Below, piece by piece: positions 1 to 18,743 of a DNA stretch of 18,743 nt. Both the position numbers and the translations under genes were made by a program. Source of the stretch: Candidatus Aenigmatarchaeota archaeon (GTDB lineage: Archaea > Aenigmatarchaeota > Aenigmatarchaeia > QMZP01); contig JBDRSV010000013.1 of the NCBI GenBank assembly GCA_043824495.1, forward strand, positions 1-18,743, read 5' to 3'. Positions within the stretch are counted from its first letter, which is position 1, and every line of letters starts with the position of its first letter. The notes below the pieces were generated by a model. That model was not told the DNA's origin and did not search any database. It worked only from the letters and a program-made list of their open reading frames with translations.

Positions 1-511
1 TTCCATCAATACAATTTGACCAATCACCACAATTCCAATTTTCGCAGATTTCCCCACCTTGCACATCTTCATGTCCTGTACAATCAGGTTCGCATTCTGT
101 ACATTCTCCTATCCTCTTTTTACACACATTAGGACATATCATTTCTGTTCCGTCTGGACATATTACAATCGTGCTTTTACATACAACATTATCACATTGA
201 GTAAAAATTTGTACACTTGTTTTTTCATGTCCCTCACAAGATGGTACACATGTACTACATTCTCCTTCGGAACAAATGTTTTCACATTCCATTTCTTCGC
301 CGTCTGGACACGTTTCTGTTGATAATTCACAAACAACATTCTCGCAGGGATCTGTTTCTAACTCTATAGAATTCGTTTCAGAGTCGGATATGCCTGTTCC
401 TGTAGGATTTTCTGTATTATCTTCAGTGAAATCATTTACCTGTACCTCGCTTTGGGTACACCCAGAAATAAGAATAATCAAAAAAATTGCCAATAATATC
501 ACAATCTTCAT
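1..511 (-). CDS. Cys-rich repeat lipoprotein / surface protein (partial, runs off window start)
   Basis: Hand translation from ATG at 511 is open to base 1: MKIVILLAIFLIILISGC-TQSEVQ... (hydrophobic signal plus ISGC lipobox), an acidic linker, two Cys-rich repeats, then CENWNCGDWSNCIDG. Absent from the ORF track, probably because the stop lies outside the window. Confidence 0.85.
   Translation of the reverse strand, partial: MKIVILLAIFLIILISGCTQSEVQVNDFTEDNTENPTGTGISDSETNSIELETDPCENVVCELSTETCPDGEEMECENICSEGECSTCVPSCEGHEKTSVQIFTQCDNVVCKSTIVICPDGTEMICPNVCKKRIGECTECEPDCTGHEDVQGGEICENWNCGDWSNCIDG
68..346 (-). repeat. Two intragenic Cys-rich repeats (8 Cys each), 150-nt period
   Basis: CENVVCELSTETCPDGEEMECENICSEGECSTCVPSCEGHE (346-224) and CDNVVCKSTIVICPDGTEMICPNVCKKRIGECTECEPDCTGHE (196-68). 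The DNA word cgtctggaca occurs at 151-160 and 301-310. Confidence 0.85.
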
Positions 512-547
512 ATATGTTTTTTAATTTAAAGATTAATATGTCTTTGT

Positions 548-648
548 GGACCCGTAGCTCAGGGGATAGAGCAGTACAGTCTCAAACGCTGAACCTCCTA
601 TTCTTTGGGGACAGGTGAAGGTCGTGCGTTCGAATCGCACCGGGTCCG
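548..648 (+). tRNA. tRNA-Arg(CCU) with two introns (578-593 at position 30/31; 601-612 at position 37/38)
   Basis: Acceptor stem GGACCCG/CGGGTCC with discriminator G648, D-arm GCTC-AGGGGATA-GAGC containing A20, T-arm GTGCG-TTCGAAT-CGCAC. Removing both introns gives a 73-nt cloverleaf with anticodon loop CT-CCT-AA. Both introns fit BHB or relaxed-BHB geometry. Confidence 0.88.
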
Positions 649-660
649 CTAAGTGATGAT

Positions 661-1413
661 ATGAAGAAGGTAAGTTTCACAGTAGAAGATGAGAATATTA
701 TAGGAATTTGGCATACTCCTGTGAAGGAGTCTTCTTTAGGCATAATTATGATTCACGGATTTAAGGGAGATAAGGATGAACGTGACAGATTTGTTAAGAT
801 TGGTCAAATATTTGCTGATAACGGATTTCATGTTTTGAGGATTGATTGTAGAGGTTCGGGAGAAAGCGATGGTGAATTTATAGACATGAACATTTTAACA
901 GAAGTGGCTGACACCTTAGGTGCTGTTCAATATATGAAAAGGAAAGGCATTAAGCGTGTTGGTTTATTTGGACATAGTTTGGGTGGAGAAGTTGTTCTTT
1001 TGGCGTCTTTAGCTGCTGACGTAAGAGGAGTTGTTGTAACAGCTCCAGCAACATACTCTGACAATTTGCTGAAACATTTAACTCCTTCTAATGTAGAAGA
1101 TCTGGAAAAGAAGGGATACATAATAATAATCTCAAAATCATCTGGAAAGCCATTCATGGTCAACAAGAGATTTTTCCAAGTTGTTAAGAAGATAAACATA
1201 GAGGAAAAACTAAAAGACGTTAAGAAACCTGTCTTGATAATACATGGAAATGAAGATAAGAATATACCAGTTCACTATTCTGAAGAGGCGTATGAAAAAT
1301 TAGGTGGTATAAAAGAACTTCATATCATAAATGGCACTGATCATGAATTCGCTGGATATTTAGAAGAGATTGCAGGCCTCGCAACTAAATGGTTTGAGAA
1401 AACCCTGAATTAG
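661..1413 (+). CDS. Alpha/beta-fold hydrolase (esterase/peptidase-like)
   Basis: IHGF oxyanion motif, GHSLGG nucleophile elbow, HGNEDKNIP (Asp) and GTDHEF (His) of a Ser-Asp-His triad. Confidence 0.9.
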   Translation: MKKVSFTVEDENIIGIWHTPVKESSLGIIMIHGFKGDKDERDRFVKIGQIFADNGFHVLRIDCRGSGESDGEFIDMNILTEVADTLGAVQYMKRKGIKRVGLFGHSLGGEVVLLASLAADVRGVVVTAPATYSDNLLKHLTPSNVEDLEKKGYIIIISKSSGKPFMVNKRFFQVVKKINIEEKLKDVKKPVLIIHGNEDKNIPVHYSEEAYEKLGGIKELHIINGTDHEFAGYLEEIAGLATKWFEKTLN

Positions 1414-1451
1414 CGATTTTATTTAAATTTTAGTAATAACAATAATCATAT

Positions 1452-2198
1452 ATGACTAGGATAATTGCTATTGCTTCTGGGAAGGGGGGTGTTGGGAAAA
1501 CAACAATGACTGCTAATCTCGCTGCTGCTTTGTCAAAGTTTAACAAATCTGTAATTGCAGTCGATGGTAATCTAACAACTTCTAATCTTGGAATACATTT
1601 AGGAATTCCACTGTATCCAATTACTTTACAAGATGTAATTCAAAGAAAATCGAGAGTTGAAGAAGCAATTTATTTTCATAAATCAGGTTTCAGAGTTTTA
1701 CCTTCTGACGTCTCACTAACAAAAATTATAAATCCTAGGTCTCACGATTTCATTGACTTATTCTATAAACTCGTAGGAAGTGCGGATATTGTTTTGATTG
1801 ATGTTGCTGCTGGTTTAGGATCAGAAGCTCTAGCTGTTTTAGATGCAGCAGATGAATTAATTACAATAACAAATCCTGAATTATCAGCAATAACAGATGC
1901 ACTTAAACTAGGAAAGCTTGCAGAAAAAATGGGAACAAAAAATATTGGAGTTGTTATAAACAGATTCAAAAAACACCCTCATGATATACACCATTTAGAT
2001 GTCAAGGATTTCCTTGGAATGAATGTTCTTGGAACTGTAAGAGAAGATAGAAAAATATCAAGGGCAACACATGAAAAAGAGCCTATCATAACACGAGAAC
2101 CAAATTCAAGAGCAGCTCAAGAAATAATGGCAATCGCAGCTAAGATAGCTGGAGTAGAATTCAAACCTAAAACTGGTTTCTTTAGTTGGTTGAGGTAA
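1452..2198 (+). CDS. minD: Archaeal MinD-family ATPase
   Basis: Deviant Walker A SGKGGVGKTT, VDGNL, LIDVAAG, and a C-terminal amphipathic GFFSWLR tail. Confidence 0.85.
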   Translation: MTRIIAIASGKGGVGKTTMTANLAAALSKFNKSVIAVDGNLTTSNLGIHLGIPLYPITLQDVIQRKSRVEEAIYFHKSGFRVLPSDVSLTKIINPRSHDFIDLFYKLVGSADIVLIDVAAGLGSEALAVLDAADELITITNPELSAITDALKLGKLAEKMGTKNIGVVINRFKKHPHDIHHLDVKDFLGMNVLGTVREDRKISRATHEKEPIITREPNSRAAQEIMAIAAKIAGVEFKPKTGFFSWLR

Positions 2199-2200
2199 TT

Positions 2201-2755
2201 ATGCCCACGTTTTTTATTGTACATGGTGCCTATGGAAACCCAGAAGGAAACTGGTTTCCATGGCTAAAAGAAGAGTTGGAGAAACTTGACTGTAGAGTTT
2301 TTGTTCCTAAATTTCCAACACCTGAAGGACAGAATTTAGATAACTGGTTAGTTGTTGCTGAAGAGTATGTACACTACTTCGATGAGAACACATTTTTTGT
2401 GGGTCATAGTATAGCCCCAGCGTTTTTGCTAAGCTTATTAGAAAAGTTGCAAATTCCGATCAAAGCTGGATTTTTTGTTTCTGGATTTTTAGATAATATT
2501 AACAATCCAACATTTGATACAATCAACAAAACATTTTACAGAAAATTTGATTGGAAAAAAATTAAACGTTCATGTAAGAAATTCTATGTTTTCCATTCAG
2601 ATAACGATCCATATGTTCCTCTTAACAAGGGAAAAGAGCTTGCAAGGAGACTGGAAACCGACCCTATCATCGTTAAGGGTGGTGGCCACTTAAATGCAGA
2701 ATCTGGATATTATAAGTTTAATTTACTTTTAGAGAAAATAAAATCTGAACTATAA
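2201..2755 (+). CDS. RBBP9/YdeN-family alpha/beta hydrolase
   Basis: IVHGAYG...NWFPWL, GHSIA, SDNDPYV, GGHLN. Start placed at ATG 2201, after GAGGT at 2192-2196. Confidence 0.88.
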   Translation: MPTFFIVHGAYGNPEGNWFPWLKEELEKLDCRVFVPKFPTPEGQNLDNWLVVAEEYVHYFDENTFFVGHSIAPAFLLSLLEKLQIPIKAGFFVSGFLDNINNPTFDTINKTFYRKFDWKKIKRSCKKFYVFHSDNDPYVPLNKGKELARRLETDPIIVKGGGHLNAESGYYKFNLLLEKIKSEL

Positions 2756-4399
2756 CAAACTCAAATCTAATTCAAAAGCAGATGTTGGTATCTCCAATTT
2801 CCAGTTGTTTAGAACTTGTGGATGAATCTCTCCTACTATACCAACTTCTTTTCCATTTGCGATTATTTTTGCTGTTCTTCCCGGAATGAAACTTGAATGA
2901 TCTGTTACATCTAGTTTGTATTCAATTCCTAAGTTGCTTAGTAAGAAATCTAGAATAGATGTGATGTCTTCGTATCCTGCACCGGAATCACTTATAATCG
3001 CTGCTAATTTTTTAACATCAGATGTCTTGGTTTCTTTTTTTGGATCTATTAATATACAATCTCCTAGTTCGAATATTTTTTGTGGGAATTCTCTATGCAT
3101 GTTTTGTGATAAGAAATCTAGAAGTCCTGGAACCATCCATGTTCTGAACACAGACCAGTTACTTGATACCGGATTACTTATTTCTACTATATTTGCTTGA
3201 GGCATATTCATTTTATCAAATAAAGCTTCTTTGTTTGTAAGCATATAGGACATAACTTCCTGCAACCCAGATCCGATCATAATGTCTGTTATTCTGTTGT
3301 GGAAATATTCTCTGTCATGCAATCTACCCTTTGTAACCAGCAATGGTTCTTCTGGTTTGATTTTATTATAACCATATGAAATTACAACATCTTCTATTAC
3401 ATCCATTTCGTGCATTATGTCTTGTCTATAAGCAGGATACATCAACTTAATTTCTTCTCCCATCTGTTTTATTTTATAACCGGATTTTTCCAGAAGTTTT
3501 GTTATTTCCACATCTGTGAGACTGAACCCAGCTAATCTGATTATGTTTTCTTTGTTCACACTAGTTTCCTTTGGTGTCAGATTAGGTGTAGTTATCTTTT
3601 TGTTTCCATAGACTACATCCACTGTTTCTATGACACCGCCTCTGTCAGCTAGAGCAGTCACTAAAACATTAAGCGCTGTTTGTAAAAATTTTAGATTAAA
3701 TCCTGAACATTCAATGAAAACTTTTTTCGTGTTTGTTGTAACCTTTCCTGTATATTCAGAATTGATTATAGGAGGTATTGATAGCACTTCTCCTGCTGCA
3801 TCTATGAATATTGGATAAGCTGTTAATCCTTTAAGTAAGTGGCCGAATTCTTTTCCTTTTGGATGTTGTTCTAAGATTTGTTTTGGTGTCATTTCTTTAG
3901 AAAATTCTAATGGGATAAATTTAATTCCAGACGGAGCAACTGATGTAAATTTAATAGGAGATTTAATCTTACTCATGTCATAAGCTCCCATTGCAATTTC
4001 TTTTCTATTTCTTCCAAATGTCATGGAAACTTTTTCTTGGAGCTGAATCATTTGCTCTAGAACACTTGTTGTTATATTTAGATTGCTCACAACTGCACAA
4101 ACAGTATATGGTCGGATGTTCTTCATTTTAGGATCTACACGAACTTCAATTCCAGACTTTTTCGTTTTATACTCCGGGAATGATGTTTTATATCTCATTT
4201 TAATTTCTCGAGCTAATCCTTCTACTGACCAAAGATCAGGTCTGTTCGTATCTTTAATATCAATTTTTAGTTGATCCCCGTCTTGTTCCTCTAGCTCGCC
4301 CTTTGCGTATAGAACCGCTTCGTCTTGGAGCTGACTTAATGTCAAGTTCTTCCCTACAAGGGAATTCAAATCTCGATGTGACACACATATTGTTGGCAT
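2750..4399 (-). CDS. pheT: Phenylalanyl-tRNA synthetase beta subunit (archaeal type)
   Basis: MPTI start overlapping the pheS stop (TAATG), NRPDLWSVEG, PPIINS, YRQDIMHEMDVIED, GEIHPQVL. Confidence 0.97.
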   Translation of the reverse strand: MPTICVSHRDLNSLVGKNLTLSQLQDEAVLYAKGELEEQDGDQLKIDIKDTNRPDLWSVEGLAREIKMRYKTSFPEYKTKKSGIEVRVDPKMKNIRPYTVCAVVSNLNITTSVLEQMIQLQEKVSMTFGRNRKEIAMGAYDMSKIKSPIKFTSVAPSGIKFIPLEFSKEMTPKQILEQHPKGKEFGHLLKGLTAYPIFIDAAGEVLSIPPIINSEYTGKVTTNTKKVFIECSGFNLKFLQTALNVLVTALADRGGVIETVDVVYGNKKITTPNLTPKETSVNKENIIRLAGFSLTDVEITKLLEKSGYKIKQMGEEIKLMYPAYRQDIMHEMDVIEDVVISYGYNKIKPEEPLLVTKGRLHDREYFHNRITDIMIGSGLQEVMSYMLTNKEALFDKMNMPQANIVEISNPVSSNWSVFRTWMVPGLLDFLSQNMHREFPQKIFELGDCILIDPKKETKTSDVKKLAAIISDSGAGYEDITSILDFLLSNLGIEYKLDVTDHSSFIPGRTAKIIANGKEVGIVGEIHPQVLNNWKLEIPTSAFELDLSLL

Positions 4400-5640
4400 T
4401 AAACTCTTTGCCTCCTCAACCAATCTATGTCCTGAGAGAATAATTGTCTGATATCTTTTATTCCGAGTTTGTACATTGCTAGTCTGTCAATACCAAGACC
4501 CCATGCCATAACTGGATCTTTCACTCCAAGCGGGAGGTTTAATTCTGGTCTGAACATTCCTGCTCCTCCAAGTTCTACCCATCCTAATATAGGATGTTTT
4601 GCAGACATCTGAACTGAAGGTTCTGTGAATGGATAATAATCGGGGAAGAATTTTACTTTATCTGCTCCTGCTATTTCTATAGCAAACATTTTTAGAATTC
4701 CTAACAAATTTTTGAAATTAAGGGAAGGATCAACAATGATTCCTTCAACTTGATTAAACTCAACTCCGTGAGTTGCATCTATTACATCTGGTCTGAAACA
4801 TCTCGAAATTGCGAAGTATTTTCCTGGAATCTCTGGCCCCTTTGCTAGCTGTCTAGCAGAGCAAGCCGTTGTATGTGCTCGTGGCATAAGCCTAGCTGCT
4901 TTCTTTGGATCCCATGTATATCCCCAGCCAGTTGAACCTGTTTTACCCCCATTTTCATGAGCTGCTTTGACACTTGCTACTATCTTTGGATTAGGTAAGC
5001 TTCCTTGAGTTGGATTTTTTAGAGAATATGTTTGTGTCCAATCACGTGAAGGATGATTCTGTGCCTGGAATAAAGCATCAAAGTTCCAGAACTCTGTTTC
5101 TATATGATTTCCATCCATTTCGATGAAACCTAGTTCCACTAATTTTCTTTTCACTTCAGATAAGAATGTATTATATGGATGTCGTTTACCAGCATAAATT
5201 TTCTTTCCAGTAGCCGCTACATTATATGATTTTATTTTAGTTTTTTTCCATGCACCAGATTTAATTAATTCCGGTGTAAGCTGTGTAACTTCTTTCCCTA
5301 TTTGGTTTTCCAATATTTTTGTGATTCCACCTTTAGATGGTTGTAGAAGTTTTCTTTTGATTAAAGCATTTTCTAGTTTTTCTGGAAGTTTTTTCTTTTC
5401 TTTTATGTAAAAGAGCCCGTCTTCTTCTGGTATATGAATAGGCACGCTCACTAAAACTATCTTACCCGCATCTATTTTTACCCACCCATTTTTCTTAGCG
5501 TGAGACAAAGCTATATTGAAATTATCTACTCTCTTCTTAGCTTCTTCGAAGGACATCGGTTTCTTTAGTATGTTCATCAAATTTCTCTCTGGCAACCCGT
5601 GTTCCAGATATTCCTTTCCTTCTGGGGTTAAAGCATACAT
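4399..5640 (-). CDS. pheS: Phenylalanyl-tRNA synthetase alpha subunit (N-terminally short)
   Basis: FWNFDALFQAQNHPSRD, RCFRPDVIDATHGVEFNQVEG, YYPFTEPS, ELGGAGMFRPE, AWGLGIDRLAM. Confidence 0.97.
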   Translation of the reverse strand: MYALTPEGKEYLEHGLPERNLMNILKKPMSFEEAKKRVDNFNIALSHAKKNGWVKIDAGKIVLVSVPIHIPEEDGLFYIKEKKKLPEKLENALIKRKLLQPSKGGITKILENQIGKEVTQLTPELIKSGAWKKTKIKSYNVAATGKKIYAGKRHPYNTFLSEVKRKLVELGFIEMDGNHIETEFWNFDALFQAQNHPSRDWTQTYSLKNPTQGSLPNPKIVASVKAAHENGGKTGSTGWGYTWDPKKAARLMPRAHTTACSARQLAKGPEIPGKYFAISRCFRPDVIDATHGVEFNQVEGIIVDPSLNFKNLLGILKMFAIEIAGADKVKFFPDYYPFTEPSVQMSAKHPILGWVELGGAGMFRPELNLPLGVKDPVMAWGLGIDRLAMYKLGIKDIRQLFSQDIDWLRRQRV

Positions 5641-5684
5641 AGAATCTATTAATTATTTACAAAGTATTATTATAAGTGTTGATT

Positions 5685-6248
5685 ATGAGCAAACATGGAG
5701 TCCCAAACGTGTTCAGGAGAATGATAGGATATCACGACAGTATATACGATATGATATCTCCTCATCTTAACGGGGGCGATGTTCTTAGCGTTGGCTGTGG
5801 AGAGGGACGAATGGAAGCTGAGCTCAAGGAAAGAACTGGTGTGAACATAGAAGGCTTGGAGGTCACAAAATATAAAAAATCTCGAATTCCTATCAAATTA
5901 TTTGACGGCAAAAAACTTCCTGTGAAGGATAAGAGTTATGAAACCGTGCTATTTGTTTACATGCTACATCACACACCAACTCCAAAAACAATAGAAAACA
6001 TGCTAAAAGAAGCTAAGAGGGTTGCCAGAAAAGATATAATCATATTAGATCATATATACACAAACTCATTAAGTAAGGCTTTACTCATGGTATATGATTA
6101 TACATCCAATGTGCTATATGATATGCCAATTCCATTAAATTTCTTGAAAATTAAAGAATGGGGAAGTATTTTCACTAAATTAAATCTAAAAGTTGAAGAA
6201 GCTGAGATACCTACACCAATGAATGTTTTCTTTAAGGTGAAAGTCTAA
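5685..6248 (+). CDS. Class I SAM-dependent methyltransferase
   Basis: VLSVGCGEG SAM motif I, LPVKDKSYETV, MLHH, and post-motif IIILD. First ATG at 5685 (the track starts at GTG 5676). Confidence 0.88.
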   Translation: MSKHGVPNVFRRMIGYHDSIYDMISPHLNGGDVLSVGCGEGRMEAELKERTGVNIEGLEVTKYKKSRIPIKLFDGKKLPVKDKSYETVLFVYMLHHTPTPKTIENMLKEAKRVARKDIIILDHIYTNSLSKALLMVYDYTSNVLYDMPIPLNFLKIKEWGSIFTKLNLKVEEAEIPTPMNVFFKVKV

Positions 6249-6529
6249 TGTTTGATGAGCCCCTGAGCAGCATACAGTATAGCTGGTTAGTTGTTGTGAA
6301 AGGGATAGAACGTGTGACAGACCCCGATGATCCTAGAATAGTAGAAGTTTACAGGTTTTCATGGGATGCGGACGATCCAGATTCTTTAGATGAGATAGAT
6401 GACAGAGCAGCTTTTACAAAAATAGGGGAGAAATACAGACTCTGGCCCAAAGGAGAATATCGTATTTTAAGTGGTGGAGGATCTGAAGAAGAGCTTACTC
6501 CAGAATTATTGGATTATATACAAGGATAA
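6248..6529 (+). CDS. Small acidic hypothetical protein (93 aa)
   Basis: TAATG overlap with the methyltransferase stop; fills the gap exactly up to the convergent gene. No family recognised. Confidence 0.65.
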   Translation: MFDEPLSSIQYSWLVVVKGIERVTDPDDPRIVEVYRFSWDADDPDSLDEIDDRAAFTKIGEKYRLWPKGEYRILSGGGSEEELTPELLDYIQG

Positions 6530-6530
6530 C

Positions 6531-7709
6531 TTACCAGAATTTGAAATCTACTTCAGATTCGCCTCTTTTCTTATCTTTGGCTCCTGAGATAAATCCTCTT
6601 GCATAGAATACCATCATCATTGGGAAATAGAAGAATATGTATGGGATTATATACAATGCATCTGATCTTCTTCTATGTTCTCCATGTGTTATAACTGCAA
6701 CGTGTCCCACAGAAGCTGTGGCCACTGAGGCTACCATTGTAGTTGCAAATGGTGTAAAGAACGCAAAGAATAGCATGAAGAATTCACTAATCGTAACTGC
6801 ATAAACCAAGTAGAGTGTTACTATTGGGATTATTAATAACATGGTCTGCCATGCAAAGAAGAAGAACATTGCAAGGATCATGATTAAGTAAGGCATGAAG
6901 TATAAGTGGAATTGTGAATTCTTGGAATACATTCTTTTATAATGCAGAAATGAATATAGTGTTCCTTTACCCCAACGTGTTCTCTGTTTATTTAATTCTT
7001 TTATACTATCAGGTTCTATTGTGTGCACAATTGCATCCGGTTCGTATTGAATTTTCATTCCCCTAGAAACCATCATACCTGCAAAATCTGTATCTTCTAT
7101 AAGCGTTTTTGGCCAACCACCGAGTTTTTCAAATGAACTTCTTCTGATAGCTATACCACATCCTCTAAAAGAAATCATTGAACCGAAAAACATGTGGACT
7201 TTGAAAAGAGCTGATTGTAACTGGTGCTCTAATGCAATTAATCTGGTTAAGAAATTTGTTCTATTTTTAATCATGAATTGTGGAGCAACTGCTTCTATTC
7301 CTTTTTTAGAGAACCAAGGAACTACTTTATTGAGAACATCCTTATTCATTGTTGTGTCAGAGTCCAAGAAGAACAAGATTTCTCCTTTAGCTTTTTTAAC
7401 TGCGTTATTCAAGGATTCTCCCTTTCCCCCTCGTGTGTTATTTTGAATACATCTAACTCCAAGTTCTTTACAAATATCTGGAGTTCCATCATTAGAATCA
7501 TTCACAACAATTATCTCTTTATTTTTATAATCAAGGTTCTTTGCAGATTCTATTGTGTCTCTTATTACTGCTTCTGAGTTATATGCTGGAATTAGAATAG
7601 AAACTAATGGTGTTTTCTTAAGCGTAGGTCTAACTCGACTTGTTTCCCATCTGTGACCCATGTACCAAAAAGTCCCTGCTAAAACCACGAGTGTTATAAT
7701 GATCCACAT
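6531..7709 (-). CDS. Processive GT2 glycosyltransferase (CesA/PgaC-like), membrane-bound
   Basis: ILIPAYN, VNDS, FLDSD (DxD), EDTD and QRTRW (QxxRW) motifs, with one N-terminal and several C-terminal TM segments. Start placed at MWIII (7709); the track start at 7757 overlaps the divergent ORF as the track calls it (7748). Confidence 0.9.
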   Translation of the reverse strand: MWIIITLVVLAGTFWYMGHRWETSRVRPTLKKTPLVSILIPAYNSEAVIRDTIESAKNLDYKNKEIIVVNDSNDGTPDICKELGVRCIQNNTRGGKGESLNNAVKKAKGEILFFLDSDTTMNKDVLNKVVPWFSKKGIEAVAPQFMIKNRTNFLTRLIALEHQLQSALFKVHMFFGSMISFRGCGIAIRRSSFEKLGGWPKTLIEDTDFAGMMVSRGMKIQYEPDAIVHTIEPDSIKELNKQRTRWGKGTLYSFLHYKRMYSKNSQFHLYFMPYLIMILAMFFFFAWQTMLLIIPIVTLYLVYAVTISEFFMLFFAFFTPFATTMVASVATASVGHVAVITHGEHRRRSDALYIIPYIFFYFPMMMVFYARGFISGAKDKKRGESEVDFKFW

Positions 7710-7804
7710 ACGTGCTTTATTATATGTATTCTTATAAATATATGTAATTGTGTACAAGTCGTAGGGTATTTATTACGCTATTGCTACAAAATATAAAGGA
7801 ATTT

Positions 7805-9286
7805 ATGAAAGATTTAATGGATATCGCTAAGAGGAGAGGATTTTTCTGGCCATCTTTTGAGTTATACGGCGGTTCATCCGGATTTTACACTTACGGTCCT
7901 TTGGGATCTCTACTCAAATTGAATATAGAAGCTGTTATTAGAGATTGGTTCATTAGAAAGGAGAAATGTATAGCTGTGGATGCTCCTTTACTAACAACTG
8001 AGGACCCATGGGTAGCTAGCGGGCATGTTTCTAATTTCACCGATGTAACTGCTGAATGCACTGTTTGTGGAGAACCGTATAGAGCAGACCATTTGATAGA
8101 GGAAAAAACAAAGAATTCAGCTGAAGGTCTGAGTTTGGCACAGCTTGGAAAAGAGATAGAGAAGAATAAGATAAAATGCCCTAAATGTGGAGGGAAATTA
8201 GGAAATCTATACGATTACAACATGATGTTCAAGACGTATATCGGTCCTGGTAAAAACAAAGTCACTGGTTACCTTAGACCGGAAACCGCTCAAACAACAT
8301 ACATGCCCTTTAGAAGATTATATGAATTAGCAAGGAGACAGATTCCTTTTGGTGTTATACAATTTGGTAAATCATTTAGAAACGAAATTTCACCAAGACA
8401 GGCAATTATTAGACTGAGAGAATTTTCACAAGCAGAAATACAGTTCTTTGTAGATCCTAAAAACAAACACAAGCATGCTTCTTTTGGTGAAGTAAAAGAT
8501 TTGGAAATATCTGTTGTAACCAAGGAATCAGATAAGCAGAAAAAAATGACACTGGGAGATGTTGTGAAGAAAAACCACACAACTGAATGGATAGCCAATT
8601 ATTTGGGAGTCGCTGTCAATCTGTTTATTAGAATGGGTATAGATAAGAAGAAATTGAGATTGAGGCAGCATAAGGACAACGAAAGATCATTTTATTCAAC
8701 TGATACCTGGGATGTTGAATATGATTCTCAGACATTCGGTATGATAGAACTTGTTGGTATTGCAGATAGAACAGATTATGATTTGAAGAGACATATGGAA
8801 TTAAGCAAAAAGGATCTGTCTGTGGAAATAGATAGTAAGAAAGTTGTGCCACACGTCATAGAGATTGCATTTGGTATCGACAGACCAGTATTTTGTGTCA
8901 TGGAATCATCAGCTAAAATGGATAAAGAGAGGATGTATTTCAAATTCCCTTCAGAAATAGCACCATATAAAGTTGCAGTTTTCCCTCTTGTAAGGAAAGA
9001 TAAACTTCCAGAAAAGGCCAAGGAAGTATACAACATGCTCTATAAAGAAGGTTTCCTTGTTCTATATGACGAGGGTTTCATAGGTAAGGTTTATTACAGA
9101 CAAGATGAAGCCGGAACTCCATATTGTATCACAATAGATTATGATTCTCTGAAGAACCAGGACGTTACAATTAGAAGCAGAGATGATCAAAAGCAGATTA
9201 GAGTTAAGATAAAAGATCTTCCTCAAACTCTAAACGGTTTCTTATCTGGAAAATTAGATTTCTCTAAACAGGTTAAATTGCAGTGA
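7805..9286 (+). CDS. glyS: Glycyl-tRNA synthetase (alpha2, archaeal/eukaryotic type)
   Basis: AKRRGFFWPSFELYGG, YLRPETAQ, GKSFRNEISPRQAIIRLREFSQAE, EIAFGIDR, RQDEAGTPYCITID. Start placed at MKDLM (7805). Confidence 0.96.
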   Translation: MKDLMDIAKRRGFFWPSFELYGGSSGFYTYGPLGSLLKLNIEAVIRDWFIRKEKCIAVDAPLLTTEDPWVASGHVSNFTDVTAECTVCGEPYRADHLIEEKTKNSAEGLSLAQLGKEIEKNKIKCPKCGGKLGNLYDYNMMFKTYIGPGKNKVTGYLRPETAQTTYMPFRRLYELARRQIPFGVIQFGKSFRNEISPRQAIIRLREFSQAEIQFFVDPKNKHKHASFGEVKDLEISVVTKESDKQKKMTLGDVVKKNHTTEWIANYLGVAVNLFIRMGIDKKKLRLRQHKDNERSFYSTDTWDVEYDSQTFGMIELVGIADRTDYDLKRHMELSKKDLSVEIDSKKVVPHVIEIAFGIDRPVFCVMESSAKMDKERMYFKFPSEIAPYKVAVFPLVRKDKLPEKAKEVYNMLYKEGFLVLYDEGFIGKVYYRQDEAGTPYCITIDYDSLKNQDVTIRSRDDQKQIRVKIKDLPQTLNGFLSGKLDFSKQVKLQ

Positions 9287-9977
9287 ATGCACCCGCTAAA
9301 AGATCTGGACTGCCTGCAAACATTCCAATAAATGCCAAAGCTATTGCCAGTCCTATTACTAAGATTATTGCCAGGGGTATTATTATTGCCAATACTAATG
9401 AGCTTGCTGCTCTACCACATGTCATTCCATGCAACTTCATTAGACCTTTGCCTGTGATCACAAATGACCACAACCCAACTAAAATCGAGATTAGAATGGC
9501 TATTCCCAACAAACTGAGTGTTGTAACCATAGAAGCTGGATCACTTAATACAGTAGGAGACATAACTGTTCCCACTAAAATTAAAGATGGTATCCAACCA
9601 AAAACATACGACGGTGTTTCTCCGTAATAAACAGATTTCATTGTCTTTTCTAGTCCTTTACCGCCCATTAAATAAACCCATAAATGAAGCCATAGCGACC
9701 ATATAGAAAGTCCTACGAATAGAAAAACGTATGTTAAAGCGAATTGAAGTATGAAGCCCGAAGCAGCAACAAAGAAGGAGAAACCTCCCACAAATGCCGC
9801 CCCGGGATAAGCAGAGGAGAATGAGAATGTGATTGCACCCACAATTCCGTTGATGAGGGCCAGTATAAACCCTACTACCAGCATGTATTTTCCAGCGTCG
9901 CCTAACTGTGACTTCTTTTCTTTCTCAAACGCTGTTGAAGGAGATGATAAAAACTCCTTAGCCTTTCTACATAGCAT
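9273..9977 (-). CDS. Yip1-domain membrane protein
   Basis: P-x-x-AF N-terminal motif, about 5 TM segments, WLHLWVYLMGGKGLEKT, YGETP, GLMKLHG. Confidence 0.8.
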   Translation of the reverse strand: MLCRKAKEFLSSPSTAFEKEKKSQLGDAGKYMLVVGFILALINGIVGAITFSFSSAYPGAAFVGGFSFFVAASGFILQFALTYVFLFVGLSIWSLWLHLWVYLMGGKGLEKTMKSVYYGETPSYVFGWIPSLILVGTVMSPTVLSDPASMVTTLSLLGIAILISILVGLWSFVITGKGLMKLHGMTCGRAASSLVLAIIIPLAIILVIGLAIALAFIGMFAGSPDLLAGAFTAI

Positions 9978-9984
9978 ATTTCAT

Positions 9985-10581
9985 CTAATATGGATTGTAT
10001 AGACTTGAGGACATCAAAGCAATTGATGCTATGATCACTATAGGGATTATCAGAGCGATTATAATTGCTGCTGCCGTTCTTCCGCTAGATATTCCATGAA
10101 GTTTTGTTAAACCAACTCCTGTCAATACAAATTCCCACAACACAACAAAAATGTTGACTACCGGTATCCAAAATAGTATATATGTTGGAGATTTTCCGTA
10201 AAACAGTGCTTTGAATGTGTTTTCTAATCCCTTTCTTGCTCCGAATATATAAACCCAAACATGTAACCAGATGCCCCAAATGAGCGATACAACAATCATA
10301 CTCACGAACGATATGACGAATAACCCAACTACAAATAAAGCTGAGAATCCCCCAAGTAATGGAAGCATATTAACTGGTATTACACTCATTACTCCGAAAG
10401 CTGATAACATTGTTGCTAACAAGCTAAATACAAGTGTTCCCACTATTGTTAATATTATAGCGAAAACTAAGCTTCCGAAAACGAGATATTTGAATGCGTC
10501 TGACATTGATGTTTTTTTCTCTTTATTGAATGCTTTTGTTGGAGAGCCTAGGAAGGCAAATAGTTTATCAATGAATTCCAT
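9985..10581 (-). CDS. Yip1-domain membrane protein (paralog of neighbour)
   Basis: SPTKAFNKEKK, WLHVWVYIFGARKGLENT, YGKSP, GLTKLHG; colinear with 9273-9977. Confidence 0.8.
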   Translation of the reverse strand: MEFIDKLFAFLGSPTKAFNKEKKTSMSDAFKYLVFGSLVFAIILTIVGTLVFSLLATMLSAFGVMSVIPVNMLPLLGGFSALFVVGLFVISFVSMIVVSLIWGIWLHVWVYIFGARKGLENTFKALFYGKSPTYILFWIPVVNIFVVLWEFVLTGVGLTKLHGISSGRTAAAIIIALIIPIVIIASIALMSSSLYNPY

Positions 10582-10611
10582 AACTGATAATTAAATTCTC
10601 GCTTTATATAT

Positions 10612-10944
10612 TTAGTCTTTGGGTTTTTTCAGCATCATGATGGCCTCTGCAAGATCGCCGTTTGTGTCTCCCAGTGCTCTTTTTGCTTCTTCTTCTGTTG
10701 CTCCTGTTTGACTTACTACCATCACAACATCATCGCCTGTGAAAGGTTGTTTTGATTTTTCTGATACATCTCCAGATATTTGGAATGTTTCTTGTCCCAT
10801 CATGTTCACCTTTGATACCTGGGGATTAGAAATAACTATTTCTTTGTCTGCTGTTTTGATTATGACCTCTATTGCATCTATATTGTCCATTTGCATTCCC
10901 ATTTTCTTAGCCATTTTTTCCAATTGCTTTGGATTCATTTTCAT
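10612..10944 (-). CDS. nac: Archaeal nascent polypeptide-associated complex protein
   Basis: MNPKQLEKMAKKMGM, VIIKT...ISNPQVSKVNMMGQETFQISG, and a UBA-like tail DDVVMVVSQTGAT...GDLAEAIM. Confidence 0.95.
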   Translation of the reverse strand: MKMNPKQLEKMAKKMGMQMDNIDAIEVIIKTADKEIVISNPQVSKVNMMGQETFQISGDVSEKSKQPFTGDDVVMVVSQTGATEEEAKRALGDTNGDLAEAIMMLKKPKD

Positions 10945-10945
10945 A

Positions 10946-11632
10946 TTACAGCCCCTCTATGAAGTTAACTACATCTTTAATTTTATCGAACATTTTTATT
11001 GGTTCGAAGTCTATGTTCTCAACATATCTTCTCTTTACTGGTTCTTTTTTCATCCAATCGAATAAACCTTTCCAATATTCTTTACCTACACATATTAAAG
11101 GTATTTTACTTATAATTTGATTTTGCATTAACATCGCGTCTTCTAGTAGTTCATTTAATGTACCAAGACCTCCTGGGTAGAACACCAGTGCTTTGGTTTT
11201 TGCAAGCATGATAAATCTCTGAGAAAAGAAATAATGAAATTTTAGTGTCTTTGTTTTTAGTTGTGGCTCCCTATTCTTTAACAGATCCGCTTTCAAGCTA
11301 ATTGATATTGTTTTAGCTTCTATTGCCCCGGAATTTGCAGCTTCCATTATACCTTTACCATTTCCTGCAATAATTGCATATCCTCTCATTCCAAGCCCGT
11401 ATGCTAGTTTTTTCGCGTTTTTATACATTTTCTCATCTGGTGGAGTTCTTGAGGACCCAACAAAGCCAATTAAAGGCGAATCTACACGATTCAACAGGTT
11501 TATACCTTCGTCTATTTCTATTTGCGCTCTAGAAACAGTCCATTCTTCCTTGGCTTTATACATTTTATGCTTGTGGAATTTTTTCTTCACGGGAATTTCT
11601 TTGGTGGATTTTTTTGTTGACTTCTTCTTCAT
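10946..11632 (-). CDS. LOG family (TIGR00730-like) Rossmann-fold protein
   Basis: GFVGSSRT, GNGKGIMEAANSGA, FHYFF, PGGLGTLNE (PGGxGTxxE), YWKGLFDW. Confidence 0.85.
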   Translation of the reverse strand: MKKKSTKKSTKEIPVKKKFHKHKMYKAKEEWTVSRAQIEIDEGINLLNRVDSPLIGFVGSSRTPPDEKMYKNAKKLAYGLGMRGYAIIAGNGKGIMEAANSGAIEAKTISISLKADLLKNREPQLKTKTLKFHYFFSQRFIMLAKTKALVFYPGGLGTLNELLEDAMLMQNQIISKIPLICVGKEYWKGLFDWMKKEPVKRRYVENIDFEPIKMFDKIKDVVNFIEGL

Positions 11633-11711
11633 GTATTATATTATAATTCAAGTACTTTAAATCTATAATTCATTGAATCTATTTATTTTTTGAATTCAAT
11701 ACTTCACCTGA

Positions 11712-14333
11712 ATGAACGTACAAATACTTGATTTGGATTATGTAATTGTGAATGAAAGACCAATAATAAGAATATTTGGTAGAAACGAACAAAACAAATC
11801 TACATGTGTTTTCTATAAAGGTGTTGAACCATTCTTTTACACCACAGGTGACGTCGAAAAAATACTAGGGGACGATCCTCAAATAGTCAGAGTAGAAAAC
11901 GTTAAGAGGAAAGATATTTCTGTAAACAAGGAAATTGATATCAAGAAAGTCACAATAAAAAACCCATCAAAGACACCAGATCTGAGAACAAGGTTGGTAG
12001 AGGCTGGAGCTGATGTTTTTGAAGCTGATATTTTATTCAAATATAGATTCATGGCAGATAATGAATTGAGGGGGAGTAGTTGGATAAGTGTAACTGGAGG
12101 AACCGCTGCTACTGGTACTGTTCTCTCTGAAAATAAAATAGAAGCAAAACAAATAAAACCAATTAAAAAGCCGGAAGAGACTGATTTGAAGTATGCAGCT
12201 TTTGATATTGAGTGTGTTCCTACAAAAGCAGGCGAAATTCCTGATGCAAGAAGTGATCCAATAATCATGATAGCATTTGCGTTCAATAAACCTTACAAAG
12301 GACAGAATAATATTGTTCTATCAACTAGACCCGATCCTGGAGTGACGAGCTTTGCTACAGAAAAAGAAATGCTGGTAGAATTCATTAACATTATCAATAA
12401 TTTCGATGCTGACATTATAACAGGATTTAATGTGAACAATTTCGATATACCATATGTACTTGAAAGAATGAAAAAGAAGGGTGTGAGGCCTGTTTTTGGT
12501 AGATGTGCATCAAAACAGGTTATGGCCAAGAAAATGATGAATAGACACAAAATAATAATTACCGGCCGTGTTATTGTGGATAGTTATGAGCTTGTTAAGA
12601 AAGATTTCTCTTTGAAAAGGTACAATCTGAATACTGTCGCGAAAGAGCTTTTAGGTGAAGAGAAGATTGATGTTAAACATTCTGAAATTGAAAAATTATG
12701 GAACGGCAACCAAGAAGGATACAAAAAACTTATAAAATATAATCTTGTGGACGCTGAGTTGGCTCTAAGATTAGTGATTAAACACAATCTTGTAGACAAA
12801 TATAAAGCTCTTAGTAAAGTGTCTGGTGTACTTTTACAGGACAGCTTGGATAGTGGAGAAAGCACAAGAATTGAAAATTTCTTGTTAAGAGAATTTAACA
12901 AGGAAGGATATATTTTCCCCTCGAAACCATCAGCATCTGAAATAGCCAAACGTGATTCCAGAAAGAAAGTCGAACTAAAGGGCGGGTTTGTCATTGAGCC
13001 GATTAAAGATCTGCATAGCGATGTTGTTGTTCTAGATTTCAAATCAATGTACCCTTCAATTATTATTGGATTCAATATTTGTCCTACCACACTATCAAAA
13101 GAGGGCGACAATCTCATAACAACTCCGGGAGGTGTCACTTTCTTACCGAAGAACGTAAAACAAGGAATTATTCCGCGAATTGTAACTGAGTTAATGAGTA
13201 AAAGACAATCGGCTAAAAGGAGATTAAAAAAGGAAGACGATGTACTGAAGAAGAGGGTATTAGATGCAGAACAGTGGGCTTTGAAGATTATGGCCAATGC
13301 ATTTTACGGGTATCTTGGATATTCCAGAGCTAAAGTGTATAATCTTGATTTAGGAAATGCTATTACTTCTTGTGGTAGAGACATAATACAAAAAACGAAA
13401 CTCGCTATTGAAAATGAATATGGATATACCGTTGTTTACGGGGACACAGATTCTGTTATGGTTAAGCTTAATACAGATGACCTTGAAGAGCTCGGAAAAA
13501 TAGCAAGTAGGATGGCTGCGGAGATCACCAAAAAACTACCAGAATCCATCGAATTGGAATTTGAAAAGATATTCAAGAGGTTTTTACCTCTCACAAAAAA
13601 GAGATATGTTGCCTGGAAATTCGAGCCCAAGGGAGATGGATGGAAAGAAGGGATGGAGATGAAGGGCATAGAAACCGTGAGGAGAGATTGGTGTGAACTT
13701 GTGTCAGAATGTATGACAAATGTAATATCCATCATCCTGAAAAAGGATGATGTTAAAGGCGCTGTGAAGTATTTCAAAAGTATTATTAATGATTTACTTG
13801 AAGGAAGGGTTCCTATAAACAAGTTGGTTATTACGAAAGGCATGAGTAAACCCGTTAAGAGTTACGTAGGAATCCAACCTCATATAGAACTTGTGAAGAA
13901 ACTTCAACAAAGAGGTGAAGCTCCTGGTATAGGTGATAGAATTGGATATGTTATAATTAAGGGAACTGAAATGCTTTCCAAGAGAGCCGAAGATCCTTCA
14001 TATGTAATTGAGAAGGGACTTCAGATAGACTCTAGATATTATATTGAAAATCAACTGCTTCCACCAATAGAAAGAATATTTTCCGGTCTAAAAATTTCCA
14101 AATCAGAACTTCTTGGTGGTGGAAAACAAATGGGAATCTTTGATGCACTCAAGAAACACGAAGAAAAGCAAGTAGACAAAGAGATACCAATAGAACAAGT
14201 GAGAGGATTTATTTGCACCAAATGTAACAAATCCTATTCACGTGTACCATTAGTAGGAGCATGTGAATGTGGAGGCAACATATTATTTTCTTCTGAAAAG
14301 GGTCCGGTAGGAACTGTTTTGGTTAGTAACTAA
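11712..14333 (+). CDS. polB: Family B DNA polymerase (archaeal B3-like) with C-terminal Zn-finger extension
   Basis: Exo I FDIE, Exo II GFNVNNFD, Exo III YNLVD; polymerase motifs DFKSMYPSII, KIMANAFYGY, YGDTDS, TKKRY, KGIETVRRD; PIP-like QMGIFDAL; then CTKC-x12-CEC. Confidence 0.97.
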   Translation: MNVQILDLDYVIVNERPIIRIFGRNEQNKSTCVFYKGVEPFFYTTGDVEKILGDDPQIVRVENVKRKDISVNKEIDIKKVTIKNPSKTPDLRTRLVEAGADVFEADILFKYRFMADNELRGSSWISVTGGTAATGTVLSENKIEAKQIKPIKKPEETDLKYAAFDIECVPTKAGEIPDARSDPIIMIAFAFNKPYKGQNNIVLSTRPDPGVTSFATEKEMLVEFINIINNFDADIITGFNVNNFDIPYVLERMKKKGVRPVFGRCASKQVMAKKMMNRHKIIITGRVIVDSYELVKKDFSLKRYNLNTVAKELLGEEKIDVKHSEIEKLWNGNQEGYKKLIKYNLVDAELALRLVIKHNLVDKYKALSKVSGVLLQDSLDSGESTRIENFLLREFNKEGYIFPSKPSASEIAKRDSRKKVELKGGFVIEPIKDLHSDVVVLDFKSMYPSIIIGFNICPTTLSKEGDNLITTPGGVTFLPKNVKQGIIPRIVTELMSKRQSAKRRLKKEDDVLKKRVLDAEQWALKIMANAFYGYLGYSRAKVYNLDLGNAITSCGRDIIQKTKLAIENEYGYTVVYGDTDSVMVKLNTDDLEELGKIASRMAAEITKKLPESIELEFEKIFKRFLPLTKKRYVAWKFEPKGDGWKEGMEMKGIETVRRDWCELVSECMTNVISIILKKDDVKGAVKYFKSIINDLLEGRVPINKLVITKGMSKPVKSYVGIQPHIELVKKLQQRGEAPGIGDRIGYVIIKGTEMLSKRAEDPSYVIEKGLQIDSRYYIENQLLPPIERIFSGLKISKSELLGGGKQMGIFDALKKHEEKQVDKEIPIEQVRGFICTKCNKSYSRVPLVGACECGGNILFSSEKGPVGTVLVSN

Positions 14334-14767
14334 TTTAAATCTACCACCCCATTCACGTGTATGGATGCAACAGATGCATCATATAGAGGAGATTCTTTTG
14401 ATTATTGTGGGTGGGATCCGGATAATAGAAGATACTCGTGTTTATCTACGAAGAGGCAAAAGAATTCCTGGTAGTGTATAACCCTGGATATTAATCATTT
14501 ACTGACCATGTGAAGTATAACAGTGTTATGTGAATATTTCTGGTTTTTACACACCAAAAAAATGAACTTCATGGCATGCTGATTTCTAGGACACACAATT
14601 CACATCACAATTTACGTGAAGTTCCACTAGAAGGGAGGGGGTATTCCATGTGAAGTGTGGGTCCCTTCACAAATATTCATTTCGGCACACTGCGACACGT
14701 TCCATATGCAACGAGGGGGTGTATTTCACGTTACTGTGTGTGAGCTTCACTGAACCAGTCAATCCAG
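14334..14767. other. Putative replication origin (ORB-containing intergenic region)
   Basis: 433-bp gap between convergent genes with no long ORF. It holds two G-string ORB-like boxes, mini-ORB-like TTCCATGTGAAG (14644-14655) and a weaker inverted TCCA-N11-GGGGT (14346-14365), and lies within a polB/DP1-like/cdc6 cluster. Confidence 0.65.
14621..14720 (+). repeat. Pair of ORB-like direct repeats with G-strings
   Basis: GTTCCACTAGAAGGGAGGGGGT (14621-14642) and GTTCCATATGCAACGAGGGGGT (14699-14720): 16/22 identical, 78-bp period. Resembles the archaeal ORB pattern TTCCA-N3-GAAA...GGGGT. Confidence 0.75.
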
Positions 14768-15973
14768 TTAGATGAATATACCTGAATAAAACATGATTAA
14801 TGGTAACATGAGCACGCCCATACTCATACTACGCTTAACACCGTAAACTATTGGTAAAATACCAATAGCAGTTGAAACGAACAACACCAAAAGACCAATC
14901 GGTCCAGCTAATACCAATGTCATTATTACCAAAAACACTATTATGCTTTTGGTCATCTTAGAGTAATTTATTTTTTCTAAAACTTTTACCATTGGATTCA
15001 AGATCTTCATCAACAAAAGAGACGAAATCCCTGTAGCGAAAAGCGCGACTCCTAGTAAAATTAAGAGATCGGTAAAACCAAAAACTTCGATCAAATTCTC
15101 CACAGCAACAGCAGCTCCACTTCTAGCTCTTGATATAGTGTATAAAGATATTAATGAAAATAAAGCCACCACTGTGTTTATAGTGCCTATTGATATCAAG
15201 AATTCTTGTATGTTATTTTTTCTTGTTATTTGTTGTGTAAGAACAGTTGCCTGAGCAGCCCCAACACCTGGCAACACACCTAAAAACATACCGGAGAAAA
15301 CACCTTTCACAACACCAGAGATTATAATTTTATTTTTAATTCTAGGTAATCGTGTATTCTGCTTTGGTATGTTTGGTTTTTTATTAGCACTAATTACTAG
15401 TGCACTCATACCGAAAAGTCCCGTGAACACCGGAAAAAGAACTATGTGTAAAGGTAATATGTATGCATTCAATGTTAACATTCCTAAGATTCCCGATAAG
15501 AAAAAAATCAAGAGCGCGCACAATTTTTTTGTCCCTCTCTCTGTGAAAACCATCACCACGACAATTCCAATCAAAATTATGTGAATGTAGTTTTGAATAT
15601 TCTGATAAATGAAAGGTATAATCACTAACATTGGGAAGAATAGAATTAATGTTAACAACATCCCTCCAACACCACCCATAACAGTCAAATAAATTGCATG
15701 TATTCCTCTTCCTGTTAGTAGAAGCATGTGGCCAGGAAGTACGGACAGCGCAGTGTCTGCTTCTGGAGCTCCTAAGAACACGCTTGGGACGAAATCGAAT
15801 ATGGTATGTGTTATCGCCATCGCTATAATAACAATTACAATATTATACGGATTCCCAACAACCGCAAACCCCGTCAGTAGAAGTGTTATAGTATTCACGT
15901 GAAGACCTGGAATGAGTCCTGTTAATACACCAAGGGCACACCCTGCAACGGCAAATAATATTATCTCTATCAT
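14768..15973 (-). CDS. Archaeal TctA/DUF112-family membrane protein
   Basis: GLIPGLHVN, FLGAPEADT...LPGH, second-half repeat GVLPGVG; about 11-12 TM segments. No tctB or tctC nearby. Confidence 0.85.
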   Translation of the reverse strand: MIEIILFAVAGCALGVLTGLIPGLHVNTITLLLTGFAVVGNPYNIVIVIIAMAITHTIFDFVPSVFLGAPEADTALSVLPGHMLLLTGRGIHAIYLTVMGGVGGMLLTLILFFPMLVIIPFIYQNIQNYIHIILIGIVVVMVFTERGTKKLCALLIFFLSGILGMLTLNAYILPLHIVLFPVFTGLFGMSALVISANKKPNIPKQNTRLPRIKNKIIISGVVKGVFSGMFLGVLPGVGAAQATVLTQQITRKNNIQEFLISIGTINTVVALFSLISLYTISRARSGAAVAVENLIEVFGFTDLLILLGVALFATGISSLLLMKILNPMVKVLEKINYSKMTKSIIVFLVIMTLVLAGPIGLLVLFVSTAIGILPIVYGVKRSMSMGVLMLPLIMFYSGIFI

Positions 15974-16362
15974 CTAAACACTTCTATTATACCCAATCTG
16001 TAGATTATCTCCAACTCCCCACTATTCTCTGGGTATTCACTAATAATACCAGGAGCACACATAGAATTTCCTATATTAATTTCATATGGACTATTTTTAC
16101 TTTCGTTTAGGTGTATTGCGGTTGTGTTAAAAATGACGATTTTCATACTCCCGGTAGAATCTCCCACTGTAAAAAATATATGATTATTGGACACGGTTTT
16201 TGATTCTACTTCTCCGCATATTTTTACCTGTCTCCCAACATCCTCTATTGTTATACTCTCTATACTCATTTGTGTAGACGGTTGATTGACTACTAGAAAT
16301 AAAATCACGAGTCCTAGAACAGAAGAGATTATAGAAAGCATCTTCAAGGATCTGTTGTCCAT
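15970..16362 (-). CDS. Membrane-anchored OB-fold protein
   Basis: N-terminal TM helix, then VKICGEV...HIFFTVGDSTGSMKIVIF (OB-fold D-x-T-G pattern). Its stop overlaps the tctA-like start (ATGA). Confidence 0.8.
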   Translation of the reverse strand: MDNRSLKMLSIISSVLGLVILFLVVNQPSTQMSIESITIEDVGRQVKICGEVESKTVSNNHIFFTVGDSTGSMKIVIFNTTAIHLNESKNSPYEINIGNSMCAPGIISEYPENSGELEIIYRLGIIEVFR

Positions 16363-16385
16363 ATACTATTTTTTGGATAATATAA

Positions 16386-17291
16386 TTAAATAAATTCAAC
16401 TTTCCAGCTACTTAGATCAACTGTGACAGTTTTTGAAGTAGAAATTATATTCACACCCTTATAGATCTTGTTCCAATCTTGATTTTGAACCAACCAGAAT
16501 ATATGAGGAGCGTTCTCGATCAGAATCTGATTGTTTATTTTATTGTTGGTCGTGATCAATCTCCTTTTTAGGAAAAGTGTGGCTTCTTCTTCGTTAACAT
16601 TCTCATCTGGTTTGTAAACAATTATTTTCATTTTTGTTCTCCCTTTAGAAACCAGGACTTGTGAATATTTAGAATCTATTTTGTGTTCATTTTCTTCCTT
16701 CACGTCCTCGTCCGTGAAGGTTAATATGGTGTCTGCCTTTACCGATTTCTTCTCTGCAGTGAGTCCTAATATAATATTCATAGTATCTGTTTTTTGGGGC
16801 AGCGGTAAATCCGGTAAGACCATCTTTTTCTGTATTAGTTTGTTTTCTCTAACAATTCCTATTACACCTATCACAGTGTTAGATTCAACTGGATCATTAC
16901 TAACCACTTCTATTTCACCGGTAGGATCATCTATGATAAACCCGTGTGAAGTTTTTTCTTTTATCATTCCTATTATACTAACTTCAGATGATGTGCCTCC
17001 TATTTTGTTTATAGAAGTAGCATCCACTTTCTTCTCCAGGACAGTGTGAATGTTATTATATATGACATTGTAGTAATTTACAACATCTTGAACATCAAGC
17101 TTTGGTTTGATTTCTGGTGTATTTATCTCTATTTTTATTCGTTCTGTTTTATGTTCTTCCGGTTCTGTCACAACAACAGATTTGGTCCTCATGTAACCGC
17201 TTATATTATTCTCGTCTATATTAGTTAGCATGCCAGGGCTCACTAAAACACCCTTTTCCAAAAGTTTCGCTACCACTTCTTTCTTATTCAT
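16386..17291 (-). CDS. Compact, catalytically inactivated homolog of DNA polymerase D small subunit (DP1 / B-subunit-like)
   Basis: DP1-like segments: LLEKGVLVSP, VSIIGMI...IDDPTGEIEV (OB), LPDLP, FLKRRL, ILIENAPHIF, YKGVNII, TVDLSSW. No DxH, GDxxDG, GNHD or GHxH motifs. Begins 1 nt after the cdc6 stop. Confidence 0.75.
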   Translation of the reverse strand: MNKKEVVAKLLEKGVLVSPGMLTNIDENNISGYMRTKSVVVTEPEEHKTERIKIEINTPEIKPKLDVQDVVNYYNVIYNNIHTVLEKKVDATSINKIGGTSSEVSIIGMIKEKTSHGFIIDDPTGEIEVVSNDPVESNTVIGVIGIVRENKLIQKKMVLPDLPLPQKTDTMNIILGLTAEKKSVKADTILTFTDEDVKEENEHKIDSKYSQVLVSKGRTKMKIIVYKPDENVNEEEATLFLKRRLITTNNKINNQILIENAPHIFWLVQNQDWNKIYKGVNIISTSKTVTVDLSSWKVEFI

Positions 17292-17292
17292 A

Positions 17293-18540
17293 TTAGAAAG
17301 TGTTTGCTGATTTTTTCTTTGCGTCTAAGTATAGACCGTCTGTAAGCAAATAATTATCCTTTAAGATTTTCTTGACCTTCTCTTTTAGAGACGATCCTAA
17401 TAAAAACTTTATTTCTCTTGTCCTACCATATCTTCCTTTAGAAATGACTCTAGCATTTATTACACCAAGCATATCAAGCTCTGCAACAAGGTCCGATACC
17501 CTTCTCTGTGTTAAGGACTTTAAACCTCTTGAGTGACATATCTTCTCATATAGAACAAAAACATCACCTGTTTGTATGTTCTTTTCGCCTGCCTCTACGA
17601 GTTTTATTATACTGGCTATAACAGCTTGGCTTTGTTTTGGTTGGAATTTTATAATCTCCACTATCCTGTCCGTGTCAAGCTTTGCTTCCGCCTTATCGAC
17701 TAGCTCGGTTGTCACTTTACTATAATTTTCTCTTTCTGCGAGTTCACCAGCAATTCTAAATAAATCAAGTGCTCTTCTTGCGTCCCCGTGCTCCTGTGCA
17801 GCAAGAGCAGCACATTTGAATATAACAGCATCATCCACAACCCCAGGCACGAACGATACCTTTGCTCTATTAAACAAAATGTCTTGAAGTTGTTTAGCAT
17901 CATATGGTTGGAATATTATCTCTTCTTCTGACAGAGAAGACTTCACTCTAGGATCCAGCCTGTCCGTGAATGTTGTGTCATTTGAAATTCCAATAATAGA
18001 AAGTTTTGTCTTCACGAGGTCCTGATTTATTCTGGTGAGTGTATATAATATATCATCACCGACCTTCTTCACAAGGGCGTCTATCTCATCTAGTACTAGG
18101 ATCACGTTTTTCTCTTGTTCTTCAAGTGCTTCGAAAAATATTTTGTAAACTTCATCTGTCGGCAATCCTGTTGAGGGAACCCTCTTTCCCAGAATTCTTG
18201 ATAATTCTGCTAGCAATCTATATTCTGTGTCAGAAACTTTTTTCATTTTACAGTTGATGAATAAAACCCTTATTTTATCACTTTCTTTCTCTATCTCCGT
18301 CATCACATGTTTTGTACAAACGGACTTTCCTGTTCCAGTAGAACCATAAATAAAAACATTAGATACATTGTCTCCCCTTATTGCGGGCGCAATAATTTTT
18401 GCCAGCTGATTTATATTGTCCTCTCTGTGTGGTATTGTCTCTGGTATATATCGCTCTGTAAGAACGTCTTTGTTCTTGAATACTCGGTTTTCTTTTTTTG
18501 AATAACCACTAAAAATGTCTTTTAGAGTTTGTTGTACCAT
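17293..18540 (-). CDS. cdc6: Orc1/Cdc6 replication initiator
   Basis: IPHRE, Walker A GSTGTGKS, Walker B VLDEID, GISND, DPRVKSSL, HGDARRALD, and winged-helix LDMLGVI...GRYGRT. Confidence 0.97.
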   Translation of the reverse strand: MVQQTLKDIFSGYSKKENRVFKNKDVLTERYIPETIPHREDNINQLAKIIAPAIRGDNVSNVFIYGSTGTGKSVCTKHVMTEIEKESDKIRVLFINCKMKKVSDTEYRLLAELSRILGKRVPSTGLPTDEVYKIFFEALEEQEKNVILVLDEIDALVKKVGDDILYTLTRINQDLVKTKLSIIGISNDTTFTDRLDPRVKSSLSEEEIIFQPYDAKQLQDILFNRAKVSFVPGVVDDAVIFKCAALAAQEHGDARRALDLFRIAGELAERENYSKVTTELVDKAEAKLDTDRIVEIIKFQPKQSQAVIASIIKLVEAGEKNIQTGDVFVLYEKICHSRGLKSLTQRRVSDLVAELDMLGVINARVISKGRYGRTREIKFLLGSSLKEKVKKILKDNYLLTDGLYLDAKKKSANTF

Positions 18541-18562
18541 TACTTTCTATATGAAATTAAGG

Positions 18563-18586
18563 TTTAAATACACTTCTTGTGGAAAT
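18563..18586 (-). promoter_or_regulatory. Putative cdc6 TATA box with adjacent mini-ORB-like site
   Basis: Minus-strand TATTTAAA (18570-18563) lies 23-30 nt upstream of the ATG, consistent with leaderless geometry. TTCCACAAGAAG (minus strand, within 18572-18586) sits immediately upstream. Confidence 0.5.
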
Positions 18587-18589
18587 TTT

Positions 18590-18720
18590 AAAAACTAAAT
18601 ATATAACACTGTTATAACACTTCTTTCATAAAAGTGTACTCACACACCAAACTTGCACATGGAACTTTTTATTATTAAAAAAATTTCATTTGCAAAAACT
18701 AAATTATAACATTGTTATAA
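18590..18720. repeat. 27/28-bp direct repeat, each copy containing the palindrome TATAACA-N-TGTTATA
   Basis: AAAAACTAAATATATAACACTGTTATAA (18590-18617) and AAAAACTAAATTATAACATTGTTATAA (18694-18720). Confidence 0.85.
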
Positions 18721-18743
18721 TAAATATTATTATCTTATAAATT

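Follow-up and report, generated by a model that had tools for sequence, protein, structure and literature searches.

The 18,743-nt stretch of DNA analysed here (the window), from an Aenigmatarchaeota metagenome-assembled genome (DPANN; 80 % complete), very probably carries a replicase locus in which a Pol-delta-like family-B DNA polymerase (PolB) is docked, via a DP2-type finger, on a structural remnant of DP1. The pair of PolB and dead DP1 is real but already known, having been reported for the phylum in 2020 and as an interaction in 2025. Kazlauskas et al. (NAR 48:10142, PMC7544198) described the 'B6-aenigma1' PolB with an inactive 'Aenigma_GB_GCA_002789635-like' DP1 in the absence of DP2, and reasoned that the DP1 nuclease is dispensable because the PolB has its own exonuclease. 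A later study (Nat Ecol Evol 2025, PMC12680538) used AlphaFold3 and yeast two-hybrid assays to show that Aenigmatarchaeota DP1 binds a PolB with a DP2-derived tail. A preliminary description of the same DNA had thought the pairing with a dead DP1 undescribed, and was mistaken in this, as the pairing is contained in the very survey (PMC7544198) that it cited.

Under the proposed mechanism, the Aenigmatarchaeota lineage would have lost the PolD catalytic subunit DP2, and the Pol-delta-like PolB would handle both synthesis and proofreading. Behind a PIP-like motif this PolB would carry the Zn-III finger by which DP2 docks onto DP1. The groove formed by the OB fold and the phosphoesterase remnant of a 301-aa DP1 homolog would receive the finger loop (S-R-V-P-L) together with the C-terminal strand, and the homolog would serve as a second subunit with a purely structural role, comparable to a eukaryotic B-subunit. 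The N-terminal domain of this homolog probably provides a link from the polymerase to GINS/CMG, a role played by DP1N in PolD and by Dpb2N in Pol epsilon; the DP1 N-domain of T. kodakarensis binds Gins51 (PMC9023282), and this genome encodes a GINS homolog. The present data show the gene content, the state of the motifs, the fold, the co-occurrence and the synteny; we infer both the GINS tether and the origin function of the spacer described below. The core of this scheme, a PolB with a captured DP2 finger and DP1 as a structural subunit, was put forward in the preliminary description and is supported by the absence of DP2, the co-occurrence of the two features and the model of the complex.

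PolB and its C-terminal finger

The PolB gene (P0001, positions 11712 to 14333, forward strand) encodes 873 aa and is probably of the Delta-like, 'B6-aenigma1' type; it is the sole PolB found in this 80 % complete genome. The 3'-5' exonuclease domain (12012 to 12638, forward; residues 101-309; Pfam PF03104, E 5e-40) and the polymerase domain (12840 to 14084, forward; residues 377-791; PF00136, E 2e-114) were both matched. Motifs ExoI (FDIE, 164-167) and ExoII (NFD, 243-245) are intact within the PF03104 span, as is ExoIII (YNLVD, 343-347) just past it, and polymerase motifs A (442-449), B (525-533), C (YGDTDS, 576-581) and KKRY (629-632) are likewise intact, in agreement with the earlier reading of the enzyme as proofreading-competent. 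Among solved structures the catalytic subunits of human and yeast Pol delta score best (401 and 387 bits, E 1e-118), with Thermococcales PolB close behind (368 bits).

The PIP-like motif QMGIFDAL (14127 to 14150, forward; residues 806-813), in which G and Q are invariant among 29 homologous PolB tails, is located where the finger-less PolBs of a DP2-bearing family terminate in QxxLxxF. It is followed by a DP2 Zn-III-type Cys4 finger (14205 to 14312, forward; residues 832-867) with the ligands Cys835, 838, 851 and 853 in the spacing C-x2-C-x12-C-x-C and the docking loop K-S-Y-S-R-V-P-L; all four Cys are invariant in the same 29 tails. Against DP2 models the finger matches at the Zn-III region only (NF003103 positions 1042-1076, E 9e-6), and among solved DP2 chains it matches residues 1128-1164 of 6knb_B (E 1.7e-4), also in the Zn-III region, which bears out the DP2-like finger noted previously at the PolB end. 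The PolB domains, the single Zn-III-like Cys4 motif and the Aenigmatarchaeota host in which DP2 was not found are features of B6-aenigma1. The present locus shares with that system (PMC7544198) the phylum, a probably Delta-like PolB, the Cys4 motif, the dead DP1, the lack of DP2 and the proposed redundancy of the DP1 nuclease beside the PolB exonuclease. It differs in nothing essential; with 301 aa and no Pfam match, its DP1 homolog is among the smaller members of the family.

The DP1-like protein

The reduced, motif-less DP1/B-subunit homolog (P0002, 16386 to 17291, reverse strand; 301 aa) was recognised by profile and fold. Its gene begins 1 nt beyond the stop codon of cdc6, and 2,052 nt separate it from that of PolB. 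The protein comprises a DP1 N-terminal helical domain (17187 to 17291, reverse; residues 1-35), which is conserved throughout the family and can be aligned with full-length DP1, an OB fold (16812 to 17030, reverse; residues 88-160) containing a nearly invariant E-D-x-T-G loop, and a phosphoesterase domain remnant (16389 to 16784, reverse; residues 170-301). Positions 48-219 of the DP1 model NF003118, covering the N-domain and OB fold, match the protein (E 1e-13), and the profile of the DP1-like family matches solved DP1 (E 1e-15). The fold model (pLDDT 92) has P. abyssi DP1 as its top match (Z 19.4, rmsd 3.1, 245 residues aligned), with model residues 49-301 corresponding to DP1 residues 192-613, and the next matches are POLD2, Pol31, POLE2, Dpb2 and POLA2 (Z 14-17.5).

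The phosphoesterase part is a reduced core and not a full domain, with about 130 residues against roughly 250 in the full domain, i.e. about half; by sequence only its C-terminal piece aligns to solved DP1 (T. kodakarensis residues 432-494), and Pfam PF04042 (calcineurin-like phosphoesterase) has no match in the protein. The preliminary description, which had both the OB fold and the phosphoesterase scaffold retained, thus holds for the former and only in part for the latter. In an alignment with motif-bearing DP1 from the same phylum, none of motifs I-V (DxH, GDxxD, GNHD, H, GHxH) was found in the 301-aa protein, all five positions being replaced or deleted, so that alignment and coordinates agree with the described DP1 homolog devoid of metal ligands, directly behind cdc6 and about 2 kb from PolB.

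Compared with archaeal PolD (P. abyssi 6HMS/6T8H), all three parts of DP1 (N-domain, OB fold, phosphoesterase core) remain recognisable, and the finger, a homolog of DP2 Zn-III, is predicted to dock at the same OB/PDE junction. In contrast to PolD, the locus is without the DP2 catalytic core, the PolB tail is without the CTD helical bundle, DP1 is stripped of the five motifs and of roughly half its phosphoesterase domain, and synthesis and proofreading would fall to a family-B enzyme. Eukaryotic Pol alpha, delta and epsilon likewise combine a family-B subunit, a Cys-rich C-terminal module and an inactivated DP1-type partner (POLA2, POLD2/Pol31, POLE2/Dpb2), but the Aenigmatarchaeota version has one metal-binding motif instead of two (no CysA/Zn-1), no helical CTD bundle, a much smaller B-subunit, and a single polymerase where eukaryotes have three specialised ones. 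The Baldrarchaeia PolB3-DP2CTD system (PMC12680538) also has a PolB fused to a DP2-derived tail, with DP1 kept and DP2 missing; the tail there is a full DP2-like CTD, whereas that of Aenigmatarchaeota is shorter and was termed 'degenerate', with 'a different predicted structure', by the same authors.

DP2 distribution and possible DP1 decay in the phylum

A search for DP2 (PF03833, NF003103) and for a second, intact DP1, as proposed in the preliminary description, found neither in this 80 % complete genome, and neither DP2 nor a PF04042-type DP1 was found in 40 relatives of the same order or in the closed chromosome CP070801.1. The order sample consisted of 41 genomes including this one, of which 17 were of high quality (at least 90 % complete); the DP1-like gene is present in 40 of the 41 and the finger in the same 40. 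Among 201 genomes sampled across the phylum, finger-PolB was found in 189, the DP1-like gene, with intact frames, in 195, and DP2 in nine. In the co-occurrence test suggested by the preliminary description, finger-PolB and reduced DP1 go together at both levels. Eight of the nine DP2-bearing genomes belong to one family, in which DP1 is full-length (460-523 aa) with all five motifs kept (including DxH, GDxxD, GNHD and GHxH) and the PolB (762-783 aa) is finger-less. Finger-PolB with reduced DP1 is complementary to DP2 with intact DP1 and finger-less PolB.

A normal DP2, perhaps with an intact DP1, might be encoded in the unassembled 20 % of the genome and be bound by the 301-aa protein as a paralog. 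The incomplete assembly would permit this, and genome G115, of another family, has a finger-PolB and, in addition, a 3-kb contig bearing DP2 and DP1. This explanation is nevertheless highly improbable, given that DP2 occurs in none of the 41 order genomes, the 17 most complete among them, nor in the closed chromosome, and that the only other proteins of this genome with weak matches to the DP2 model are a zinc ribbon of threonine-synthase-like type and one of low complexity.

An equally slight probability is given to the 301-aa reading frame being a decaying DP1 relic with no remaining function, for which the loss of all catalytic motifs and of about 100 or more residues, the failure of Pfam to detect the domain, and the NCBI annotation of the CP070801.1 ortholog as 'hypothetical protein' could be cited. 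Against it are the phylum-wide intact frames, 712 family representatives in an exhaustive library, an alignment with invariant and nearly invariant positions, the confident fold, and the conserved operon position behind cdc6. A retained structural subunit is the preferred reading, and DP1 remnants of about 300 aa such as this one slip past Pfam and are left as hypothetical in NCBI annotation.

DP1 forms of intermediate size (about 340-450 aa; motifs I, II and V kept, motif III altered) occur in several DP2-less finger-PolB families, and forms of about 300 aa with no motif left occur in the order of this genome and in some other families. Together with the intact DP1 of the DP2-bearing family these may form a graded, stepwise series of decay, a reading held tentatively and at slightly under even chances. 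Should the series be genuine, DP1 would have been inactivated after the finger was captured and DP2 lost, and not before, a metal-binding DP1 may persist in some DP2-less lineages, and the 300-aa form would represent a minimal polymerase-docking B-subunit (N-domain, OB fold and half of the phosphoesterase core); the graded shrinkage could help to put the steps of evolution in sequence and offer biochemists a minimal B-subunit. The family with DP2, intact DP1 and finger-less PolB is a natural control for the swap. Finger-PolB with dead DP1 is the best archaeal model for the origin of the eukaryotic catalytic/B-subunit architecture and is used as such in published work; the present locus adds one more clean, origin-linked example and no new principle.

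Predicted complex and probable replication locus

Modelling of the PolB/DP1-like complex passed its controls, with a score of 0.71 against 0.46 for the best of three controls, although the prediction may pass by memory of the solved DP1/DP2-CTD and B-subunit/CTD complexes. Of the solved complexes 58 of 80 attain the mark used in these predictions, and of the mismatched pairs 2 of 110 do so. Runs agree in no fewer than 92 % of contacts, and the partner pLDDT is at least 65. The predicted interface comprises PolB residues 843-849, 856-859 and 867-873 and, on the DP1-like side, includes residues 109-126, with the finger loop modelled at the OB/PDE junction, which is the docking site of Zn-III in solved PolD (PMC6355029). 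The contacts predicted involve the residues most conserved in each family (L847 of the finger; the E-D-x-T-G loop and Y78 of the DP1-like protein). The helical bundle with which DP2 and eukaryotic catalytic subunits touch the phosphoesterase domain has no counterpart in the PolB tail. The pairing suggested by the preliminary description is favoured by the model; binding is predicted here and was measured on other members of the phylum (PMC12680538), where the length of the DP1 in the yeast two-hybrid assay is unstated and possibly a longer form than 301 aa.

Alternatively, the finger and the 301-aa protein could act independently, the DP1 remnant as an OB-fold/origin factor with Cdc6 in a shared operon and the finger as a module that binds DNA or primase. 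Zn-III of PolD is also one of the elements lining the nascent duplex (PMC6355029). In the 0.46 control an unrelated protein took the place of the DP1-like chain opposite the finger, which indicates that the finger is somewhat sticky in the model. The DP1-like gene lies 1 nt behind cdc6, and this adjacency may be inherited synteny, the Pyrococcus arrangement being oriC-cdc6-DP1-DP2. Independent action is unlikely, however, since both features occur together in the order and phylum-wide, the DP2-bearing family is precisely the one without the finger, the predicted interface joins the conserved patches of both proteins at the known Zn-III docking site, and binding was observed by yeast two-hybrid in Aenigmatarchaeota (PMC12680538). 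Docking of PolB on the DP1-like protein remains the favoured account.

Between the PolB gene and the DP1-like gene is a non-coding, 434-nt spacer (14334 to 14767) in which no Rfam family and no tRNA were found. It contains two forward-strand ORB-like boxes of 22 nt, each with a G-string, at 14621 to 14642 (TTCCA ... GAA ... GGGGGT) and 14699 to 14720; the pattern matched twice and not at all in 200 shuffles, and relatives have similar boxes in the same spacer (nine loci) or upstream of cdc6 (four). The ORB-bearing region reported earlier is thereby confirmed, and the spacer is a probable replication origin. Repeated ORB elements with a TTCCA..GAA core and a G-string in the neighbourhood of orc1/cdc6 are a feature of archaeal oriC. 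The Orc1/Cdc6 initiator (P0003, 17293 to 18540, reverse; 415 aa) matches NF001625 above the curated cut-off (E 9e-152), and the order PolB > origin spacer < (TctA) < DP1-like < cdc6 is found in 14 of 17 named Aenigmatarchaeota loci. The TctA-family membrane transporter (P0004, 14768 to 15973, reverse; PF01970, E 2e-53) keeps its position between the origin spacer and the DP1-like gene in 13 related loci and probably does not belong to the replicase. A membrane-anchored OB-fold protein of 130 aa (P0005, 15970 to 16362, reverse; PF01336, E 5e-9) has a counterpart in 4 of 17 related loci.

PolB and the reduced DP1 homolog

The PolB gene (11712-14333, forward strand) encodes a protein of 873 aa with family-B exonuclease and polymerase domains (Pfam), in which ExoI, ExoII, ExoIII, motifs A, B and C, and the KKRY motif are all intact, and the enzyme should therefore polymerize and proofread. 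Among solved structures it is closest to the catalytic subunits of human and yeast Pol delta, with Thermococcales PolB a short way behind. Towards the C-terminus a PIP-like sequence, QMGIFDAL (residues 806-813), is followed by a charged linker and a C-x2-C-x12-C-x-C finger. The finger matches three models of DP2, the catalytic subunit of archaeal PolD, at the Zn-III region only, and also matches solved DP2 chains from T. kodakarensis (1128-1164) and P. abyssi (1120-1156). The four cysteines, the leucine of a P-L pair and one glycine are invariant in 29 homologous PolB tails. The domains, motifs and Zn-III matches agree with the preliminary description of an intact, proofreading-competent PolB ending in a DP2-like Cys4 finger. 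A single in-frame stop was seen within the finger-bearing PolB frame of three relatives (genome:contig:positions; TGA in G003:C3:55053-55295 and G158:C21:8599-8835, TAA in G082:C3:40017-40250). On the closed chromosome of a relative, a further PolB-like frame (L049, G041:C1:91400-92599; 664 aa, 224 bits) is broken by a single TAA and could represent a pseudogene or the polymerase of a mobile element.

The 301-aa DP1-like protein is encoded at 16386-17291 on the reverse strand. The NCBIfam model of DP1, the small subunit of PolD, matched its N-domain and OB fold only (E 1e-13), and the Pfam phosphoesterase model for DP1 and B-subunits (PF04042) did not match it. A word-index search found one relative only, versus the 712 representatives, mostly of 270-350 aa, recovered by exhaustive search. 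With phmmer the single sequence gave only a chance match in the PDB, and a family profile was required; the profile of 13 members matched solved DP1 in two pieces, the OB region and a C-terminal phosphoesterase piece equivalent to T. kodakarensis DP1 residues 432-494, where GHxH is replaced. The AlphaFold2 model reached a pLDDT of 92 with a 112-row alignment (31 from the single sequence), and Foldseek placed P. abyssi DP1 first (E 1e-12), followed by POLD2, Pol31, Dpb2, POLE2 and POLA2. Structural alignment (VIA-align) gave Z 19.4 with 5ihe_A (rmsd 3.1 over 245 aligned residues) and Z 14-17.5 with the eukaryotic B-subunits.

Aligned with motif-bearing DP1 from Aenigmatarchaeota, the 301-aa protein has all five catalytic motifs replaced or deleted, and more than 100 residues of its phosphoesterase domain are gone. 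It had been described as a catalytically dead DP1 that keeps both the OB fold and the phosphoesterase scaffold. The loss of activity is borne out by the alignment, and the NCBIfam model, profile and fold agree on the OB fold; the scaffold is kept only in part: PF04042 finds no match, and the C-terminal piece is all of the domain that still aligns by sequence to solved DP1. The ortholog on the closed chromosome CP070801.1 (L033:8857-9834, UCD07861.1) is named "hypothetical protein" by NCBI, so short DP1 forms escape standard pipelines; JGI labels one homolog DNA polymerase II small subunit.

Predicted docking and role of the reduced subunit

Complex prediction from alignments of the DP1-like protein and the PolB tail (residues 780-873) gave a score of 0.71, versus 0.46 for the best control. 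The mark was attained by 58 out of 80 solved complexes, as against 2 of the 110 mismatched pairs. The runs shared at least 92% of contacts, with a partner pLDDT of at least 65. Similar complexes have already been solved, so the pass may reflect memorization of known structures by the predictor. One control that retained the finger scored 0.46. On the PolB side the predicted contacts come from the finger loop S-R-V-P-L-V-G (843-849), from 856-859 and from the strand at the C-terminus; on the DP1-like side they come from the helix at 61-78, from 109-126 in the OB fold and from 250-252. They coincide with the best-conserved positions in both families. In solved PolD the groove between the OB and PDE domains takes the KxRRxP loop of Zn-III (PMC6355029), and the site predicted for the finger corresponds to this groove. 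The pairing proposed in the preliminary description is thus supported by the model. The PolB tail differs from DP2 and the eukaryotic catalytic subunits in lacking the helical bundle that touches the phosphoesterase domain, and its absence together with the trimmed phosphoesterase domain would represent co-reduction.

The N-terminal domain (residues 1-35) is kept in all DP1 forms, including those of full length. The equivalent domain of T. kodakarensis, DP1N, is a Gins51C binder that connects PolD with the CMG-like helicase, the part played by Dpb2N in eukaryotes (PMC9023282), and a GINS homolog is encoded in the window genome (G000:C10:41858-42163). On these grounds, the most likely remaining role of the DP1-like protein would be that of a polymerase-to-helicase tether, its N-domain linking PolB to the helicase.

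Apparent replacement of DP2 and possible stepwise decay of DP1 within the phylum

The window genome (1.01 Mb in 29 contigs, 80% complete) has one PolB, and the nearest PolB loci, including that of CP070801.1, all carry the title Candidatus Aenigmatarchaeota or uncultured archaeon. Searches of this 80% complete assembly with PF03833 and NF003103 did not find DP2, and a search with PF04042 found no DP1 with that domain. Neither DP2 nor a PF04042 protein was found in any of 40 same-order relatives, and DP2 was not found in CP070801.1; the suggested search for DP2 and a second, intact DP1 thus returned neither. Only two other weak DP2-model matches arose in the window genome, and neither is related to DP2: one is a threonine-synthase-like protein carrying a zinc ribbon at its N-terminus (L004) and the other a charged low-complexity protein (L003). 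The DP1-like gene and the finger are each present in 39 of the 40 relatives (40 of 41 with the window genome), and the sole genome in which they were not found is without both and 71% complete.

Of 201 Aenigmatarchaeota genomes sampled, 189 had the finger, 195 a DP1-like gene and 9 DP2. All but one of these nine belong to a single family, in which DP2 is present in all eight genomes, DP1 is 460-523 aa with DxH, GDxxD, GNHD and GHxH, and PolB is 762-783 aa with a PIP-like QxxLxxF C-terminus and no finger. Weak "finger" matches in this family proved to be Zn-III within its own ~1100-aa DP2, with no PolB tail. The family is in the same class as the window genome (loci L060-L064 from genomes G089, G180, G054, G045 and G063), and its PolB is of a different, shorter kind (~200 bits to PF00136 versus 385 for the window PolB). 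The proposed co-occurrence of finger-bearing PolB with dead DP1 therefore appears as a complementary pattern, either DP2 with live DP1 and plain PolB or no DP2 with reduced DP1 and finger-bearing PolB, and, the genomes being kin, it stands as a pattern rather than a statistical test. One genome of another family (G115; contigs C64 with L050/L057, C30 and C11) carries DP2 and motif-bearing DP1 on a 3-kb contig, as well as a finger-bearing PolB and a second DP1-like gene, and is either a transitional genome or contains a mis-binned contig.

The preliminary description took the pairing of PolB with dead DP1, as a candidate eukaryote-like two-subunit replicase, to be possibly undescribed. The observation is confirmed and the two-subunit interpretation supported, and the system is already known (PMC7544198, PMC12680538). 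Kazlauskas et al. (2020) reported that DP2 is absent from most Aenigmarchaeota and described a clade of inactive DP1, "Aenigma_GB_GCA_002789635-like", whose inactivation "could be afforded" given that the PolB with the CTD carries an exonuclease of its own (PMC7544198). A 2025 study in Nature Ecology & Evolution identified Aenigmatarchaeota and Baldrarchaeia as the only archaea without DP2 yet with DP1, described the Aenigmatarchaeota tail as a "degenerate" DP2 CTD, and supported the binding of DP1 to tail-bearing PolB with AlphaFold3 models and yeast two-hybrid assays (PMC12680538).

What may add to the published work is the graded decay of DP1 within the phylum, the extent of which varies among DP2-less families with finger-bearing PolB. 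Three states were found: DP1 of 472-512 aa with all five motifs, accompanied by DP2 (L054, L055, L059; family f10); partial forms of 364-407 aa (L065-L070; families f13, f14 and f19), in which DxH, GDxxD and GHxH are kept and GNHD is GE.D or GNMD; and forms of ~300 aa with none of the motifs, in the window order and, judged by frame length, in some other families. A 13-row DP1 tree parts the three classes and, being unrooted, does not give the order of reduction. The gradation suggests that DP1 inactivation may have been stepwise and may have come after the DP2-to-PolB swap.

Gene order and candidate replication origin

The replicase region of the window consists of five genes and one long spacer. 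PolB is followed by a 434-nt non-coding spacer (14334-14767) and then, on the reverse strand, by genes for a TctA-family transporter (14768-15973), a membrane-anchored OB-fold protein of 130 aa (15970-16362), the DP1-like protein and Orc1/Cdc6 (17293-18540). The DP1-like gene begins 1 nt after the cdc6 stop, as originally noted. This order, with the transporter and OB-fold genes optional, was found in 14 of 17 named related loci, and in CP070801.1 a 214-nt spacer alone separates PolB from the DP1-like gene. The 130-aa protein combines a membrane helix at its N-terminus with an OB fold (PF01336) and gives a weak match (E 4e-4) to the OB part of the DP1 model; its gene, inserted between those for TctA and the DP1-like protein, is present in only 4 of the 17 related loci. 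The remainder of the window is taken up by housekeeping genes, among them those for the alpha and beta chains of PheRS, a class II aminoacyl-tRNA synthetase, a glycosyltransferase and NAC.

In the window spacer lie two boxes of 22 nt that follow the pattern GTTCCA..G.A...GAGGGGGT, and shuffles yielded none, in keeping with the ORB-bearing region reported between PolB and the DP1-like gene. Relatives carry boxes of the pattern TTCCA-N-GAA-N-GGGGT, similar to classical ORBs with their G-string, in the PolB-3' spacer (9 loci) and immediately upstream of cdc6 (4 loci). The 14334-14767 spacer is, from its sequence, likely a replication origin, and related Aenigmatarchaeota may have one or two origins, some with ORB-like boxes upstream of cdc6 too. 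ARAGORN and Rfam (gathering threshold) found no tRNA or RNA family in this spacer or the rest of the window, a result still compatible with an intron-rich archaeal tRNA; a separate preliminary observation suggests a two-intron tRNA-Arg at 548-648. In related Aenigmatarchaeota (L033, L035-L039, L042, L043, L045-L047) the ORB-like boxes lie directly after the PolB stop, often as inverted pairs ~70-100 nt apart. A 14-nt palindrome, TATAACAGTGTTAT, is present in the window spacer (14516-14529) and upstream of cdc6 (18603-18616), with near copies at 16869 and 18705.

Follow-up and report, generated by a model that had tools for sequence, protein, structure and literature searches.

What is left for DP1, the small subunit of PolD, to do once the catalytic motifs of its exonuclease have disappeared? 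The question is raised by a 301-aa open reading frame next to orc1/cdc6 in an Aenigmatarchaeota metagenome-assembled genome (MAG; 1.01 Mb, 29 contigs, 80% complete). The window analysed here is the entire 18.7-kb contig that carries this gene. An earlier note had read the encoded protein, here called P0001, as a DP1 homolog that has lost all five phosphoesterase motifs and is selected for a structural role. The evidence set out below makes it very probable that P0001 is an Aenigmatarchaeota DP1 whose exonuclease has been lost and which has been kept, without catalysis of its own, as an accessory (B-type) subunit to the replicative family-B polymerase, PolB.

Table 1. Genes and protein domains of the locus, with positions in the window
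Feature	Position	Strand	Evidence
Family-B DNA polymerase, 873 aa (P0006)	11712..14333	+	PF00136 E 2e-114; PF03104 E 5e-40
P0006 C-terminal Cys4 zinc finger, DP2 Zn-III-like (C835, C838, C851, C853)	14214..14270	+	TIGR00354
Reduced, motif-less DP1 homolog, 301 aa (P0001)	16386..17291	-	Open reading frame; NF003118; PDB profile; AF2 model
P0001 calcineurin-like phosphoesterase remnant without metal-binding motif, residues 169-301	16389..16787	-	Alignment A2; model; omega
P0001 long helix and OB fold, residues 51-168	16788..17141	-	NF003118 and PDB DP1 profile matches
P0001 N-terminal helical domain, DP1N-like, residues 1-36	17184..17291	-	Three short helices in model
Orc1/Cdc6	17293..18540	-	NF001625 E 9e-152, exceeds cut-off; 1 nt upstream of DP1 homolog

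A DP1 homolog directly downstream of orc1/cdc6

The frame of P0001 runs exactly between its listed ends with zero internal stops, so that its description in the earlier note as intact holds for both the open reading frame and its translation. The start codon lies 1 nt past the cdc6 stop, and the two genes are likely a single operon; they are adjacent in all 14 related loci that have both. Downstream of the P0001 gene follow two further genes, one for an OB protein of 130 aa that is anchored in the membrane and one for a TctA-type transporter, and the PolB gene is convergent to the genes on the P0001 side. PolB, the inactive DP1 and Orc1/Cdc6 all lie inside 7 kb, and related Aenigmatarchaeota loci share the order PolB, TctA, (small OB protein), DP1 homolog, Cdc6.

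The 130-aa protein (15970-16362, minus strand) combines a transmembrane helix at its N-terminus with an OB fold (PF01336, E 5e-9), and the latter gives a weak match to the OB region of DP1 (NF003118, E 4e-4). In some of the relatives (four loci), its gene separates that of the DP1 homolog from that of TctA.

The NCBIfam model for the PolD small subunit, NF003118, matched residues 23-168 of P0001 (E 1.2e-13) with a score of 50.9 bits, far under the curated equivalog cut-off of 445. A Pfam scan of P0001 gave sub-threshold OB matches only and no PF04042 (DNA_pol_E_B) domain, and in a relative, P0005, the match to PF04042 was likewise sub-threshold. As a word-indexed homolog search returned a single relative, an exhaustive HMMER search was needed; run against a library of 1.84 billion proteins, it identified 253 representative relatives, and the full-length proteins among the best 150 of these 253 matches measure ~270-370 aa. 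A profile of 68 P0001 relatives (A1) retrieved solved DP1 chains from the PDB at E 3e-18 over two stretches, namely the OB region and a C-terminal segment in which P0001 residues 232-298 align with DP1 430-501. Within this second stretch LKxRH, IExxPD, the GHVH position and YxGV are all in register with DP1.

The AlphaFold2 model of P0001 (pLDDT 92.9, pTM 0.80) led to the same proteins. Its significant Foldseek matches were DP1 and eukaryotic B-subunits, and nothing else. In VIA-align it superposed on P. abyssi DP1 192-613 with a Z of 19.1 (rmsd 3.1 Å, 245 residues aligned), followed by eukaryotic B-subunits (Z 14-17) and, down to Z ~10, OB-only proteins. P0001 thus has the helix-preceded OB fold of the DP1/B-subunit superfamily and its calcineurin-like C-terminus, the latter reduced to ~130 aa, while scoring below the curated thresholds. 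The family model, the PDB profile and the structural comparison together bear out the assignment to DP1 made in the earlier note.

All five phosphoesterase motifs are lost

An alignment (A2) that sets P0001 and related sequences beside DP1s of the phylum with intact motifs confirmed that the frame at 16386-17291 on the minus strand encodes a DP1 homolog in which every catalytic motif has gone. Motif I (SDLH in active DP1) reads LGLT, motif II (GDxxDG) is deleted, motif III (GNHD) reads TDED, motif IV (YHG) reads YKP and motif V (GHLH) reads WLVQ. This largely agrees with an alignment that had been made by eye. The strings that it placed at motif positions are present in P0001 (IILGLT at 173-178, TILTFT at 188-193, IIVYKP at 223-228 and IFWLVQ at 264-269), as are the landmarks that it listed as retained (LKRR at 241-244, IENAPHIF at 258-265, YKGV at 277-280 and VDL at 291-293), and its conclusion that all five motifs are erased stands. 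Its placement of motif II does not: in A2, TILTFT is the beta-strand preceding motif III, and motif II has been deleted and not substituted.

Overall, P0001 is ~170 residues short of a full DP1. With the five phosphoesterase motifs absent and no co-occurring DP2 found, it does not qualify as the active proofreading subunit of a PolD. The remnant might still hydrolyse a substrate or bind metal through non-canonical residues, given that its calcineurin-like core is retained under selection and that motifs I, II, IV and V persist in ~390-aa relatives from other families. Yet none of the five motif positions has a conserved column of His, Asp or Asn in the alignment of the 300-aa family, and P0001 has five histidines only, all of them away from these positions. 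Near-invariant within the remnant are R244, P262, K278 and G279, and we regard residual activity as very improbable.

The remnant keeps a calcineurin-like fold

Folded alone, the C-terminal 136 residues of P0001 gave a pLDDT of 94.2. In an unbiased VIA comparison of this remnant with 48,161 chains, the top match was p50 of human Pol delta (Z 10.7, with an alignment covering 132 of 136 residues). The match to DP1 had a Z of 9.0, others included Vps29, YfcE-type phosphoesterases and Mre11, and all 50 of the best matches listed have a calcineurin-like fold. Foldseek with the remnant alone returned no match at E ≤ 0.001, and its weak matches were all calcineurin-like. The earlier note had named a generic OB fold without any calcineurin-like scaffold as the finding that would count against it; what the remnant retrieves are calcineurin-like folds.

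At the other end of the protein, G14 and P19 of the N-terminal helical domain are nearly invariant across full, intermediate and reduced forms of DP1.

The reduced frame is under selection

Intact orthologs of P0001 (mostly ~290-330 aa, within a broader range of ~270-370 aa; no stops) were found in 40 of the 41 genomes of the order, spanning 34 genera; the single genome without one is 71% complete and also lacks the PolB finger. P0001 evolves fast, with 26-38% identity to relatives, compared with 52-67% for Cdc6 and 53-59% for PolB from the same loci. A maximum-likelihood codon model (GY94) fitted to 20 orthologs gave an omega of 0.066 over the whole protein, 0.039 over the N-terminal part and OB fold, and 0.088 over the C-terminal remnant; because the tree is long (~93 substitutions per codon site) and synonymous sites are saturated, these values are approximate, although far from neutrality. 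Pairwise dN/dS was dropped for the same saturation, the closest pair of orthologs being 51% identical.

The loss of all catalytic motifs, the ~170 missing residues and the fast divergence are also what one would see in a pseudogene undergoing decay, or in an artefact of annotation with a frame that is open by chance. We give such a reading next to no credence. Each of the 20 orthologous frames runs without interruption from start to stop codon despite pairwise identities of at most 51%, the 253 representative clusters fall in the same length class, omega is far under 1 in both halves of the protein, and the AF2 models are confident for P0001 and for its remnant alike. Selection for a structural role, as opposed to pseudogenisation, is thus supported by the distribution of the gene across the order, by omega, by the retained fold and by the failure to find a second intact DP1, or a DP2, in the genome at 80% completeness. 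The neutral decay that the earlier note had set against its own proposal is not what the orthologs display, whether over the whole frame or, within the same approximation, in the remnant.

PolB carries a zinc finger of the DP2 type

P0006 is the sole PolB found in the genome. Its motifs ExoI, ExoII and ExoIII, A, B and C, and KKRY are intact, so that, judged by these motifs, it should be able to polymerise and proofread on its own. The four cysteines of its C-terminal finger (pattern CxxC...CxC, residues 835-853) are invariant in 29 orthologs, and positions 1014-1049 of the DP2 model TIGR00354 match residues 833-867 (window 14208-14312) at E 2.9e-6.

In the genome of this organism, TIGR00354 matched the PolB C-terminus only and no DP2. 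Nor did that genome, at 80% completeness, contain PF04042, PF03833 (the DP2 N-terminal domain) or a second DP1, the last of these a check that the earlier note had called for. True DP2 was found in none of the 41 genomes of the order. As the MAG is 80% complete, a DP2 may have been missed in it, and it is the order- and phylum-wide pattern that carries the argument.

Complex prediction for P0001 and the PolB tail gave a score of 0.65, compared with 0.00 for the best of three controls, and passed a mark that 58 of 80 solved complexes attained, as did 2 of 110 mismatched pairs; as similar DP1/B-subunit complexes have already been solved, this pass may reflect likeness to them and not independent evidence. 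The runs agreed in at least 90% of contacts, with a partner pLDDT of at least 61. The predicted interface is the groove between helix, OB fold and remnant: most contacts to the zinc finger come from the helix and OB region (residues 61-78, 109-126 and 137-138), and residues 250-252 complete it. P0006 is therefore presumed to be the catalytic partner of P0001, and from the model we infer that the two would bind physically in this organism.

P0001 might, alternatively, have left the polymerase and serve, on its own or together with Orc1/Cdc6, as an OB-fold factor that binds DNA or is associated with the origin. Its start codon 1 nt after the cdc6 stop, the conserved adjacency of the two genes, the OB fold as the best-conserved part of the protein (omega 0.039) and the presence of ORB-like boxes 2 kb away would all fit such a role. 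The adjacency of cdc6 and DP1, however, is an ancient archaeal arrangement that holds for active PolD too (as at Pyrococcus oriC), and is therefore no sign of a new function. Moreover, the PolB finger and the P0001 homolog occur together in 40 of the 41 genomes, the remaining one having neither, and the predicted interface is the same helix/OB/phosphoesterase (PDE) groove that Zn-III of DP2 uses in PolD. Published yeast two-hybrid data for the phylum also argue for a place in the polymerase, and we consider a departure from it improbable.

If P0001 is instead an accessory subunit of PolB, as we think, the Mre11-like 3'-5' exonuclease of DP1 would have been wholly lost and the large subunit DP2 would have gone from the lineage, its DP1-docking Zn-III finger now residing at the C-terminus of PolB. 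Because PolB would supply the proofreading exonuclease itself, the active site of DP1 would no longer have been needed, and roughly half of its phosphoesterase domain could then have been deleted. What is left is an N-terminal helical domain, the helix and OB fold that would receive the finger, and a minimal beta-sandwich. The N-terminal domain of Thermococcus DP1 (DP1N) binds Gins51C (Oki et al. 2021, PMC9023282); by analogy we infer a GINS-binding role for residues 1-36 of P0001, which would probably tether the polymerase to the GINS/CMG helicase.

DP1 occurs in three size tiers across the phylum

A sample of 201 genomes was used to place the locus within the phylum. True DP2 was present in all eight genomes of one family, f10; outside it, matches to DP2 were fragments only, on short contigs of two genomes, and are probably binning contaminants. 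Motif-intact, full-length DP1 scoring above threshold was also restricted to f10 among the 201 genomes, and the five f10 genomes whose PolB was examined encode an ordinary 772-783-aa enzyme without a C-terminal domain (CTD). A PolB bearing the CTD finger turned up in 187 of the 201.

DP1 falls into three tiers of size. Full active DP1 (472-512 aa) stands alongside DP2 and CTD-less PolB in the one family. An intermediate tier of 369-407 aa (~390 aa; L071-L082) occurs in families f13, f14, f19 and f28, in which no DP2 was found; it keeps motifs I, II, IV and V (SDLH, GDxxD, the motif IV His and GHxH), and in motif III GNMD or GExD replaces GNHD, with loss of the catalytic His. These forms may retain metal binding and may represent natural intermediates of inactivation, to judge from their motifs. 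In the third tier, of ~300 aa, every motif is erased and half of the phosphoesterase domain is deleted. The 300-aa forms lie on one side of a branch with a support of 80 in a quick tree, from which we claim no order of events.

Zn-III docks in the groove between the OB fold and PDE of DP1, and the DP2 helical bundle touches the PDE loops (Raia et al. 2019). The loops deleted here are those that bind the helical bundle of the DP2 CTD in PolD, and the PolB CTD has no such bundle, so that the two sides of the interface have apparently shrunk together. It is quite possible, if somewhat short of probable, that the tiers form a natural reduction series of a polymerase small subunit in which both sides of the interface were reduced together, defining a minimal functional core. 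Such a DP1/B-subunit core would comprise the N-terminal domain, the OB fold and a sandwich of ~130 aa.

Two of the genomes contain unusual frames. In G159 (family f10; contig C21, 7689-10205), a DP1 of the full-length type appears as two matches inside a single open frame of 858 aa, a pattern suggestive of an intein or some other insertion. The DP2 frames of G159 and G044 reach 1466 and 1605 aa, lengths that point to inteins as well.

Relation to described polymerases

In Kazlauskas et al. 2020 (NAR, PMC7544198), Aenigmarchaeota are reported mostly to lack DP2 and to have a group of inactive DP1s; their B6-aenigma1 PolBs carry a single motif resembling DP2 Zn-III, and PolB is proposed to have replaced DP2. 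A 2025 study in Nat Ecol Evol (PMC12680538) reports, from yeast two-hybrid and AlphaFold3, that Aenigmatarchaeota DP1 binds PolB-DP2CTD, and calls the Aenigmatarchaeota CTD degenerate and shorter. QMZY01, which that study discusses, is the assembly that yielded one of the related PolB loci analysed here (L054). The 'Aenigma_GB_GCA_002789635-like' DP1 and its B6-aenigma1 PolB share with our locus the phylum, an inactive DP1, the lack of DP2 and one Zn-III-like Cys4; P0001 is an ortholog in another MAG, with no essential difference from this published system. The pairing of inactive DP1 with CTD-bearing PolB, without DP2, is a real feature of Aenigmatarchaeota and already published, and the value of the P0001 case is therefore confirmatory. 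The available text of both papers contains no description of a halved phosphoesterase domain or of three size tiers, and no Aenigma sequences are listed in the legend of Supplementary Fig. S15 of PMC7544198. Measured against this text, the extent of phosphoesterase reduction, the three-tier series and the joint reduction of PDE loops and CTD bundle may be new to the literature.

P0001 shares with canonical DP1 (P. abyssi 5IHE/6HMF, T. kodakarensis 6KNB) the N-terminal helical domain, the OB fold, the calcineurin-like C-terminus, the LKxRH, IExxPD and YKGV landmarks and the position after cdc6. It differs in the loss of the five motifs, in the deletion of ~170 residues and in having no DP2 partner. 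The eukaryotic B-subunits (Pol delta p50/Pol31, Pol epsilon p59/Dpb2 and Pol alpha p70) combine an inactive phosphoesterase with an OB fold, as P0001 does, and bind a catalytic subunit of family B by its cysteine-rich CTD, as predicted for P0001 and PolB. Their inactive phosphoesterase domain, however, is full-size (~250-270 residues, compared with ~130 in P0001), and the CTD of their catalytic subunits has two metal modules and a helical bundle, whereas P0006 has one finger without a bundle.

Models for the origin of the eukaryotic replicative polymerases centre on the transition from DP1 to B-subunit; in them, a family-B catalytic core inherits the C-terminal docking module of DP2 together with a DP1 that has been inactivated. 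This state has been reported from two archaeal lineages, one of them Aenigmatarchaeota, and the 18.7-kb window is a clean example of it. The detail added here is how far the phosphoesterase domain can shrink while selection still keeps the remnant.

Non-coding stretches of the contig

Rfam and tRNA scans of the 18.7-kb window found nothing, and Rfam gave no RNA family in the 434 bp of non-coding DNA between the convergent PolB and TctA genes (14334-14767), a large gap for so compact a genome. This stretch contains two ORB-like boxes (GTTCCA...GGGGGT) at 14621-14642 and 14699-14720 and an exact 11-nt repeat, and ORB-like boxes also occur downstream of PolB in two relatives. By its sequence features, 14334-14767 may be a replication origin, ~2.5 kb from cdc6.

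At the contig end, and cut by it, an AT-rich stretch upstream of cdc6 (18585-18724) holds a 33-nt direct repeat and a near-perfect 16-nt inverted repeat, TATAACAxTGTTATAA, 86 nt apart. These repeats are consistent with a promoter/operator or an origin element, either of which this stretch may be.
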